64,000 nucleotides of DNA from a virus. The notes beneath the pieces are model-generated. The model saw nothing but the letters and a program-made list of their open reading frames with translations. It ran no database searches and was not told where the DNA came from. The translations under genes were made by a program, and so were the position numbers. Location: IMG/VR virus record IMGVR_UViG_3300023180_000036, positions 18,463 to 82,462 of that record. One strand, given 5' to 3'. Positions 1 to 64,000 of this stretch are shown piece after piece (within the stretch, counting starts at the first letter, position 1; each line of letters starts with the position of its first letter).

Positions 1-6
1 CCTGGT

Positions 7-228
7 ATGATCGTAGGCGGGCTTCTTGGTAGCACAACACCAGGAGCACAAAGACAAAAGATTATAGGTTATAAAACCCAAGAAGTTTGTAATACTGTAT
101 ATCATCCTATAAATCAGCAAGTCAAGTCTCAAATAGTTCATTGGAAATATGGAAGTAAACGTGGTTACTTTTATAGTAATCAGAAACACTTTGTAGGTCA
201 GACCGTAATGGTTGATGTGGATATGTAA
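7..228 (+). CDS. hypothetical protein, probably 5'-truncated by the window (glycine-zipper-like start)
   Basis: Frame is open at the window edge; begins GMIVGGLLG. Confidence 0.55.
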   Translation: MIVGGLLGSTTPGAQRQKIIGYKTQEVCNTVYHPINQQVKSQIVHWKYGSKRGYFYSNQKHFVGQTVMVDVDM

Positions 229-242
229 TAAAGGTTTATATC

Positions 243-416
243 ATGAGAAACGTGAATACACAGAATACTTTTTCTGTTGATAATGATGGTCACATTCGTC
301 TTAAAACAAGCTCGACACCCAAAGATATGGGCATCCAAAACGGAGATACATTTGCAGTTTTAATAATTGAAGGCGAAGCCGTTTTAGTGAGAATGGAATT
401 AGAATTGAAAGAGTAA
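243..416 (+). CDS. small hypothetical protein (57 aa, not in ORF track), weak AbrB-like pattern
   Basis: ATG 243 after AAGG; MRNVNTQNTFSVDNDGHIRLK...MGIQNGDTFAV; stop overlaps next ATG (TAATG). Confidence 0.55.
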   Translation: MRNVNTQNTFSVDNDGHIRLKTSSTPKDMGIQNGDTFAVLIIEGEAVLVRMELELKE

Positions 417-661
417 TGAAAGAATCTAATTTAAAATCTCGTAAATTAATTTTTCTAAAAGATATAATTGAAACCAAAGTTCGTAAAGAACAAGAGTTGG
501 CTTATTATCAGAAAAAACTTGAAGAATTAAAAGAAAAAATGAACTATCTTCGTCATGATATTGACTTGACTAATACTATCATTAATATTATTGAAGAAGA
601 AAAAATTATTGATTTTAAAGAGCAAATGGAAGAAAGATTGCTTCTAAAGGATGATAAATAA
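416..661 (+). CDS. hypothetical coiled-coil protein
   Basis: Tightly packed ORF, heptad-like K/E-rich sequence. Confidence 0.7.
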   Translation: MKESNLKSRKLIFLKDIIETKVRKEQELAYYQKKLEELKEKMNYLRHDIDLTNTIINIIEEEKIIDFKEQMEERLLLKDDK

Positions 662-854
662 AGTGACGTGTAATAATCACCATTTATTTTTTGAACCATT
701 AAAAAATGGTCACTTTAAAGCAGTTGATACATGGTGTGGGTATAAGATAAATCAAAAAATTTGGTATTGTTCAGATAAATGTAAAGATAAAGGCATTGAA
801 GGATCACCTAAAGGATATATATCATCTGATGACGAACCTATAATGAACGATTAA
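651..854 (+). CDS. hypothetical Cys-containing protein
   Basis: WCG...YCSDKC motif; overlaps upstream stop. Confidence 0.6.
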   Translation: MINKVTCNNHHLFFEPLKNGHFKAVDTWCGYKINQKIWYCSDKCKDKGIEGSPKGYISSDDEPIMND

Positions 855-864
855 AGGAAATTAT

Positions 865-1167
865 ATGAGTAAACTTCCATATGCATTTAAAAGAGATTTA
901 CAAAATTTAATTCAAGCTCACAGATTGGATAATATCTGTGGAAAACCAACTTACTTATTAGCGGATTATATAATGAAACAAATCGAAGCTTTTCAAAGTC
1001 AACATATTGAACCTAGAAATTGGTGGAATGATATAAATAGTAATGTACCATCCCCTGTTTTTGAAAAAGGTTATCCTTCATATGAAGCGGTAAATAAAGA
1101 TCAGCCGGTTCAAGAAAGATATCATGAATATATGGGAAGAATGTTAAAGGAAAATGCAGATGAGTGA
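865..1167 (+). CDS. hypothetical protein
   Basis: AAGGA RBS, packed ORF. Confidence 0.65.
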   Translation: MSKLPYAFKRDLQNLIQAHRLDNICGKPTYLLADYIMKQIEAFQSQHIEPRNWWNDINSNVPSPVFEKGYPSYEAVNKDQPVQERYHEYMGRMLKENADE

Positions 1168-1420
1168 TATTTTTGATTTTGGTTTTACAGCAGTAGATGA
1201 ATCTGAACTAGAAGCTGTACAAGCTCTTGGTGCAACTGCTAAAGATGTAGAGGAAAAAGCTTCTACTACGCAAGACAAACTTGATAAGTTGTATAACGCT
1301 ATTATCCCGCTTTTAAATAATCTTAAAGCAAATCCAGAAAAAGAATATATTCTCTGGCCGAATCGGTTATCAAAAGTAGAAGCCTTTGAAACACATTTAA
1401 CAGATATATACAATTCATAA
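1154..1420 (+). CDS. hypothetical phage protein
   Basis: DFGFTAVDE...LKANPEKEYILWPNR; packed ORF with RBS. Confidence 0.7.
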   Translation: MQMSDIFDFGFTAVDESELEAVQALGATAKDVEEKASTTQDKLDKLYNAIIPLLNNLKANPEKEYILWPNRLSKVEAFETHLTDIYNS

Positions 1421-1455
1421 AATTATAAGTTATTTATTTTATTAGATTCTTTTTT

Positions 1456-1485
1456 GTTTACATTTCATACAAAATGTAGTATGTT
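1456..1485 (+). promoter_or_regulatory. early-type sigma70 promoter
   Basis: GTTTACA-17 nt-TATGTT, T4 early-like -35. Confidence 0.65.
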
Positions 1486-1498
1486 ATAAGTGTAGGCA

Positions 1499-2155
1499 AT
1501 GAAAGGATCTATAATGCAGATTATTAACTCACATCAGAAAGCGCTTTACAATCATCTAAAACAAAAAGGATGGAATCATGAAGTTATAAGCGCTTATCTT
1601 AAATATGAGAGAAATAAAAAATCCATTATTCATACTAAAAGAATTACTCTTGGTACAGATTCTCAAAAAACAAAAACATATAAAGCCGAATGGGCTTTTG
1701 AAGCAAAGTGTAAGAACGATATTATAGACTTTGATGATTTAAAAGAAGCCGAAAAATTTATGAAACGAGTCATAAATTCAAAAACTTGGCTTCAACTTTG
1801 CGGCGGATTGGGACGTAGAATACCAATATTAGAAACAAACGGGTTTCGTGGTAAAACAGCAGGACGTGCCTTTGTAAATAAGATACAGCTTTGTCCTAAA
1901 AATGGAATGAATTCATATACCTTATTACACGAACTTGCACATGTGGCTGGGTATATGCATCACGATGTAGGATTTCGCATTTGCCTTCTTAAATTAGTGT
2001 CTCGTTTTATAGGTAGAAAGCCTGCTGATGAATTAAAGAAACAATTCAAAGCTCTGAAACTAAAAGTTACTATTAGTAATCATATTAAATCTCCTGAACA
2101 GTGGCTCAAAACATATGAAAGATTAGAAAATGCAAGGGCTGCTCGAGCAGCCTAA
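1499..2155 (+). CDS. HExxH zinc metallopeptidase-like protein (SprT-like)
   Basis: YTLLHELAHVAGYMHHDVGF motif. Confidence 0.65.
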   Translation: MKGSIMQIINSHQKALYNHLKQKGWNHEVISAYLKYERNKKSIIHTKRITLGTDSQKTKTYKAEWAFEAKCKNDIIDFDDLKEAEKFMKRVINSKTWLQLCGGLGRRIPILETNGFRGKTAGRAFVNKIQLCPKNGMNSYTLLHELAHVAGYMHHDVGFRICLLKLVSRFIGRKPADELKKQFKALKLKVTISNHIKSPEQWLKTYERLENARAARAA

Positions 2156-2193
2156 TACTTTTGTATATGGAAAGATAATGAGTATAGGTATAC

Positions 2194-2232
2194 ATTTTAG
2201 GGGTTTACAAACCATTAAAAATGTGATATGTT
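2194..2232 (+). promoter_or_regulatory. early promoter cassette
   Basis: ATTTTAGGGGTTTACAA...TATGTT with 17-nt spacer; repeated elsewhere in window. Confidence 0.75.
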
Positions 2233-2257
2233 CAAAATATAAAGAAAGGAATAAAGT

Positions 2258-2845
2258 ATGATTAACAATATGAATAAGATAATCTTAACAGATTGCGATG
2301 GAGTTCTCATGAACTGGGAATTTGCTTTTAATCTTTGGATGAAACATAAAGGTTATTCAGTCGCTCCAGGTAAAGAAAATGCTTATGATATGGGCGAGCG
2401 TTATGATTTAGATAATCAAACTAAAAAATTAGTTGTTCAAACTTTTAATGAATCCGCAGCTATTGGTTTTCTACCTCCCCTACGTGATGCAATGTATTAT
2501 GTAGATTTACTTCATCGTAAACATGGATTTACTTTTCATATGATTACATCATTATCTCTTGATCCATCAGCTCAAGCTCTTCGGATTGAAAATACTAAAA
2601 AACTATTTGGTGAAACAGCATTTAGTAGTTTTTCTTTTGCAGATACTGGTGCTGATAAAGATGATGTTTTGGAACCATATAGAGATACTGGATATATTTG
2701 GCTTGAAGATAAAACAGAAAATGCCGAACTTGGAGATCGGCTCGGATTAGAAAGCATTCTTATTGAACATGGTCATAATATGAATAATAAACAATTCCCT
2801 TTAATGAAAAACTGGAGAGATTTATATGAATATGTCACTGTCTGA
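2258..2845 (+). CDS. HAD-family phosphatase / 5'-nucleotidase (T4 gp30.2-like)
   Basis: ILTDCDGVL motif I, ITS motif II, WLEDK motif IV. Confidence 0.8.
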   Translation: MINNMNKIILTDCDGVLMNWEFAFNLWMKHKGYSVAPGKENAYDMGERYDLDNQTKKLVVQTFNESAAIGFLPPLRDAMYYVDLLHRKHGFTFHMITSLSLDPSAQALRIENTKKLFGETAFSSFSFADTGADKDDVLEPYRDTGYIWLEDKTENAELGDRLGLESILIEHGHNMNNKQFPLMKNWRDLYEYVTV

Positions 2846-3038
2846 ACTATTAGTTTTAAGATCCGAGTATGAAGACTTGGCAAGAAATTTTGATGTTGCT
2901 GAGGATAAGCGTCATGGAGTTATAAATAGCTTAGAGTGGTTTAAACGATATGGTAATCGCAAAAACAGATTTAGAAATGGCTATGATAGAGCAATAGAAA
3001 TATGTAATGTCATGCTGAAAGAAATTAAAAGGGAATAG
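2826..3038 (+). CDS. hypothetical protein
   Basis: Packed ORF; contains a TATAAATA box at 2921-2928. Confidence 0.6.
   Translation: MNMSLSELLVLRSEYEDLARNFDVAEDKRHGVINSLEWFKRYGNRKNRFRNGYDRAIEICNVMLKEIKRE
2921..2928 (+). promoter_or_regulatory. T4-type late promoter (gp55-dependent) upstream of structural cluster
   Basis: TATAAATA 112 nt before the 3041 ORF. Confidence 0.5.
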
Positions 3039-3040
3039 GA

Positions 3041-3721
3041 ATGCCATCAAAGTCAGTCCTTATAGCACGAGCTTTTAGTAAAACAGGGGTCTTATCTACA
3101 GTTATAGATTCGGCTCCTTCCTTGTCATATGGAGATAATAATGTTTTATCTTTAATAGATTCTTCATATGTTTCAAGTAGGGCCCCGGCGGGTTATACTG
3201 ATGGTGACGTCTTGTTGTTAATAGATTCGGCTTATGTTACGGCTCGAGCTCCAGCCGGTGGTGGAAGTTCTATAACTACGTACGCTAATCTTGCTGCCTT
3301 TCCTTCAACTGGAAATACACTTTCAGATCAAGGATATGATGAAGAAACGGATACTTTATACATATGGAACGGGACTCAGTGGCTGGATATAAATAGACAA
3401 ACAGTGTTTTCTTATTACTTAGTAAATGCTGGAAATTTCACTGGACCAAAAGAAGGCACTCAAACGATAACACCTAACAACAATATTACGCTCGTTAATC
3501 TTGCGGCTTCAATAGATGCCGAGGTTGGATCCGCTGTGATATTTGATGTTGAAAAAAATGATTCTGCGGTTCAAACATTTACAATACCTTCAGGTCAAAC
3601 TGAAATAAACGCAAACTTTAATTCAAACATAACCTTTACAAACACCGATAATATATCAGTTGATATAACTTCCGGAAGCGCAAAGGATCTGGTCGTAAAA
3701 ATAAACTATAAGGAAACATAA
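3041..3721 (+). CDS. putative virion structural / fibre-associated protein
   Basis: Repeated IDS[S/A]YV..RAP motif and LYIWNGTQW typical of fibre proteins. Confidence 0.6.
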   Translation: MPSKSVLIARAFSKTGVLSTVIDSAPSLSYGDNNVLSLIDSSYVSSRAPAGYTDGDVLLLIDSAYVTARAPAGGGSSITTYANLAAFPSTGNTLSDQGYDEETDTLYIWNGTQWLDINRQTVFSYYLVNAGNFTGPKEGTQTITPNNNITLVNLAASIDAEVGSAVIFDVEKNDSAVQTFTIPSGQTEINANFNSNITFTNTDNISVDITSGSAKDLVVKINYKET

Positions 3722-3723
3722 AA

Positions 3724-5094
3724 ATGGCAGTTACAGTTACAGATAACTCACTTAGTACAAACGCTAGGTATGTAGTTTATTCTGGAAGTACGGTAGCAGA
3801 CGATGCTCAGACAATTCTACTTGGTATCAAAGATGCACTTGTTAATCTAGGATGGACTAAATGGGATAATGCTGGAGCAAATGCAGTGCTGGGTACAGCT
3901 GCTGATGCAAAAATCATTATGAGAAAAGAAACTTACGATAACGCGAGTTCTGGCCACTATAAGTACATGATACTTAGGTTGAGTTCAACGGGATCGGCTC
4001 ATACTCTTAAGATAGCATATGCTGCTGATCACTCAAATAATGCGTCTTATAACAGTTGGGTAAACATAGCATATAACAGAACATCGTTTAATGACAATGA
4101 AGGCAAAGCTATTACTTTATCATTTTTATCAGGAGGATCCATTTGGATATTTGTCGAAGATCATTCTATTGTTTTTAAGTTTACGGGAACTGGATTCACT
4201 GAAGCCACTCAGGGTTCATGTTTATATTTTGGAGAGTATGAGAAAATATTTGGAGAAGCCTGTGATGCTTCTACTGGTTACATACACAATGGCGTTGCTA
4301 TAGACGGAAATGATTTTGTGACTCGTACTGGAACATTTGGCTATTATAATGGTATATGGGCAAATGGGTCTTACGGTGGATCAGCCTCTGGCTATGTTGG
4401 ATATGTAAATCCAAAACTAGCCGGTACCGGTGGAGGTTTTGGGTCTCAGTTTGCTTTAACAGAATATCCACAAGCAGCTGGTTCTACATATACTATTTTG
4501 CGCGCCGGTCAGGCGAATTGGAATGCTCCATTAGCTTCGACTTCAGCCACTGATGCTGATGGTATACTTGATTATACCCGAGCACATCTGGGATGGTTAG
4601 GATGGATAGGACATGTGGCCCCGGCGCACATATCTAACTTAGCAACGGTAATTGATGGTTCCCAATCCCAAAGCGTTCCTCAAACGGATATGTTTACTTC
4701 TGGATATTGGAGATACACTACTACTCCAGTGGAAGAGATAGCACAATTTTTGCCCAATCCTTCTAGCCCGTCATCAATAGCTCTATATGAACCTGTGATT
4801 TCTTCTGGAACTGTTAATTATAATCATCTTACCTCTTCCAGCGCTCATTCATATGATAGCTACAGTTCTAGTTCACAAAGAAGAGGATTTGCTATACATG
4901 GAAAGCTTTTAGGTTTTAGAATGTCTGCAGGTCAACCGCCTACTGAATCAGGGGGCTATCAGTTTTTAGATACCGGAACTATACCTTTAGACGCCGATGG
5001 TTACTATAGTGCTTCTGGTACACCTACTTCATGTTGGGCAATTCCAATATTTAACGGTACTAGAGCAAGCGCGTGCATATGGGTTAAGAAATGA
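3724..5094 (+). CDS. putative virion structural protein (G/S/T/aromatic-rich)
   Basis: 456 aa, beta-rich composition, in late cluster before gp13. Confidence 0.55.
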   Translation: MAVTVTDNSLSTNARYVVYSGSTVADDAQTILLGIKDALVNLGWTKWDNAGANAVLGTAADAKIIMRKETYDNASSGHYKYMILRLSSTGSAHTLKIAYAADHSNNASYNSWVNIAYNRTSFNDNEGKAITLSFLSGGSIWIFVEDHSIVFKFTGTGFTEATQGSCLYFGEYEKIFGEACDASTGYIHNGVAIDGNDFVTRTGTFGYYNGIWANGSYGGSASGYVGYVNPKLAGTGGGFGSQFALTEYPQAAGSTYTILRAGQANWNAPLASTSATDADGILDYTRAHLGWLGWIGHVAPAHISNLATVIDGSQSQSVPQTDMFTSGYWRYTTTPVEEIAQFLPNPSSPSSIALYEPVISSGTVNYNHLTSSSAHSYDSYSSSSQRRGFAIHGKLLGFRMSAGQPPTESGGYQFLDTGTIPLDADGYYSASGTPTSCWAIPIFNGTRASACIWVKK

Positions 5095-5534
5095 CTTTAG
5101 CAAATAATCCAACACCTGATTCAATAGGTACTGGGGATTTTTATTTTGATTCAGCTGGAGATATTGTTGAAGCTAATACCGATTTAGTTTCGGCTATATC
5201 TCTTTCTTCTACATCATCCACAGGATCTTTAGAATTTTCAAACATATCTTCATCCAATCCAAAAACTGGATTTAACAATACGGAAATATTAGAAGCACAA
5301 TCTATAACATCAACCTCGTCTACAGGAGTTTTAGAATACGCAAACATATCTTCATCCAATCCAAAAACTGGATTTAACAACACAGATATATTTGAAATTC
5401 AATCTGTATCATCTCATACGCCTACTGCTATTATTACACAAGCAGAAATAAAAGCAAATAATCCAATTACTGGATTCGGCACTTCTGGTGTGGATCCAAA
5501 AATAATTAAATACGAAATGACAATAAGGATATAA
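5091..5534 (+). CDS. hypothetical protein with 34-aa internal repeats
   Basis: NISSSNPKTGFNNT twice plus a degenerate third copy. Confidence 0.65.
   Translation: MTLANNPTPDSIGTGDFYFDSAGDIVEANTDLVSAISLSSTSSTGSLEFSNISSSNPKTGFNNTEILEAQSITSTSSTGVLEYANISSSNPKTGFNNTDIFEIQSVSSHTPTAIITQAEIKANNPITGFGTSGVDPKIIKYEMTIRI
5239..5380 (+). repeat. 40-bp exact direct repeat (5239-5278 and 5341-5380), period 102 bp
   Basis: CAAACATATCTTCATCCAATCCAAAAACTGGATTTAACAA twice. Confidence 0.9.
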
Positions 5535-5539
5535 AACAA

Positions 5540-5836
5540 ATGTCTGAAGAATTACTTGCTACTTTAAAAGTACAAATGAAACACCTCATAGATGAAGCTT
5601 GTGATATCTATATGTTTAACATTTCAACAGATACACACAGCAGAATTAGAATGAAAGCCGCTCAAGATTTTAATAGTAGAATTTGGCTTTTACATTTCGA
5701 TGAATCAAATGCTTGGATTGCTTCAACAGGAGCTCCCGCAAATAATGCTGATCATTATACGCAGGTCGCTTTGTGGGAGAATCTTCCAGTTGAAAAAATG
5801 GTTCCTCCTGTTGAAATAAGCGAAGACTCTGCATAA
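5540..5836 (+). CDS. hypothetical protein
   Basis: AAGGA RBS, packed ORF. Confidence 0.65.
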   Translation: MSEELLATLKVQMKHLIDEACDIYMFNISTDTHSRIRMKAAQDFNSRIWLLHFDESNAWIASTGAPANNADHYTQVALWENLPVEKMVPPVEISEDSA

Positions 5837-5862
5837 ATAACCAAAGCTTAATTATTTTTTTA

Positions 5863-5870
5863 TATAAATA
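5863..5870 (+). promoter_or_regulatory. T4-type late promoter
   Basis: Intergenic TATAAATA before gp13. Confidence 0.85.
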
Positions 5871-5901
5871 GTAGCAAATACTATTTAATAGGAAAGTTAT
5901 A

Positions 5902-6657
5902 ATGGCTGCAGTTACATCAAGAGATGAATTATCCGAATATTGTTTAAGAAGGCTTGGCGCTCCAGTTATAGAGATAAACGTTGATCCAGATCAAGTTGAA
6001 GATAGAATAGATGAAGCCCTTGAATTTTTTCAAGAGTTTCATTCTGATGCTACACTGCGTACTTATTTCAAACATCTTATAACAGAAACAGATGTAGAAA
6101 ACGAGTACATTACAATGCCTAATAATATAGACATTGTTTCTAAACTTTTTCCCGTTTCAAGTTCTAGTAATAACAGCATTGATATGTTCAGTGTTAAGTA
6201 TCAAATGATGCTTAATGATATTACTGATCTTCAAAACTTTGCTGGTGATCTTGCGTATTATACTCAACTACAGCAATATTTAACTTTGATTGATATGAAG
6301 TTAAATGGTTTGCCTCAAGTACAATTTTCCAGACATCAGAACAGACTTTATATTTTTGGAGATTTTAATGATAAAGATATAAAAGCTGGAGACTATATTG
6401 TGGCTGAAGTATATCAGATAATTGATCCAGATACACATACCAATGTTTACAATGATAAGTTTATCAAAGCGTATAGTACCGCACTTATCAAGAGACAATG
6501 GGGTGCTAATCTTTTAAAGTTTGAAGGAATGCAACTACCCGGTGGTGTGATGTTAAACGGGCGGCAGATTTATGAAGATGCAATGCAAGACATTGAAAAA
6601 CTTGAAGAGAATATACGCCTAGAGCATGAAATGCCAGCAGACTTTTTTGTAGGATAA
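5902..6657 (+). CDS. gp13: neck protein
   Basis: YCLRRLGAPVIEINVD, KRQWGANLLKFEGMQLPGGV; T4-like synteny. Confidence 0.92.
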   Translation: MAAVTSRDELSEYCLRRLGAPVIEINVDPDQVEDRIDEALEFFQEFHSDATLRTYFKHLITETDVENEYITMPNNIDIVSKLFPVSSSSNNSIDMFSVKYQMMLNDITDLQNFAGDLAYYTQLQQYLTLIDMKLNGLPQVQFSRHQNRLYIFGDFNDKDIKAGDYIVAEVYQIIDPDTHTNVYNDKFIKAYSTALIKRQWGANLLKFEGMQLPGGVMLNGRQIYEDAMQDIEKLEENIRLEHEMPADFFVG

Positions 6658-6660
6658 TAG

Positions 6661-7623
6661 ATGGCTCTTAATCATTATTTTAATCAGAAAGCCAAAAATG
6701 AACAAAATCTCTATGAAGATATAATCATAGAGAGTCTAAAAATATACGGTCAAGATGTATATTATTTGCCTCGTGAGATAGTAAACGAAAATGATATATT
6801 TGGTGAAGATGTCCCATCTAAATTTTCTTCAGCTTATAAAATAGAAATGTATATAGAAAATACAGAAGGATTTGACGGAGAAGGTGATCTATTTACCAAA
6901 TTTGGTGTTGAAATAAGAGATGCTGCTACATTTATAGTTTCCAGAAAGAGATGGACTAATGTAGTTGGCCAAATGAACAATAAAATAGAAAGTATTAGAC
7001 CTAGAGAAGGTGATCTAATTTATCTTACTCTTACAAATAAACTATTTGAAATTATGCATGTTGAACACGAACAGCCTTTTTACCAACTAAGCAATCTTCC
7101 TACATTTAAATTAAGATGCGAGCTATTTACATACAGTGATGAAAGACTTGATACAAACGTTGATGTAATTGATAATATAGAAAAATTAGGCTATAATCTT
7201 AAACTGCTTATGAATCAAGGTGTTGATAGTATTAATTCTCGTTACTCATATGACTTTATGGAAGGTGAATTTGTTCAACAAACTCTATCAAATGGTAAAG
7301 TTCTCACAGCTGAAGTTCTTGAATATAATCAACAATTAAATTATGTTGTAGTTTCTCATATAAGCACAAGTGATGGTAGCTACGGAATGTTTGTTCCTGG
7401 AACTATAACTAATACAAGAGAAAGAAATATATCAGGTGCTCTTGCATTTGTTGGTGATTCTTCAATACAAGTTGAAAGAACACTTATTAGTATAAATGAA
7501 AATATTTACGGTGATAGTAGTTTTGCACAAAATGATGTATTTGATACAACCGAAAATTCATTTGCATTAGATTTCCTAGACTTTTCTGAAACTAACCCAT
7601 TTGGTGATCCAGAGGATTTATAA
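6661..7623 (+). CDS. gp14: neck / head closure protein
   Basis: ESLKIYGQDVYYLPRE, PREGDLIY, DFSETNPFG. Confidence 0.9.
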   Translation: MALNHYFNQKAKNEQNLYEDIIIESLKIYGQDVYYLPREIVNENDIFGEDVPSKFSSAYKIEMYIENTEGFDGEGDLFTKFGVEIRDAATFIVSRKRWTNVVGQMNNKIESIRPREGDLIYLTLTNKLFEIMHVEHEQPFYQLSNLPTFKLRCELFTYSDERLDTNVDVIDNIEKLGYNLKLLMNQGVDSINSRYSYDFMEGEFVQQTLSNGKVLTAEVLEYNQQLNYVVVSHISTSDGSYGMFVPGTITNTRERNISGALAFVGDSSIQVERTLISINENIYGDSSFAQNDVFDTTENSFALDFLDFSETNPFGDPEDL

Positions 7624-8474
7624 TGTTTACATATTTTTACCATCAGAGAATAAGAAAGTCAGTAGCTTTATTTGGAACCCTTTTTAATAACATTTATGTT
7701 ATTCGTAAAGATAAAACTGGAAAATCAATTAGTCAAATTAAAGTGCCTTTAGCATATGCACCAAGAGAAAAATATTTAGAAAGAATTAGAACAAATCCAG
7801 ATTTAAGAAATAATTCTCAGATTGCTCTTAAACTTCCTAGAATGTCATTTGAAATTACAAGTATTGGATATGACCCAGAAAGAAAACTTCCTAAATTAAA
7901 TAATTATCATAGAGGTATTACTAATACAACAAGGGATAAGTTTTTTTCTCCAAGTCCATATCAGATTACTTTTCAATTAAATATTTTTTCTAAAAATCAA
8001 GACGATGCCTTACAAATAGTTGAGCAGATTCTTCCTTACTTTAATCCTCAATATACTATTAGTATTAAACCTTTTAATGATGCTCATTCTGATATAGTTG
8101 AAGATGTTCCTGTTACAATACAGGGTGTAAATTTTAGTGATGATTTTGAAGGAACGCTTGAAAATAGAAGAACAATTATTTATACATTAGATTTTGGAAT
8201 GTCTGTTAACTTTTACGGTCCAATTGATCCTCAATCAATTGTTCGTCGTGTGGATACTACCATACATCAAGCTGTAGATTTCAGTGTTACCGATGATCCA
8301 AAATTAGAAAGAATTATTACCACACCGAATCCTATTGAAGTTAATCCAGATAGTGATTATGGATTTGACACAACATTAGACGTATATGATAATGAACCAG
8401 AAGTTATATTATCATCACTATATGTCGAAGATGATTATGTATTATCAGGTTATGTAGACTCTTCGGGTGCATAA
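7623..8474 (+). CDS. gp15: tail sheath stabiliser / completion protein
   Basis: FGTLFNNI, KVPLAYAP, LPRMSFEIT, QIVEQILPYF. Confidence 0.9.
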   Translation: MFTYFYHQRIRKSVALFGTLFNNIYVIRKDKTGKSISQIKVPLAYAPREKYLERIRTNPDLRNNSQIALKLPRMSFEITSIGYDPERKLPKLNNYHRGITNTTRDKFFSPSPYQITFQLNIFSKNQDDALQIVEQILPYFNPQYTISIKPFNDAHSDIVEDVPVTIQGVNFSDDFEGTLENRRTIIYTLDFGMSVNFYGPIDPQSIVRRVDTTIHQAVDFSVTDDPKLERIITTPNPIEVNPDSDYGFDTTLDVYDNEPEVILSSLYVEDDYVLSGYVDSSGA

Positions 8475-8489
8475 AAACAGGAGATAGAA

Positions 8490-9569
8490 ATGCCAATTGT
8501 TCTTAGAAACAGTAAAAACTCTGCTCTAACACACTCGGAGCTTGACGGAAACTTTACGGATCTTGATACTCGAGTTAATTCAAAAGCAGATTCATCTACT
8601 ATTACAGGAATAGTAGATCAAGATTATATTAGAAATAGACAGATTACATATTTGGATTCTGTTGATATTACATCAAGGATTACATCACTTATTGATTCTA
8701 ATTATATACAAACAAGACAAAATACTTATGATAATGCAGATGTTAATACTCACTTAAATCTTGGTAATGCTGCTCCTAATCAAATTCTTAGTTGGACAGG
8801 TGCAGACTTTGATTGGATTAATCAGACATCAGGAACTGGTGGAGGAATTGATTCTGCTGTAGTTATTAATATTGTAGATTCAGCATATATTCAAGCTAGA
8901 CAACAGACAGCAGTAACTTATACAAATTCAGATGTTGACACTCATCTAAACACAAGCACCGCAAGCGCAAATGAAATTTTAAGTTGGACTGGTACTGATT
9001 ATGATTGGGTAGCACAGTCGGGTGGTGGTAGCGGATTGGATTCTGCGGGTGTTGCTTCTTATTTGAATGGAGGTTGGAACTTTCATCTTATTCCTGATAC
9101 AAATTCTACTTATGATATCGGCAGCGCAGAATATAAGGTAAGACACTTATATTTAAGTGATAATAGTTTATATTTCGACTCTGGTCAGACTAGTATAGGA
9201 TTTGAAACTATAGGAACTAGTAAAAATCTTAAATTTAATAATAATGTAGTAAAAGAAGCATCTCATACCGAAGAAGCAGGCGGACCAGTTGATATAAGTA
9301 AAACAAACCATTTTGTTACTACAGGAGCTACATATGACCTTCCAAATGGAGAGTATGTAGGACAAGAATTAAAATTCTGGCATAAAACACAAGGCGGAAC
9401 AAACATAGTTAGAGTGAATGTGCTTAATGCAAAATGGAGAAATGGTGGTGGAGTACTAAGTACTATTCCTAATATGTTATGGGATCAAGATAAAACAAAT
9501 ACTGCATGCTATGGCTGCATCTGGGATGGTGAAGCTTGGATTATTGGAGAAGGTTCATTAGGAGCATAA
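8490..9569 (+). CDS. fibre-like structural protein
   Basis: LTHSELDGNF N-terminus, duplicated VxTHLN...ILSWTGxDxDW, PDTNSTYDIGS fibre motif. Confidence 0.65.
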   Translation: MPIVLRNSKNSALTHSELDGNFTDLDTRVNSKADSSTITGIVDQDYIRNRQITYLDSVDITSRITSLIDSNYIQTRQNTYDNADVNTHLNLGNAAPNQILSWTGADFDWINQTSGTGGGIDSAVVINIVDSAYIQARQQTAVTYTNSDVDTHLNTSTASANEILSWTGTDYDWVAQSGGGSGLDSAGVASYLNGGWNFHLIPDTNSTYDIGSAEYKVRHLYLSDNSLYFDSGQTSIGFETIGTSKNLKFNNNVVKEASHTEEAGGPVDISKTNHFVTTGATYDLPNGEYVGQELKFWHKTQGGTNIVRVNVLNAKWRNGGGVLSTIPNMLWDQDKTNTACYGCIWDGEAWIIGEGSLGA

Positions 9570-9570
9570 C

Positions 9571-9939
9571 GTGAGTGAAGATAGAGTAGATGATGACTTC
9601 GAATATTCAAGAAGAACTTATTATGATCTAATAGAAAAAGGTCAGGGTGCTCTTGAAGAGATGATGGAAGTCGCTAAGCAACTGGAACATCCCAGAGCAT
9701 TTGAAGTTGTATCTGGGATGATTAAAAATATATCAGACGTAAATGATAGACTTATGGATCTTCATAAGAAAAAGAAAGATTATTTAAAAAAAGACGAACC
9801 TAAACAGGTTGAAGGAACAACCAATAATAATCTTTTTGTTGGTTCTACCGTAGAACTGCAACGTATGCTTCAAGATATGAATAAAAAACAAGATAATGTA
9901 ATTGATATTACGGACAGATTAAGAGATGAATCAGAGTGA
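9571..9939 (+). CDS. gp16: terminase small subunit
   Basis: DDFEYSR, HPRAFEV, NNLFVGSTxELQ; directly upstream of gp17; GTG start. Confidence 0.88.
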   Translation: MSEDRVDDDFEYSRRTYYDLIEKGQGALEEMMEVAKQLEHPRAFEVVSGMIKNISDVNDRLMDLHKKKKDYLKKDEPKQVEGTTNNNLFVGSTVELQRMLQDMNKKQDNVIDITDRLRDESE

Positions 9940-11518
9940 AAGTTACCTCGGTAACCCAAACGTAAAACGTGATGGTATTGTTCAGCAGTGGACTCAAGAA
10001 CAGATAAATGAGTATGTAAAGTGTTCTCAAGATTCTTCATACTTTGCAAAAAATTACTGTAAAATTATATCGCTTGATAAAGGATTAGTGCCTTTTATTT
10101 TATATCCATATCAAGAGAAAATGTTTAAACATTTTAATGATAATAGATTTTCAATAGTTCTTGCTTGTCGGCAATCGGGTAAATCTATTTCTTCTGTTGC
10201 TTATTTGCTTTGGTTTGCATTATTTCATCCCGAAAAAACTATTGCAATTATGGCAAATAAAGGTGCTACTGCAAGAGAAATGCTTAGTAGAATTACTCTT
10301 ATGCTTGAAAACTTACCGTTCTTTTTACAACCTGGATGTAAAGCACTTAATAAAGGATCTATAGAATTTAGTAATAATTCAAGAATAGTTGCAGCTGCTA
10401 CATCTGGTTCTTCTATTCGTGGTATGTCTGTTAATCTTTTATATCTTGATGAATTTGCTTTTGTGGAACGAGCAAATGAATTTTATACTTCAACATATCC
10501 TGTTGTTTCATCTGGTAAAGATACAAAAGTAATTATTACCTCCACTGCTAATGGTATTGGTAATGTATTTCATAAGATATGGGAAGGTGCTACTCAAGGA
10601 GTTAATGAATATAAATCATTTAGAGTAGATTGGTGGGATGTTCCTGGAAGAGATAAAGAATGGGCAAAGCAAACTATTGCTAATACCTCTCAGTTACAGT
10701 TTGATCAAGAATTTGGAAATACATTCTTCGGCACAGGAGATACTCTTATTGGTGCTGAAACTTTATTATCTTTAAGAAGAAAAGATCCTATCCAAATAAC
10801 AAAGGAAGGTGTTAAAATATATGAAAAACCTGTAAAAGGTCATCAATACATTATGACTGTAGATGTTGCAAAGGGTAGAGGTCAAGATTATTCGACTTTT
10901 AATTTACTCGATGTGACGGCTAATCCATTTAAACAGGTTGCAGTCTATCGCAACAATACTATTTCTCCATTACTCTACCCAAATATTATTTATAAATTTG
11001 CAACCTCTTATAATGAAGCTATGGTGGTAATTGAATCAAATGATGCAGGACAAGTTGTCTGTAATGGTCTATACCACGAATTAGAATATGAAAATATGTT
11101 TGTTGAGTCAACCGTAAAAGCTAATTCTCTTGGATTACTTATGACTAGAAAAGTTAAACGTATTGGTTGTTCTTCTTTTAAAGATTTGTTGGAAAACCAA
11201 AAAATAGAAATAGTCGATGAAAATACTATACTTGAAATATCTACATTTGTTGCAAAAGGTCAGTCATATGAAGCATCTCAAGGTAATCACGATGATTTAG
11301 TAATGAATTTTATTATGTTTAGTTATTTTAGCGGAACAATATTTTTTAATGAAATAACAGATATTAACATTAAAAAAATGATGTTTGAAGAAAGAATGAA
11401 AGAAATTGAAGATGATATATTACCATTTGGATTTATAGATGATGGATTAGATCAGCAACCACAATATGATCCAGAAAGAGAAGGATGGGCTGTTGAGTAT
11501 AGTCATGAAAACTTCTAA
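9926..11518 (+). CDS. gp17: terminase large subunit
   Basis: RQSGKS Walker A, YLDEFAF Walker B, TVDVAKG and HDDLVM nuclease motifs. Confidence 0.95.
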   Translation: MNQSESYLGNPNVKRDGIVQQWTQEQINEYVKCSQDSSYFAKNYCKIISLDKGLVPFILYPYQEKMFKHFNDNRFSIVLACRQSGKSISSVAYLLWFALFHPEKTIAIMANKGATAREMLSRITLMLENLPFFLQPGCKALNKGSIEFSNNSRIVAAATSGSSIRGMSVNLLYLDEFAFVERANEFYTSTYPVVSSGKDTKVIITSTANGIGNVFHKIWEGATQGVNEYKSFRVDWWDVPGRDKEWAKQTIANTSQLQFDQEFGNTFFGTGDTLIGAETLLSLRRKDPIQITKEGVKIYEKPVKGHQYIMTVDVAKGRGQDYSTFNLLDVTANPFKQVAVYRNNTISPLLYPNIIYKFATSYNEAMVVIESNDAGQVVCNGLYHELEYENMFVESTVKANSLGLLMTRKVKRIGCSSFKDLLENQKIEIVDENTILEISTFVAKGQSYEASQGNHDDLVMNFIMFSYFSGTIFFNEITDINIKKMMFEERMKEIEDDILPFGFIDDGLDQQPQYDPEREGWAVEYSHENF

Positions 11519-11529
11519 ACTCATTTTTA

Positions 11530-11537
11530 TATAAATA
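11530..11537 (+). promoter_or_regulatory. T4-type late promoter
   Basis: Intergenic TATAAATA before gp18. Confidence 0.85.
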
Positions 11538-11605
11538 CTATTAATTGAAAAAAAACGTATTATGGAATAGCTTATAATTTACCAAAATGGAAAAAGGAAA
11601 GAGAC

Positions 11606-13660
11606 ATGGCTTTATATACAGCATCAGAGTCTCCGGCAATTATTACTCGTGAAGTTGACCTAACTAACGGAGTCCCAAACGTACCTACATCAACCGGGGT
11701 ATTAGTAGGAGATTTTCGCTGGGGTCCTGTAAATCAGCCGGTACTCGTTAACAACGAAGCAACTCTTGCAAGTAAATTTGGAAATCCTGATCAAGACGAA
11801 GATAGAGCAGTAGATTTCCTTAGTGCATCGAGTTACTTACAATATTCAGATGATCTTTATGTCATTAGAGCAATCACAAAATCTACAGCTACTGGCGGAG
11901 CACAAATTCCAGCAGTACTTACTGCAACAACCGCAAATGGTATTATTACTGCAGTTTCTGTAGCACCAAATGGCGGTTATACTTCTGAACCAACAGTTAC
12001 AATTTCAGCACCAGATTCTGGCGAAACTCCAGTATTTACTGTAGTTTATGACGCAGTAAATGATGAAATTGATTCAATTACTGTACTTAATGATTCAGAC
12101 GGTCAAGGTAATATTACCTATAGATACGATACTCCACCAGTATTTACAATTACTGGAGGCGGAAGAGAAACGGTTGCAATTAATGCATATGATGCCACAA
12201 ACACACCAGAAACATTACCTGTTGTAGAAAATCGTGATGGTTGGGATGCAGACAAATCAGGTCATGCAAACAACAATCATCTTACCATTGCTAAATGGCC
12301 TGGTGAACTAGGAAACTCATTAAAAGTTTGCTATTGTGGTGCTAATGATTCAGATTTCACTAACTGGACTTATACTGCAAGCGCTGGTCAAACAATTAAT
12401 TTAAGTTCATATTTTACTGGAGCTCCAGGAACATCACAATTTGCAGCCGATAGAGGTGCTTCAAATGATGAAGTTCATGTTGTTGTAATTGATGAAGATG
12501 GTGAATTTACTGGCGTTCCCAATAGAGTACTTGAAGTTTTCCCATTCTTATCTCTTGCATCAAATGCAAAAACAGAACAGGGTACGGTAAATTATGCACC
12601 TGATGTTGTTGCTAAAAGTTCAAGTTATATTTGGATTGCTAAAATGCCAGCAGCATTTGGTTCAAATGCAGGTACTGCAACAACTAATGGTAAAAATTAT
12701 GCAGGGCCCGGAGTTTTAACACATTCTACAAGTCTTGTAAATGGTTCAAATTCGGGAAGTATAAGTTCTGCTGAATATGCAACAGCATTTGCAACAGTAA
12801 ATGATCCAAATAATATATCTGTAGATTTCTTAATTGCTCCAGGTATGGGTAGTGCATCAGAACAACAAACTGTAGTAAACAATATGGTATCTATTGCAGA
12901 AAACGATAGAAAAGACTGTGTAGTTGTTACGTCTCCAAACAGAGCTGCAATAATAGGAAGTGCTAATCCTAGAACAGATATTATTGCTGCACAATCTAGT
13001 AATGTATTTACTCGTAGTTCATATCTATTTGCAGATTCAAATTATCTTAAGGTATATGATAAATTTAATGATAGATATATCTTCATACCTGCTGCAGCTT
13101 CAACTGCTGGTATTATGGCAGCTTCAGATAATGATACAGCACCTTGGTTTTCACCCGCTGGAACAAGAAGAGGAAGATACTTTGGTGTAACATCTCTGGC
13201 ATATAACCCAGATAAATCTGATAGAGATGAACTATATAAAGCTGGATTTAATCCAATTGCAAATATTCCAGGGCAAGGAATTACTTTATATGGTGATAAA
13301 ACTCATCTATCAAGACCTTCTGCATTTGATAGAATTAATGTTCGTAGATTGTTCCTTACTCTCGAAAGAGCAATATCTTCGGCCGCTCAAAATATTCTCT
13401 TTGAATTCAATGATGAATTTACAAGAGCTGAGTTTGTAAATATTGTAGAACCAGTTCTTAGAAATATTCAGGGCAGAAGAGGTATTACTGATTTTAAACT
13501 TGTGTGTGATGAAACTAATAATACACCAGAAATAGTTGACACAAATCAGTTCATAGCAAATATCTTCATTAAACCCGCAAGATCGATCAACTTCATTACT
13601 CTTAATTTTGTAGCGGTAAGATCTGGCGTTTCTTTTGAAGAAGTCGTCGGCGCAGTATAA
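11606..13660 (+). CDS. gp18: contractile tail sheath protein
   Basis: SPAIITREVDLT, FRWGP, WFSPAG, FDRINVRRLF, IKPARSINFI. Confidence 0.95.
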   Translation: MALYTASESPAIITREVDLTNGVPNVPTSTGVLVGDFRWGPVNQPVLVNNEATLASKFGNPDQDEDRAVDFLSASSYLQYSDDLYVIRAITKSTATGGAQIPAVLTATTANGIITAVSVAPNGGYTSEPTVTISAPDSGETPVFTVVYDAVNDEIDSITVLNDSDGQGNITYRYDTPPVFTITGGGRETVAINAYDATNTPETLPVVENRDGWDADKSGHANNNHLTIAKWPGELGNSLKVCYCGANDSDFTNWTYTASAGQTINLSSYFTGAPGTSQFAADRGASNDEVHVVVIDEDGEFTGVPNRVLEVFPFLSLASNAKTEQGTVNYAPDVVAKSSSYIWIAKMPAAFGSNAGTATTNGKNYAGPGVLTHSTSLVNGSNSGSISSAEYATAFATVNDPNNISVDFLIAPGMGSASEQQTVVNNMVSIAENDRKDCVVVTSPNRAAIIGSANPRTDIIAAQSSNVFTRSSYLFADSNYLKVYDKFNDRYIFIPAAASTAGIMAASDNDTAPWFSPAGTRRGRYFGVTSLAYNPDKSDRDELYKAGFNPIANIPGQGITLYGDKTHLSRPSAFDRINVRRLFLTLERAISSAAQNILFEFNDEFTRAEFVNIVEPVLRNIQGRRGITDFKLVCDETNNTPEIVDTNQFIANIFIKPARSINFITLNFVAVRSGVSFEEVVGAV

Positions 13661-13675
13661 TAGGGGTATATAAAA

Positions 13676-14221
13676 ATGGCAATTTTAGGCGTAAATGATT
13701 TTAAATCAAAACTTAGAGGTGGAGGCGCACGCCCAAATCTCTTTCAAGTAATATTAACTTTCCCGGCTTATGTTACCGGGGACGTTGAACTTGCATCATT
13801 CTTAATTAAAGCTGCTCAGATGCCGGCTTCAACTATGGGAACAATTCCAGTACCATATAGAGGGCGTCAATTGCAGATAGCTGGAGATAGAGTATTTGAG
13901 CCATGGACAGTTACTGTTATTAACGACACTGATTTTAAAATTAGACAGTCAATGGAACAGTGGATGAATGGTATAAATGCACATCAAGCAAATACTGGTC
14001 TTACTAATCCAGCAGATTATCAAGTTGATGCTGCAGTACAGCAGTTGGATAAAGATGCTTCTGTTCTATATGAATACAGATTTAGAGGTATTTTCCCAAC
14101 GGCAATTTCTTCAATTGATCTATCTTATGAAAATGTAGATACTATTGAAGAATTTGGTGTGGAGTTCCAACTTCAATATTGGGAGAGTATTACTCCTGAT
14201 GGGTCTACAGTAACTACTTAA
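13676..14221 (+). CDS. gp19: tail tube protein
   Basis: GGARPNLF, GDRVFEPWTVTVIND. Confidence 0.95.
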   Translation: MAILGVNDFKSKLRGGGARPNLFQVILTFPAYVTGDVELASFLIKAAQMPASTMGTIPVPYRGRQLQIAGDRVFEPWTVTVINDTDFKIRQSMEQWMNGINAHQANTGLTNPADYQVDAAVQQLDKDASVLYEYRFRGIFPTAISSIDLSYENVDTIEEFGVEFQLQYWESITPDGSTVTT

Positions 14222-14241
14222 AAGTTGAATAAATATAATTT

Positions 14242-14269
14242 GGTTAGGGGAAAAATTCCCCTAACCTTT
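14242..14269 (+). terminator. stem-loop between gp19 and gp20 (terminator or processing site)
   Basis: GGTTAGGGGAA...TTCCCCTAACC inverted repeat then TTT. Confidence 0.6.
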
Positions 14270-14288
14270 ATATAGTTAAAGGATAGTT

Positions 14289-15806
14289 ATGGCAGATAAT
14301 TCAATTAAGCTTTTTGGATTTGAAATCAAAAGGGCTAACTCATCTGAAAAAGCACAGCAGAAAATTAAATCGGTTGTTCCTCAAACCGATGATGATGGTG
14401 CTGGTTATATTACTGCTTCCGGTAGTCATTTTGGTCAATATTTAGATATAGACGGAAGTTCTGCAAAAGATAATTATCAGATGATAAGAAAATATCGTGG
14501 TGTTGCAGTACATCCAGAAGTAGATAATGCTATTGAAGATATTGTTAATGAAGCGATTGTTGGTGATGAAGATATAGAACCTATTAGTCTTACACTTGAA
14601 GATGTTGAATTTCCAGAAAATGTTAAAAAACAAATACAAGAAGAATTTGAAAATATTCTTGGTATGTTAAATTTTTCAGAAAACGGACACGATATATTTA
14701 GAAGATGGTATATTGATGGTAGATTATATCATCATTTAGTAGTTGATGAAAAAAATGAAAAAGCTGGAATACAGGACATTAGATTTATAGACGCTTTAAA
14801 AATTCGTAAAATGAAAGAGGTAAAAAAGAAAAAAGACCCTCTTACAAATGCGGATATTATAGAAAGTGTAAAAGAGTATTATGTTTATCAAGAAAGACCA
14901 GGTCAAGAAAGACAAGCAGTAAAGTTTACTCTTGATTCTATCAGTTATGTAACATCAGGACTATTAGATGAAACTCGTAAAAAAGTAGTATCTCATTTAC
15001 ATAAATGTATTAAACCAATTAATCAGTTAAGAATGATGGAAGACTCGCTTGTCATTTATAGACTTGCTAGAGCACCAGAACGTAGAATTTTTTATATTGA
15101 TGTAGGTAACTTACCAAAAGGTAAAGCTGAAGAATACATGAAAAATATTATGACCAAATATCGTAATAAATTAGTATATGACGCTCAAAATGGAGAACTA
15201 AGAGATGACCGTAAACATATGTCTATGTTGGAAGATTTTTGGTTACCTCGTAGAGAAGGTGGTAGAGGTACTGAAATCTCTACTTTACCAGGAGGAGAAA
15301 ATCTTGGTCAGATAGATGACATAGTTTATTTCCAAAAACGTGTTTATCGTGCATTAAACGTTCCTATTAATAGATTAGAACAGGAAGCACAATTTTCTCT
15401 CGGACGTTCAACAGAAATATCAAGAGACGAAGTTAAATTTCAAAAATTTATTGATAGACTTCGTAAAAAATTTAGTCACTTATTCTTAGGAATCTTAAAA
15501 AAACAGCTTATTTTAAAAAAGATCATTACCGACTCTGATTGGGATAATCACAAAATACATTTTAAAATTGATTATGCAAGAGATAATTATTTTGCAGAAT
15601 CTAAAGAAAGTGAAATATTAAAAGATCGAATTCAAACTCTTGATATGATGCAACAGTATGTTGGAGAATATTATACTAAAGATTGGGTTATGAGAAATGT
15701 TCTAAAGTTTACCGAAGAAGAAATGAAAGAAATGGAACAAGACGTAGATGATGAAAATCAAGAAAAAGCAGATGAGATAGATAATATTGAATCTGATAAC
15801 ACATAG
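14289..15806 (+). CDS. gp20: portal vertex protein
   Basis: IYRLARAPERRIFYIDVGNLPK, EDFWLPRREGGRGTEISTLPGG. Confidence 0.96.
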   Translation: MADNSIKLFGFEIKRANSSEKAQQKIKSVVPQTDDDGAGYITASGSHFGQYLDIDGSSAKDNYQMIRKYRGVAVHPEVDNAIEDIVNEAIVGDEDIEPISLTLEDVEFPENVKKQIQEEFENILGMLNFSENGHDIFRRWYIDGRLYHHLVVDEKNEKAGIQDIRFIDALKIRKMKEVKKKKDPLTNADIIESVKEYYVYQERPGQERQAVKFTLDSISYVTSGLLDETRKKVVSHLHKCIKPINQLRMMEDSLVIYRLARAPERRIFYIDVGNLPKGKAEEYMKNIMTKYRNKLVYDAQNGELRDDRKHMSMLEDFWLPRREGGRGTEISTLPGGENLGQIDDIVYFQKRVYRALNVPINRLEQEAQFSLGRSTEISRDEVKFQKFIDRLRKKFSHLFLGILKKQLILKKIITDSDWDNHKIHFKIDYARDNYFAESKESEILKDRIQTLDMMQQYVGEYYTKDWVMRNVLKFTEEEMKEMEQDVDDENQEKADEIDNIESDNT

Positions 15807-15823
15807 CTCAAAGTTTTTAGATA

Positions 15824-18800
15824 ATGTATGATTTAATAACCTATACAACAAATAAAGGGCAAAGTGGAACACTAGATCCGTCTAGTTCGCCAAGTATTAT
15901 AACAAGAACGATTGATTTTGATACAGTCTGGATTGATCTTTCTGTAGATTTAGAACAATCACCAAATCCAGAATATATTCGTGGTTGGTTTTTTGAACTT
16001 AATGAATTACCTGGATATAGTTTTTATCCAAATTCATCTGCAATTCAAACTGGATTAAATCCTCCAGAAAAAAGAATATTTACATCAAATCAGAAAATTA
16101 GATTATACATAGATTTAAATACTATGTTACAACTTGATGGTTTAAGACCTCATGACTTTGTTTTATCTACAGTTGTTGCAACATCAGAAGAAAATTTAAA
16201 AAGAGGAAATTGGATAGAAACTAATCGTTCCGATTTATTTTTTACCATATATGCAAATGGTAATCCTCCTGTGGAATTTTTGGATGTATTACCAGAAACT
16301 TTATTTGAATCAGATTTCGGAGAACCAACAAGAAGTCTTACTATAGACTCTGCCTATATTAATGGGATGAGGGTTGACTCTGCACATATTAGACACTTAG
16401 CATATGTAAATCTCTTAGAAGGCGATTCTGCTTATTTTACTAATGTTACAACTAATAAAATATTAACAGATTTGTTATCTGCAAATATTAATAGTGATAT
16501 ATCTATTTTATCTAATCTTAATATAGATTCTAATAAAATAATAGGTATAGGATCAGAAAATAGTGGTAATGTATTAGATTTAGACTATGATGAACCAACA
16601 GATAGAAATAATAGTATAGCTCTAACTTCAGTTCAATCTATTCATAATTTTTTAGATGTGAATAATAGTGAAGATAGTAATTATTGGGCTTTATATAATA
16701 ATTTAAATGCATATAGTGATTCAATTAATAGAAATAATGCAATATTTTTAATTGATGAAGATGGTACTGTTACAGCAAAAGCTATAAATGTAAATCAGTA
16801 TATTTTAGACAGTGATGGATTAAAATGGTCTAATGATAGTAATGCAAGAATATATTATGATAGTAATTTAAAATTATGGAAAATAGAACCTGGTTTATTT
16901 GAGATAGTAGATTCAGAACAAATTATTGAAAATAATCCTCTTTTATCTATTATATCAACTGGGAGAGACGGTCAGTTTTTATCTTTTGCAGAATCAGCAG
17001 AATCTTATTATTTAGATTATGCATTAAAAACCGGAAGATTTATAATAGATGAACAAACTTTGGCAGAGGAAAAAGATTATATTCCTGATACAGAATTAGA
17101 GTCTATGGATTCTAATGCTAAGTACATATATTATGATCGGTTTAGTAGATTTTCGCATCTTTATGATCAAGGAGTTACATTTCCACTTACTGATTCTGAT
17201 GCTCAACTTTTAGATTCTGATGCTCAAGTTTTAAGATATGATGAAACAACAAATTCAATATATGGCGATTTTGCTACAACGGCTTTTTCTGGAATTATAT
17301 CTCCTAAAAGATATGATACTTATAGAGTAAAAGCAACGTTTAATTCAACCACACCTACTGATTTTCCTATATTTTTAGTAGTTGCTCAATTAAAAATACG
17401 GGGAAAAGAATATACAATTAGTGCGTTCAGAAGACCTAAAGGAACTTTACAAACTTATGGAGATTATTTAGAAACTGGACAAATAATTACAGAACCTCCT
17501 TCATGGGGTTTAGTTTATAATTTTGGTCAAAAAGATGCATACTATTTTGATTTTGATTGGGTATCAAGAGGATCTGCACCGGCACCTGTTACACCAAATT
17601 TTGAAGGTGAAAGTACAAGCGATTGGGTTTCTTCTGGTCAGACAACTGTTTTTGCAGAAAAGGTTGGAAATGTAATAAGTGTTGTAACAAATCAGTTTGG
17701 TGATACTAATATTGAAAATTTTGAATTTAGAACTGGAATTGAATTAGATATTGAAAAAGCAATTGCTAACGGCAAAACTTTTCTTGCACCATTTTTAAAT
17801 GCAGAAACTTCTTATGGTTTTGGTGTTAAAGGGCAGAGTGGTGTTATTATATCAGATATAGCATTTGAAACAGAAGATCCTGAAAAGTATATATTTGATT
17901 TAAAAAATGATATAGTTTATACTTATATTTCCGAAAGAAATTTAACAGAAGGAAATTATCCTACAGTACCAGTTTTAGTTGAAAATGCGGGCTATTATGC
18001 TTTGGATAGTAGTGTTGGTGTTAGCGATATTATGAAAACAGGAAGATTCTTTTATAATGAAAGAACTAAGACACTATTTTGGAAAGATCCAGATAATACA
18101 TATAAACTTATACAGGAAGTAGATTTAAATAGAGACTTTTTAGGTAAATATATTGAACTAAGAGGCACAGGTTTAAATAATAATTCACCAGCATATCTTT
18201 ATATTAATAATGAACCTGATTATTTTGAATTTGATGAAAATCCAATTTTTTTAAATGGTTACCATGGCCATGGTAGAGGTTTGAATCTCACTATATTTGG
18301 AAATGATGGTACTAAAATTTCTTCTAATACTTATGATACTCATGGCGATTCTGCTAATTCCACATTACTAGCAGATGCTATAAACAATATGTCTAATGGT
18401 CAAATTGGAGCAATAACTTCTTATGACGCTTGGATTTCTAATGTAAATGATAAATTAAAAACTGCAGCATTAAGTCAAGGTTTAATGAAATTTTATAATG
18501 CACCAAAATTTCCAATTAGAAATCCCTATGCAGCAGTATTTCAAAAAACTGGAAGCGAAACTCCTAGATCACATGAAACAACTTCTGGAGATTCATCACT
18601 ATCACCACATGCAGATTTAAGTTTTCATATTACAAGAGGAACTTTCCATACTTATGGTCCAGAACAGCCAAATTCTTTATCGGCTTGGAATGGAAAAAAA
18701 GAAGCATGGATAGATGAAAACCATAATACAAAAATTAATCAAACTCTTATGCTTACAGAAGGTAGACGTAAGGGCATGGCTTTTGAGGAAACTTCTTTTA

Positions 18801-21800
18801 CTTCTACCGGTATTAATGAAGATAGTGCTAGAATATATCTTACTTCAGAAGAAGATTCTCAAAGAACATTAGTTATCAGAGTTGGAGATGATTTAAATGA
18901 TAAGATAGCATTTGAAGTTCCGGATATAGATGGTGTTTTACAGAACGGATTTATTAATTTTCATAGAGGAAATTTACATATAGTATATGATCAAACACCG
19001 CAATTAGGAGGTGATCTTGATGTACAAGACTTTAGAATTTATAAAGATTCATTAGCATTTGAATTATTCGATCTAGGCTATTCTTTAGGTAAAGGCGATA
19101 ATAGTATAGCTACAGCTTCACGTCAAAGCATCTTTAATTTTATAGATAAAAATGATAATGAAACGGATAATTTTTTTGGTATCTTTTCAAATAAAGAACC
19201 ACTAATAGAAGCAACTACTGTTAATGATGCAATATTTGCTGTTATGGAAGACGGTTCCGTTATATTTAATTTTGCTAATGCTGGAACAGGACCAACAGAA
19301 ATAGGCGGATCAACAGGTAGACAGACTGGGCTAACAACAGATGATGTACCAGAAGGACCTTCAGGATTAAATCTTTATTTTGATTCGGCAAGAGTTTTTC
19401 TTGCATTAAAATATGAAAATAATAATGCTAATACTTCATATGATGCTAACGGCGGTGGTATAGGTAATATCACAGTAGATCAAGCAAATAAAACCCTTAA
19501 ATTTGACGGCATTACTAATACTGACGGTTTGCCCGAAGGTTCTACTAATCTTTATTTTACTGATGAAAGAGCACAAGATGCAGTTGGTAGTATTATGTCT
19601 GGAGATGACGATATATCGGTTGTCTACGACGACGGAGCTAATACTATTGCAATAACATCAACACTTACTCAAGAAACAGTATTTGGATTACAGAGTAAGT
19701 ATTCTTTAACTTCTGCAGGCGGTGGTGCATTAGGTCAAGTTAAATTAAACATTGACTCAAACGGAATTCAAAGAAGTGAAATAGTAAATATTAGAGGCAC
19801 AAACGGAATTAATGTAAGTGGAGACTCAAATTATATTACAGTCGATGCTTCAGATTTAGTAAAAAATTATAATATTTTAAGTGATAACTTATCTAATGGT
19901 GCAGAATTAATTTTAAGAGAAACGGATATTAATAATAATGCAACAGATGATCAAGTAGCATTTATAGGAACTGAAGGTATTTCAATATCACAAACTAATG
20001 GTAATAGTATTACAATATCTGGAATTGATCTTCAAGCAGTAAGCAGAATAACAGCCACAGAAAACGGGAATCAAAAATTTATAACTTTAATTGATTCAAG
20101 TCCTGTTGCCGGAGTTACTACAACTAATTTATTAGTTACTGGAGCAAATGGTTTAGAAGTTGATGTAGATAGTAATGGAGCCGGTACAACTACTCTTGAT
20201 TTTAGTGCAGCTGCTTTACAAATTACTTCTACACTTCAAGCTGATAGTTATGAAAAAATTATTTTTACAGAAACTGATGCCGATGGAAACACTTCATCAC
20301 AATTTATAAGATTTGTAGGTGATGGTGGTATGAGTATTACCTCTAGAGGTCCACAAGGGACTGATGATGGACAAATAACTATAAGTGCAGCTAGTATGCA
20401 CCACCCCAATACTACCTACGTAACTAATTTTGCAACACCGATTTTAAATCCTACTAATATAGTCGATTTTAACTTAATACACGAAGGACCCGATAGTGGA
20501 GAAAATACAACACTAAAAATTAAATCTAAGGACGGAATTTTAGTAGAAGAATCGAATGGTGAACTGGTTATTGGTGCAATAGTCCAGATTGAACAAATTA
20601 ATAATGAAACAATATCTTTTGAAACTAATGGAGATAGTGGTATTTCTTTTGGTTCTACAACTTCATTTACTACAAATAGTTCAACATCAGAAACCATACA
20701 AGTTAATCATGGTGCTACAGGTTCTGGCACTACGGTTGCAACAAATAATAGTGGTCAAACAGTTATACAAAATATTACAGTTGATAAATTTGGTCATATA
20801 CAATCTACAAGTAATGCTACAGTAGCAGGTCAATATTTAATGAGTGCAACTGATGCTAATAATGATCCGGTTATTAGATTAGATACTCAAGCTAATGGAC
20901 AAAGTGGTTCTGCAGAAGATGTTATAATTGAAGGGCAGGGTGCGGTAAAAATTTCAGTTGGTACTGGTGGAACAGATAAAATTATAATAAGAGTTGATAG
21001 TAGTGATTTTGCAAATATAGCATTTAATGACTTAACTGATGGTAATTCGACTAACACATCAAATAGTAATACTGGCCATGATGTAACTCTTGGAAATCTT
21101 AATCACGTAGGACATGTTCCTGCATGGGACGGGACAAACTTTACAACGCGTAAACTAGCTTTCAACGGTCACGATATTACAGATCTGGATGTAGGTGGTG
21201 TGGCTTTTGAAGAAGTTTTAGCTTGGGTTGGACCAAATTATCCTGTTGGTGGAGGTCAAAATGCTTGGAGAAATGCAGCTCTAAGCGATTTACTTGATAT
21301 ACCATCCAGTATTGATGATTTAAGTGATGTAGATACAACTACAACAGCACCAACAAATGGTCAAGCACTAGTTTGGGATGGATCGAACTTTGTACCAGGT
21401 GATGTTGCAGCTTCGTTAGCTATGAATGATCTTACAGATGTTAGCACATCAAGCATAACTGATGGTCAAGTTTTGATTTATCAAAGTTCATCTTCTAGCT
21501 TCATTCCGGGTGATGCAGGAAATACTTACACCGCAGGTGATGGATTGGATCTATCTGTAAGCAACGAATTTAGTTTAGATATTAAAGCAAACATGGGTTT
21601 GGTTATTGATAATACAGAGTTATCAATTGACACTACTGTTAAAACCGATAATATACAAGCTCAAACAGCAAGTTCTTCAGTTACATTATCAAACTCTGGT
21701 GGAAATACTAAGTTAGAAATTACAAATGATGGTGGCTTAAATTTAAACGGAACCCTTGCTAATACATTTACGGTAAGTGCAGCAGGTGCTGTTGTTGCAG

Positions 21801-22090
21801 CTGATGATATATCAGCATTTTCAGATGAAAGATTGAAGACCGATGTTAAAACCATAGATAATGCATTATATCTTGTTAATAAATTAAGAGGTGTTTCATT
21901 TACTAAAAATAAAAAGAGTGGAATAGGCGTTATTGCTCAAGAGATAGAAAAAATAATACCTGAAGTTGTAAATACGGCAGAAGACGAAATGGGTACTAAA
22001 TCTGTTGCTTATGGTAATTTAGTAGGTGTTCTTATTGAAGCTATAAAAGAACTTTCTGAAAAAGTTGAAAAACTTGAAAGGAAAATATAA
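15824..22090 (+). CDS. very large tail-fibre / receptor-binding protein with an ILEI-like domain and C-terminal peptidase S74 chaperone
   Basis: TDxxPEGxxNLYF repeats, IDDLSDVD..ALVWDG repeats, C-terminal SDERLK...GVIAQEIEKIIPEVV...YGNLVGVLIEAIKEL. Confidence 0.8.
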   Translation: MYDLITYTTNKGQSGTLDPSSSPSIITRTIDFDTVWIDLSVDLEQSPNPEYIRGWFFELNELPGYSFYPNSSAIQTGLNPPEKRIFTSNQKIRLYIDLNTMLQLDGLRPHDFVLSTVVATSEENLKRGNWIETNRSDLFFTIYANGNPPVEFLDVLPETLFESDFGEPTRSLTIDSAYINGMRVDSAHIRHLAYVNLLEGDSAYFTNVTTNKILTDLLSANINSDISILSNLNIDSNKIIGIGSENSGNVLDLDYDEPTDRNNSIALTSVQSIHNFLDVNNSEDSNYWALYNNLNAYSDSINRNNAIFLIDEDGTVTAKAINVNQYILDSDGLKWSNDSNARIYYDSNLKLWKIEPGLFEIVDSEQIIENNPLLSIISTGRDGQFLSFAESAESYYLDYALKTGRFIIDEQTLAEEKDYIPDTELESMDSNAKYIYYDRFSRFSHLYDQGVTFPLTDSDAQLLDSDAQVLRYDETTNSIYGDFATTAFSGIISPKRYDTYRVKATFNSTTPTDFPIFLVVAQLKIRGKEYTISAFRRPKGTLQTYGDYLETGQIITEPPSWGLVYNFGQKDAYYFDFDWVSRGSAPAPVTPNFEGESTSDWVSSGQTTVFAEKVGNVISVVTNQFGDTNIENFEFRTGIELDIEKAIANGKTFLAPFLNAETSYGFGVKGQSGVIISDIAFETEDPEKYIFDLKNDIVYTYISERNLTEGNYPTVPVLVENAGYYALDSSVGVSDIMKTGRFFYNERTKTLFWKDPDNTYKLIQEVDLNRDFLGKYIELRGTGLNNNSPAYLYINNEPDYFEFDENPIFLNGYHGHGRGLNLTIFGNDGTKISSNTYDTHGDSANSTLLADAINNMSNGQIGAITSYDAWISNVNDKLKTAALSQGLMKFYNAPKFPIRNPYAAVFQKTGSETPRSHETTSGDSSLSPHADLSFHITRGTFHTYGPEQPNSLSAWNGKKEAWIDENHNTKINQTLMLTEGRRKGMAFEETSFTSTGINEDSARIYLTSEEDSQRTLVIRVGDDLNDKIAFEVPDIDGVLQNGFINFHRGNLHIVYDQTPQLGGDLDVQDFRIYKDSLAFELFDLGYSLGKGDNSIATASRQSIFNFIDKNDNETDNFFGIFSNKEPLIEATTVNDAIFAVMEDGSVIFNFANAGTGPTEIGGSTGRQTGLTTDDVPEGPSGLNLYFDSARVFLALKYENNNANTSYDANGGGIGNITVDQANKTLKFDGITNTDGLPEGSTNLYFTDERAQDAVGSIMSGDDDISVVYDDGANTIAITSTLTQETVFGLQSKYSLTSAGGGALGQVKLNIDSNGIQRSEIVNIRGTNGINVSGDSNYITVDASDLVKNYNILSDNLSNGAELILRETDINNNATDDQVAFIGTEGISISQTNGNSITISGIDLQAVSRITATENGNQKFITLIDSSPVAGVTTTNLLVTGANGLEVDVDSNGAGTTTLDFSAAALQITSTLQADSYEKIIFTETDADGNTSSQFIRFVGDGGMSITSRGPQGTDDGQITISAASMHHPNTTYVTNFATPILNPTNIVDFNLIHEGPDSGENTTLKIKSKDGILVEESNGELVIGAIVQIEQINNETISFETNGDSGISFGSTTSFTTNSSTSETIQVNHGATGSGTTVATNNSGQTVIQNITVDKFGHIQSTSNATVAGQYLMSATDANNDPVIRLDTQANGQSGSAEDVIIEGQGAVKISVGTGGTDKIIIRVDSSDFANIAFNDLTDGNSTNTSNSNTGHDVTLGNLNHVGHVPAWDGTNFTTRKLAFNGHDITDLDVGGVAFEEVLAWVGPNYPVGGGQNAWRNAALSDLLDIPSSIDDLSDVDTTTTAPTNGQALVWDGSNFVPGDVAASLAMNDLTDVSTSSITDGQVLIYQSSSSSFIPGDAGNTYTAGDGLDLSVSNEFSLDIKANMGLVIDNTELSIDTTVKTDNIQAQTASSSVTLSNSGGNTKLEITNDGGLNLNGTLANTFTVSAAGAVVAADDISAFSDERLKTDVKTIDNALYLVNKLRGVSFTKNKKSGIGVIAQEIEKIIPEVVNTAEDEMGTKSVAYGNLVGVLIEAIKELSEKVEKLERKI

Positions 22091-23319
22091 TGCCATTTGT
22101 GCCAAGTACAGGAACACTATCATTTAATAATGACATAGAAGCTGTTTTTGAAGATCAGTCTCCGCCTACAATGAGTTTATCTGAATACTATAGAAATGGA
22201 ACAAATGTTCAAACTGCTGTCACAGCAGGAAACGTTGATACTAATACTGTAGTTACATCCGGTATTCCTACATCTGGTACAATTAGTTTTAGTGATTTTA
22301 GAAATCAAGGTTATGATCTACTAGTACAATCTGCTATTTATGATAGAAATAATACAAATATCACTCTGGGAACAGAGTTTACTTTTACCGTTCCTTCAGG
22401 AGTAACAGAAATATCTGCATTTTGTGTAGGAGCAGGTGGCGGCGGTGGAGGTAATGATGGTGTTTCTGGTCCAACATCTTCTGGAGGCGGCGGTGGAGGT
22501 GCTGTATGGGGACATTGGACAGTCTCGCCTGGTTCAGTTTTTTATTGTAATGTAGGCGTAGGCGGCTATGGAGGTTCTACTTCGCCAGGTATATCTAATG
22601 GAGGTAATGGAGGAGATACTTATATAAGACAAGGCACAACATACTTTTTAAGAGCATATGGTGGTGATGGCGGAATAACAAATTATGGATCAAATAATGT
22701 TATTAGTTATACCGGAGGTTCTGGAGGTTCATATACCGGAACACAACAAGGTGGTGGTGGTGTTGGGGGTGACGGAGGTGATGGTGTTTCTAACTCTGGC
22801 GGCGGCGGAGGTGGTGGTGCTGGTGGTTATGGTGGAGCAGGTTCGGGCACGGGAGGTGACGGACAAGCAGGTTTTGCAACTAGTACTACTCAAACAGATG
22901 GTGTAGGTGGCGCTGGTGCTGGAGGAGAACAGAGTAATAGTGGTTATGTAAGGGTTGTTTCAAGTGGTGGTGCTGTTGGTATATTTGGACAAGGTAATAG
23001 TGGATCAACAACCGGAAGTACTGATCCAAGAGTTTCATCTAGTAGACATGGATCTACATATTCAGCTGGATTTCCAGGTAATGTTTTAGTACCAGCTTCT
23101 GGTCTCGGATCTATTACCGTTGCAACAGGTCGTTCAATTACTAACAATTCAGGAAAAGCAGCATCACCTGGTGCAGGCGGCGGTGGTCTTGAAGATGATA
23201 CGTTAGGACTTGGCCAAGAGGGTGGAGATGGTGCTATAAGAATTGTTTGGGGTTATCAATCAGATGGTACTACACAAAGAAGATATCCTTCAGCTTTTGC
23301 TGTAGCAGGTGATTACTAA
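22090..23319 (+). CDS. glycine-rich fibre-associated protein
   Basis: SLSEYYR...IPTSGTISFSDF N-terminus, FTVPSGVTEISAFCVGAGGGG, GGDGAIRIVW. Confidence 0.75.
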   Translation: MPFVPSTGTLSFNNDIEAVFEDQSPPTMSLSEYYRNGTNVQTAVTAGNVDTNTVVTSGIPTSGTISFSDFRNQGYDLLVQSAIYDRNNTNITLGTEFTFTVPSGVTEISAFCVGAGGGGGGNDGVSGPTSSGGGGGGAVWGHWTVSPGSVFYCNVGVGGYGGSTSPGISNGGNGGDTYIRQGTTYFLRAYGGDGGITNYGSNNVISYTGGSGGSYTGTQQGGGGVGGDGGDGVSNSGGGGGGGAGGYGGAGSGTGGDGQAGFATSTTQTDGVGGAGAGGEQSNSGYVRVVSSGGAVGIFGQGNSGSTTGSTDPRVSSSRHGSTYSAGFPGNVLVPASGLGSITVATGRSITNNSGKAASPGAGGGGLEDDTLGLGQEGGDGAIRIVWGYQSDGTTQRRYPSAFAVAGDY

Positions 23320-23342
23320 ATAAAAGTCAAAAACCTAATTTA

Positions 23343-23350
23343 TATAAATA
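23343..23350 (+). promoter_or_regulatory. T4-type late promoter
   Basis: Intergenic TATAAATA before prohead genes. Confidence 0.85.
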
Positions 23351-23373
23351 ATCTAAAATATGGAGAAATAATT

Positions 23374-23682
23374 ATGAATGATGAATTAAATACAGAAGAT
23401 GATGAAATTGAAACCATTGATACAACAGCAGAAGAAGATATTAATACAGAAGAAGAATCTGAAATAGATCCTATAGAAGCAATGATATCAGCTATTGAAG
23501 ATAAGGATTTTATTAGTTCTTCAAATATTTTTAATGATCTAGTTTCTAGTAAAATGACAGATGCAATTGATAATAAAAGAATAGAAATAGCAGATAGAAT
23601 TTATAATAATGCACCTGAAGAAATTGATACAGAAGTAGATATGGAAATAGATAACGAAGTAGAAGAAGATGAAGTCGTTTAA
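23374..23682 (+). CDS. acidic prohead core protein (gp67-like)
   Basis: Very acidic; position between portal and protease. Confidence 0.6.
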   Translation: MNDELNTEDDEIETIDTTAEEDINTEEESEIDPIEAMISAIEDKDFISSSNIFNDLVSSKMTDAIDNKRIEIADRIYNNAPEEIDTEVDMEIDNEVEEDEVV

Positions 23683-23863
23683 ACAATTAAAAGCCAATTT
23701 AGAAGAATCTAAAAAAATGAAAGTTAAAGGAATCTCTATAGAGATTGTTAAGGCTGGAAATAAATTTAAGGCTATGGTAGACGGAGATCATCTCGATACT
23801 TATGCTTCGGAAAAAGAAGCTGAAAAAATGGCGAAGGAATTCGTCAAGCAATATAAAGGATAG
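23669..23863 (+). CDS. small hypothetical head-region protein
   Basis: MKSFKQL... packed before gp21. Confidence 0.6.
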   Translation: MKSFKQLKANLEESKKMKVKGISIEIVKAGNKFKAMVDGDHLDTYASEKEAEKMAKEFVKQYKG

Positions 23864-23867
23864 AACT

Positions 23868-24563
23868 ATGAAGCTTATTGCGGAATATAACGATCATCAA
23901 TTATCTTATATTACTGAGGATACAGAATCAGGAAAGAAAAACTATGTGATTGAAGGTATCTTCGCACAAGCTGAAAGTAAGAATAGAAACGGCAGAATAT
24001 ATCCAAGAGAAATTTTGGAGTCTGCTGTACATAAATTTGCAACTGAACAGGTTGCAACTAAGAGAGCAGTTGGAGAACTGAATCATCCAGATGGTCCAAC
24101 TGTTAACTTAGATAAGGTTTCACATCGCATCACCGAACTTAATTGGGACGGTAATAATGTGATGGGAAAGGCGCTTATATTAGATACTCCAATGGGAAAC
24201 ATTGTAAAAGGTCTCCTCGATGGTGGTGTTCAACTAGGCGTTTCAACTCGTGGTATGGGAAGTCTTGAGAATCGTAATGGGACAATGTATGTTAAAGAAG
24301 ATTTTCATTTAGCAACTGTCGACATTGTACAAGATCCATCTGCTCCGCAAGCATTCGTTAATGGGATAATGGAAGGCGTAGAGTGGGTTTGGAACAATGG
24401 TGTGATTCAACCTCAGCACCTTATTGAAGAGGATGTTGAAGAAATTGAAGAAGAAACTCAGGATATTGAAGAAATTGAGACTGAAATTAGAAAAGCTCCG
24501 CGTGCTGACTTGCATTTAGTACAGGAACGTGAGTTTAAGAATTTCCTCTCGTTGCTCAAATAA
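23868..24563 (+). CDS. gp21: prohead core protease
   Basis: KNRNGRIYP, GELNHP, LGVSTRGMGSL, DIVQDPSAP; start placed at MKLIAE. Confidence 0.93.
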   Translation: MKLIAEYNDHQLSYITEDTESGKKNYVIEGIFAQAESKNRNGRIYPREILESAVHKFATEQVATKRAVGELNHPDGPTVNLDKVSHRITELNWDGNNVMGKALILDTPMGNIVKGLLDGGVQLGVSTRGMGSLENRNGTMYVKEDFHLATVDIVQDPSAPQAFVNGIMEGVEWVWNNGVIQPQHLIEEDVEEIEEETQDIEEIETEIRKAPRADLHLVQEREFKNFLSLLK

Positions 24564-24577
24564 AAGAGGAGTCAAAC

Positions 24578-25660
24578 ATGACTGATCAAGTAAAAGACCA
24601 GGATATTGAACTCGATGAAGCAGCGGAAGTTGTGGATGAGGCTCATGATCCTAAGAATGCAGAAGCTCAATCTGTTGCATCAGTAGATGCTGCAGGTGAT
24701 GCGACTAAAGCTGCTCCAAAACGGAAAGGCGACAAGTCAAACTCAGAGCCAATGCCAAAAACAAAAGCCGGCATGGTTAACGCCATGTATAATAAAATGA
24801 ATAAGATGAAGAAAGAAGATCTGCAAGCATCTTATAAAAGCATGATGGGTGAAGAAATTGAACTCGAAGATGAGATCATTACTTCAGACCATTCACAGGA
24901 TCTGGAAGCGTTGATTGCAAACGAAGAAGGATTGGCTGAAGGCTTTAAACATAAAGCTGCTACTATTTTTGAAGCTGCTGTTAATTCTAAAGTACAAGAG
25001 TATGTTTCTGTTAAACAAGCAGAGATGGATGCTCAAATGGCGGAAAGAGTTGCTGCACTTGAAGAACAAATGGCAGTTGAAATCGAAGAAGGTCTCAACG
25101 AAACACGTGGAGAGCTTGTTGAAAAAATCGACAGCTATCTAAACTACGTTGTTGAAACTTGGATGGAAGAAAACAAGCTGGCTGTAGAAAAAGGCTTGAG
25201 AACTGAAATTGCAGAAACATTCATGAACAATCTGAAAGAACTGTTTACTGAATCTTATATTGAAGTTCCAGAATCCAAAATCGATCTAGTGGACGATCTT
25301 GTAGAACAAGTTGAAGAACTTGAAAAGCAATTGAATTCACAGACCGAGAAAAACATTTCAATGTCAGAATCTGTAAAATCAATGAAGAAAGAAATTTGCA
25401 TCCGCGAAGCTTCAAAAGATTTAGCAGAAACACAAGTTGAAAAGCTTAGAAATCTAGCTGAAAGCGTTGACTTTGATAACGAAGAAGATTTTATTTCAAA
25501 AATTGCAACACTTAAAGAATCATACTTTGGTCAAAAATCTACAAAGCCTGTAGATACACCAGTAGAAATGGTTAATGAAACTGTTGAAGAAGAAGAAATA
25601 GATGAAACTGAAATTTCAAGTAACATGAGTAGATACTTATCAGCTTTGAGAACACAATAA
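24578..25660 (+). CDS. gp22: prohead core scaffold protein
   Basis: Acidic coiled coil, KAATIFEAAV, DSYLNYVVETW, LKESYF. Confidence 0.9.
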   Translation: MTDQVKDQDIELDEAAEVVDEAHDPKNAEAQSVASVDAAGDATKAAPKRKGDKSNSEPMPKTKAGMVNAMYNKMNKMKKEDLQASYKSMMGEEIELEDEIITSDHSQDLEALIANEEGLAEGFKHKAATIFEAAVNSKVQEYVSVKQAEMDAQMAERVAALEEQMAVEIEEGLNETRGELVEKIDSYLNYVVETWMEENKLAVEKGLRTEIAETFMNNLKELFTESYIEVPESKIDLVDDLVEQVEELEKQLNSQTEKNISMSESVKSMKKEICIREASKDLAETQVEKLRNLAESVDFDNEEDFISKIATLKESYFGQKSTKPVDTPVEMVNETVEEEEIDETEISSNMSRYLSALRTQ

Positions 25661-25679
25661 TTTAAGGGGACAAAAGAAA

Positions 25680-27008
25680 ATGTCTAATACATATAAAAAT
25701 CTCACGGAGAAATGGGCACCAGTGCTCAATGAAGAATCAGCAGGTAGAATTGATGATTCTTACAGAAGATCAGTAACAGCTGTTGTTCTTGAAAACCAAG
25801 AAAAAGCTCTTGCTGAGCAACGTCAAGCTGAAGCTGGTTTCTTGGCAGAATCACCAGGAAACAATACTGGTTCAGTAGGTAACTGGGATCCAATCCTTAT
25901 TTCTCTTGTACGTCGTGCAATGCCAAATATGATGGCATATGATGTATGTGGTGTTCAGCCAATGACGGGCCCAACTGGTCTGATCTTCGCAATGAAGTCA
26001 CGCTATGGTGCTGGTTCAACAAGTTCAACTGAAGCACTCTTTAATGAAGCAGATACTACTTTCAGTGGTGATTCTTCAGCAACTCAAGGTTCAGCTGGAC
26101 CATCAGGTCTTTCTGGTGTAACAGATGCTGGTGCAGATAGTACACTAGATAACGACCGTGTAACCAATGGCTTTGGCGGTGGTATGCCAACAGCAGACGG
26201 CGAAGGACTTGGAACAACTAATCCTAACTTCAACGAAATGGGTTTCACCATTGAAAAAGCAACTGTTTCAGCGAAAACACGTGCGTTGAAAGCAGAGTAC
26301 AGCCTTGAGCTTGCACAAGACTTGAAAGCGATTCATGGTCTTGATGCAGAATCAGAGCTGGCAAATATTCTGTCAACTGAAATTCTTGCGGAAATTAACC
26401 GTGAAGTAATTCGCACAATCAACTCACAAGCTAAAACTGGTGCTTCTACATCACAAACTGCACTTAACGGCGTATTCGATCTTGCAAATGATGCAGACGG
26501 TCGTTGGTCAGTAGAGAAGTTCAAAGGTCTTATGGTACAAATCGAGCGTGAAGCAAATACTATTGCTAAAGAAACTCGGAGAGGCCGTGGTAACTTCATC
26601 ATTACATCTTCAGACGTAGCTTCTTGCTTGTCAGCAACAGGTATGCTTGACTATGCTCCGGCAATGTCAACAAACCTGAACGTAGATGACACAGGAAACA
26701 CATTTGCAGGTGTTCTTAACGGACGTACTCGTGTATATATCGACCCATATGCAACAACCGACTATGTAACCGTAGGTTATAAAGGTACTAATGCTTATGA
26801 TGCCGGTGTATTCTATTGCCCATATGTACCGCTTACAATGGTACGTGCAGTGGGTGAAAATGACTTCCAGCCAAAAATCGGGTTTAAAACTCGTTACGGC
26901 ATGGTATCAAACCCATTTGTTGGTTTAACACCTTCAAATGGTCTTGCTGCAGCGAAGTCTAACCAGTACTACCGCATCTTCCGCGTGGATAACATCCTTA
27001 ACGCATAA
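25680..27008 (+). CDS. gp23: major capsid protein
   Basis: GVQPMTGPTGLIFAM, RALKAEYSLELAQDLKAIHGLDAE, FQPKIGFKTRYG. Confidence 0.97.
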   Translation: MSNTYKNLTEKWAPVLNEESAGRIDDSYRRSVTAVVLENQEKALAEQRQAEAGFLAESPGNNTGSVGNWDPILISLVRRAMPNMMAYDVCGVQPMTGPTGLIFAMKSRYGAGSTSSTEALFNEADTTFSGDSSATQGSAGPSGLSGVTDAGADSTLDNDRVTNGFGGGMPTADGEGLGTTNPNFNEMGFTIEKATVSAKTRALKAEYSLELAQDLKAIHGLDAESELANILSTEILAEINREVIRTINSQAKTGASTSQTALNGVFDLANDADGRWSVEKFKGLMVQIEREANTIAKETRRGRGNFIITSSDVASCLSATGMLDYAPAMSTNLNVDDTGNTFAGVLNGRTRVYIDPYATTDYVTVGYKGTNAYDAGVFYCPYVPLTMVRAVGENDFQPKIGFKTRYGMVSNPFVGLTPSNGLAAAKSNQYYRIFRVDNILNA

Positions 27009-27023
27009 GATTATTAATAAAAA

Positions 27024-27073
27024 AGGGAGGGGTTTAACCCTCCCAACTAAGCTCCATTCGTGGGGCTTTTTTT
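27024..27073. terminator. tandem hairpins / bidirectional terminator after gp23
   Basis: GGGAGGG...CCCTCCC preceded by an A-tract, then AGCTCCA-TTCG-TGGGGCT + T-tract; lies between convergent genes. Confidence 0.8.
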
Positions 27074-27410
27074 ATGATATCTTCTTTAACCAGTCTGACA
27101 TAATCTTTTCTGCCCACTTAGGATTTTTATTTTCTAAAATTTTAAGAGGTGAGCCATTGATACCGTCTTGTTTACGTGCTTCAACATATTCTTCAACAGT
27201 AAATGATTTACAAAGTTCTTTTACAAATTTTGCTTTTGTAATTGGCCCTTTATATTTGAACCGAGCAATAAATAGTTCTTTTGGCATACCTACACGTGAT
27301 GGGTGGCAGTTAGGAACAACTTGATCCCAGGTAGGTTGACCTTCATATGTACCTGTGTATTCAAGATACCCACCGTAATATGTAAACTTTGATTTATCAA
27401 ACTGTGTCAT
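27072..27410 (-). CDS. hypothetical early protein (the only clear minus-strand gene)
   Basis: Own early promoter cassette and GGAG RBS on minus strand; FIARFKY motif. Confidence 0.8.
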   Translation of the reverse strand: MTQFDKSKFTYYGGYLEYTGTYEGQPTWDQVVPNCHPSRVGMPKELFIARFKYKGPITKAKFVKELCKSFTVEEYVEARKQDGINGSPLKILENKNPKWAEKIMSDWLKKIS

Positions 27411-27415
27411 TAGTT

Positions 27416-27480
27416 TCTCCGATTCTATTTACTCTTACAAGATATACTAAAAATTGGTATTTGTAAACCCCTAAAATACA
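27416..27480 (-). promoter_or_regulatory. early promoter cassette with AGAATCGG leader
   Basis: Reverse complement reads TGTATTTTAGGGGTTTACAA...TATCTT...AGAATCGGAGA. Confidence 0.85.
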
Positions 27481-27491
27481 CTTTTTATTAA

Positions 27492-27499
27492 TATAAATA
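27492..27499 (+). promoter_or_regulatory. T4-type late promoter
   Basis: TATAAATA before gp3. Confidence 0.8.
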
Positions 27500-27523
27500 G
27501 ATATAACTTCAACGGAGATTGAT

Positions 27524-28021
27524 ATGGCTGATCTTACTGAAAATTTTAATTTTCTACAACCTAGCAACTTTAAAGTTGTTATTGACAGAAAAAATTATGG
27601 TAATTTGGAATTTTTTGCACAAAGAGTTGTACATCCTGGGGTAAATGTTACGGCTCCTATAGTACCTTATAGCCGTTTGCAAAGTATTTCTATACCCGGA
27701 GATACTCTTGGTGTTGATGATTTAGCATTTGATGTTCTTGTAGATGAAAATATGACAAGTTATACAGAAGTTTATAATTGGTTAGAAAGTCTTGTTGTGA
27801 CTCCTACAAGAAGTCGAGATAAAATTTTAGCTGAAGATCAAAATGTGGTAGATATAACACTTTCTATATTAAGCAGTCATAATAATGTAATTAAAAAAAT
27901 TAGATATATAGATTGTGTAGTAACAAATATAGGAACTCTTTTATTGGAAGCAGCCGCTACTGAAACACCAGTGGTTACATTTCCAGTAAACTTCAAAGTA
28001 TCATATTTTGAATTAGTATAG
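27524..28021 (+). CDS. gp3: tail completion / tube terminator protein
   Basis: NFLQPSNFK, IPGD, FDVLVDENM..Y.EVYNWL. Confidence 0.82.
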   Translation: MADLTENFNFLQPSNFKVVIDRKNYGNLEFFAQRVVHPGVNVTAPIVPYSRLQSISIPGDTLGVDDLAFDVLVDENMTSYTEVYNWLESLVVTPTRSRDKILAEDQNVVDITLSILSSHNNVIKKIRYIDCVVTNIGTLLLEAAATETPVVTFPVNFKVSYFELV

Positions 28022-28042
28022 ATACTATTAATAAAATTTATT

Positions 28043-28504
28043 ATGGAGACATATGTGTTGAATCTTGAAAACATACTTAATGAATGGTCAAAAGATAGTG
28101 AAATAGATGAACACCACTTAGATAGATCATCTATACAAATAGCAAAACTTCATTCAAAATATTTACAGTATCTTTCAATAGCAAAATTACAATTGAAAAA
28201 AACTGAACTAAATCAAAAAATTCTACTTAAAGATAAATGGCTTTATTATACAAATAAAATGTCACAAGAAGAAATGGATGAAAGAGGTTGGGATTATGAT
28301 CCATATAATGGTGTTAAAGTTATGAAAGGTGATATGAATCACATTTATGATTCAGATATAGATATACAAGCAAGTGAAGAAAAGATTACTTATTATAAAA
28401 CTTTAGTTGAAACTTTAACAGAAATTGTTTCTAATATTAATTGGAAACACCAGACAATAAGTAATATTATAAAATGGAAACAATTTGAAGCTGGTGGTTT
28501 TTAG
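28043..28504 (+). CDS. uvsY: recombination mediator
   Basis: WSKDSEID, KLHSKYL, NIIKWKQFEAG; upstream of uvsW. Confidence 0.85.
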   Translation: METYVLNLENILNEWSKDSEIDEHHLDRSSIQIAKLHSKYLQYLSIAKLQLKKTELNQKILLKDKWLYYTNKMSQEEMDERGWDYDPYNGVKVMKGDMNHIYDSDIDIQASEEKITYYKTLVETLTEIVSNINWKHQTISNIIKWKQFEAGGF

Positions 28505-30012
28505 TGGATATAGTTAAAATACAAAAGAAAGATCATGCAAATATGATTATTGGATGTGATTGGGGTATTGCTCAAGAATTATCTGATTATTTTTCTTTCT
28601 TTGTTCCTGGTTATAAATTTATGCCTTTATATAAAAATAAGGTATGGGACGGCAAAATAAGATTATTTAATGTAAATAATTGTGAACTTTCTTGTGGTCT
28701 TATATCTTATGTAAAAGATTTTTGTGAAAAAAGAAATTATCAATTAGAATATGAAGAAAGCCAATTTGGATTACCTGAATCATATAATGAAATAAATCCA
28801 AATGATATAATGAATTTTATAAAAAATCTTAATCTAAAAAGTAAAGGTGAATCTATTTCTATTAGAGATTACCAATTTAATGCAATATGCGAAGGATTAA
28901 AAAGAAAAAGATCAATACTTTTATCTCCTACAGGATCTGGAAAATCTTTAATTTTATATTGTTTATCTAAATATTGGTTACAAATGCTAACAGATGGTTG
29001 GAAATATCCAAGAGCGGGAAGAGTATTAATCATTGTTCCGACAACATCTTTAGTAGAACAAATGTATGGTGATTTTATAGATTATGGACAAAAACCAGAA
29101 GGTATGCATAAAATATACTCTGGTAAAGATAAAGATTTTGAAAGTGCTATTTGTATAAGTACATGGCAATCAATATATAAAATGCCAGCTGCCTGGTTTG
29201 ATCAGTTTGGTATGGTTTTAGGAGATGAATGTCATGGATTTAAATCAAAATCTCTTACAAATATAATGAATAAATGTAGACTTGCTGAATATAGATTTGG
29301 TACTACAGGCACATTAGATGGAACACAAACTCATCAACTTGTATTAGAAGGTCTTTTTGGCAAGGTAATGAAAGTTACTACAACCAAGACTCTACAAGAT
29401 AATCAGACACTTGCAGATTTAGAAATTTTTATGATACAACTTCAGTATAGCGAAGAAATTAAAAAACAAATAGTAGGATTACAATATCAAGATGAAATAG
29501 ACTATATTGTTAAATATGAACAAAGAAATAAGTTTATAAGGAATCTTGCTTTAGATCAAAAAGGTAATACATTAGTTTTATTTCAGTTTGTTGAAAAACA
29601 TGGAAAACCTCTTTTTGATTTAATAAATACTAAAGCTAAAGAAGGTAGAAAAGTATTTTTTGTAAGTGGTGCTACTGAAACTTCTGATAGAGAAGCTATT
29701 AGAAAAATAACAGAAGGACAAAAAGATGCTATCATTGTTGCTAGTCTTGGTACTTTTAGTACTGGCATTAACATACGGAATTTGCACAATATTATTTTTG
29801 CAAGTCCTTCAAAGTCACAAATCAAGGTCCTACAGTCTATTGGTAGGGGACTTCGGAAATCGGAAGATGGATCAAATACTAGACTCTATGATATAGCTGA
29901 CGATTTTAAATATAAATCGAGAAAAAATTATGCACTTTTGCATAGCGAAGAAAGATTAAAAATTTATAAAAAAGAAAAATTTAATTTTAAATTCTATAAG
30001 GTTCCAATATGA
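28504..30012 (+). CDS. uvsW: SF2 DNA/RNA helicase
   Basis: SPTGSGKS, DECH, TFSTGINI, LQSIGRGLR. Confidence 0.94.
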   Translation: MDIVKIQKKDHANMIIGCDWGIAQELSDYFSFFVPGYKFMPLYKNKVWDGKIRLFNVNNCELSCGLISYVKDFCEKRNYQLEYEESQFGLPESYNEINPNDIMNFIKNLNLKSKGESISIRDYQFNAICEGLKRKRSILLSPTGSGKSLILYCLSKYWLQMLTDGWKYPRAGRVLIIVPTTSLVEQMYGDFIDYGQKPEGMHKIYSGKDKDFESAICISTWQSIYKMPAAWFDQFGMVLGDECHGFKSKSLTNIMNKCRLAEYRFGTTGTLDGTQTHQLVLEGLFGKVMKVTTTKTLQDNQTLADLEIFMIQLQYSEEIKKQIVGLQYQDEIDYIVKYEQRNKFIRNLALDQKGNTLVLFQFVEKHGKPLFDLINTKAKEGRKVFFVSGATETSDREAIRKITEGQKDAIIVASLGTFSTGINIRNLHNIIFASPSKSQIKVLQSIGRGLRKSEDGSNTRLYDIADDFKYKSRKNYALLHSEERLKIYKKEKFNFKFYKVPI

Positions 30013-30431
30013 TTGACATAAACAACGTTAAACAAATAAAACTTTCAGATGGTTCGGAAATTATTTGCGAAATAATGGAAGAACTCGAAGAAGATATTGT
30101 TGTTCGCTGTGCTTTTAGAATAGCAAGAATTGATTTAGATGTAGAAAGAAGTTATTATATGTTTAAACCTTGGATGACATATGTAGAAGAACCTGATCAT
30201 TTCGTAACAATTAATTTATATCATTTACTTGCCGCTACAATTCCATCCAAAGAAATTTTAGAACAATATGAAAATGCTATAGAAAAAATTAATGAAGCAC
30301 GAAATGAAAAACAAGATAATATAATCCAAGCTTCAACTAAAGAAGTAAAAGATCAGATTACAGTAAAACACGATTCAGAATCTGATAATGTATTAAAATT
30401 CAATTTTGTGGATAAAACTAAATTACATTAG
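30009..30431 (+). CDS. conserved T4-like hypothetical protein (Sm-like fold candidate)
   Basis: IKLSDGSEIICE, FKPWM; usual position after uvsW. Confidence 0.7.
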   Translation: MIDINNVKQIKLSDGSEIICEIMEELEEDIVVRCAFRIARIDLDVERSYYMFKPWMTYVEEPDHFVTINLYHLLAATIPSKEILEQYENAIEKINEARNEKQDNIIQASTKEVKDQITVKHDSESDNVLKFNFVDKTKLH

Positions 30432-30461
30432 TATTCCCTATCCTCAACTAAGTACTCTTTT

Positions 30462-30491
30462 ATTATATACTAGATTCGGGTAGCTGTAAAC
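30462..30491 (-). promoter_or_regulatory. leftward sigma70-type promoter with no downstream gene (antisense)
   Basis: Minus strand GTTTACA-17 nt-TATAAT. Confidence 0.7.
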
Positions 30492-30523
30492 AAAAAAATA
30501 TTGCAATTTTAAATAAATTAGTT

Positions 30524-30553
30524 GTTTACAGCCATCTTGTATTAGTTTATAAT
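30524..30553 (+). promoter_or_regulatory. sigma70-type promoter of gp55
   Basis: GTTTACA-17 nt-TATAAT. Confidence 0.8.
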
Positions 30554-30576
30554 ATATAGGTAAAAGGTTTATATTT

Positions 30577-31173
30577 ATGGTAAAGAAAACAAAAAACGTA
30601 CACTATATTAATAATTCAGAATTTTCTCTGGCTATTGTTGATTATGTTAAAAAAGTTACTGTGGCAAAGGAAAGCAATGAAACTTTGCCTGTTGTCCCAG
30701 ATTATATAGCTAAAAGCTTTTTACAAATTGCTGAAAATTTATCCCATAAATCCAATTTTATTAGATATACATATCGTGAAGAAATGGTAATGGATGCAGT
30801 TGAAAACTGTTTAAAAGCAATAGAAAATTATGATATAAATGCAACAACAAGATCAGGTAAACCAAATGCTTTTGCTTATTTCACTCAAATTATATGGTAT
30901 GCTTTTTTACGAAGAATTACAAAAGAAAAGAAACAACAAGATATTAAAGAAAAATATTTAGCACAATCAGGAATTGATGCTTTCCTAGTAACAGAACTTG
31001 GTACAACAGACCCATCATCTCAAGTGGCTAATCACTTTATAGATACATTAAAAGATAGAATTGATAAAGTAAAAGCTTATGATACAGAAATTAAAACCTT
31101 TTCAAAGAAAATAAAAAATAAAAAGAAAAGAGCAATTAATGTAGACTCTGATTTATCGGATTTTTTGGAATAA
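30577..31173 (+). CDS. gp55: late-transcription sigma factor
   Basis: HYINN, NFIRYTYREEM, NAFAYFTQIIWYAFLRRI. Confidence 0.93.
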   Translation: MVKKTKNVHYINNSEFSLAIVDYVKKVTVAKESNETLPVVPDYIAKSFLQIAENLSHKSNFIRYTYREEMVMDAVENCLKAIENYDINATTRSGKPNAFAYFTQIIWYAFLRRITKEKKQQDIKEKYLAQSGIDAFLVTELGTTDPSSQVANHFIDTLKDRIDKVKAYDTEIKTFSKKIKNKKKRAINVDSDLSDFLE

Positions 31174-31180
31174 TATATAA

Positions 31181-32242
31181 ATGAAAATAGCAGTATTAAA
31201 TGATACTCATTGCGGTATCAGGAATAGTTCTGATGTGTTTTTAAATAATGCAGCAGATTTTTATGAAAACATCTTTTTCCCATATTGTAAAGAAAATGAT
31301 ATTAAGCAAATTATTCATCTTGGTGATTATTATGATCATCGTAAATTTGTTAATTTTAGGGCGTTAAATCATAATAGGAAACATTTTTTATCACATCTAC
31401 GTGATTATGGTATGACTATGGATATTATACCTGGTAATCATGATACCTATTATAAAAATACAAACGATTTAAATAGCCTAAAAGAACTACTCGGCCATTT
31501 TATGAACGAAATTAATATTATTATGGACCCACGTGTTCTTGAATACGGCTCACTTAAAATTGCAATGTTACCCTGGATTACCCAAGAGAATTATGATAAA
31601 TCTATGGAATTTATTAAAAACTGTAAAGCTGATTGGCTGGGCGGGCATCTTGAATTAACAGGATTTGATCTTATGAGAGGAGTTGTAAATAAACATGGTA
31701 TGGATCACTCTGTTTTTTCAAGATTTGAAAAAGTTTTATCTGGTCATTTCCATACTAAATCACATAAAGATAATGTAATTTATTTAGGAACACAAATGGA
31801 ATTTTTCTGGTCAGATGCTCATGATCCTAAATATTTTCATGTAATAGATACCGAAACAAGAGAAATGGAAGCTATTAGAAATCCATATACTTTATTTGAA
31901 AAAATAATATATGATGATTCAAAAAGGAATTATTCAGAATATAATGTAGATCATTTAGATTATAAATTTGTAAAAATAGTTGTAATTAATAAATCTGACC
32001 TCTTTACATTTGACCGTTTTATTGATAGAATACAAAATAGAAAGATTCATGAATTAAAAATTGCAGAAAACTTTAATGAGTTTATCGGAGAAAATGTTGA
32101 AGATGAAAATATCTCTTTAGAGGACACCGAAATGCTATTAGATAGTTATGTTGATGCAGTTGAAACTGATCTTGATAAAGATAAAATAAAAGTAAATATG
32201 AGAAAACTTTTAACAGAAGCACAGTCTATGGAAATAGTTTAA
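31181..32242 (+). CDS. gp47: recombination endonuclease subunit (Mre11/SbcD-like)
   Basis: DTH, HLGD, GNHD, SGHFH metallophosphoesterase motifs. Confidence 0.93.
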   Translation: MKIAVLNDTHCGIRNSSDVFLNNAADFYENIFFPYCKENDIKQIIHLGDYYDHRKFVNFRALNHNRKHFLSHLRDYGMTMDIIPGNHDTYYKNTNDLNSLKELLGHFMNEINIIMDPRVLEYGSLKIAMLPWITQENYDKSMEFIKNCKADWLGGHLELTGFDLMRGVVNKHGMDHSVFSRFEKVLSGHFHTKSHKDNVIYLGTQMEFFWSDAHDPKYFHVIDTETREMEAIRNPYTLFEKIIYDDSKRNYSEYNVDHLDYKFVKIVVINKSDLFTFDRFIDRIQNRKIHELKIAENFNEFIGENVEDENISLEDTEMLLDSYVDAVETDLDKDKIKVNMRKLLTEAQSMEIV

Positions 32243-32355
32243 TGCCAAAACGTGAAAAGATAAGCTGTTTATCAAAGAAATGGGAAAAAGCTTTTAAGAA
32301 AGCTGCCAAGAAAAAAGATAGACAAAAATCTAAAAAAGAAATAAGGCAGAGATAA
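32242..32355 (+). CDS. 37-aa highly basic peptide (not in ORF track)
   Basis: MPKREKISCLSKKWEKAFKKAAKKKDRQKSKKEIRQR; TAATG overlaps with both gp47 and gp46. Confidence 0.65.
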   Translation: MPKREKISCLSKKWEKAFKKAAKKKDRQKSKKEIRQR

Positions 32356-34073
32356 TGATTATTTTTAAATCTATTCGATATAAAAACTTTTTATCGACAG
32401 GTAATAATTGGACAAATATTAGTCTTAATAAATCAAAATCCACTCTTATAGTAGGGCAGAATGGTGCCGGAAAGTCAACAATTCTTGATGCTCTTTCTTT
32501 TGCTTTGTTTGGCAAGCCTCATCGTAATATTAATAAACCACAATTGGTTAATACAATTAATAATAAAGATAGTATTGTAGAAGTAGAATTTATTATAGGA
32601 AAGTCTATTTTTAAAGTTGTTCGTGGTATTAAACCGCAAATATTTGAAATATGGAAAAATGGTGAGATGATTAATCAATCTTCTCATGCCAAGGAGTACC
32701 AGAAGATCCTTGAACAAAACATTATTAAGCTTAATCATAAAAGCTTTCATCAAATTGTTGTGCTTGGTTCCTCTTCCTTTATTCCTTTCATGCAACTCCC
32801 TGCACAACATAGGAGAGATGTAATTGAGGATCTTCTGGACATTAATGTTTTTTCAAAGATGAACATTCTCATAAAAGAAAAAAATAGTATTTTAAAAGAA
32901 AAGTTAAAAGATAATTCATATCAATTAGATATATTAAATAACAAACTAGAATCTCAGAGAAAATATATCAGAGATATAACTCAAATAAATGAGGATGAGA
33001 TTAATGATAAAAAAGAAAAAATATCCGAAGTACAAAAGAACATCGAAGGATTACACCATTCAAATGCCGAATTTTCGAGTTTTATTCAAGACTCTGCCGA
33101 AAACACAAGAGATGCACTTAAAGAAGCCAATGATGAGAAACAGTCCATTCTGCACGATAAGGCTACTGCGACATCAACCATTAAGTCAATTGTTAAAGAA
33201 TCGAAATTTTATGAAAAGAATGATAACTGCCCGACGTGTTCGCAAGTCATAGATCCAGAACTTAAATCAAAAAAGATTGAAGAGTGTAAACATAATGCAC
33301 TTGATATCAAAAAACAGATGGATTTACTTGAAGAAAAAAATAAAGAATTAACAGAAAGATTGGAATATTGGAATATACAAACAGAAAAAATTCGTGATTT
33401 TCAATCTAAGATAAATGGTAATAATCAAACCATAGAATCTTTACTTTCTCAAATACAAAGTTTAAATAAGGATATTGAAAGATTAAGTTCCAGAGAAGGC
33501 GATATAGGTGAAGCCAACGAAGAACTTAATAATATGATTGAAGAAAGAAATAATTTAATGGAATTTAAATTAGAACTTAATGAAGAATATTCTTATAATA
33601 ATGTTATGGCAGAAATGCTTAAAGATACGGGTATTAAAACTAAAGTCATTAAACAATACATACCTGTTATCAATAAACTCGTGAATCAATATCTTCAAGT
33701 TCTTGATTTCTTTGTTCATTTTAATTTAGATGAAAGTTTCCAAGAAACTATTAGATCCCGTCATAGAGATGCTTTTTCATATGATTCTTTTTCTGAAGGA
33801 GAAAAACAAAGAATAGATCTTGCATTATTATTTACTTGGCGCATGATAGCCAAAATGAAAAATTCTGTAGCCACTAATTTACTTATATTAGATGAAACTT
33901 TTGATTCATCTTTAGATCATGATGGTGTAGATAATCTTATGAAAATCCTACATACTCTTGATGATGATACAAATGTTTTTGTTATATCTCATAAAGGAGA
34001 AATACTTGATGGAAAATTTGAAGAAAAGCTGGAGTTTAGAAAAGAGAAAAACTTCAGTAAGATGGTGGCATAA
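32355..34073 (+). CDS. gp46: recombination ATPase subunit (Rad50/SbcC-like)
   Basis: GQNGAGKS, CPTC hook, FSEGEK signature, LILDE. Confidence 0.95.
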   Translation: MIIFKSIRYKNFLSTGNNWTNISLNKSKSTLIVGQNGAGKSTILDALSFALFGKPHRNINKPQLVNTINNKDSIVEVEFIIGKSIFKVVRGIKPQIFEIWKNGEMINQSSHAKEYQKILEQNIIKLNHKSFHQIVVLGSSSFIPFMQLPAQHRRDVIEDLLDINVFSKMNILIKEKNSILKEKLKDNSYQLDILNNKLESQRKYIRDITQINEDEINDKKEKISEVQKNIEGLHHSNAEFSSFIQDSAENTRDALKEANDEKQSILHDKATATSTIKSIVKESKFYEKNDNCPTCSQVIDPELKSKKIEECKHNALDIKKQMDLLEEKNKELTERLEYWNIQTEKIRDFQSKINGNNQTIESLLSQIQSLNKDIERLSSREGDIGEANEELNNMIEERNNLMEFKLELNEEYSYNNVMAEMLKDTGIKTKVIKQYIPVINKLVNQYLQVLDFFVHFNLDESFQETIRSRHRDAFSYDSFSEGEKQRIDLALLFTWRMIAKMKNSVATNLLILDETFDSSLDHDGVDNLMKILHTLDDDTNVFVISHKGEILDGKFEEKLEFRKEKNFSKMVA

Positions 34074-35272
34074 TGCCAAATATTGAAATAACAACCAAAC
34101 CTACAGGTAGAAGCCCAGAAAATAAATATTTTTTAGGAGAAAAAACAAAACATCTTGATTTAACTAGACCCAAATATAATAAAATTGGAAATTTAGAAGA
34201 TTATGAAGTAATGCGTATGAGAATGGATCTTATGGACTATTCTCACAATCTTGTATTTTATACTGCCGGTTTATGTTTTCGTGTAGAAACTAATGATGAT
34301 AGACACGCACAGTTTGTTCGTAATATGTTTCCAGTAGTAGATAATCCTTTACAATACACTGCCGATTGGACAATTATTCATAATACGGAAATGGTAGTTG
34401 ATAAACCATATATCTATGTTAATTTAGATGAACATGTTATGTTAATTTGTGGTACTACATTTTTAGGAGAAATTAAAAAAGGTATCTTTGGTATTATTAG
34501 TTTTGAATTACCAGAAAAAGATATTCTACCTATGCATTGTAGTGCATTTACATATAATGATACAACTAATCTTATGTTTGGATTAAGTGGTACTGGTAAA
34601 ACCACATTAAGTAGTGATCCAGAATATAAACTAATTAGTGATGATGAAGTTTACTGGGATGATACTGGCATTCATATGGTAGAAACGGGCTGCTATGCTA
34701 AAAGTGAAGGTCTGACTCCAGAAACTCATCATACTATTTTTTATGCTGTTGAAGATGCTAGAAAAAAAGAATGTTTAGTAATAGAAAATCCTGGTGTATC
34801 AAATGCTAGATTAAGTTATCCTATAACTTCTGTTGAAAATGCATATTATAGTAATGAAGATTTTGGTCACCCAGATAATATATTTTTCTTAACTATGGAT
34901 GCAACTGGTACCTTTCCACCAGTATCTAAGATTGATGATAAGGCAGTAAAGCGTTTCTTTGAAACGGGTTATACCAGTCAAATGCCAGGTACTGAAGCAG
35001 GATCTGAAGAAATAAAACCATTATTTAGCCCATGCTATGGATCACCATTTATGCCGAGAGCAGTAAAAGAGTATAGTGATTTATTAATGAAAAAGGTTCG
35101 GAAACACGAATGTAATGTTTATTTAATCAACACTGGTATGGATACTAATGGTAATAGATATGCTTTAGATTTTACTCGTAAAACAGTAAAGACTGCAATA
35201 GATATAGGTTATAGTATTAATAATGATATACCTAATATGTTAGAAAAATTAATTGATAGATATGGAAAATAA
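34073..35272 (+). CDS. pckA: phosphoenolpyruvate carboxykinase (ATP), minimised
   Basis: TGRSP, GEIKK, MHCSA, GLSGTGKTTLS, DDE, GCYAK, NARLSYP, FSPCYG, YLINTG. Confidence 0.88.
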   Translation: MPNIEITTKPTGRSPENKYFLGEKTKHLDLTRPKYNKIGNLEDYEVMRMRMDLMDYSHNLVFYTAGLCFRVETNDDRHAQFVRNMFPVVDNPLQYTADWTIIHNTEMVVDKPYIYVNLDEHVMLICGTTFLGEIKKGIFGIISFELPEKDILPMHCSAFTYNDTTNLMFGLSGTGKTTLSSDPEYKLISDDEVYWDDTGIHMVETGCYAKSEGLTPETHHTIFYAVEDARKKECLVIENPGVSNARLSYPITSVENAYYSNEDFGHPDNIFFLTMDATGTFPPVSKIDDKAVKRFFETGYTSQMPGTEAGSEEIKPLFSPCYGSPFMPRAVKEYSDLLMKKVRKHECNVYLINTGMDTNGNRYALDFTRKTVKTAIDIGYSINNDIPNMLEKLIDRYGK

Positions 35273-35274
35273 TT

Positions 35275-35304
35275 GTTTACTATATTAGAAAAATATGATA
35301 TAAT
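35275..35304 (+). promoter_or_regulatory. sigma70-type promoter of gp45
   Basis: GTTTACT...TGATATAAT. Confidence 0.7.
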
Positions 35305-35337
35305 TAGCTATGTTTTATGAAATGGAGAAAAATTATA

Positions 35338-36012
35338 ATGGAACTTAGTGAATCAACACTTTCGGTGTTAAAGAATTATGCTTCAATAAATTCAAATTTA
35401 GTTATTAATGAAGGCAATACACTTCAAACTATCTCTGAAGCAAAAAATATTCTTTCTAAGGCTGAAATTAAGGAAACCTTTCCAAGAACATTTGGTATTT
35501 ATGATCTAAATGAATTTTTGGGTGTCCTTGGTTTGGTAGATTCGCCACGGCTTAATTTTGAACAAGATTATGTTATTATTGGAGATTCTACTGGAAGATC
35601 AAAGATAAAATATTTTTATTCTGATACTGAAATATTAACTTCTCCTTCAAAAGAAGTAAAAATGCCAGATACAGATATAAGGTTTACTCTTGACGGAGAT
35701 ACTTTAAATAAAGTAAAAAGAGCAGCATCTGCTCTTGGTCATGGTGAATTACATGTGAGACCTAGTGGATCAAGTGTAAGTTTAGTTGTTACATCAGGTG
35801 AAAATGCTACTGCAAATAGTTTTTCTATTGATGTGGAAGGTAGTTCTAACACTGATAAATACAATTTTATTTTTAATATTTCTAATTTAAAAATTGATCA
35901 AGGAGATTATGAAGTAGAAATTTCTTCAAAACTAATTTCTAAATTTACTAAAAGTACTGGTGATCTTATGTACTGGATTGCCCTTGAAAAGACATCAACA
36001 TACGGAGAATAA
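35338..36012 (+). CDS. gp45: sliding clamp
   Basis: MELSESTLSVLKNYASIN, FGIYDLNEFL, YWIALE. Confidence 0.92.
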   Translation: MELSESTLSVLKNYASINSNLVINEGNTLQTISEAKNILSKAEIKETFPRTFGIYDLNEFLGVLGLVDSPRLNFEQDYVIIGDSTGRSKIKYFYSDTEILTSPSKEVKMPDTDIRFTLDGDTLNKVKRAASALGHGELHVRPSGSSVSLVVTSGENATANSFSIDVEGSSNTDKYNFIFNISNLKIDQGDYEVEISSKLISKFTKSTGDLMYWIALEKTSTYGE

Positions 36013-36015
36013 TAA

Positions 36016-36216
36016 ATGTCTGATAAAGAAGATCAAAAACGAGCAATGGAACTTTTGAATCAAATTGCCCGTAGTTCAATTGCTATTATTGATACTATTA
36101 CACAACGTGGCGGTTTTCGTGGAGAAGAATTGTCTACTATTGGTAACCTACGTGACCAGTGTACACAAGGTGTGCAAGTTGTAGAAAATTGGAAACAAGA
36201 ACAAGCCGAAGATTAA
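36016..36216 (+). CDS. hypothetical protein
   Basis: IIDTITQRGGFRGEELSTIG; GGAG RBS. Confidence 0.7.
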   Translation: MSDKEDQKRAMELLNQIARSSIAIIDTITQRGGFRGEELSTIGNLRDQCTQGVQVVENWKQEQAED

Positions 36217-36238
36217 TATTTAAGGATATTATTATATT

Positions 36239-37177
36239 ATGAACAGTGATTTTTTGTGGGTAGAAAAATATCGCCCAGCAACTATTGAAGATACTATCCT
36301 AACACCTAATCTAAAAACTATTTTTCAAAATATTATCAAGTCCGGTGAATTGCCTAATATGCTTTTTTCTGGGACTGCCGGTCTTGGTAAAACAACTGTA
36401 GCTAAAGCATTATGTAATGAATTAGAACTTGATTACATTTTAGTTAACGGTTCAGAAGAAGGCAATATTGATACTCTTAGAACTAAGATAAAACAATTTG
36501 CTTCTTCTGTTTCCCTGCAAGGCGGGTATAAAGTAGTCATTCTCGATGAGGCTGATTATTTGAACCCCCAGAGCACCCAACCTGCTTTGCGGGGATTCAT
36601 AGAAGAATTTTCAAATAATTGTAGATTTATTCTTACTTGTAATTTTAAGAATAGAATTATTGAACCACTTCATTCGAGATGTTCTGTTTATGAGTTTAAT
36701 ACATCTAAAAAAGATATGGCCCCTTTGGCTGCTCAAATGCTATCTCGACTTCAAACCATTTTAAAGAAAGAAAATGTAGAATTTGAAAATAAAATTTTAG
36801 CTGAGCTCATTATGAAATATGGTCCAGATTGGAGACGTATTCTAAATGAAGTCCAAAGATATTCCATTGGTGGAAAAATTGATTCTGGTATTCTTATCAA
36901 TATTGGCGATCAATCTTATAAGAGTCTTATGGATTTTCTTAAGAATAAAGACTTTAAGAAAATGCGATCATGGGTTGTAAATAATATTGATACAGATGCA
37001 TCATCAATCTTCCGTGGTATATATGATAGAATGACAGATCATATAAAGCCACAATCTATACCAGCACTTGTTCTTATCTTAGCTGATTATCAATATAAAA
37101 ATGCTTTTGTTGCAGATCACGAATTAAACGTAGTAGCCTGTATGACTGAAATAATGGCTAACGTGGAGTTTACATAG
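36239..37177 (+). CDS. gp44: clamp loader large subunit
   Basis: [25 protein letters not shown]. Confidence 0.95.
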
Positions 37178-37178
37178 A

Positions 37179-38327
37179 ATGATTTTGGATAATGAATTAA
37201 AACTTGATTATAGTGATGTTTTAATTAGACCTAAAAGAAGCACACTCGGATCACGTAAAGAAGTAGATTTAAATAGAAAGTTTACTTTTGCTAATTTGGG
37301 TGGGGCTAGAGAAAGTTCATATGATTATGATGGTGTTCCTATCATGGCAGCTAATATGGACGGTGTTGGTACTATGGAAATGGCTGATGAATTAAGTGAG
37401 CATTATAATATGTTTACTTGTCTTGTTAAGACATATAGCGCCGAAGAACTTATAGATTTTTTTAATCCAAGAGTTGACTTACGAACAGAATTTGTTGCCA
37501 TGAGTATTGGCATTACAAAAGCTGACAAAGAAAAGCTTGCTCAAGTTTATAACAAAACTCAAAGAAATCTGAAATATCTTTGTGTGGATGTGGCAAACGG
37601 ATATAGTGAGCGTTTTGTGCAGTTTATTAAGTTTCTTAGAGAACATTATCCTTTTCTTGTAATTATTGCAGGTAATGTAGTTACTGCAGATCAAACACAG
37701 GAGTTAATCTTAAATGGCGCTGATATTGTTAAAGTTGGTATTGGTCCTGGTAGCGTATGCACTACTAGGATACAGACTGGAGTGGGATATCCGCAACTTA
37801 GTGCGGTTATCGAATGTGCAGACGCAGCACATGGATTGGGTGGCCATATCATTGCTGATGGTGGTTGTACTTGTCCTGGTGATGTTGCTAAAGCCTTTGC
37901 TGCTGGTGCCGACTTTGTAATGCTAGGCGGTATGCTTGCAGGACACGATGAAGGCGGCGGTGAAATAATTACTAAGTACTATCAAAGCAACGAACTAAGA
38001 CCAGAACGTGATGATGGAATGAATGGAGAAATTCCTGAAAAAAATTGGTTTGAAGAAGTTATTAAAGAAAAGAAATTTGTTCAATTTTATGGTATGAGTA
38101 GTAAAGCTGCAAATGATAAACATTTTGGTGGTTTAAAGGAATATCGATCATCTGAAGGAAGAGAAGTTTTAATTCCATATCGTGGATCAGTTAAAAACAC
38201 CACTCAAGATATATTGGGTGGTATTCGATCTACATGTACATATGTAGGAGCAAGAAAATTAAAACAGCTAAGTAAGTGTACTACCTTTGTAAGATGTACA
38301 AATCAATTTAATAAAGTGTATGCTTAG
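37179..38327 (+). CDS. guaC: GMP reductase
   Basis: [49 protein letters not shown]. Confidence 0.92.
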
Positions 38328-38359
38328 TATTTACTTTTCTTTAAATATAGGTTATAATA

Positions 38360-38575
38360 ATGAGTGAGTTTACATCATCATATCAATCTCTTAAAGGCAG
38401 TTTACTCAGAACTTTAGTTTATACTATTGGGCATTTTTTTATTGCAATAACCTGTCTTATGCTTATATCAGATGTACCTCTTTGGATAGCAGCTACAGAC
38501 GCTGTAGTAGAACCTCTTGCAAATGCAGTATGGTTTTATTTTTTAGATAGATTGTGGATAGCAAAGAATGACTGA
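38360..38575 (+). CDS. small membrane protein (DUF2061-like)
   Basis: Two hydrophobic segments, ends WFYFLDRLW. Confidence 0.6.
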   Translation: MSEFTSSYQSLKGSLLRTLVYTIGHFFIAITCLMLISDVPLWIAATDAVVEPLANAVWFYFLDRLWIAKND

Positions 38576-38678
38576 AATTATTTTATATAACATATTATTC
38601 TGGGTACCATATTATTGGATTTGTGCCCTACCTCAACGTATATTTCAAAAACAAATAGATGAGACTATAAATGACTAA
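38568..38678 (+). CDS. 36-aa hydrophobic peptide (not in ORF track)
   Basis: MTEIILYNILFWVPYYWICALPQRIFQKQIDETIND; overlaps both neighbours. Confidence 0.45.
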   Translation: MTEIILYNILFWVPYYWICALPQRIFQKQIDETIND

Positions 38679-39258
38679 TTCTTTAATATTTGACTTTGAA
38701 ACATTATCTACAGATAGATATAATGGTGTAGTTGTTTCTTTAGCAATTCTTAAATTTTCAGAAGATAATTTTACAATTAATACTGGTTATACTTTTTCTG
38801 AATTAGTTAATTCTGCAAAACTTTTAAAGTTTGATGTTCAAGACCAAGTTAAAAACTATAATAGGGTAATAGATAAAAAAACTTTGGAATGGTGGAATGA
38901 ACAAGGAACTGAAGCAAAGAAACAGATAATTCCATCAGACAGAGATAAATCAATTAATGAACTTTATGACTTTTTTATATCAGTATCCGACAATAATACT
39001 GATAAAGTATATACAAGAGGTAATAATTTTGATCCTATTATATTTGAAAATATTATGGACCAATTACATAAACCACAACCATATAGATTTTGGCAATTAA
39101 GAGATACCAGATCAATTATAGAAGGTCTATCTTGGGGCAGCGGATTAAGAAATAATTTTATACCTGAGGGATGTGAAGATTTTATTCATCATAATCCTAT
39201 TCATGATATTGCTATAGATGTTATGAGAATACAAGCTTTAGTGAGGGCTATTTCGTGA
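38671..39258 (+). CDS. dexA: DEDDh 3'-5' exonuclease (DexA-like)
   Basis: IFDFETLS, RGNNFD, RDTRS, HNPIHD. Confidence 0.75.
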   Translation: MTNSLIFDFETLSTDRYNGVVVSLAILKFSEDNFTINTGYTFSELVNSAKLLKFDVQDQVKNYNRVIDKKTLEWWNEQGTEAKKQIIPSDRDKSINELYDFFISVSDNNTDKVYTRGNNFDPIIFENIMDQLHKPQPYRFWQLRDTRSIIEGLSWGSGLRNNFIPEGCEDFIHHNPIHDIAIDVMRIQALVRAIS

Positions 39259-39635
39259 ATCACTTTGATTATTTAAATAGTATTAATTATTCTAAAGAAA
39301 ATATAATGAAAGATAATTTGGATGAAAAAGCATATAATTCATTCATGGTTAATCGTGGATTATCTTATTTTAATGATACTGTTATATATGCCAATGAAAT
39401 GAATATGAATGCTCATATAGATTCAAAAATGCAATATGACTTCCTTAGAACTCTCATTAGAAAACGTAAAAGATTTTCTAAATGGACCAAAGAGGATAAA
39501 AACTTAGATGTTGACTTAATAAAAGAATATTACGGATATTCTAAAGAAAAAGCATATCAAGTGCTTCCTTTACTTACAAAAGAACAAATGGATTATATTA
39601 GTAAGAAGATGAGTAAAGGTGGCAAAAAACCGTAA
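39255..39635 (+). CDS. gp62: clamp loader small subunit
   Basis: FDYLNSIN, YNSFMVNRGLS, RKRFSKW, KEYYGYS. Confidence 0.9.
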   Translation: MNHFDYLNSINYSKENIMKDNLDEKAYNSFMVNRGLSYFNDTVIYANEMNMNAHIDSKMQYDFLRTLIRKRKRFSKWTKEDKNLDVDLIKEYYGYSKEKAYQVLPLLTKEQMDYISKKMSKGGKKP

Positions 39636-39646
39636 ATATAAGTTAT

Positions 39647-39654
39647 TATAAATA
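39647..39654 (+). promoter_or_regulatory. T4-type late promoter upstream of regA
   Basis: Intergenic TATAAATA. Confidence 0.65.
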
Positions 39655-39701
39655 GAAATATCATGATATAACTATAATAATAATTTACGTGAGTTGAAGA
39701 T

Positions 39702-40118
39702 ATGAATGAAGTCAATAATGAATTAGTGAAATGGACTCCAGAAACTATGCTGGAAGTTTCTCTAAATGAACCTGATGATTTTTTAAAGGTCAGAGAAACA
39801 CTCACCCGTATAGGGGTTGCATCTCGAAAAGAAAAAAAACTATTTCAGTCTTGTCATATATTACATAAACAAGGCAGATACTTTATAGTTCATTTTAAAG
39901 AACTATTTTTATTAGATGGTAAAAAATCTAATTTAGAAGAAGGCGATATTGCTAGAAGAAATACGATCGCTACTCTTATGTCAGACTGGGGCTTAGTAAC
40001 AATTCAAGAAGAAAGTAAAGCGCAGCCTTTATCCCCATTAAGACAAATTAAAATTATCCCATTTAAAGATAAACAAGAATGGGAGCTATGTCCAAAATAT
40101 AATATTGGAAGAAAATAG
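39702..40118 (+). CDS. regA: translational repressor RegA
   Basis: DDFLKVRETLTRIGVAS, QSCHILHKQGRYFIVHFKELF. Confidence 0.95.
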   Translation: MNEVNNELVKWTPETMLEVSLNEPDDFLKVRETLTRIGVASRKEKKLFQSCHILHKQGRYFIVHFKELFLLDGKKSNLEEGDIARRNTIATLMSDWGLVTIQEESKAQPLSPLRQIKIIPFKDKQEWELCPKYNIGRK

Positions 40119-40153
40119 AATATCAGCTATTCATTAAAGTAATAGCTTATTTT

Positions 40154-40161
40154 TATAAATA
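40154..40161 (+). promoter_or_regulatory. T4-type late promoter of hsp20
   Basis: TATAAATA 59 nt before the hsp20 ATG, after an AGCTATT/AATAGCT hairpin. Confidence 0.75.
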
Positions 40162-40223
40162 ATAGTGGATGCCAGAAATGGGTCCACTATTAATTCTTGC
40201 TTGACAAAAAGGAGAAAACAATG
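40161..40223 (+). promoter_or_regulatory. ROSE-like RNA thermometer in hsp20 5' UTR
   Basis: 5' hairpin with GAAA loop, then UUCUUGCUU pairing with AAGGAGAA (SD) with a bulged G: the U(U/C)GCU anti-SD motif of ROSE elements. Confidence 0.7.
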
Positions 40224-40694
40224 ACAGGCATACAAACACTTTTTCCACGTTCATCTTTTGTTGGTTTTGATCATCTATTTAATGAGTTAGAATACACAGC
40301 TAAACATTCAAAAGATCATTACCCCCCACATAATATTATTAAAACAGATGAAAACGATTATTTAATCGAGCTTGCTGTTGCAGGGTTTTCCAAAGATGAA
40401 CTAACAGTTGAAGTTAAAGATAGAACTTTAACAGTAACAGGAGAACACGAATCAAGAGGTCGTGAGTTTATACATCGTGGTATTAGCACGAAAAAGTTTA
40501 AGCGCACGTTCCGGCTGTCAGAGCACGTACACGTACACGGAGCAGATATTCAGGACGGTATTCTTGCAATAGAATTGAAGTACGTCGTTCCTGAAGAAAT
40601 GCGTCCTCGTAAAATTACAATTGGAAAATTTAACGAGGTCGAACATGACACAAGCAGTACTGGTAGCGCACAGCTACTTAACGAAAACAGCTGA
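40221..40694 (+). CDS. hsp20: small heat-shock protein (Hsp20 / IbpA family)
   Basis: VGFDHLF, YPPHNI, IELAVAGF, HRGISTKKFKRTFRL, DGILAIEL; start at ATG 40221 after AGGAG. Confidence 0.93.
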   Translation: MTGIQTLFPRSSFVGFDHLFNELEYTAKHSKDHYPPHNIIKTDENDYLIELAVAGFSKDELTVEVKDRTLTVTGEHESRGREFIHRGISTKKFKRTFRLSEHVHVHGADIQDGILAIELKYVVPEEMRPRKITIGKFNEVEHDTSSTGSAQLLNENS

Positions 40695-40872
40695 ACTGTT
40701 AATTGAGTTCTTTAAATCATTAAAACAAGCACGTAAACTAAACAAACTACAGCGCCAAACATACAACGAATTGATGGCTTTGTCTGATAAGGATTTAAAC
40801 GATATCGGAATCCATAGAGGTGATATTAGATATATCGCTTATCAGAATCAAAACCTGAAAGGGTGGGTATAA
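40645..40872 (+). CDS. DUF1127 (YjiS / CcaF1-like) small protein
   Basis: RQTYNELMALSDKDLNDIGIHRGDI; GAGG RBS before ATG 40645. Confidence 0.8.
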   Translation: MTQAVLVAHSYLTKTAELLIEFFKSLKQARKLNKLQRQTYNELMALSDKDLNDIGIHRGDIRYIAYQNQNLKGWV

Positions 40873-41072
40873 TGGTGGCACAAGTAACCCACATTTGGTG
40901 GTCACTTAGACAAGAACTGGTTTCAATGCTTTCTTCAGCGTGGAAATCATTTAACCACTTTGCATTAGTAGTTGGTCACTCACGTGCCGCAACACATTTG
41001 GCTAGAATGGGATACCATGAACAAGCCAAGAATGTTATGATGGAATTAAAGAAGCTGCAAAATAATCGCTAA
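40872..41072 (+). CDS. hypothetical small protein
   Basis: TAATG-coupled to DUF1127 gene; SRAATHLARMGYHEQAK. Confidence 0.7.
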   Translation: MVAQVTHIWWSLRQELVSMLSSAWKSFNHFALVVGHSRAATHLARMGYHEQAKNVMMELKKLQNNR

Positions 41073-41077
41073 TGTAT

Positions 41078-41085
41078 TATAAATA
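41078..41085 (+). promoter_or_regulatory. T4-type late promoter
   Basis: Intergenic TATAAATA. Confidence 0.7.
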
Positions 41086-41118
41086 AAACTTTATAATCAG
41101 AAGGCTTTAGTTAGCTCA

Positions 41119-41138
41119 GGGGGCGGGAAACCGCCCCT
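41119..41138 (+). other. GC-rich GAAA-tetraloop hairpin without U-tract
   Basis: GGGGGCGG-GAAA-CCGCCCCT followed by a CA-rich stretch. Confidence 0.75.
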
Positions 41139-41169
41139 CAGATCACACACAATCACAAGGAAAATAAAA

Positions 41170-41394
41170 ATGACAAATAAAAACCCATTTGAAATCAGAG
41201 CAGATATGCTCAAACTTGCAAAAGACTATATGGATCAACAGTATCATATGAATGTAGACTTTTGGAGACAACAGTTTGATACAAACAAAGCAACAGCTGA
41301 AGAATTTCAAAAAGCAATCCAAGAATATTATACAATGGATGATCTAATGGATAAAGCAAAAGAAATGTATTCTTTTGTTTCAAAGAAAGATTAA
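41170..41394 (+). CDS. hypothetical phage protein
   Basis: KNPFEIRADMLKLAKD...KAKEMYSFVS; AAGG RBS. Confidence 0.75.
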   Translation: MTNKNPFEIRADMLKLAKDYMDQQYHMNVDFWRQQFDTNKATAEEFQKAIQEYYTMDDLMDKAKEMYSFVSKKD

Positions 41395-41395
41395 T

Positions 41396-41548
41396 ATGAA
41401 AGGCTGGCTTAACTGGTGGCTATATTTAAGGAAAATGGGCTATCCTTTTTTCTACAGTATAGAATGGGCTTATTATAATAATAAGTACTGGCATCCAGAA
41501 GGTATTTGGCCATATGATATGAAAAAAAGACGTTTACAATCTTTCTAA
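41396..41548 (+). CDS. 50-aa aromatic-rich peptide (not in ORF track)
   Basis: MKGWLNWWLYLRKMGYPFFYSIEWAYYNNKYWHPEGIWPYDMKKRRLQSF fills the gap exactly. Confidence 0.45.
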   Translation: MKGWLNWWLYLRKMGYPFFYSIEWAYYNNKYWHPEGIWPYDMKKRRLQSF

Positions 41549-41561
41549 TTTATGATATAAT
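41532..41561 (+). promoter_or_regulatory. sigma70-type promoter of gp43
   Basis: GTTTACA-17 nt-TATAAT (TGATATAAT). Confidence 0.75.
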
Positions 41562-41585
41562 AATTCCAAACTGGAGGTTATTATT

Positions 41586-44168
41586 TTGAATTCATTCTAC
41601 ACTTCAGTGAACCGTTATGGCAATTCCATTCTTTATCGTGGATATTCACCTAACGGTTCACCTATTAATCAACGCTATAAATTTAAACCAAAATTTTGGT
41701 TACCATCTAAAAATCCAACAGAGATAAAATCCTTTGATGGTACGAATATTGCACCAGTCGAATTTGAAAAAATGAGCGATGCTAAAGAATTTCTTGAGCA
41801 ATATTCGGAAATGGAAGGTGCAAAAATATATGGCACCCGTAATTATATTCATCAGTTTATTACAGAAAAATTTCCTGATGATATTAAATTTAATCCAAAA
41901 AATACAAATGTAGTTAATTTTGATATAGAAGTTGCTTCTGATGATGGTTTCCCTACACCAGAAGCTGCAGCTTATCCTATTATATCAATTGCGCTTAAAT
42001 CTAGTAAATCTTCCATATATCAAGTATGGGGTTTAGATAATTATGATCCGTCTAAAACTGAAATTAATTTAGATGGTGGACAAATCCAATATCATCAATT
42101 TAATTCAGAAGAAGCCATGATGGTTTCGTTTCTAACATACTGGACTAAAAATTATCCAGATATTATAACTGGCTGGAATACCAGATTTTTTGACATACCG
42201 TATCTCGTTAATCGGATCAAGATTATTGGAACACAGGAAGCTGCTAATAAATTATCACCGTGGAAACTTGTTAATGAAAGAAATACCACAATCATGGGTC
42301 GACCACAGGTTAACCATGAAATTGTTGGTATTCAACAAGCCGACTATCTTGAATTATTTAAAAAGTTTGGATACTCATATGGTACTCAAGAATCGTATAG
42401 ATTAGATCATGTTGCAAATACGGTACTTGGAGAAAAGAAATTATCTTATGAAGAACATGGTAATCTTTATACTTTATATAAACAAGATCATCAAAAATTT
42501 ATTGACTATAATATTAGAGATGTACAACTAATTGATAAAATGGATGCCAAGATGGGTCTTATTAATCTGGCTATGACTATGGCATATAGGGCTGGAACTA
42601 ATTTATCTGATACTTTTGGCACGACTTCAATTTGGGAATCTATCCTTTATCGCAGATTACTTTCTAAAAATATTGTTTCTCCTATTGAACAAATAAAAAG
42701 AGTTGCTTATGAAAATAATTCTAATCCCAATGTTATTGAAGGTGGTTATGTAAAAGATCCTCAAGTAGGAGCACACGATTGGGTAGTATCTTTTGATTTA
42801 AATTCTCTGTATCCAAATATTATTGTTCAATCTAACATATCACCGGAAACTATTATTCGCAATAAAACTTGGAGATTTTTCCCTCAAGGTGTTGATCATT
42901 ATCTAAACGGAGAAGATAAAATTGATGAAGAATTTTCTGTTTGTGCTAGTGGTGTTCCTTTTTCAAGAGAAAAACAGGGTATTATTCCAGAACTTATTGT
43001 GGATTATTATTCAGAAAGAACACAAATAAAGAAGAAAATGTTAGATGCAAAATCTCAGTATGAAAAAACAAAATCTTCATATCTCGAGTCTGAGATTAAT
43101 CAGCTAGAAAATAATCAGATGGCAATTAAAATTTTGCTTAATTCTCTTTATGGTGCTCTTGCTAATAAACACTTTAAATATTTTGATAATGCTCTTGCTG
43201 AAAGCGTAACTTTAACTGGTCAGCTTTCGATCAAGTGGGCGGAAAGAGCAATAAATGAAGAAATGAATAAAATCTTAAAAACAGAAAATACCGATTATGT
43301 TATAGCAATTGATACTGATTCTGTTTATATTAATTTTGGTCCTCTTATTGAAAAATTAAATCCTAAAGATCCCGTAAAAGCCATTGATAAATTATGTAAA
43401 GACCACTTTGAAAAAATTATTGCTATGGCATATGATAAACTATTTTACAGACTTAATGGTTATACTCCAAGAATGGAAATGGGTAGAGAAGTTATTGCAG
43501 ATCGTGGAATATGGACTGCTAAAAAACGCTATATACTTAACGTACATAATAACGAAGGAGTACAATACGCAGAACCTAAACTAAAAATGATGGGTATAGA
43601 AGCAATTAAATCTTCAACACCTCAAGTTGTAAGAGATAAATTCAGAGAAATATTTAAGATTATTATTAGTAGCACAGAAACGGAAACACGTAATTATATT
43701 AATAATTTTAAATCTGAATTTAAATCTTTACCTCCAGAAGCGGTCGCTTTTCCTAGAGGTGTTTCAGATATTAATAAATTTTCACATAATAAAAATATTT
43801 ATTGTAATTCTGCCCATTCTAAAAAATGGACAGAAGGTTCTAAACAAATAGATGTAAAAACAACACCTATTCATGTTCGTGGTGCTCTTTTATATAACTA
43901 TCATGTAAAAGATAAAGCTTTAGATAAAAAGTATATTATGATACAAAACGGAGAAAAAATTAAATTTACTTATATGAAACTTCCTAATCCTATTCGTGAA
44001 AATGTTATTTCTTTTCCAGATTATTTACCTGAAGAATTAAATTTACATAAATATGTGGACTATGATATGCAATTTGAAAAAACATTTATCGAACCTCTTA
44101 ACCCTATACTTGAAGCTGTAGGGTGGTCGGTAAAAGATGTTCAAACTTTGGAGGACTTTTTTGGATGA
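41586..44168 (+). CDS. gp43: family B DNA polymerase
   Basis: FDIE exonuclease, SFDLNSLYP, KILLNSLYG, DTDS; TTG start with GGAGG RBS. Confidence 0.96.
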   Translation: MNSFYTSVNRYGNSILYRGYSPNGSPINQRYKFKPKFWLPSKNPTEIKSFDGTNIAPVEFEKMSDAKEFLEQYSEMEGAKIYGTRNYIHQFITEKFPDDIKFNPKNTNVVNFDIEVASDDGFPTPEAAAYPIISIALKSSKSSIYQVWGLDNYDPSKTEINLDGGQIQYHQFNSEEAMMVSFLTYWTKNYPDIITGWNTRFFDIPYLVNRIKIIGTQEAANKLSPWKLVNERNTTIMGRPQVNHEIVGIQQADYLELFKKFGYSYGTQESYRLDHVANTVLGEKKLSYEEHGNLYTLYKQDHQKFIDYNIRDVQLIDKMDAKMGLINLAMTMAYRAGTNLSDTFGTTSIWESILYRRLLSKNIVSPIEQIKRVAYENNSNPNVIEGGYVKDPQVGAHDWVVSFDLNSLYPNIIVQSNISPETIIRNKTWRFFPQGVDHYLNGEDKIDEEFSVCASGVPFSREKQGIIPELIVDYYSERTQIKKKMLDAKSQYEKTKSSYLESEINQLENNQMAIKILLNSLYGALANKHFKYFDNALAESVTLTGQLSIKWAERAINEEMNKILKTENTDYVIAIDTDSVYINFGPLIEKLNPKDPVKAIDKLCKDHFEKIIAMAYDKLFYRLNGYTPRMEMGREVIADRGIWTAKKRYILNVHNNEGVQYAEPKLKMMGIEAIKSSTPQVVRDKFREIFKIIISSTETETRNYINNFKSEFKSLPPEAVAFPRGVSDINKFSHNKNIYCNSAHSKKWTEGSKQIDVKTTPIHVRGALLYNYHVKDKALDKKYIMIQNGEKIKFTYMKLPNPIRENVISFPDYLPEELNLHKYVDYDMQFEKTFIEPLNPILEAVGWSVKDVQTLEDFFG

Positions 44169-44896
44169 TTAATTATGTTTTTGATGTGGATGGAACTCTT
44201 ACACCCAGTAGAATGAAAATGGATAAAGAGTTTCAAAAATTCTTTTTAGAATTTATAGAAAAAAACAACGTCTATCTTGTTACGGGTTCAGATTATATAA
44301 AAACGGTCGAACAGGTTGGTAAAGAGATATGTGAAAAAGTTATTAAATGCTATAACTGTTGCGGCAATAGTATTTGGCAGAATGGAGAAGAAATTTATAA
44401 GTCTGATTGGAAACTTTCAGAAGAAATTGTGGATTGGCTAAAAAAAGAATTAAAGAATAGTAAATTTAGTATAAGGACTGGAAATCATATAGAACAGAGA
44501 CCAGGCTTGGTAAATTTTAGTATTCTTGGTAGAAATGCTTCTTTTGAAGAAAGATTCATATATACACAATGGGACGATCAAATAGATGAAAGAATAACAA
44601 TTGCCAAAAAATTCAATCAGAGGTTTTCCTACTATAAAGCACAAGTTGCAGGAGAAACCGGAATTGATATTACTCAAATAGGAAATGATAAAAGTCAAGT
44701 TGCAAATCATATAGATGGTCCTATTGTATTTTTTGGTGATAAAATGAAAGCCGGTGGCAATGATTATCCTTTAGCATTAGAAGTTAAAATGAGACCAGAC
44801 TCTTGGAATCATGAAGTAAAAGACTGGAAAGAAACATATAAAATATTAACTAATTTATCATATAAAGGTTTACAAAAAGTCGAATATAATGTATAA
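44165..44896 (+). CDS. HAD-IIB phosphomannomutase-like enzyme
   Basis: FDVDGTLTPSR, VTGSD, FFGDK..GGNDY. Confidence 0.82.
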   Translation: MINYVFDVDGTLTPSRMKMDKEFQKFFLEFIEKNNVYLVTGSDYIKTVEQVGKEICEKVIKCYNCCGNSIWQNGEEIYKSDWKLSEEIVDWLKKELKNSKFSIRTGNHIEQRPGLVNFSILGRNASFEERFIYTQWDDQIDERITIAKKFNQRFSYYKAQVAGETGIDITQIGNDKSQVANHIDGPIVFFGDKMKAGGNDYPLALEVKMRPDSWNHEVKDWKETYKILTNLSYKGLQKVEYNV

Positions 44897-44925
44897 TACT
44901 ATTAATATTATGAAAGATAAAAACA

Positions 44926-45285
44926 ATGAGTAAAGCAGGAAAAGTGTGGGGTGTAACAGAACTTATTGAAGCGAATGGTTCTTTAGAGTTTCATCGTATT
45001 CAAATGAATAAAGGAGGTGTTTGTTCTAAACATCTTCATGAGTTTAAATGGAATGGGTTCTATGTCGAAAAAGGTGTAATGTTGGTTCGTGTCTGGCAGA
45101 AGGATTATGATCTTGTGGACGAAACTATTTTATATGAAGGAGATTATACAAAAGTCAAACCAGGTCTTTATCATCAGTTTGAATGCCTAGAGTCCGGTGT
45201 TGCTTACGAACTCTATTGGGCTGAGTTTAATCATAACGATATTGTAAGAGAAACTGTAGGGTATAATGAAAAAAATAAAAAGTAA
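44926..45285 (+). CDS. cupin-domain protein (sugar isomerase-like)
   Basis: KVWG, CSKHLH, PGLYHQF; own TTTACA/TATAAT promoter upstream. Confidence 0.7.
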   Translation: MSKAGKVWGVTELIEANGSLEFHRIQMNKGGVCSKHLHEFKWNGFYVEKGVMLVRVWQKDYDLVDETILYEGDYTKVKPGLYHQFECLESGVAYELYWAEFNHNDIVRETVGYNEKNKK

Positions 45286-45445
45286 TAGTTGGACTTTAGA
45301 AGTACAAGAAAATGGAAAAACTAAGGAACTATTTATTGAATTTCCTCCTGAAGCTCTTAGTCAAGTAGGCTGGGATGAAGGAGATACTTTACTTTGGGAA
45401 GAATTAACTGATGGTGTTTGGAGTATAACAAAGAAAGATGACTAA
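45266..45445 (+). CDS. AbrB/MazE-like small protein (not in ORF track)
   Basis: LFIEFPPEALSQVGWDEGDTLLW pattern. Confidence 0.65.
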   Translation: MKKIKSNSWTLEVQENGKTKELFIEFPPEALSQVGWDEGDTLLWEELTDGVWSITKKDD

Positions 45446-45446
45446 A

Positions 45447-45860
45447 ATGAAAATCGGTTTAACGGCTAGTACATTTGATTTACTACACGCTGGTCATATA
45501 ATGATGTTAAGAGAAGCCAAATCAAAATGTGACTGGCTTATAGCAGCACTACAAGTAGATCCTTCATTAGATAGAAAAGAAAAAAATTCTCCCATACAAA
45601 CTATAGTTGAAAGACAAGCTCAACTTGAAGCAGTAAAGTATGTAGATGAAGTCATTATTTATTGTACTGAAAATGATCTTTTAGATATTATTAATATGTA
45701 CCCAATTGATATAAGAATACTTGGTGAAGAATATAGACAAAAAGATTTTACAGGTAAGGACGAATGCCGTAATCGTGGAATTGAACTATACTTTAATAAA
45801 AGAGATCATAGATTTAGCTCAAGCGGATTAAGATCAAGAGTTTGCGAAAATCATAAATAA
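45447..45860 (+). CDS. cytidylyltransferase (TagD / RfaE-like)
   Basis: STFDLLHAGH (HxGH), RFSSS C-terminal motif. Confidence 0.85.
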   Translation: MKIGLTASTFDLLHAGHIMMLREAKSKCDWLIAALQVDPSLDRKEKNSPIQTIVERQAQLEAVKYVDEVIIYCTENDLLDIINMYPIDIRILGEEYRQKDFTGKDECRNRGIELYFNKRDHRFSSSGLRSRVCENHK

Positions 45861-45898
45861 TACTTTACATATCAGTAAAAATAGGATATAATATAAAA

Positions 45899-46192
45899 AT
45901 GAACTATGTAGAAAAAATTATTCAGTGGCATCATGATAGAAATCTTATTGAAGGTTCTACAGATAAAGACCAATATATGAAACTTATTCAAGAAATGGGT
46001 GAGCTATCGGACAGTATCTGTAAAAATAAAGACATTAGAGACGATTGTGGTGATATTATGGTTGTTCTAATTAATATTATGGAAAGAAACAATATAAGTT
46101 TTGAAGAATGTCTTGAAGTAGCCTATAATGATATTAAAGACCGTAAAGGTAGAATGGTGGATGGTGTGTTTATAAAGGAAGGTGATAATTAA
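45899..46192 (+). CDS. MazG-like nucleotide pyrophosphohydrolase
   Basis: KLIQEMGEL, DDCGD, AYNDIKDRKG. Confidence 0.82.
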   Translation: MNYVEKIIQWHHDRNLIEGSTDKDQYMKLIQEMGELSDSICKNKDIRDDCGDIMVVLINIMERNNISFEECLEVAYNDIKDRKGRMVDGVFIKEGDN

Positions 46193-47127
46193 TGCAACCA
46201 AAATACCCAATCTATATAATTTCTAAGGGTAGAGCGGACTCACGTCTTACTTCAAAAACTCTTGAAGAAATGAGAGTACCATACAGAATTGTTATTGAAG
46301 ATAGTGAATATGATGATTATGCTAAAGGTATATCACCCGAAAAAATTATAACTCTGCCTACAGATTTTAGAGAAAATCCAAAGTATGCAATTCCAGATAA
46401 CAAAGGCAGAATTGGCGGTTCTATTCCTGCACGTAACTTTGTTTGGGAACATTCTATTAATGAAGGTCATAAGCGGCATTGGATTATGGATGATAATATT
46501 AAACATTTCTATAGATTACATAAGAATAGAAAAACTAAAGTAACCTCTGGAACTATTATTAGATTATGTGAAGATTTTACCGACCGATATACTAATGTAA
46601 AAATGTCTGGTATGAATTATCAATATTTTGCTCCAGCTTCTCAGAAAAAAAAGCCATATACACTTAATACCAGAATTTATTCTTGTATTCTATTATCTAA
46701 TGATTTGAAACATCGCTGGCGTGGTAAATACAATGAAGATACAGTTCTAAGTCTTGATATTCTAAAAGATGATTGGTGTACAATTTTATTTAATGCATTC
46801 TTATGTGGTAAAATTACAACTCTTGTTATGGGCGGTGGTAATACTGATAATGTGTATGTTGACGGAGACAATCGTTTACAGTTTGCACAAGCACTTGTAG
46901 AACAACATCCAGATCTGGTTAAAGTTGTACATAGATATAATAGATGGCATCACCATGTAGATTATAGTCCGTTTAAAAAGAATAAGCTTATCTATCGTGA
47001 TGACTATGTTATTAAAGGTGGTGTAAACGAACACGGTATGAAATTACATAAATTAACTATGGAACAATATAAAAAAGCAACTACAGAATTTGGAAACGCG
47101 GAGAACCCCTACTATGAGCAAACCTAA
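46192..47127 (+). CDS. GT-A glycosyltransferase, TET/JBP-associated (TAGT) / GREB1-like
   Basis: YPIYIISKGRA, ARNFVWEHS, HWIMDDNI, RIYSCILL, WRGKYNEDT, GGNT, RWHHHVDY. Confidence 0.7.
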   Translation: MQPKYPIYIISKGRADSRLTSKTLEEMRVPYRIVIEDSEYDDYAKGISPEKIITLPTDFRENPKYAIPDNKGRIGGSIPARNFVWEHSINEGHKRHWIMDDNIKHFYRLHKNRKTKVTSGTIIRLCEDFTDRYTNVKMSGMNYQYFAPASQKKKPYTLNTRIYSCILLSNDLKHRWRGKYNEDTVLSLDILKDDWCTILFNAFLCGKITTLVMGGGNTDNVYVDGDNRLQFAQALVEQHPDLVKVVHRYNRWHHHVDYSPFKKNKLIYRDDYVIKGGVNEHGMKLHKLTMEQYKKATTEFGNAENPYYEQT

Positions 47128-47395
47128 AGGAGCTAACCTATTTGTATTAGACGGACAAGAAGATGATCTTGATCCTATGGGTTGGGATGATATGCCAGAA
47201 TTTGAACAAGAGAATAGAGAGGATTATGCTGCTCTTGTTATTAGATTTAGGACAGAGGAAGATTTAAAAGAATTTGCACAAAAGATTGGACAACCTAATC
47301 TTACTAAAAAATCACGTGGGACATTTTATCCTGCGGTAGAATTTAATGAGGCAAATCTTTTGCGTTGGATGGATGAAGAACAAATACCGAGCTGA
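47114..47395 (+). CDS. small acidic protein adjoining the TAGT-like gene
   Basis: WDDMPEFEQE...IRFRTEEDLKEFAQKIGQ; overlaps upstream stop. Confidence 0.7.
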   Translation: MSKPKGANLFVLDGQEDDLDPMGWDDMPEFEQENREDYAALVIRFRTEEDLKEFAQKIGQPNLTKKSRGTFYPAVEFNEANLLRWMDEEQIPS

Positions 47396-47397
47396 TT

Positions 47398-48336
47398 ATG
47401 CAAGTTTCTGCAACATTCTTTAAATCTATTTATGATAATAAGACTCATAAGAATATGAGTTTTTCTGATTTTTCACAGTTTGAAAAATTTTTATATAAGT
47501 TGTCAGAAAGAAAGTTAAAGGATAAAAAAGATGCTCAACTTATATCTCCAGCTTCATATATTGAAGATACAACCAGAGCAAATAAAAATGTGATAGACTG
47601 GGCTGGCTGGGCAGCTATGGATGTAGATGATCACGAGTTTAAAGGGGATTTAAAAAATGAGCTTATTCGTATATATGGTAAGTACTATTTCGTTTGCTAT
47701 AGTACTGCTAGCAGTCGAGAAAGTTTACCAAAGTTTCGTCTGGTCTTCCCACTTACAAAAAGAGTTAGATCAGATAATATCAGACATTTTTGGTACGCAC
47801 TCAACACACAACTTAAGGCTATCGGCGATGCGCAAACTAAAGATTTATCACGAATGTATTATATCCCTGGTTCGTACTCTGGCGCTTTCAACTTTATTTT
47901 TACTAACACTGGTGGTTCTTATATAGATCCAGAAGAACTGATGAGTGCTCATCCTTATCAGGAAAAGAAAACTGGAACATTCTTAGATAGATTACCAACA
48001 GAAATGCAAAAATCCATTATAGAATATCGTAAGAATAAAATGGAAAATAATAATGTCAATTGGACTAATTATGAAGATTGCCCATTTGTAAATAAGAATC
48101 TTATCAGAGATTTTAAAAATATAGCATATGTAGATAATACCGGAAGATATGCTATGGTTTATAAAATAATGGTTTCTATAGCAAGTAATGCAATTAAGAA
48201 ACAATATCCTATAAATACGTTTGAAATTGTAGAACTAATTAAACAACTTGATGCAGATACAGCAAAGAGATATGAAAATAGACCTCTTAATATAGAAGCT
48301 GATCGTGCTATAGAATATGCGTATAGAAATATTTAA
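47398..48336 (+). CDS. archaeo-eukaryotic primase (AEP / prim-pol)-like protein
   Basis: ISPA, AMDVDD (DxD), YSTASS, KFRLVFPL, KDLSRMYYIP. Confidence 0.65.
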   Translation: MQVSATFFKSIYDNKTHKNMSFSDFSQFEKFLYKLSERKLKDKKDAQLISPASYIEDTTRANKNVIDWAGWAAMDVDDHEFKGDLKNELIRIYGKYYFVCYSTASSRESLPKFRLVFPLTKRVRSDNIRHFWYALNTQLKAIGDAQTKDLSRMYYIPGSYSGAFNFIFTNTGGSYIDPEELMSAHPYQEKKTGTFLDRLPTEMQKSIIEYRKNKMENNNVNWTNYEDCPFVNKNLIRDFKNIAYVDNTGRYAMVYKIMVSIASNAIKKQYPINTFEIVELIKQLDADTAKRYENRPLNIEADRAIEYAYRNI

Positions 48337-48342
48337 AAAAAA

Positions 48343-48407
48343 TGTATTTTAGGGGTTTACAAGTGATGATTTTTAGTATATGTTGTAAGAGTAAATAGAA
48401 TCGGAGA
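48343..48407 (+). promoter_or_regulatory. early promoter cassette, near-identical to 27416-27480 (inverted)
   Basis: TGTATTTTAGGGGTTTACAA...TATGTTGTAAGAGTAAATAGAATCGGAGA. Confidence 0.85.
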
Positions 48408-48413
48408 CTTCTT

Positions 48414-48674
48414 ATGGCTTACTGGACTCACACAAATTCACCAATCGGCATTTTTACTGAAAAAGAGGTTGGCAATTGTTTTGAATACTCTATTAATGAT
48501 GATCCGATTACTTCATTTAATGAAGATTTTCCTCATAAAATCTGGGTCTGCAATGGATACCGTTACGGAACGGTAAAGAAAACCGTTGTAGTAATCTGTA
48601 TAGATGAAGACGAATACGGTCTCCCTGTGACACAAACGTGGCACATTAAAAATAATCGTATATATGCAAATTAG
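48414..48674 (+). CDS. hypothetical early protein
   Basis: Follows promoter cassette and GGAG RBS. Confidence 0.75.
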   Translation: MAYWTHTNSPIGIFTEKEVGNCFEYSINDDPITSFNEDFPHKIWVCNGYRYGTVKKTVVVICIDEDEYGLPVTQTWHIKNNRIYAN

Positions 48675-48726
48675 GGGTTTACAAACTCCTAAAAATATAG
48701 TATGTTGATTATATAAAGAGAATCGG
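48672..48726 (+). promoter_or_regulatory. early promoter cassette
   Basis: TAGGGGTTTACAA...TATGTT (17-nt spacer)...AGAATCGG. Confidence 0.8.
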
Positions 48727-48738
48727 AAAGGAACTAAA

Positions 48739-49248
48739 ATGTCTAACGTTGCTACAAATCTTAAAAAAGTTGGAACTTATCTCGGATATTTTACAATTCA
48801 AAAACATACAACAAACGTAAATAATAACAAGCCTTCTCGTACTTATGAAAAGCTTGTATTTACAAAAGCCGATGGTATGGAAACTCGTGACTTTAAAGCC
48901 ATGGGTGATATTGTATATGGTATGTATGTTAACGGCGATCTTGTTAAGATTGGCAAAGCAGGTTCAACAAACGGTTGGGCTGGACGTATTAGTACCTATG
49001 GTGTTGATCCAAAAGGTGAAGCAACTAATCGTAAAATCATTACACATCTAAAAGAAGATTTTACATATGAAACTCGTGTAGAAGTATATGGCATTTCAGT
49101 TCCTCGTGTTCACTCAGAATATTTTTGCCCAGTAACACGTGAAACGGTTTCCATTGAACTTCCGCAAAACCATCAGGTAGAAACTCATTTAACTGCTGAA
49201 GCAGAAGCCGAGGGTGTTGATCTTATGTTCTGTACGCAAAAAGTTTAA
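48739..49248 (+). CDS. GIY-YIG-family nuclease, T4 endonuclease II (DenA)-like
   Basis: IVYGMYVNGDLVKIGKA...GRISTY resembles DenA VIYAIAINDELVYIGK..KRINYY. Confidence 0.55.
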   Translation: MSNVATNLKKVGTYLGYFTIQKHTTNVNNNKPSRTYEKLVFTKADGMETRDFKAMGDIVYGMYVNGDLVKIGKAGSTNGWAGRISTYGVDPKGEATNRKIITHLKEDFTYETRVEVYGISVPRVHSEYFCPVTRETVSIELPQNHQVETHLTAEAEAEGVDLMFCTQKV

Positions 49249-49252
49249 TATA

Positions 49253-50434
49253 ATGAAAATATTCATAATTCCATATACATTCTATACTTATTTTTCTTTT
49301 AAAGAAAGAGTAAGTGGCGTTGATGAGAGTATGTTGAAACAGATAGAAGTTTTAAGAGAAAGAGGTCATGACGTAAAAGCATATACTATTTTTGGTAATC
49401 TACATGAATATTTAAATGATGTTTATTATTATGATGATAAAGTTCCTGAAATAGGAATAAAATCATATTTAAAAAGTACTAAAAATAGAAAAAAAATTGT
49501 AACAGATATTATAATTAAAATAAAAAAATTTAAACCTGATATAATTTTATCAAATGCATATTTTCAACGCGGTTTTTATAATGAATTACAAAAAATAAAT
49601 ATACCTATAATTTATATGTGTCACGCTGCACCCGGATTTTTATCAGATCTTATGTCTGCAAATAAATTATCAAGTTTCAGTGAAAGACATTCTATTTGCG
49701 CAATGTCGGAATATCATGCAAAAACTATAAAACAATTTTATGGCAGAAAAAGAAAAAACTGGGACTTTGAAGGTAAAATAAGTGCAGACTCAATAGTATT
49801 TTCTTCATATAGTAATAAAGAAAATGTATTGGGTTCTGACGGTATTGTTAGACATGTCTCTGCTGCAAATAAAGATAAACAGACTTTTTTGATACATGAC
49901 TTTTTAAGCAAAACAGATTTTAAAACCGAAGTATATACTACTTTAAATCATATGACTAAAGATAATGAAAAATTAAATTCTTATGTTGAAAAAGCATTTA
50001 AAAATTTTAATACTTCAGATAGATTAATCAATCTTGATATTGAACATAAAATCATTATGGAAAATATAGCAAAATCGGCGTGTTGTTTTGTAGGATTAGC
50101 ATATTATGATAGTTTTACAATTACCTCACTTGAAGCGCTTTCTCGTGGTATACCAATTATTGTAAAAGGGATAAAAAACTCACATCCTGCAAAAGAAATG
50201 GTAGAACCAGAATATCAAAAATATGTTCATATATACGAAAATAAAAAAGATTTTATTGATAAGGTAAAAGAGTTTTCAAATGTTACAATAGAAGAAAGAC
50301 ATCAAATTGCCAATTCTTGTTATAAAATTACTTCAAAAAATATGTATGGAAATAAATTAGAAAAGGCATTAAATAGTGCCGTACTTAAATTTAATAATAA
50401 AAATAGTTTACACTTAGAAAATTTTATGATATAA
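49253..50434 (+). CDS. GT-B (GT4-like) glycosyltransferase
   Basis: SGVDE, RGHDV, KPDIIL, DSFTITSLEALSRGIPII. Confidence 0.75.
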   Translation: MKIFIIPYTFYTYFSFKERVSGVDESMLKQIEVLRERGHDVKAYTIFGNLHEYLNDVYYYDDKVPEIGIKSYLKSTKNRKKIVTDIIIKIKKFKPDIILSNAYFQRGFYNELQKINIPIIYMCHAAPGFLSDLMSANKLSSFSERHSICAMSEYHAKTIKQFYGRKRKNWDFEGKISADSIVFSSYSNKENVLGSDGIVRHVSAANKDKQTFLIHDFLSKTDFKTEVYTTLNHMTKDNEKLNSYVEKAFKNFNTSDRLINLDIEHKIIMENIAKSACCFVGLAYYDSFTITSLEALSRGIPIIVKGIKNSHPAKEMVEPEYQKYVHIYENKKDFIDKVKEFSNVTIEERHQIANSCYKITSKNMYGNKLEKALNSAVLKFNNKNSLHLENFMI

Positions 50435-50448
50435 TATAAGTGTAGAAG
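50406..50448 (+). promoter_or_regulatory. sigma70-type promoter with TATAATATAAGTGTAGAAG leader
   Basis: GTTTACA-17 nt-TATAAT; 19-mer repeated at 51459. Confidence 0.75.
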
Positions 50449-50457
50449 GAGAAAAAT

Positions 50458-51414
50458 ATGTCACATATTACAGTAACTGGCGGCGCTGGTTTTATCGGTT
50501 ATCATCTTATTCAAAAATTAGTAGACGAAGGTCATACGGTTTCGGCATTTGATAACTTTAATGATTATTATGATGTTTCTTTAAAAGAAGATAGAGCAAA
50601 TAATTTAAAAAATCTTGGTGTTGAAGTAACACGTCTTGATCTAAAAGAAAAAGCACATTTAAAATTTTTTCTTGCTTCTACAAAACCTGATGTTGTTATT
50701 CACTTAGCTGCATACGCAGGTGTTCGTCATTCATTAGAAAATCCTCAAAAATATATTGATAATAATATCACTGGATCACAAAATTTAATAGAAGCTTGTA
50801 TAGAAAATAATATTGAAAATGTGGTATATGCATCTACATCATGTACCATGGCTGGAAATCCATTACCATGGAATGAAGATGAAAAAACTGGTTATCAACT
50901 AAACCCATACGGTTTTACTAAATCCACCAACGAATGCCAATTTATTTCAAGTAAAATTCCTAAAACCACCGGTCTTCGTTTCTTTACTGTTTATGGTCCT
51001 TGGGGCAGACCTGATATGGCTTTATTTGATTTTACAAAAAATATTATTGCTGGCAATGAAATTGAATTATTTAATTATGGTGATATGATTCGTGACTTCA
51101 CTTATATAGATGACATTGTAAGTGGTATTATTATTGTTGTTAATCAAACATTATCTGAAAATAATGAATTTAATGAAATATATAATATCGGTTATGGTGA
51201 ACAAGTAAAATTGGTTGACTTTGTTGATAATATTGAAAAACAATTAGATCGTAAAGCTAAACGTAAACTTGTACCAAAACATCCGGCAGATACTCAAGCA
51301 ACTTGGTCTGATACAACTAAACTACAAAAACTCGGATATAAACCTACTACACCAATTGAAGTTGGTGTAGAAAAATTTGTTTCCTGGTATAAACTATATT
51401 ATGGAGTAAACTAA
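50458..51414 (+). CDS. NAD-dependent epimerase (UDP-glucuronate 4-epimerase-like SDR)
   Basis: TGGAGFIG, HLAAYAGVRHS, YGFTK, LRFFTVYGPWGRPDMA, RDFTYIDD. Confidence 0.9.
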   Translation: MSHITVTGGAGFIGYHLIQKLVDEGHTVSAFDNFNDYYDVSLKEDRANNLKNLGVEVTRLDLKEKAHLKFFLASTKPDVVIHLAAYAGVRHSLENPQKYIDNNITGSQNLIEACIENNIENVVYASTSCTMAGNPLPWNEDEKTGYQLNPYGFTKSTNECQFISSKIPKTTGLRFFTVYGPWGRPDMALFDFTKNIIAGNEIELFNYGDMIRDFTYIDDIVSGIIIVVNQTLSENNEFNEIYNIGYGEQVKLVDFVDNIEKQLDRKAKRKLVPKHPADTQATWSDTTKLQKLGYKPTTPIEVGVEKFVSWYKLYYGVN

Positions 51415-51416
51415 TA

Positions 51417-51557
51417 ATGGATAGCGTAGAAAAACTTTACAAAAATGTTGCACTATATTATAATATAAGTGTAGAAGAATTATTGGATCGACTCACTAAA
51501 AACGGAGAACCTCTAATTCATAATTATTATAAGGAAGTGTATCCAAATGGGTTCTAA
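51417..51557 (+). CDS. 46-aa hypothetical peptide overlapping a promoter (not in ORF track)
   Basis: MDSVEKLYKNVALYYNISVEELLDRLTKNGEPLIHNYYKEVYPNGF. Confidence 0.4.
   Translation: MDSVEKLYKNVALYYNISVEELLDRLTKNGEPLIHNYYKEVYPNGF
51436..51477 (+). promoter_or_regulatory. sigma70-type promoter, duplicate of the 50406 leader
   Basis: TTTACA-17 nt-TATAATATAAGTGTAGAAG. Confidence 0.65.
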
Positions 51558-52386
51558 ACTAAGAATTGCTATTGTCGGTCATGGTTTTGTAGGAAAAGCC
51601 ATTGATCATGGGTTTAATGACTATAACTGCGATAAAATAATTATTGATCCAAAATATGGAAATAGTATTGATAATATTAAATCACTAGTAACAGATGTAG
51701 CTTTTGTTGCTGTTCCTACACCTATGGGAAAGAATGGAGAAATTGATTCATCTATTGTTGTTGAAACAGTAAAGAAACTTAAACAAAGAAGAACTGGTAT
51801 TATTGTAATCAAATCTACAGTAACTCCTGATATTATTAAGAGTCTTACTAATGGTTCTGGTTCAAGTACAAGAGTAGTTTACAATCCAGAATTTTTAACA
51901 GAGATAAATGCTAATTCTGATTTTATAAATCCTGATATGCATGTATTTGGAGGTCACAAAGAAACCACTCAAAGATTGGAAGAAATATATAGAGAGTATA
52001 GTTTATGTAAACCATGTCCAGTTTTTCATATGTCCGCTACGGAAGCAAGCTTTGTAAAATATGGACTTAATTGTTTTCTTGCTACAAAAGTTTTATGGTT
52101 TAATCAGTTCTATGATGTAATAGAAAAGTTTGGTGGTAATTTCGGTCACATTGTAAATGCTATTGGAACAGATCCTAGAATAGGAACATCCCACACCAGA
52201 GCACCAGGGTTTGATGGCAAAAGAGGGTTTGGAGGAGCTTGTTTCCCAAAAGATACAGCAGCATTTAATAATTTTTCAAATAAAGAATTTACGGTATTAA
52301 ATGAAGCAATTAAAGCAAACAATGAATATAGAAAAGAATACGAAAAAGATTCAAGAGAATTGGAACAAAACGTAAGCTATGCTTGA
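51547..52386 (+). CDS. ugd: UDP-glucose 6-dehydrogenase family protein (lacks C-terminal domain)
   Basis: GHGFVG, VPTP, IKSTV, NPEFL, GFGGACFPKD. Confidence 0.85.
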   Translation: MGSKLRIAIVGHGFVGKAIDHGFNDYNCDKIIIDPKYGNSIDNIKSLVTDVAFVAVPTPMGKNGEIDSSIVVETVKKLKQRRTGIIVIKSTVTPDIIKSLTNGSGSSTRVVYNPEFLTEINANSDFINPDMHVFGGHKETTQRLEEIYREYSLCKPCPVFHMSATEASFVKYGLNCFLATKVLWFNQFYDVIEKFGGNFGHIVNAIGTDPRIGTSHTRAPGFDGKRGFGGACFPKDTAAFNNFSNKEFTVLNEAIKANNEYRKEYEKDSRELEQNVSYA

Positions 52387-52528
52387 ATTATTAATATATG
52401 CTATTGGTATATATCTGCTAATGATTATATTACAATTTTTATTTAAACCTATAATTACAATAGCAATTATTTTTATCATACTATTTTATTTACAAAAATA
52501 TGATATTTTTACTATCTATCTGTTGTAA
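52379..52528 (+). CDS. 49-aa two-TM membrane peptide (not in ORF track)
   Basis: MLELLIYAIGIYLLMIILQFLFKPIITIAIIFIILFYLQK; overlaps ugd stop. Confidence 0.5.
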   Translation: MLELLIYAIGIYLLMIILQFLFKPIITIAIIFIILFYLQKYDIFTIYLL

Positions 52529-52573
52529 TTTAGTTTATAATATATAAATTAATACTATACAAAGGAGTATTGT

Positions 52574-53620
52574 ATGTCAATTATGGACAAACTCAAAAAG
52601 AACTCAAAGCTATCCCACACTTCAGTTCTTTCTGAGTCTAAATTTTTTACCGAAAAAGATATGGTTCCAACAGAAGTCCCTATGATTAATGTTGCATTAT
52701 CTGGTTCAGTAGATGGTGGGTTAGCACCAGGTCTTACAGTTCTTGCAGGACCTTCAAAACACTTTAAGACATCATTTGCATTACTTATGGCTGCAGCTTA
52801 TATGAAACATTATTCAGATGCAGTTATGCTATTTTATGATTCAGAATTTGGTTCACCTCAAACTTATTTTCAACAATTTGGAATTGATACATCTCGCGTA
52901 TTACACACGCCTATTACAAATGTTGAAGAATTAAAGTTCGATATTATTGGTCAACTTGAAGAACTTGATCGTGATGATAAAGTTGTTGTAGTTATTGATT
53001 CAATTGGAAACTTAGCATCTAAGAAAGAAATGGAAGATGCACTGAATGAAAAATCAGTTGCTGATATGTCAAGAGCAAAAGCACTTAAGGGTCTTTTCCG
53101 TATGACAACACCATATCTTGCCATGAAGAATATTCCGCTTCTTGCTGTTAACCATACTTATAAAGAAATTGGTCTGTTTCCGCGTGATATTGTTGGTGGT
53201 GGTACAGGTATTTACTACTCAGCAGATAATATCTGGATTCTCGGTAGGCAACAAGATAAGAAAGGTACAGAAATTCAAGGTTATCACTTTGTAATCAATG
53301 TGGAGAAATCACGATATGTTAAAGAAAAGTCTAAAATTCCTATCACTGTTAGTTGGGACGGTGGTGTACGTAATTTTTCTGGTTTACTCGATTGTGCTCT
53401 TGCCGGTGGTTATGTTACTAAACCTTCTAACGGTTGGTACGCTGCAGTTGATAGAGAAACTGGAGAAATCGGCGCCAAAGTCAGACATGAACAAACCTTA
53501 GAAAAAAAGTTTTGGGATCCTATTTTTGCGGAAACAGATTTCAAAGATTTTTTAAAGAAACAATATTCTATTGGTCATCAATCTTTGGTTGAGATGGATG
53601 ATATTGTGGCAGAAGAATAA
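52574..53620 (+). CDS. uvsX: RecA-like recombinase
   Basis: AGPSKHFKT, YDSEFG, IDSIGNLASKKE. Confidence 0.95.
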   Translation: MSIMDKLKKNSKLSHTSVLSESKFFTEKDMVPTEVPMINVALSGSVDGGLAPGLTVLAGPSKHFKTSFALLMAAAYMKHYSDAVMLFYDSEFGSPQTYFQQFGIDTSRVLHTPITNVEELKFDIIGQLEELDRDDKVVVVIDSIGNLASKKEMEDALNEKSVADMSRAKALKGLFRMTTPYLAMKNIPLLAVNHTYKEIGLFPRDIVGGGTGIYYSADNIWILGRQQDKKGTEIQGYHFVINVEKSRYVKEKSKIPITVSWDGGVRNFSGLLDCALAGGYVTKPSNGWYAAVDRETGEIGAKVRHEQTLEKKFWDPIFAETDFKDFLKKQYSIGHQSLVEMDDIVAEE

Positions 53621-53931
53621 TGAAATATATAGAAAATAAAGATTATGAATTAATACCAGACGAAAATGGTGATGATGTATGGAATGTTAGAATACTTGAA
53701 GGTGAATTTAATGAAGTTGTAGTTAGATTTGGTTCTATTAGAATTGATGGTAAAAATGTAGATAATGAAGAAGATGTTAAACTATCCTTTGATTTTGATG
53801 TAATTACAACACCAGACGAAAATCTAACTCCAGAAAATATTGATTTACAATTGTTTGCTGGTGATATATTATTAAGCATAATAGAATCTTCTATAGAAAA
53901 TAAAGAAGAAGTACATTTTAAAGAGGTATAA
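53620..53931 (+). CDS. acidic hypothetical protein between uvsX and gp41
   Basis: TAATG-coupled; usual T4-like position. Confidence 0.7.
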   Translation: MKYIENKDYELIPDENGDDVWNVRILEGEFNEVVVRFGSIRIDGKNVDNEEDVKLSFDFDVITTPDENLTPENIDLQLFAGDILLSIIESSIENKEEVHFKEV

Positions 53932-53935
53932 AAAT

Positions 53936-55312
53936 TTGAATACAAATATAGAACAAGTCGTTCTTAAAAATATCCTTACTAATGAAAAATACATGAGAAA
54001 GGTTCTTCCTTTCATTAAACCAGATTACTTTGAAGGCGTTTATAAAATGCTATTTAAACAAGCAGGAATGTTTGTTGCAAAGTATAATAAACTTCCTACA
54101 GCAGAAGCATTTAAAATAGAAATCGATCAATCAGATAATTTTAATGATGAACAATATAGACATGCTATTGAAATTATACCTAGTCTATTTGAAATGGAAA
54201 AATCCGACGAGACTTGGTTAAATGATACTACAGAAAAATGGTGTCAAGATCGTGCTTTATATAATGCTGTTATGGAATCAATCTCCATTATAGATGGAAA
54301 ACATCAGAGTCTTACAAAAAATGCTTTACCGGATATTCTCACGAAAGCGCTCGGAGTCTCATTCGACGCCAACATCGGTCACGACTATATTGAAAACTTT
54401 GAAGAACGATTCGAGTTCTACCACCGTGACGAGGAAAGATTACCTTTTGATCTTGACTACTTTAACAAAATTACAAAAGGAGGTATTCCAAACAAAAGTC
54501 TTAATGTCTGTCTTGCTGGTACTGGCGTTGGTAAATCTTTATTTATGTGCCACTGTGCTGCTGCTAATCTAAATCGGGGTAATAATGTTTTATATCTTAC
54601 TATGGAAATGGCAGAAGAAAGAATAGCAGAAAGAATAGATGCTAATTTACTTGATATACCTATTGATCAGTTAGAACATCTTAGTAAAGAAATGTTTGCT
54701 GAAAGAGTAAGAGGGCTTTCATCTAAAACTAATGGTAAGTTAATCATAAAAGAATATCCAACCGGATCTGCTCATTCTGGTCATTTTCGTGCCCTTTTAA
54801 ACGAATTAAAACTAAAGAAATCGTTCGAGCCTGATATTATATACATTGATTATCTTAATATTTGTGCATCAAGTAGAATGAAAGGAATGGGAGGTGCCAT
54901 TAATTCATACAACTACATTAAGGCAATTGCTGAAGAATTACGAGGTCTTGCGGTGGAGTTTGACTTACCGATCGTTACTGCAACGCAGACGACTAGGTCT
55001 GGTTATAGTAACTCGGATATTGGGCTTGAAGATACGTCCGAGTCTTTTGGATTACCCGCAACCGCGGACCTCATGTTCGCTCTTATCTCGACAGAAGAAC
55101 TTGAAGGAATGGGACAGCTTGCGGTAAAACAATTAAAGAATAGATATAACGATCCAACATATAAGAAAAGGTTTGTAATCGGGGTTGATAGATCAAAGAT
55201 GAGACTATTTGATGTTCACGAAGGAGAACAAACTCTAATAGATGATACTCCAGTATTTGATAAAACAAAAACTGGTATAAATGTAAAGAAATTTGAAGAT
55301 TTTAAATTATAG
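53936..55312 (+). CDS. gp41: replicative DNA helicase
   Basis: LAGTGVGKS, EMAEERI, IDYLNI, TATQT, SESFGLPATAD, KNRY. Confidence 0.95.
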   Translation: MNTNIEQVVLKNILTNEKYMRKVLPFIKPDYFEGVYKMLFKQAGMFVAKYNKLPTAEAFKIEIDQSDNFNDEQYRHAIEIIPSLFEMEKSDETWLNDTTEKWCQDRALYNAVMESISIIDGKHQSLTKNALPDILTKALGVSFDANIGHDYIENFEERFEFYHRDEERLPFDLDYFNKITKGGIPNKSLNVCLAGTGVGKSLFMCHCAAANLNRGNNVLYLTMEMAEERIAERIDANLLDIPIDQLEHLSKEMFAERVRGLSSKTNGKLIIKEYPTGSAHSGHFRALLNELKLKKSFEPDIIYIDYLNICASSRMKGMGGAINSYNYIKAIAEELRGLAVEFDLPIVTATQTTRSGYSNSDIGLEDTSESFGLPATADLMFALISTEELEGMGQLAVKQLKNRYNDPTYKKRFVIGVDRSKMRLFDVHEGEQTLIDDTPVFDKTKTGINVKKFEDFKL

Positions 55313-55321
55313 GAGTTAAAT

Positions 55322-55606
55322 ATGGCTAAAGGCAAAGGTGGTAAATCAAGCGGAAATATCTCTCAAGGTATTCATTCTAATATTTCTCAGAATACAAAAA
55401 GACTTATGAAACAGGGATATAAATCTTCTATTCATAGAGTTTTAAATCAACAGAAAGCTTTACTTCAAGGTAAAGATATTGTTGTAACTATTCCTAATCC
55501 GAATACCAATGAAACTAATAAACCTTTTATTCGGCAAAAAGTATCCGGTAAAAATTATTTAAATGCTCTTAAGAATCGTACATATGTAATGAAAGAAGTA
55601 CAATGA
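55322..55606 (+). CDS. basic hypothetical protein
   Basis: VTIPNPNTNETNKPFIR; AGGAG RBS. Confidence 0.7.
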   Translation: MAKGKGGKSSGNISQGIHSNISQNTKRLMKQGYKSSIHRVLNQQKALLQGKDIVVTIPNPNTNETNKPFIRQKVSGKNYLNALKNRTYVMKEVQ

Positions 55607-55851
55607 ACTGGGAAGATTTTGAAGAAAAGGCCTTTTCGGAAGTTTTTAATCACTATATTAATTTAACAAATGATTTAGTTGAAGAAGATCAAGATCCCTT
55701 ACTGATTGCAGCTATACTTGTCACTACGGGTCTTAGCATGTATAGAACATTGTTAAATGAATACGATTATGATAAAATGGTAGAACAGATTAGTCTTTTT
55801 AAAGATGATATTACTAGTTTTGAACAAGCAAAGAAAGGCCAGTTACATTGA
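55603..55851 (+). CDS. hypothetical protein
   Basis: ATGA overlap with upstream gene. Confidence 0.65.
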   Translation: MNWEDFEEKAFSEVFNHYINLTNDLVEEDQDPLLIAAILVTTGLSMYRTLLNEYDYDKMVEQISLFKDDITSFEQAKKGQLH

Positions 55852-56537
55852 AAGTTAAACTTTTATCATATAGCCAACCAGCAGATCGTATTCATTCGGG
55901 AGAAGCTGGTTATGCTGGTTTACAAAATATTCAAGATTTAATTGCTTATTGTGCAAGAGTATCAAATCCAGGTAATCAAGCTAATACTAAAACAACTGCA
56001 AAATTACTTGATTACCTTGTTAAACATAAACATTGGTCACCTTTTGAAATGGCTTCTGCTACTCTTGAAATAGAAACTACAAGAGATATTGCAAGACAGT
56101 TTTTAAGACATAGATCATTTTCTTTTCAGGAATTTTCTCAAAGATATGCAGATCCTAATGATATGGGTAATGCATTTGTTATCCGTGAAGCAAGACTTCA
56201 AGATGAAAAAAATAGACAAAATAGTATTGAAACATCTGATACAGCCTTACAGGCTTGGTGGCATGCCCAACAAGAATTTTTAATTGAACATACTAAAAGA
56301 ATATATAAAGAAGCAAGAGAAAGGGGTATAGCAAAAGAACAGGCACGGGCAATTTTACCAGAAGGTAATACAGTTTCCCGTTTATATGCAAGTGGTACAA
56401 TTAGATCATGGATTCATTACATAGAGTTACGTTCCGCAAACGGGACTCAAAAAGAACATATGGATCTAGCTATAGGTATTGCAAAAGCAATCTCTAAGAT
56501 TTATCCTTCAGTAGAAAACTTTATTCAAGAGGAGTAA
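55848..56537 (+). CDS. thyX: flavin-dependent thymidylate synthase
   Basis: HWSPFE, RHRSFSFQEFSQRY, EQARAILP, TQKEH. Confidence 0.95.
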   Translation: MKVKLLSYSQPADRIHSGEAGYAGLQNIQDLIAYCARVSNPGNQANTKTTAKLLDYLVKHKHWSPFEMASATLEIETTRDIARQFLRHRSFSFQEFSQRYADPNDMGNAFVIREARLQDEKNRQNSIETSDTALQAWWHAQQEFLIEHTKRIYKEARERGIAKEQARAILPEGNTVSRLYASGTIRSWIHYIELRSANGTQKEHMDLAIGIAKAISKIYPSVENFIQEE

Positions 56538-56541
56538 TTTA

Positions 56542-56760
56542 ATGGGAAGAAAACTTTCAACTTATTATTCGGACCACGGTAAAGGTTACTGTGAAATACA
56601 TTTTGATTTCAAAGAAGAATATGGTTATATAAAGTATTTTGATAATAATGAAAAGCTATTTTTTGTTGAAGATTATAAAGGTAAATCAATGAGATATATT
56701 GAAGATGCTGCAGAAAACTGGGCTCTTGGTATAAAACTCTTAGAAGCGGATTATCATTGA
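56542..56760 (+). CDS. hypothetical protein
   Basis: EDAAENWALG; GAGGAG RBS. Confidence 0.7.
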   Translation: MGRKLSTYYSDHGKGYCEIHFDFKEEYGYIKYFDNNEKLFFVEDYKGKSMRYIEDAAENWALGIKLLEADYH

Positions 56761-56765
56761 CTTTT

Positions 56766-56933
56766 ATGGCGTTTCAAGGTAGTAAAGAAATAATCTGGCA
56801 TATAACATGTTCTTGTTGTAAGTTTTATTTTACTCTTCCCACTATGGAAGAAAATTATAGAATAGATAGGGGAAGTTTTTATTGTCCAAGCTGCGGAAAA
56901 AATCAAAGTGTAAAAATTATAAAAGAGGAATAA
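56766..56933 (+). CDS. 55-aa zinc-ribbon protein (not in ORF track)
   Basis: HITCSCCK...FYCPSCGK. Confidence 0.65.
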   Translation: MAFQGSKEIIWHITCSCCKFYFTLPTMEENYRIDRGSFYCPSCGKNQSVKIIKEE

Positions 56934-57356
56934 ATGCCACATAAAACTAATTCAGATTTATTTGAAGCTGGTGAATTTATAAGTCACGCTAAACTAAAAC
57001 TTAATTGGAAAATAGAATGTGATGCAATTAGACCAAAAGAATGGCATGTACTTGCTCAGATTATAAAAGAGTTTGAACCACAACCCTGGAGAAAAGCAGT
57101 AGGTATACCACGTGGTGGTATATCTTTAGGTAATGCACTTGATAAATATTCAACAAATAATCCTAATGATCCTATTCTAATTGCTGATGATGTATATACC
57201 ACTGGTACGAGTTTTAAAGAATTTATAAAAGAATTTTATCCTGATGTTGCAACAATACAGTGGTGTGTTTTTGCTAGAAAACCTACAGAAGGTAGAGTAA
57301 AGGCTTTATTTACAATGCCAGATAAAGGTAGACATGGCTTAAATTGGAGAAAATAA
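56934..57356 (+). CDS. type I phosphoribosyltransferase (orotate PRTase-like, short)
   Basis: GIPRGG and PRPP-binding ILIADDVYTTGTS. Confidence 0.8.
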   Translation: MPHKTNSDLFEAGEFISHAKLKLNWKIECDAIRPKEWHVLAQIIKEFEPQPWRKAVGIPRGGISLGNALDKYSTNNPNDPILIADDVYTTGTSFKEFIKEFYPDVATIQWCVFARKPTEGRVKALFTMPDKGRHGLNWRK

Positions 57357-57359
57357 ATT

Positions 57360-57917
57360 ATGAAATATTATAAATTAGAACCATCAGTTAAAAAATCAGT
57401 TATAGAATGGCATACATTTAAAAGAAAAGATGCTGACGGAAATAGTATTTTTCTTCGTAAAGAATTAGGGTGGAGATATGGTGCTTGGTTAATTAGAGTT
57501 CCAGAAACAGAAGATGAAATTAAAGAATTTCTTTCCGATAAAGGAGACTATGATTCAATTCAAGAATATCTTGCAGATTATTATGGAGAGGAAGATATTA
57601 TCACAGAAGAAACAAATTTGGAAGATTATCTTTTACCTAAGATAACAGATGAATTTGTAGATATAAGCGAAGACTATGAAGATGCTGAAATGCTAGAAAC
57701 ATGGGACGGCTGTTGGGAAGAATGGTCTCTTATTGGTGCAGAACTTCGTGGTATTTCAGAGGAACAACAGGAACAATGGGTTGAAGAAGCGGCCGCTGCA
57801 TATGATGAAGATTATGAAGATGGTGTAGAAGGTCTAGGTTGGCAGTTTATAGATTGTTTTTATGAAATGCATTGTAATCCAGAAATAACTCCATGTGATG
57901 AATATGGGAATACTTGA
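57360..57917 (+). CDS. highly acidic hypothetical protein
   Basis: About 51 D/E in 185 aa by manual count. Confidence 0.75.
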   Translation: MKYYKLEPSVKKSVIEWHTFKRKDADGNSIFLRKELGWRYGAWLIRVPETEDEIKEFLSDKGDYDSIQEYLADYYGEEDIITEETNLEDYLLPKITDEFVDISEDYEDAEMLETWDGCWEEWSLIGAELRGISEEQQEQWVEEAAAAYDEDYEDGVEGLGWQFIDCFYEMHCNPEITPCDEYGNT

Positions 57918-58410
57918 TGTTTTAAAAGTGGTTGGTCGTAATGAAGAAAGTGACGAATGTTACACTCCAGTAGAACAGATAAAACCGCTACTAAATTATC
58001 TTGATAAAGATAAAACTTATTATGAACCCACTTCTGGTATATCTTCAAATATAGTACAAGCTTTTACCGATAACGGCTATAAAATGAAAGGAAGTAACGG
58101 TAAAGACTTTTTTACTTGTAATTCAGACGATGTTTATGATGGTATTATAACCAATCCCCCGTATAGTAAAAAAGATAAATTTATTAGACATTGTTATAAA
58201 TTAGAAAAACCTTTTGCATTACTTCTCCCGGTATCTTCATTTCAAGGAGTAAGAAGGGGCGCTCTTTTTAGTAAATATGGTATGTCTGCATTAGTATATA
58301 ATCATAGAGTTGATTTTACAGGCAATGGTAACCCACATTTTGGTGTAGCATGGTTTATTCATGGTTTTTTACCACCAAATCAAATATTTTGGATTGATAA
58401 TAAAATTTAA
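57904..58410 (+). CDS. compact amino-(N6-adenine / N4-cytosine) DNA methyltransferase-like protein
   Basis: DECYTP, YEPTSG, DFF, IITNPPYS. Confidence 0.7.
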   Translation: MGILDVLKVVGRNEESDECYTPVEQIKPLLNYLDKDKTYYEPTSGISSNIVQAFTDNGYKMKGSNGKDFFTCNSDDVYDGIITNPPYSKKDKFIRHCYKLEKPFALLLPVSSFQGVRRGALFSKYGMSALVYNHRVDFTGNGNPHFGVAWFIHGFLPPNQIFWIDNKI

Positions 58411-58417
58411 AAAAAAA

Positions 58418-58479
58418 TGTATTTTAGGGGTTTACAAACGAGTTTAAATATATTATATTAATAATATAAAGAGAATCGG
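58418..58479 (+). promoter_or_regulatory. early promoter cassette
   Basis: TGTATTTTAGGGGTTTACAA...TATATT (17-nt spacer)...AGAATCGG. Confidence 0.8.
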
Positions 58480-58493
58480 TTAGGAGACTTACT

Positions 58494-58910
58494 ATGGGTA
58501 CCGCATCAATGATCGGAGTTTATAATAAAGACGGATCAGTCACAGCATCTTACTGCCATTATGACGGCTATCTTTCTTATAACGGAAGACTTTTAGTTGA
58601 AACATATAACACAACAGAAGCCGCAAATGCAGTTGCAAATTGTGGTTATCTTTCAGGTTTAACTAATGATCTTGATAATGATCTTAAAGAAGCTGTACAT
58701 AAAAATGAAGAACCCCGAATTTATAATTCAGTTGATACCTTCCTAAAAGTTGGTGATCGTTATGCTGGAGCGGATTATCTTTATCTTTTTGATGGAAAAA
58801 CATGGCTCTATACCGATACATATGGTAACCGTAAAGACCGTAAGTTTAAAGAAGTCGAAGCAGATTTGGTAGATCATGATGCTCCCAAATTCAATCAGGT
58901 AGCAGTATAA
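58494..58910 (+). CDS. hypothetical early phage protein
   Basis: MGTASMIG, YCHYDGY, DYLYLFD motifs; AGGAG RBS. Confidence 0.75.
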   Translation: MGTASMIGVYNKDGSVTASYCHYDGYLSYNGRLLVETYNTTEAANAVANCGYLSGLTNDLDNDLKEAVHKNEEPRIYNSVDTFLKVGDRYAGADYLYLFDGKTWLYTDTYGNRKDRKFKEVEADLVDHDAPKFNQVAV

Positions 58911-59467
58911 TGAAACTTAGTAATTTATTATCTGGTATTATAAACGGTATTACTGCAACAGCTATTATAGTTGTTGCAGGCACTCAACTCTATGCCAATG
59001 ATCATAGCTGGGATAAAAAACAAATAAGTAAAATCACAAATAATGATTTACATTGTCTCCAGCAAAATATTTTCTTTGAAGCAAGAAATCAAACAGTAAA
59101 GGGACAAGTTGCCGTAGCATGGGTAACACTCAATCGTTTAGATGATACTCGTTATCCAAATACAATTTGTGGAGTTGTAAAGCAAGCTAATCGTGATTCA
59201 AATGGTAATATCATTAAACATAAATGTCAGTTCAGTTGGTATTGCGACGGCAAATCGGATAAAATACCCAGTAATAAAATATCACAAAATGCTTGGAAAC
59301 AAGCTGGTATTGTAGCCGAGGTTGTTCTAATGGATAGAATGTCTGGATATATCTTTAAGGATCCTACTAAAGGTTCAACTATGTATCATGCCGATTGGGT
59401 ATCACCATACTGGAAAGTAAAGTATGATCAGGTAGCTTATATTGAAGACCATGTTTTCTACAAGTGA
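58910..59467 (+). CDS. SleB-like cell wall hydrolase (Hydrolase_2)
   Basis: N-terminal TM, CLQQNIFFEARNQ, VTLNR, CQFSWYCDG, HVFY. Confidence 0.88.
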   Translation: MKLSNLLSGIINGITATAIIVVAGTQLYANDHSWDKKQISKITNNDLHCLQQNIFFEARNQTVKGQVAVAWVTLNRLDDTRYPNTICGVVKQANRDSNGNIIKHKCQFSWYCDGKSDKIPSNKISQNAWKQAGIVAEVVLMDRMSGYIFKDPTKGSTMYHADWVSPYWKVKYDQVAYIEDHVFYK

Positions 59468-59474
59468 GGAAAAA

Positions 59475-59759
59475 ATGAAAAATAAAATTGACTATCGTTT
59501 TAACGAAGAAAACTATATCAAGGAGTTTAAAGAATATATTGACGCTACTTATAGTCAACACTATTCTCAGAATAAATTCCAATCCACTGAAGTAATCATG
59601 GATCGTGGTCATGGTACAGGTTTCTGTATGGGAAATGTTGATAAATATTCCAATAGATATGGAAAGAAAGGTACTGCAGCAGATGCTCGTAAAGACCTTA
59701 TGAAAGTTTTACATTACGCTCTCCTTCAACTATATGTGCATGACAATGATCTTGGATAA
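59475..59759 (+). CDS. DUF3310-like protein
   Basis: TYSQHY, GFCMGNVDKYSNRYGKK, DLMKVLHYA. Confidence 0.75.
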   Translation: MKNKIDYRFNEENYIKEFKEYIDATYSQHYSQNKFQSTEVIMDRGHGTGFCMGNVDKYSNRYGKKGTAADARKDLMKVLHYALLQLYVHDNDLG

Positions 59760-60072
59760 TCACGTTAATGAAATCTTTAAAGATAATATAAATATGATGG
59801 TACCATGGTATCTTATGGCTTCATATGCTTATTATGTAGAAGATGATCCGATCTTAACTGATAATTTTTTCGATAATATGGGTAAAAGAATCCTAGAAAA
59901 CTGGGAAAAAATTACACATTTTCATAAACACTATATCAGTAAAGACGAATTAAAAGCTGGAAGTTTTCTGGGAAAATATCCTAGCAGAGTTTCAGATTCT
60001 GTTAATGCTTTAAGAAAATATGGTTTTATTAAGAAAGAAAAGAAAGAAGTAACACTGGAAGATTTTTTCTAA
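59746..60072 (+). CDS. stand-alone protein resembling NAD-dependent DNA ligase domain Ia
   Basis: SYAYYVEDDPILTDNFFD resembles LigA YYxxDxPxxxDxxYD. Confidence 0.5.
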   Translation: MILDNHVNEIFKDNINMMVPWYLMASYAYYVEDDPILTDNFFDNMGKRILENWEKITHFHKHYISKDELKAGSFLGKYPSRVSDSVNALRKYGFIKKEKKEVTLEDFF

Positions 60073-60264
60073 ATGAAACAAGAAATAATTAAATTTAAAA
60101 GTACAAATTATTATCGAAATAAAAAAAGAAATGAACTTGTACGAAAAAGATTAAAAATAAAATACCAGAAAAGGGCAGGCACTTATCTTCTGGATCCTAT
60201 GAATAAGAAAGAAGATAAAAACACACTTGAATTTAATATTGATTCTGATTATATTATGATGTAA
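60073..60264 (+). CDS. basic hypothetical protein
   Basis: Packed ORF, K/R-rich. Confidence 0.45.
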   Translation: MKQEIIKFKSTNYYRNKKRNELVRKRLKIKYQKRAGTYLLDPMNKKEDKNTLEFNIDSDYIMM

Positions 60265-60334
60265 CATATTTACTACAATAAAAAATGATTAATAAATCTT
60301 ATAGTTATTAATCATCATATAATACTATATAATC

Positions 60335-60614
60335 TGTAGACGTTATAAAGACTATATGGACCTGGGGGCGGCACCCAGCAGCTCCACCATAAACACTTGA
60401 TAGAGGACGCTCGAAAATTCTGGGAAGCAGATAGGGAAGTAGCTACCTGATTCTGTGGAGAAATTCAAGTGTTTATGATGGGGCTGAAATAGGATCGACA
60501 TGTATTCTAGTTTACAAAATACAAATGCAAACGATAACTTTGCACCATCTGGTTACGCACTAGCTGCATAACACAGGGGGTTGGCCACTTACCTAGCAAC
60601 AGAAATAGTGGCAC
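60335..60614 (+). ncRNA. ssrA: circularly permuted two-piece tmRNA (alphaproteobacterial type); tag (A)ANDNFAPSGYALAA
   Basis: Acceptor piece: GGAC + T-arm CTGGG-GGCGGCA-CCCAG + CAGCTCC-A-CCA (ends 60389). Coding piece starts GGGGCTGAAATAGGATCGAC at 60480 and pairs with it including G3-U70. Tag frame 60527-60571. 3' ACCTAGCAACAGAA motif. TATAAT at 60328-60333. Outer boundaries approximate. Confidence 0.93.
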
Positions 60615-60649
60615 ATTAATTTTAAAAATTCATTAAGGGAATAAAACAA

Positions 60650-61030
60650 ATGAAAATCGCAGCACTCACAGTAGCAGCAACAATTGCAGCAACATCAGTA
60701 TCAGCAATGGACCTTGGTTCAACAGGTCTTTCACTTAACACAGAAGTAGACGCATCATGGGATCTTGATGCTGATACGAATAACCTTCTCGTTACTCTTG
60801 AGCCAGAGTTGGGTTACAGCATTGTTGGTGTGAGCCTTACGGCTGGTATGGATCTTAATGTTTATCAGAATGAAGAATTTGTTCTTGGTGATCAGTTTGA
60901 CGCTCTTTCAATTGACTTTGGTGCGTCTTATCAAATTATGGAAGGCCTTTCCGCTTATGGTGAAACAACCTGGGACGTAGAAGCTAGTGAACTCGAAGCA
61001 TCAAAAGTTGGTGTTACTTTTTCATTCTAA
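60650..61030 (+). CDS. secreted outer-membrane beta-barrel / porin-like protein
   Basis: Signal peptide MKIAALTVAATIAATSVSA, alternating amphipathic strands, C-terminal KVGVTFSF. Confidence 0.72.
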   Translation: MKIAALTVAATIAATSVSAMDLGSTGLSLNTEVDASWDLDADTNNLLVTLEPELGYSIVGVSLTAGMDLNVYQNEEFVLGDQFDALSIDFGASYQIMEGLSAYGETTWDVEASELEASKVGVTFSF

Positions 61031-61046
61031 TAAAATGAATTTCGAG

Positions 61047-61054
61047 TATAAATA
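61047..61054 (+). promoter_or_regulatory. T4-type late promoter
   Basis: Intergenic TATAAATA. Confidence 0.7.
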
Positions 61055-61085
61055 GTATTATCGGGTTGTTACGAAATAAACACGT

Positions 61086-61112
61086 GAGGGGCCACGGTTA
61101 GCCCCTCTTTTT
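61086..61112 (+). terminator. intrinsic terminator
   Basis: GAGGGGC-8 nt-GCCCCTC + TTTTT. Confidence 0.8.
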
Positions 61113-61133
61113 CGTTTAATGGAGGTAGCACTG

Positions 61134-61511
61134 ATGAAAAAGTTTATACTTATTTTAGCAGCTGCGATAGGCTTATCCATTCCAGCTTATGCGCAGCAGA
61201 CGGATCAATCTAGTGGCAGGGGAGTTTTAATTCAAGCTCCTTGTGATTATTATCCTGTCGTATTTGAAGTTCAGAGACAAAGTAACGAAAGATTGATGTT
61301 TGTAGGTAACGGAGCAATAAAGGAATCCACTAGTAACAAATACTTTAGAGGAGCTGTTGCTGTTTGGTGGAATATGGAAACAGAAAATGCTTCTATAACA
61401 ATTCAGTTTCCGGATGGTATGATATGTCTACTTTCTCCTGCTGGAAAATTTCAACCTTGGACTGGGTCACAGCCTTGGGAACCACCAAAAGAAAAGAAAC
61501 AAAGTTTCTAA
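61134..61511 (+). CDS. secreted hypothetical protein
   Basis: GGAGG RBS; signal peptide MKKFILILAAAIGLSIPAYA; two Cys. Confidence 0.75.
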   Translation: MKKFILILAAAIGLSIPAYAQQTDQSSGRGVLIQAPCDYYPVVFEVQRQSNERLMFVGNGAIKESTSNKYFRGAVAVWWNMETENASITIQFPDGMICLLSPAGKFQPWTGSQPWEPPKEKKQSF

Positions 61512-61512
61512 G

Positions 61513-61788
61513 ATGTTTCAGACAATATTTCTATACGCTATAATATCTTCACTTACTGGTGAACCAGAAACTTTTTATTTTAACGGTAAAGTTTTTCCTA
61601 ATCATATTGAGTGTACACACTTTTATTACACGTATGAAAGCAATATTAAAAACGGTATCTTGGAACACGCTACACGAAAATTTAATAGCGATGCTGCATT
61701 AGTACATGAAATCGGTTGTGTTACAAGAGAAGTTGATCAATTTTATAATGAAATCTATAAGAATAAAAGAGCACTGTACAGTAAATGA
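61513..61788 (+). CDS. hypothetical protein (F...C...C pattern)
   Basis: Hydrophobic N-terminus, FPNHIEC...IGCV. Confidence 0.65.
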   Translation: MFQTIFLYAIISSLTGEPETFYFNGKVFPNHIECTHFYYTYESNIKNGILEHATRKFNSDAALVHEIGCVTREVDQFYNEIYKNKRALYSK

Positions 61789-62027
61789 AATGGTTAGTTG
61801 TAGTTTTATTTGCCACCATACACGGTGATGTGTATATCTTCACTGATCCACACTTTGAAGACAGAGAAAGTTGCATAGCAAGTATTTCTGATGCAGAACA
61901 AGCTCAGAAATATGTCGCAAAGTTAGTTATGGAATATAAAAGATTGATGCCTATTAGAGCATTAAACTGTGTTGATGAAGCTACCATAAATAAAATATTA
62001 AAAGACATGGATAAAGATAACGTATGA
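61785..62027 (+). CDS. hypothetical protein (MKW...F...C...C pattern)
   Basis: MKWLVVVLF, FEDRESC, LNCV; ATGA overlap. Confidence 0.7.
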   Translation: MKWLVVVLFATIHGDVYIFTDPHFEDRESCIASISDAEQAQKYVAKLVMEYKRLMPIRALNCVDEATINKILKDMDKDNV

Positions 62028-62227
62028 AGTGGATACTAGTTTATATTGTTGTGGAAGGAACTACACCAGTAGCAGTAAACGCTATGGGTCCAGACCACAC
62101 GTTTGATTCTATGATAGATTGTTTTGCCAAAAGAGAACAACTTGCCTTAAAAGTAGGTGGAAAAGCCGGATATTATCCATCAAGAAAACAAGCAATCTGC
62201 ATTAAAATTGCGGATGAATCTATTTAA
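62024..62227 (+). CDS. hypothetical protein (MKW...F...C...C pattern)
   Basis: MKWILVYI, FDSMIDC, QAICI; ATGA overlap. Confidence 0.7.
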   Translation: MKWILVYIVVEGTTPVAVNAMGPDHTFDSMIDCFAKREQLALKVGGKAGYYPSRKQAICIKIADESI

Positions 62228-62230
62228 AAA

Positions 62231-62238
62231 TATAAATA
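62231..62238 (+). promoter_or_regulatory. T4-type late promoter
   Basis: Intergenic TATAAATA. Confidence 0.75.
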
Positions 62239-62267
62239 TATCTAAGAAACACTAAAAGGTAAACGAC

Positions 62268-63419
62268 ATGAGAAAGTTCTTGTTAAGCGCTTTCTTTGTT
62301 ATGACCGCTGCTATGGTTCAAGCACAGGTTGCTAATGATGCAGACGGTAATTTTGATAGTACTAGCTATGTAGAAACAAACAATGATAGTACTACAACCA
62401 CAAACAGTACTGTGACTACTGATAATACGAATACTAATGATACGACGATCACTAGTACAAACACGAATACAAATACAAACACGAATACTAGCACTATAGA
62501 TAGTACGACTACTTCTACAAATACGAACACTAATACTAGCACTATAGATAGTACAACAACATCGACAAACACTAATACCAATACGAGTACAATTACTAAT
62601 ACTACAGATAGTACTATCAATAGTACCAGTAATAATACTTCAAATATTACTACAACAACGGATAACACGAATACGAATACTAATACGAATACCTCAACTA
62701 TAACAAGTGATAATACGAACAATAATACAAACACTAATACCAATACGAGTACGTCTACTAATACAAACACTAACACGAATACCAATACGAGCACGTCCAC
62801 TAACACTAGTAATGTAACTACTGATAATACAAGTAGTAATACAAACACCAATACAAATACGAATAATTCTACAGTAAGTTCTACCAGTAATAATTCCAAT
62901 ACAAATACTAATACGAACACTAGCGATTCTACAGTTAATAGCACTTCAACAAGTGATAACACCAATAATAACATTAACACGAATAATTCTACAGTTACAC
63001 AAAAGATAGAATCACCACCACCGTCCGCTATTGCTCCTACTGTTATGGGAGGTGGAAATGATAACTGTACCGTAACTTGGTCGAGTGCTGTTCAAACACA
63101 GATAGTTGGTATGAGTGGTGGTGGTCATATTCGTGATATGAATTGTGAACGTCTTAAAAATTCCAAAACTCTTTATAATATGGGTATGAAAGTAGCTGCT
63201 GTTGCTTTGATGTGTCAAGATGAATCGGTTTATAGAGCTATGGAAATGGCTGGAACTCCTTGTCCCTTTAAAGGAAGTATAGGAACCGAAGCAAAAGCGT
63301 TGTGGGATAATAGTCCTGATATGCAACCAAAACCACAACTACCAGGAGAAGCTGCAAATGCACCGGCTAATGCCCTTATTGGTGGCGGTATACTGCTTAT
63401 CTTACTCGCTCTCCTCTAA
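62268..63419 (+). CDS. exported, membrane-anchored protein with a long Thr/Asn low-complexity region and Cys-rich C-terminal domain
   Basis: Signal peptide, about 200 aa of TN/TS repeats, PPPSAIAP...CERLK...MKVAAVALMCQD...GTPCP, C-terminal TM. Confidence 0.8.
   Translation: MRKFLLSAFFVMTAAMVQAQVANDADGNFDSTSYVETNNDSTTTTNSTVTTDNTNTNDTTITSTNTNTNTNTNTSTIDSTTTSTNTNTNTSTIDSTTTSTNTNTNTSTITNTTDSTINSTSNNTSNITTTTDNTNTNTNTNTSTITSDNTNNNTNTNTNTSTSTNTNTNTNTNTSTSTNTSNVTTDNTSSNTNTNTNTNNSTVSSTSNNSNTNTNTNTSDSTVNSTSTSDNTNNNINTNNSTVTQKIESPPPSAIAPTVMGGGNDNCTVTWSSAVQTQIVGMSGGGHIRDMNCERLKNSKTLYNMGMKVAAVALMCQDESVYRAMEMAGTPCPFKGSIGTEAKALWDNSPDMQPKPQLPGEAANAPANALIGGGILLILLALL
62380..63000 (+). repeat. degenerate hexamer (ACN-AAY; Thr-Asn) tandem repeat region
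   Basis: Runs such as ACAAACACGAATACAAATAC; local duplication of AATACTAGCACTATAGATAGTAC. Confidence 0.85.
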
Positions 63420-64000
63420 CGCTCAAGATCTAACGCAACAAGACATTGATATGGGAACACTGTATGGTGCTCCCTCCAATCCTGATGACCTATTAGAATA
63501 TACTGATCGCACATACATGGATCAGATTATAAACAATAATGTTACAGCATATACAAATGGTACTGGTAGGGATTGGCAAGCAACAACTGGTTGTTTGAAT
63601 GCTAGTACTGAAAATGGTGGTGATGGATCTTGGGGAGGAACAAGTAGTGGAAGTTGTGCTAACATTGGCACAAATGGAGACGGTGCTATACGCTTTGGAT
63701 GGAATAATACAGTAGTTTCTCAAACTCAAGATGTAATTAACGATGCATTAAAGATTGCAGGTATAAATGTTGTTGGGTACTTATGGCAATGGAAAGTTAA
63801 AAATTACAATGCTAATGATACCAGTACAAATCAAGTCAATAATCAAGACCCATTATATGTAAGAGTCATTGTTAAAGATAATGATGGAAATGTCCTTGAT
63901 GAAAGAGAGTGGGATTACTCATATTCAATAAGTGACTGGGAACAAAAAAATGGAATGCAGTGGTATGATCCTTTTTTAATGGGCGATAAAGTTGATACAC
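63358..64000 (+). CDS. exported hypothetical protein, 3'-truncated by the window (not in ORF track)
   Basis: MHRLMPLLVAVYCLSYSLSSNAQDLTQQDID... frame open to window end; overlaps previous gene's 3' end. Confidence 0.65.
   Translation, partial: MHRLMPLLVAVYCLSYSLSSNAQDLTQQDIDMGTLYGAPSNPDDLLEYTDRTYMDQIINNNVTAYTNGTGRDWQATTGCLNASTENGGDGSWGGTSSGSCANIGTNGDGAIRFGWNNTVVSQTQDVINDALKIAGINVVGYLWQWKVKNYNANDTSTNQVNNQDPLYVRVIVKDNDGNVLDEREWDYSYSISDWEQKNGMQWYDPFLMGDKVDT

Follow-up and report, generated by a model that had tools for sequence, protein, structure and literature searches.

Nearly all known RNA thermometers are bacterial, and one of their classical types, the ROSE-like element, occupies the leaders of small heat-shock genes. 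As defined in the literature (PMC3669281, PMC11342760), the 3′-proximal hairpin of a ROSE-like element carries a U(U/C)GCU anti-Shine-Dalgarno (anti-SD) motif that pairs imperfectly with the SD, or Shine-Dalgarno, sequence and leaves a G bulged, one or more stable 5′ hairpins bring the total to between two and four, and a small heat-shock gene lies downstream. The elements of Bradyrhizobium hspA (ROSE1, RF00435) and of E. coli and Salmonella ibpA (ROSE_2, RF01832) have three to four hairpins, with the motif in the last (PMC3669281). The Pseudomonas ibpA leaders (ROSE_3, RF02523; Krajewski et al., 2013, PMC3669281) have two, act as thermometers, and require only hairpin II to do so.

The phage cases in the printed sources we consulted are of the fourU type, namely an element of SPbeta blyA (PMC10586365) and one that a Caudoviricetes genome carries upstream of a sigma-70 gene (PMC11342760). 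Although likewise encoded in phage genomes, these are not ROSE-like, do not serve a chaperone gene, and are not reported in those sources as a family conserved across phages. The preliminary description of the locus examined here knew of no ROSE-like element in a phage, and our search of the literature also found none in searchable text, although supplements such as PMC11342760 Table S1 and the Robo-Therm lists could hold phage entries. Hsp20 is encoded by a core gene of T4-like cyanophages (PMC3037559), and a term search of the accessible text of a paper on cyanophage small heat-shock proteins (PMC3827213) did not return the words thermometer, ROSE, UTR or promoter.

We analyzed a stretch of 64,000 nucleotides, hereafter the window, from an uncultured marine T4-like phage. 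Its hsp20 leader is probably a short two-hairpin ROSE-like translational control element that is homologous to the Pseudomonas ibpA type, stands behind a phage late promoter and responds to temperature. The genes most relevant to this reading are hsp20 itself, a regA gene just upstream and a gene for a gp55-like late sigma factor (Table 1). The best 120 homologues of the Hsp20 protein are exclusively close metagenomic phage-like proteins, and a tmRNA is the sole match to Rfam at gathering scores in the whole window.

Table 1. Positions of the hsp20 leader, its elements and the genes around it (numbered from the first nucleotide of the window).
Feature	Position	Strand	Basis
gp55-like late sigma factor gene	30577-31173		E 1.6e-49
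regA	39702-40118		Pfam E 5.4e-43
TATAAATA, T4-type late-promoter box	40154..40161	+	read from sequence; conserved position
Hairpin 1, long form	40161..40191	+	RNA folding; covariation; alignment to ROSE_3 hairpin I
Predicted late transcription start	40167	+	T4 late-box spacing
Hairpin 1 core (GGAU / bulged G40171 / CCA / GAAA loop / UGG / GUCC)	40167-40185	+	
Hairpin 2, putative thermosensor	40194..40216	+	folding; RNAalifold; conservation/covariation
Shine-Dalgarno AAGGAG	40209..40214	+	read from sequence; 6 nt before AUG
hsp20 start codon AUG	40221-40223		
hsp20, IbpA-like small heat-shock protein, 157 aa	40221..40694	+	Pfam HSP20 E 2.3e-18; PHROG 432 'Hsp20 heat shock protein' E 6.2e-37

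The preliminary description had placed a late-promoter box and two hairpins in this leader. Both the position and the sequence of the box and of hairpin 1 were as it gave them; for hairpin 2, the anti-SD/SD pairing and the bulged G held up, but the helix ends at 40216 rather than 40217. Hairpin 1 runs from AAUAGUGGAU (40161-40170) through the bulged G40171, CCA, a GAAA loop and UGG to GUCCACUAUU (ending at 40191). For the 87-nt leader the predicted folding energy is -22.4 kcal/mol (z -5.05), with none of 200 shuffled sequences as stable, and hairpin 1 alone exceeds chance. Across 54 distinct sequences, 98.4% of the cells of this hairpin are paired and both sides have changed at seven of its nine pairs, and in a broader set all nine covary. 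The ROSE_3 consensus for hairpin I (GGGAU-G-CCG...CGG-GUCCC) aligns with GGAU-G-CCA...UGG-GUCC in the window, and hairpin 1 is recognizable as hairpin I of the Rfam model. The U-G-C / G-G motif with its bulged G has a second copy in hairpin 1. We also considered this hairpin as an intrinsic terminator and rejected the idea, as a terminator scan of 39500-41300 reported no terminator-like site at 40161-40200. In many relatives the sequence 3′ of hairpin 1 is rich in U.

In hairpin 2, the anti-SD strand UUCUUGCUU (40194-40202) pairs with AAGGAGAA (40209-40216) across a loop at 40203-40208. Specifically, U40194-U40198 and C40200-U40202 pair with A40209-A40216 and leave G40199 bulged, such that UUGCU (40197-40201) lies opposite AAGGAG. 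Of the 25 unique leaders of the same hsp20 clade, 21 have 6 nt between GGAG and the start. Folded by itself, the hairpin has a predicted stability of -3.8 kcal/mol at 37 °C (z -1.56; 16 of 200 shuffles are as stable), which is within the range of shuffled sequences and not beyond chance, and the case for it is therefore a comparative one. The RNAalifold consensus recovers the hairpin and predicts the G40199 bulge as unpaired. In a longer RNA at 37 °C, the minimum free energy (MFE) structure pairs UGCUUG (40198-40203) with CAGGCA (40225-40230) instead of forming hairpin 2, and transcripts started further upstream use this competing interaction between the anti-SD and codons 2-3 at 15 °C and above. 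For a transcript that begins at 40167, hairpin 2 is present in the predicted MFE structure at 4-20 °C, and the folding model gives the SD a pairing probability of about 0.9 at 10-15 °C that drops to about 0.5 at 37 °C, a trend to be read with the caution that any hairpin melts in a folding program. The isolated hairpin is predicted to remain mostly closed even at 50 °C.

The features of sequence and structure by which the literature defines a ROSE-like element are all present and conserved in this leader, as the preliminary description had proposed. The leader is that of a small heat-shock gene, a stable 5′ hairpin comes first of two, the 3′-proximal hairpin holds U(U/C)GCU in imperfect pairing with the SD, and the bulged G is predicted to sit between a C-G pair and a pair that is either U.G or C-G. 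The Rfam ROSE models, to which the preliminary description had looked for confirmation, do not recognize the element in the window. A 281-nt region searched with all families gave no match to ROSE, ROSE_2 or ROSE_3 at E <= 10, and ROSE (RF00435) found nothing in the whole 82-kb record. Likewise, 20 relatives yielded no match at Rfam gathering scores. Below the 43-bit gathering score of ROSE_3, matches at the correct place were found in L072 (36.8 bits), L083, which is Melnitz-3 (34.1), L088 (28.0), L081 (26.8), L013 (26.2), L032 (26.1), L030 (25.7) and L085 (18.0); no phage leader scored reaches the cut-off. Of the two controls, the ibpA leader of Pseudomonas reaches 69.2 bits with ROSE_3 and that of Salmonella 94.9 bits with ROSE_2. 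A weak match to freshwater-2 (RF02980), at 18.8 bits where the cut-off is 49.9, led nowhere, and the literature found under that name was environmental and unrelated.

The resemblance to the Pseudomonas leaders is nevertheless extensive. Both consist of two hairpins joined by a short spacer and are followed by an IbpA-like small heat-shock gene, both have the same hairpin I core with its bulged G (GGAU-G-CC...GG-GUCC), and in both U(U/C)GCU of hairpin II faces the SD while the AUG is left outside the helix. The leader in the window is shorter, at 54 nt if transcription starts at 40167 as compared to 61-62 nt in Pseudomonas, and its hairpin II, rich in A-U, has no G-C clamps flanking it as those of Pseudomonas do (PMC3669281). 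It resides in a phage genome, where it has a late box in place of the heat-shock promoter, and it is known from its sequence and predicted folds. The similarity to ROSE1 and to the E. coli and Salmonella ibpA elements extends to the U(U/C)GCU anti-SD with its bulged G in the last hairpin and to the small heat-shock gene, but the window has two hairpins and neither the RF00435 nor the RF01832 model matches it.

Comparison among phages supports both helices. Conservation of the motif in related phage hsp20 leaders, on which the preliminary description had staked its proposal, is borne out by the same anatomy in every one of the 81 leaders of the hsp20 clade to which the window belongs and at 229 of 248 phage hsp20 loci. 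All 81 clade leaders carry UUGCU, a variable loop of 4-7 nt and AAGGAG; UUGCU is present in each of the 25 unique clade leaders, and most cyanophage leaders carry UCGCU. Among the 54 distinct sequences, 99.1% of the cells in the two helices are paired versus 85.6% in shuffles (0 of 500 shuffles equal the real value), and sliding the partners by 1-3 columns reduces this value to 44-58%. For hairpin 2 the figure is 99.8%, and the pairs flanking the bulged G are paired in every sequence. The covariation anticipated for these leaders was found in hairpin 1, as described above, and in the two outer pairs of hairpin 2 (AU 41, UA 11 and GU 1 for one; UA 53 and AU 1 for the other). Six pairs of hairpin 2, those of the SD, never vary within the clade and so contribute no covariation themselves. 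A broader set of 59 rows has 93.3% of cells paired and both-side changes at 15 of 17 pairs; there, next to the bulged G, 29 rows have a C-G pair and 26 a U.G pair, and this is the U(U/C)GCU alternation. Conserved anatomy together with pairing that exceeds the shuffles indicates that the observation is more than chance.

The leader is general to phage hsp20 and not special to the phage in the window. Ahead of hsp20 it is found in cyanophages, in rhizobial jumbo phages, in a pelagipodophage and in an OM43 phage, and its cultured carriers are S-RIM2 and QB2, which infect Synechococcus, Melnitz, which infects OM43 strain H5P1, HTVC115P, which infects Pelagibacter, and Atu_ph07, which infects Agrobacterium. 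Our leader model R1 produces off-target matches of 18-20 bits in small searches, so that its scores of 16-21 bits on the leaders of cyanophages, HTVC115P and Atu_ph07 carry no significance alone; for these leaders it is position and anatomy that carry the argument. Under default filters R1 did not find the leader in 23 of 81 sources, and the phage-derived model R2 gives the Pseudomonas element only 15.5 bits (E 0.9). An extra outer pair is found in 32 of 32 UUGCU types versus 9 of 50 UCGCU types among 82 unique hairpin-2 segments, a count from which shared ancestry among the segments has not been removed. The predicted stability of hairpin 2 is near -3.6 kcal/mol for UUGCU types and near -3.1 kcal/mol for UCGCU types. 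When UUGCU is exchanged in silico for UCGCU, the value becomes -6.5 kcal/mol; the reverse exchange gives -3.5 versus -3.1 kcal/mol, and the expected loss of stability was not found.

A T4-type late promoter may drive hsp20. Of 54 distinct relatives, 51 have a box of the form TATAAATA, TATATATA or TATAGATA whose end lies 9-12 nt in front of hairpin 1's bulged G; within the window TATAAATA is not enriched (16 matches versus 15.75 expected). In T4 the late box occupies positions -13 to -6, counted from the start (PMC1524935), and the same spacing would place the late start here at 40167. Because that position lies inside the 5′ arm of the long form of hairpin 1, only the core would form in the late transcript. 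T4 gene e offers a parallel, since its late promoter is also located within the DNA for the 5′ strand of a leader hairpin; there the late start removes the inhibitory structure (PMC3014915), whereas here the SD helix is downstream of the predicted start and would be retained. HTVC115P-like podophages have a TATAAT-type box in the place of the late box. The proposal in the preliminary description that the phage supplied its own promoter but kept the sensor fits the conserved box, the gp55-like factor and the substitution in podophages; the transcription start, the masking of the SD in vivo and the sensing of temperature are what we infer. Contigs from four salt-marsh RNA libraries cover hsp20, although DNA carry-over is possible and contigs give no transcript start, strand or level. 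One relative's RNA contig carries the anti-SD and SD upstream of 40215, and another contig runs from regA across the leader (39857-40270). RNA depth is greater for hsp20 than for regA in all four runs, but depth cannot rank genes here.

We hypothesize that late in infection RNA polymerase with gp55 would start at about G40167, to yield an RNA that opens with the stable core of the 5′ hairpin. A marginally stable hairpin would follow, in which UUCUUGCUU engages the SD strand AAGGAGAA through a U.G wobble, the bulged G40199 and a C-G pair. At low temperature the SD would be held in this helix and little Hsp20 would be made. Upon warming, the helix would open and permit 30S binding, such that Hsp20 output may match the need for a holdase during virion assembly.

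Might the leader instead be a constitutive device? The 5′ hairpin could protect late mRNA while the weak SD helix damps translation to a fixed level, in which case host-range temperature would be irrelevant. We consider this unlikely, even though the prediction for hairpin 2 by itself is a mostly closed state up to 50 °C and timing is already supplied by late-promoter control. Marine hosts experience a narrow range of temperatures, which also agrees with a device of fixed output. A stabilizing role for hairpin I is discussed for the Pseudomonas leaders (PMC3669281), but leaders of the same anatomy are thermoresponsive there. Moreover, the bulged G and U.G, which are the labile features of validated ROSE helices, are kept in all phage clades, and compensating changes appear to hold helix stability in a narrow range. 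A more distant alternative, which we regard as highly improbable, is that the long hairpin 1 serves mainly to distinguish transcript classes as at T4 gene e and acts as a terminator or barrier to read-through from regA, with late starts inside its 5′ arm differing from early ones. The predicted start within that arm, the location of the gene e late promoters in the 5′ strand of an inhibitory structure (PMC3014915) and the U-rich sequence that follows hairpin 1 in many relatives all agree with this idea. However, the terminator scan has no site at hairpin 1, an RNA-library contig spans regA and the leader, transcripts of both classes form the core hairpin and the SD helix, and Pseudomonas as well as phages with other types of promoter retain hairpin I.

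The proximity of regA raises the question of whether RegA is the true regulator, whether or not the hairpin takes part, and has its operator in the conserved stretch around the AUG, which reads AUAACAAUGACAGGC in most relatives and AAAACAAUGACAGGC in the window. The RegA sites of T4 are rich in A+U, with a 5′ A tract and the AUG included (PMC3014915), and codons 2-6 of hsp20 show almost no synonymous change among 61 unique coding sequences, with codons 2-3 (ACA GGC) invariant in all 61. Yet the same source describes RegA sites as unstructured, and an operator leaves the anti-SD, the bulged G and hairpin 1 unexplained. The leader is also present in an HTVC115P-like podophage and in jumbo phages, whether or not these carry regA, and we find the operator reading scarcely credible. 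Finally, TTGCTTGA could be the MotA box of a middle promoter, given TGCTTtA in PMC9004378 and TGCTTGA in the window, or could be a chance match. The box is not accompanied by a TAnnnT-type -10 element at the usual distance, where the next bases are the SD and AUG, and L013, L032 and L072 do not retain the G that follows TGCTT. The motif is retained in podophage, jumbo-phage and Pseudomonas leaders, always opposite the SD, and covariation rules out a chance match. Both readings are almost certainly wrong and were rejected on the grounds of the missing -10 element, the unconserved G and the covariation. A ROSE-like element that responds to temperature thus remains our preferred interpretation.

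If so, a classical bacterial type of heat-shock thermometer, putative here, travels with a chaperone gene in many phages, where it stands behind phage promoters and not a heat-shock promoter, and a large phage branch of the ROSE family escapes the Rfam ROSE_3 model. More tentatively, and with some doubt, we suggest that the ROSE-hsp20 cassette is a single mobile module of phages of cyanobacteria, SAR11, OM43 and rhizobia. In such a module the same marginal stability of the SD helix may be kept by compensation (U.G with extra outer pairs, or C-G without them), the copy of the motif in hairpin 1 may have a role of its own, and water temperature may set chaperone output over a range colder than that of the bacterial elements. 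Should the leader sense temperature, the assembly of phage particles would have a built-in temperature input that is independent of the host, which would bear on marine phage production under warming. If the module reading is true, water temperature would directly set chaperone output in some of the ocean's most abundant phages.

Direct reading of the sequence agrees with the preliminary description on the late-type box, the hairpins and the hsp20 start codon (see table). The whole leader folds with -22.4 kcal/mol (z -5.05; 0/200 shuffles as good), a strong score that is due to hairpin 1, the 5' hairpin. By itself, hairpin 2, the anti-SD helix over the Shine-Dalgarno sequence (SD), reaches -3.8 kcal/mol (37 C; z -1.56), and a fold as good is found in 16 of 200 shuffles. 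For TATAAATA, the window has 16 copies where 15.75 are expected. Thus, hairpin 1 is the only part beyond chance from this single sequence.

Features of the hsp20 leader and its surroundings (window coordinates)
Feature	Position	Strand	Details
gp55-like late sigma factor	30577-31173		PHROG 234, E 1.6e-49
regA	39702-40118		Pfam Translat_reg, E 5.4e-43
Late-type box TATAAATA	40154-40161		Sequence read directly
Hairpin 1	40161-40191		Ten pairs, bulged G40171, three pairs, GAAA loop
Hairpin 2	40194-40216		UUCUU and CUU paired with AAGGAGAA; bulged G40199; six-base loop
hsp20 AUG	40221		
hsp20	40221-40694		Pfam HSP20, E 2.3e-18
DUF1127 gene	40645-40872	+	Pfam E 1.1e-10; start within 3' end of hsp20
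Small ORF after DUF1127 gene	40863-41072		
DNA polymerase ORF	41586-44168		

For a transcript beginning at 40167, the minimum-energy fold includes hairpin 2 at 4-20 C, and the predicted SD pairing probability declines from ~0.9 at 10-15 C to ~0.5 at 37 C. In longer RNAs at 37 C, pairing of UGCUUG (40198-40203) with CAGGCA (40225-40230) replaces hairpin 2 in the minimum-energy fold. Both hairpins contain the same local motif, 5'-U-G-C-3' opposite 3'-G-G-5' (U.G wobble, bulged G, C-G pair), which in hairpin 1 is kept from cyanophages to the Pseudomonas Rfam model ROSE_3 (RF02523) even though this hairpin holds no SD. A search of the window with R2, a covariance model trained on phage leaders, finds a single copy (79.8 bits; next match 17.3 bits, E 1.1). 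There is also a weak Rfam freshwater-2 (RF02980) match at 40127-40223 (+; 18.8 bits, cut-off 49.9), mainly owed to the AAAGGAGAAAAC-AAUG end.

An Hsp20 protein scan of IMG/VR yielded at least 586 confirmed relatives, the best 80 of which (80-91% amino-acid identity) were kept. In all 80 and in the window, (A/U)UCUUGCU(U) is followed by 4-7 variable loop bases and then AAGGAG, with the start codon 6-8 bases further downstream, giving the proposed conservation in 81/81 leaders of the clade. In sequence, hairpin 1 is highly diverse across this set. RNAalifold recovers hairpin 2 exactly, including the bulged G, from 53 distinct 85-nt leaders, and R1, a covariance model built from those leaders, gives one match per source in 82 sources. 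In a structural alignment of 54 distinct rows, which is fitted to the structure and so biased towards pairing, standard pairs fill 99.1% of cells versus 85.6% in shuffles (0/500 as high), and sliding the partners by 1-3 columns leaves 44-58% paired. Seven of nine hairpin 1 pairs have changed on both sides. The outer two pairs of hairpin 2 covary (A-U 41, U-A 11, G-U 1; U-A 53, A-U 1), and its six SD-involving pairs show no variation at all, as expected for a ribosome-binding site. Despite the fitted alignment, the low pairing in the slid controls, together with the diverse pair types, speaks for a real covariation signal of the kind anticipated for phage hsp20 leaders.

By eye, the same two-hairpin leader also precedes hsp20 in Methylophilales phage Melnitz-3, Pelagibacter podophage HTVC115P, Synechococcus phages QB2 and S-RIM2, Sinorhizobium jumbo phage Phosso, Agrobacterium jumbo phage Atu_ph07 and phage C48C1, each with UUGCU or UCGCU facing the SD. 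Two more IMG/VR scans supplied 80 loci each, one set cyanophage-type and the other HTVC115P-type or more distant; a loose version of the leader pattern matches 78 and 67 of them, respectively. In the cyanophage set, the match at L153 is false and lies within coding sequence, L144 is truncated and L170 has GGGG for GGAG. In the more distant set, three loci lack upstream sequence and eight (L221, L225-L230 and L250; ~340-390) have an ACGCU variant that faces GGAGG after a GAUC-G-CCAU...UGG-GAUC hairpin (R2: L250 22.0 bits, L221 13.9 bits). In that set, L224 and L233 lack the leader beside hsp20; R2 matches them ~250-300 bases upstream of the gene, before another short ORF (L224, 91-151, 36.7 bits; L233, 82-141, 23.9 bits), where the leader would govern a two-gene unit. 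A stricter anatomy test is passed by 229 of 248 loci (81/81, 74/80, 68/80 and 6/7 by set). A wider structural alignment has 59 rows, of which one is probably falsely matched; pairing holds in 93.3% of its cells, and 15/17 pairs have changed on both sides. Beside the bulged G, 29 rows have a C-G pair and 26 a U.G pair.

ROSE-like thermometers are defined in PMC3669281 and a 2024 JBC paper (PMC11342760) by a U(U/C)GCU motif in the 3'-proximal hairpin, where it makes imperfect pairs with the SD around a predicted bulged G. Short two-hairpin forms of 61-62 nt precede Pseudomonas ibpA, where hairpin II alone is reported to give thermoregulation (Krajewski et al. 2013, PMC3669281). The window leader has every sequence feature of this description, and U(U/C)GCU, the predicted bulged G and two hairpins support the proposed ROSE-type element, an anatomy that recurs in the 229 loci. 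The proposed Rfam search gave a divided result: the ROSE models (ROSE, RF00435; ROSE_2, RF01832; ROSE_3) return no match in the window at E <= 10 and none in 20 relatives at Rfam gathering scores, but ROSE_3, with a cut-off of 43 bits, matches phage leaders at the correct site with 36.8 (locus L072), 34.1 (Melnitz-3), 28.0 (Atu_ph07), 26.8 (C48C1), 26.2, 26.1, 25.7 and 18.0 bits (QB2). It finds no match in 7/12 loci of one search and 3/6 of another. Controls behave as expected (Pseudomonas ibpA-type locus, 69.2 bits on ROSE_3; Salmonella ibpA, 94.9 bits on ROSE_2). R2 scores 39.7 bits on Atu_ph07, 37.1 on HTVC115P and 29.1 on Phosso, and the reverse test on the Pseudomonas element is weak (15.5 bits, E 0.9). 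The ROSE_3 consensus hairpin I, GGGAU-G-CCG...CGG-GUCCC, is plainly like hairpin 1 of the window, GGAU-G-CCA...UGG-GUCC. On the strength of the shared features, the sub-threshold matches and this likeness, we place the leader among the short ROSE-like elements, as a divergent phage branch that agrees with the literature definition and lies below the Rfam score. An unannotated 22.6 kb record (L089; OQ572409.1, 'UNVERIFIED: Pseudomonas phage Y7') scores 69.2 bits on ROSE_3 at 498-564, before an ibpA-like gene; it may be host rather than phage DNA.

The source record is a T4-like phage contig of 82,462 bases (IMG/VR; CheckV completeness 42%), whose regA is ~70% identical in DNA to those of Pelagibacter phage HTVC008M and Methylophilales phage Melnitz. 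A permuted, two-piece tmRNA gene at 60295-60615 (+; Rfam alpha_tmRNA 84.6 bits, tmRNA_permuted 77.5 bits) hints at an alphaproteobacterial host. Judged by eye from its translation, a 382-aa ORF at 37179-38327 (+) has the look of the GMP reductase / IMP dehydrogenase family. Between the regA stop and the late box lies a weak A-U-rich hairpin, AGCUAUU...AAUAGCU followed by UAUUUUU (40125-40153, +), that is in the predicted fold yet absent from the terminator scan calls.

The T4 late consensus TATAAATA spans -13 to -6 relative to the start (PMC1524935), which places the predicted start at G40167. The late transcript would therefore open with the hairpin 1 core (40167-40185), and only read-through RNA from regA could form the six outermost pairs of the full stem. 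Among 54 distinct clade leaders the box is TATAAATA in 38, TATATATA in 11, TATAGATA in two and missing in three, and in 51/54 the bulged G in hairpin 1 follows the end of the box by 9-12 bases. Another TATAAATA lies at 39647-39654 (+), ~50 bases before regA. Contigs from four salt-marsh RNA libraries cover hsp20, one spanning 39857-40270, and an RNA-library contig of a relative has UAUUCUUGCUUGAUCAAAAGGAGA upstream of 40215; in such contigs starts are not visible and DNA may be present. In the same place before the same leader, cyanophages have NTAAATA-type boxes and HTVC115P-like phages a TATAAT-type box, a pattern that fits the suggestion that each phage would supply its own promoter and retain the sensor.

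A terminator role for hairpin 1 finds no support from the terminator scan. The anti-SD resembles a MotA box (TGCTTtA; PMC9004378), but this reading is rejected: no -10 element follows the motif, and it is always opposite the SD, including in non-T4 phages and Pseudomonas. A RegA operator over the hsp20 start codon could add a further layer of control: the site is A-rich and contains AUG, like those in PMC3014915, and hsp20 codons 2-3 show no synonymous change (ACA GGC in 61/61 coding sequences) and codons 4-6 hardly any (block at 40224-40238), against a median entropy of 1.24 bits at four-fold codons elsewhere in the gene. Such an operator leaves the hairpins unexplained, and the frozen block can also pair with the anti-SD (GCUUG with CAGGC). 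Further near-frozen blocks, at codons 107, 109-110, 125 and 128-130 (40539-40550, 40593-40610), sit just upstream of the overlapping DUF1127 gene.

The leader could instead be a constitutive damper or mRNA stabiliser. Among 82 unique hairpin 2 segments, an extra outer pair accompanies UUGCU (U.G wobble) in 32/32 cases versus 9/50 with UCGCU (C-G pair), and median predicted stabilities at 37 C are alike (-3.6 and -3.1 kcal/mol). An in silico swap of UUGCU to UCGCU brings the fold to -6.5 kcal/mol; the weakening expected of the reverse swap was not found. With counts uncorrected for shared ancestry, this is suggestive, and no more, of selection for a weak helix.

In the literature searched, candidate lists from thermometer screens excepted, no phage is described as carrying a ROSE-like element. 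The phage thermometers found in the print sources consulted are of the fourU type, and a term search of a cyanophage small heat-shock protein paper (PMC3827213) returned nothing for thermometer, ROSE, UTR or promoter. Together, the confirmed anatomy and paired structure of these leaders support their interpretation as a new, phage-borne ROSE-like RNA thermometer with a putative response to temperature.

Follow-up and report, generated by a model that had tools for sequence, protein, structure and literature searches.

A compact two-piece tmRNA gene without pseudoknot PK1 in an uncultured T4-like phage

Introduction

Does an uncultured phage from a salt marsh encode a working two-piece tmRNA, and how much of the usual tmRNA architecture does such an RNA keep? 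The locus that raises this question lies in a 64,000-nucleotide stretch of DNA (hereafter the window), which corresponds to bases 18463-82462 of an 82,462-base IMG/VR record with a CheckV completeness of 42%. A preliminary description had read it as a complete, phage-borne, circularly permuted tmRNA of the alpha type with the tag ANDNFAPSGYALAA, and had thought permuted tmRNAs in phages much less familiar than one-piece ones. Among cells, Caulobacter crescentus and other Alphaproteobacteria have a tmRNA in two pieces, reportedly described by Keiler, Shapiro and Williams in 2000.

Phage-encoded tmRNAs occur in more than one form. Those of the mycobacteriophages of the Bxz1 group and of Bacillus phage G are, like the window gene, phage-encoded and presumably dependent on host SmpB, but they are one-piece and non-permuted and belong to phages of Gram-positive hosts (Hudson et al., 2014, PMC4131195). 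According to Buchholz et al. (2022, PMC9004378), 402 of the 18,146 phage genomes searched with ARAGORN have tmRNA genes, with 133 unique structures; 53 phage tmRNAs are two-piece, 50 of them aquatic; the phage Melnitz carries a two-piece ssrA, and permuted tmRNAs occur in 17 of 47 Melnitz-like contigs. The supposed unfamiliarity of permuted tmRNAs in phages is thus not supported, given these 53 genes and the Rfam matches in Melnitz, HTVC008M and Mosig described below.

Results

An Rfam cmscan of the whole window places RF01849 (alpha_tmRNA) at 60295-60615 with 84.6 bits (cut-off 50, E 1.8e-21) and RF04321 (tmRNA_permuted) at 60332-60571 with 77.5 bits (cut-off 47, E 4e-13), both on the + strand, as are all features given here. 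These two aside, no further Rfam match rises above its cut-off in the 64-kb window, and the best-scoring model for the gene is the alphaproteobacterial one. Two of the checks that the preliminary description had proposed thereby diverge: the Infernal alpha_tmRNA model recognizes the gene, whereas ARAGORN at default settings reports no tmRNA, although the Rfam scores exceed their cut-offs. Only with -ps70 did ARAGORN show the window's tag, with two false calls alongside.

The gene is circularly permuted, with the 3' acceptor half upstream of the 5' half, CCA ending at 60389, G1 at 60480 and 90 nt between them. Its tRNA-like domain is complete. The 3' acceptor strand CAGCUCC (60379-85) forms seven pairs, G3.U70 among them, with GGGGCUG (60480-86) at the start of the coding piece, and is followed by the discriminator A (60386) and an encoded CCA (60387-89); sequence reading and Rfam agree on each of these. 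The T arm, read from the sequence and supported by covariation, has a 5-bp stem, CUGGG / CCCAG (60362-66 / 60374-78), and the 7-nt loop GGCGGCA. A D-loop analogue, AAAUAGGAUCGA, is read at the 5' end of the coding piece (60480-60498), again in agreement with Rfam.

Helix 2 joins the two pieces. In the acceptor piece, the 5' strand of P2a (AGA, a bulged C and UAUAUG; 60349-60358) pairs with 60499-60508, where covariation and folding place the 3' strands at 60499-504 and 60506-08; the UAUAUG / CAUGUA pairing within it (60353-58 / 60499-504) can be read directly from the sequence. The 5' strand of P2b, GUAGAC (60336-41), pairs with 60510-15, a helix recovered in the minimum free energy (MFE) fold and in the covariation. 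P2b is fully paired, the inner pairs of P2a covary and its outer pairs are weak. An A-rich single strand of 11 nt (60516-60526), which the Rfam alignment places at the usual site of the pseudoknot PK1, leads from P2b to the resume codon. The tag frame has an alanine resume codon, a stop and a hydrophobic ...AA end (60527-60571): it runs from GCA at 60527 to GCA at 60568 (60527-60568), and the stop UAA follows at 60569-71. The 3' pseudoknot region (60578-60612), delimited by covariation and folding, combines a 4-bp stem (60578-81 / 60591-94), identified by pairing in relatives, with a hairpin, GCCACU / AGUGGC (60584-89 / 60607-12), around ACCUAGCAACAGAA (loop ...AGCAACAGAA), evident from sequence reading and folding.

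The segment between the pieces (60390-60479), presumably excised as in Caulobacter, is closed by a 10-bp helix (60390-99 / 60466-75) that prolongs the acceptor stem and is found by folding and covariation. The window spacer contains no ATG frame of at least 15 codons and a single 17-codon TTG frame without a Shine-Dalgarno-like motif; among the 104 spacers listed for the compact relatives introduced below, 46 have an ATG frame of at least 15 codons, 23 of them with such a motif. Every element that the preliminary description had listed was recovered in place, and P2b, the spacer-closing helix and the 4-bp pseudoknot stem are additional to it. Its central claim, of a complete phage-borne permuted alpha-type tmRNA with that tag, is borne out by Rfam and sequence reading, and I regard the locus as confirmed, at the level of sequence, as a genuine two-piece tmRNA gene of the alpha type in a compact form.

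What makes it compact becomes clear from comparison. With the tmRNA of Caulobacter crescentus the window gene shares the order of acceptor piece, spacer and coding piece, a GGC-type T loop, G3.U70, an ANDN...AA tag and a 3' pseudoknot with an ACCU-type strand. The two differ in that the Caulobacter tmRNA is cellular and the window gene phage-borne, and in that the coding chain of Caulobacter measures 213 nt and includes pk1 (PMC1168896), whereas the window's measures about 135 nt and lacks it. From G1 to the resume codon the window gene has 47 nt, compared with 82 in Melnitz, 75 in HTVC008M and 79 in Mosig; a leader of this length leaves no room for PK1, and the PK1 columns of the Rfam model are deleted in the window's alignment. 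PK1 is typical of tmRNAs, not strictly defining. As far as its sequence and predicted fold tell, the window tmRNA is a shrunken version of the permuted form, with a short helix 2, no PK1, and P2b only 11 nt before the resume codon, where it would occupy the usual place of PK1. Among the sequences treated by Burks et al. (PMC1168896), two are exceptions to the rule that PK1 is present and are given as missing helices 3 and 4: that of Oenococcus oeni and, as a partial sequence, that of the Pavlova lutheri chloroplast.

The compact form is widespread in viral DNA. A first scan of IMG/VR with a conserved 5' motif yielded at least 119 loci. Among those listed, an upstream acceptor partner pairing at 7 of 7 positions and followed by NCCA was found in 110, one pairing at 6 of 7 in three, and none within 300 nt in six; of the 121 entries listed, 106 yielded an assignable tag, and leaders, among the same entries, measured 80-88 nt in 67 and 47-48 nt in nine, including the window. 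When IMG/VR was scanned again, now for the short leader, at least 116 loci emerged, and among the matches listed there are 104 complete compact genes, 77 of them distinct, with leaders of 46-49 nt and spacers of 9-232 nt (before alignment, 13 of 117 candidates that were incomplete or shifted by one base had been set aside, and 27 duplicates merged). An unfiltered collection of metagenomes likewise contains the compact pattern, at no fewer than 120 loci. Of the 120 listed, at least 85 share ORFs with the window phage outside the tmRNA gene, a lower bound because the gene downstream of the tmRNA (60626-61027) was left out of the comparison; 32 others share ORFs with IMG/VR tmRNA loci, and three contigs of 1.0-1.2 kb are too short to judge. 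This comparison used six-frame stop-to-stop frames, which inflate ORF numbers, and scores only the presence or absence of a match. Judged by leader length and neighbouring ORFs, the window gene is one of a compact tmRNA subclass that counts at least 116 loci in viral DNA and at least 120 in metagenomes, almost all of them surrounded by phage genes.

Is the described fold more than chance? The 77 distinct genes, aligned with MAFFT, had been chosen for a 7-pair acceptor stem, so that the acceptor helix is not independent evidence; the same choice applies to the G.U at acceptor position 3, present in 77/77. Across these genes 82.3% of cells are paired, against 68.1% after shuffling, a value reached in none of 500 shuffles, and partners slid out of register pair in only 37-49% of cells. 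The covariation score (0.387 against 0.157 shuffled) was likewise reached in 0/500. P2b is paired in 100% of cells, with changes on both sides in three of its six pairs (UA 41 / AU 36; GC 58 / AU 15; GC 75 / AU 2). P2a is paired in 69.1%, its outer pairs being weak, and the pairs adjoining the T arm read GC 77, UA 39 / AU 38 and CG 58 / AU 18. The T stem is paired throughout (100%), with both-side changes in four of five pairs; the spacer-closing helix is paired in 77-81%, and each of its 10 pairs shows both-side changes among relatives; for the 3' pseudoknot stem the figures are 97.4% and two of four pairs. The 3' hairpin reaches only 42.5% in the MAFFT alignment, which misaligns it; folded gene by gene, 65 of 73 distinct genes form at least five MFE pairs around ACAGRA, in 36 different stems. 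In the window itself the acceptor strands and spacer (60379-60486) fold at -42 kcal/mol (z -5.91), and the MFE fold of the whole precursor (z -3.65) recovers the described helices. Pairing and covariation among the relatives show these helices to be more than chance. The discriminator is A in all 77 distinct relatives. The T loop GGCGGCA is unique to the window among the 77 (GGCAGTA, in 36, and GGCGGTA, in 34, are the commonest) and deviates at a position where 70 of 77 have U.

The tag frame is conserved as a frame. Compared with the window, 40 distinct relatives of 14 codons show 151 synonymous and 55 non-synonymous differences; codons 1-3, 5, 6 and 12-14 have changed only synonymously, non-synonymous differences fall mostly in codons 7-9, and the LAA end is invariant across all 40 variants. 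These codon differences show constraint on the frame at the protein level. Just before the resume codon, positions -6 to -1 are conserved too, as NNAAAU in most of the 77. Among the 104 compact genes listed, ANDNFAPSGFALAA is the tag in 30 and the window's own tag in 14.

The blindness of ARAGORN to the window gene extends to its relatives. The program called one of the 104 compact genes listed, with a wrong tag, and hence found 0/104 correctly; it called 71 of the 111 other first-scan loci listed and all three cultured isolates. Because of this result, published counts of phage tmRNAs based on ARAGORN probably leave the compact class out. The tmRNA database of 2025, for which a main search with ARAGORN and BLASTN candidates is described, gives 79 bacteriophage sequences (PMC11915505).

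The nearest described relatives are the tmRNAs of Melnitz (106.7 bits with RF01849, annotated as SsrA), HTVC008M (83.8 bits; the gene is unannotated in the RefSeq record) and Mosig (67.6 bits), all above the cut-off; C48C1 has no RF01849 match. These three and the window gene are alike in being permuted alpha-type tmRNAs of T4-like aquatic myophages, with a spacer-closing helix that extends the acceptor stem, a tag ending in ...ALAA and a 3' ...AACAGAA hairpin; unlike the window gene, the three are detected by ARAGORN. In Melnitz a glutamine riboswitch directly follows the tmRNA, whereas the window has no match to one at E <=10 in 59900-61100, and the next gene is a late-transcription coactivator in Melnitz but an outer-membrane-protein-like ORF in the window. 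Matches to ARRPOF (E 5.2) and mt-tmRNA (E 0.84) in the same interval were dismissed as chance-level. Against deposited phage genomes, blastn finds no match at E 1e-5; at E <=1 it finds 12 phage records, in each of which less than 80% of the query is covered. These matches fall in parts of the tRNA-like domain and come from Melnitz and from phages that infect roseobacters, rhizobia or Rhodobacter.

What kind of phage carries the gene? All ORFs of at least 120 aa in the window lie on the + strand, and PHROGs matches include a large terminase, tail sheath, portal, major head protein, gp43-type DNA polymerase, a gp46-like nuclease subunit and a DnaB/gp41-like helicase, in keeping with a T4-like phage. 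The head (capsid) protein is 66.9% identical to that of C48C1, 61.8% to those of Melnitz and HTVC008M and 58.9% to that of Mosig, all four classed in Kyanoviridae, and the public runs that contain this stretch are salt-marsh metagenomes. By these genes and runs, the source is an uncultured salt-marsh T4-like myophage. The 82-kb record contains no detectable integrase and four tRNA genes, about 3 kb ahead of the window. The preliminary description had noted no smpB in the window, and the 82-kb record, 42% complete, likewise has no PF01668 (SmpB) match at E <=1, though the missing part of the genome may hold an smpB. Relatives including L105, L087, L097, L098 and L046 share with the window phage the gp41-like helicase and the ORF at 59.4-59.8 kb.

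The host is a different matter. The tmRNA had been expected to point to the host class, which is not supported: the ssrA of Melnitz groups with alphaproteobacterial sequences, but its host OM43 is placed in the Gammaproteobacteria (PMC9004378), and because Melnitz infects a non-alphaproteobacterium, an alpha-type tmRNA cannot give the host class. Nor did comparison of tags, proposed as a means of finding the host, lead to one. The back-translated tag pattern ANDNFAP(WSN)GYA occurs in a single contig (L130, in a Bacteroidota MAG) among one genome for each of 185,579 species; the neighbours of this contig are phage-like, and IMG/VR tmRNA loci share its ORFs, for which reason it was read as a mis-binned phage contig. 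The tag-pattern search of cellular genomes and the neighbouring genes give no sign of a cellular source for the compact tmRNA.

Is the gene expressed? Two TATAAT-like boxes (60318-23 and 60328-33) just upstream are candidate -10 promoter elements by sequence reading, and a TAAATA box lies 9-12 nt before a fixed index of the first helix strand in 56 of the 77 distinct relatives. A consensus promoter scan gave only weaker sites near the tmRNA, at 60227-60260, and 9 promoter-like sites against 6.1 expected; the late promoter motif TATAAATA occurs 16 times in the window (15.75 expected), never directly before the tmRNA. Expression data came from four metatranscriptome runs available as contigs, which cannot show RNA ends, and contigs at least 90% alike were counted. 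The bin 60510-60643, which holds the coding piece, is the deepest of a 4-kb stretch in three of the four runs, with summed depths of 403.7 (X15), 85.5 (X16) and 54.4 (X20); in X17, at 10.6, it is not the highest. Upstream bins range from 0 to 5.

The deepest RNA contigs differ from the window at 60553, 60555, 60556, 60559 and 60565, changes that amount to three synonymous codons and one Tyr to Phe replacement and give the variant tag ...SGFALAA; because of these five letters they come from close relatives and not demonstrably from the window phage. Contigs identical to the window cover 60316-60466 (depth 2), 60210-60360 (depth 2.3) and 60576-61088 (depth 23.4), and one at 60577-61310 (depth 19.7) has two letters that differ. 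Over the acceptor piece, the exact contigs reach a depth of only 2-2.3 and include the spacer; they may stem from precursor or from residual DNA in the RNA library. As a whole, the RNA contigs are compatible with transcription of the tmRNA but may in part reflect DNA in the libraries. Stretches without coverage, and contig ends at 60576/60577 in three runs, were rejected as evidence of RNA ends, as they coincide with the point at which relatives diverge, and joints from 60396/60400 to 60469 were rejected as splicing, being relatives with other spacers.

Discussion

How would such an RNA work? I propose that one precursor is transcribed from the A/T-rich, -10-like boxes just upstream. Folding and covariation show that its acceptor stem runs on into a helix of 10-13 bp that closes the 90-nt spacer; by analogy with Caulobacter, host RNase P would cleave before G60480, and trimming from the 3' side would halt at the encoded CCA (60389). 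The two products, of about 54 nt (acceptor piece) and about 135 nt (coding piece), would be held together by the acceptor stem, P2a and P2b, a pairing that covariation shows. Host AlaRS would charge the RNA with alanine by way of G3.U70 and A73, and host SmpB and EF-Tu would deliver it to ribosomes stalled on broken mRNA. Translation is predicted to resume at GCA 60527 and to append ANDNFAPSGYALAA, whose frame shows selection, and the ALAA end would by analogy direct the product to host proteases. The likely benefit is that ribosomes are kept free while mRNA is degraded during infection; the preliminary description had suggested that the RNA might also counter RNA-cleaving defences.

I put the probability at about 0.8 that this is a working two-piece alpha-type tmRNA gene, maintained in a lineage of T4-like myophages from aquatic habitats and freeing ribosomes through the host machinery. 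A functional tmRNA is favoured because two Rfam scores exceed their cut-offs and all tRNA-like identity elements are present, because the helices covary in 77 relatives and the tag frame is constrained, because the gene keeps a conserved site among phage genes and has family in Melnitz, HTVC008M and Mosig, because the coding piece is the deepest RNA bin in three of four runs, and because the record has four tRNAs and no integrase was found in it. Against it stand the absence of PK1, taken up below, and the T loop, which departs from the U held by 70 of 77 relatives.

Might the locus instead be a captured piece of host chromosome or an attachment-site remnant, with no role for the phage? Genes for tmRNA are often integration sites, and fragments of them are found in prophages (PMC9004378), but here both pieces are complete, no integrase was found in 82 kb, all ORFs of at least 120 aa share a strand and are ordered as in T4-like phages, the tmRNA gene is syntenic in many phage contigs, and the tag is absent from the cellular genomes of 185,579 species representatives, one phage-like contig aside. 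On the grounds of completeness, synteny, covariation and the missing integrase I treat a remnant as excluded, any residual likelihood being very small. A subtler alternative takes the loss of PK1 as its starting point. In E. coli, tagging needs PK1 unless a stable hairpin substitutes for it (PMC3968760), and for this reason the absence of PK1 could impair the function of the window tmRNA. The RNA might then act as a decoy that binds host SmpB or enters stalled ribosomes, tags poorly, and damps or redirects host trans-translation; a tmRNA reduced to the tRNA-like domain, that of mycobacteriophage DS6A, has been discussed as an inhibitor (PMC4131195, PMC11915505). A pure decoy, however, needs neither a tag frame as strongly constrained as this one (151 against 55 differences, with an invariant LAA end) nor the conserved region at -6 to -1, and I consider it unlikely.

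Tagging could also be real and yet serve another end. Buchholz et al. proposed for Melnitz that incomplete host proteins are broken down and their amino acids recycled into virions (PMC9004378), and the ALAA end does resemble known protease degrons (E. coli tag data, PMC3968760). Since the same mechanism yields ribosome rescue as well, the present data do not separate the two; recycling in place of ribosome freeing as what the gene is for seems to me quite unlikely.

How new is this gene? Two-piece tmRNAs of phages are, as a kind, already published (2022). For the structural variant seen here, compact and lacking PK1, I came upon no precedent in print: a limited search of the open-access literature turned up no paper on a phage tmRNA or a permuted tmRNA without PK1. 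I incline, slightly, towards the broader view that there exists a phage-specific class of mini-tmRNAs, whose two pieces add up to about 190 nt and which have a short helix 2 and lack PK1; this class would carry out trans-translation with host SmpB, would have no cellular counterpart, and would have been missed in published counts as ARAGORN is blind to it.

Two practical points follow for those who annotate phages. Surveys and annotation pipelines will undercount phage tmRNAs where they depend on ARAGORN, and an alpha-type tmRNA in a phage should not be taken to identify the class of its host. For the biology of tmRNA itself, the compact gene appears to be a natural minimal form that is common in the DNA of aquatic viruses, with no fewer than 116 viral and 120 metagenome loci, and it suggests that trans-translation can spare PK1 and much of helix 2. 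If the broader view of a mini-tmRNA class is true, nature would supply evidence that PK1 can be dispensed with, and in aquatic T4-like phages tmRNAs would be far commoner than reported.

Genes around the tmRNA

The first open reading frame 3' of the tmRNA (window 60650-61030) encodes 126 aa, with a hydrophobic N-terminus that resembles a signal peptide and a weak match to the Pfam family Phage_OMP (PF24653) that, at 19.9 bits (E 9.3e-4), stays under the family's cut-off of 27. Salt-marsh metatranscriptome contigs that match the window exactly or, in one case, at all but two letters start at 60576 or 60577 and span the whole of this frame at a depth of 20-23, and a homologue occurs in 49 of 120 listed metagenome loci (there are at least 120) with a compact tmRNA, that is, one with a leader of 46-49 nt and no PK1. 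Further downstream lies TATAAATA (window 61047-54), and 3' of it a GC-rich, terminator-like hairpin with a T run (window 61086-61107). On the other side, approximately 3 kb 5' of the window, the same phage record contains four tRNA genes, Arg-TCT, Pro-TGG, Asn-GTT and Met-CAT (L239, the whole record; G000:C1, 15098-15686).

Permuted tmRNA genes in other records

In Pelagibacter phage HTVC008M (L128) the tmRNA is missing from the RefSeq annotation; the Rfam tmRNA match, at NC_020484.1 145103-145414, begins within the final part of the hypothetical CDS I899_gp194. A 4.3-kb contig of a Bacteroidota MAG (L130, JBEAPG010000217.1) also has a permuted tmRNA of the alpha type, whose leader is long (PK1-type); because the ORFs of the contig match those of IMG/VR tmRNA loci, this is probably a phage contig that was mis-binned.

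Among the compact relatives, four distinct genes (L140, L192, L201 and L230) encode an unusually long tag of 31 residues, ANDNVAQPKFMKKRNTFARKVGFTKG(M/T)ALAA, and the ACAGRA 3' motif was not found in the 150 nt examined for these same four. The gene at L131 (498-752) has an internal 10-nt duplication in its T arm, which alignment A1 shows as an insertion; the gene is possibly damaged.

Spacers and the upstream box

Many compact-tmRNA spacers, the segments between CCA and G1, contain small ORFs of 27-68 codons that start about 19-20 nt from the beginning of the spacer and have a GGAG-like motif in front. Several unrelated peptide families recur among them (for example at L120/L182, L139/L173/L200/L231, L205/L212, L083/L237, L184/L196 and L224/L229). 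The 142-nt spacer of phage Melnitz (L125) has a 54-codon ATG frame in the same position.

Upstream of the acceptor piece, 56 of the 77 distinct compact genes in alignment A1 share a TAAATA box before the inter-piece helix P2b, often as part of TATAATATAAATA; it lies 9-12 nt 5' of the first helix strand, a distance measured from my own index for that strand in A1. The window itself carries TATATAAT at this place. With the box at this distance, the transcription start of the compact genes may coincide with the 5' end of the mature acceptor piece.
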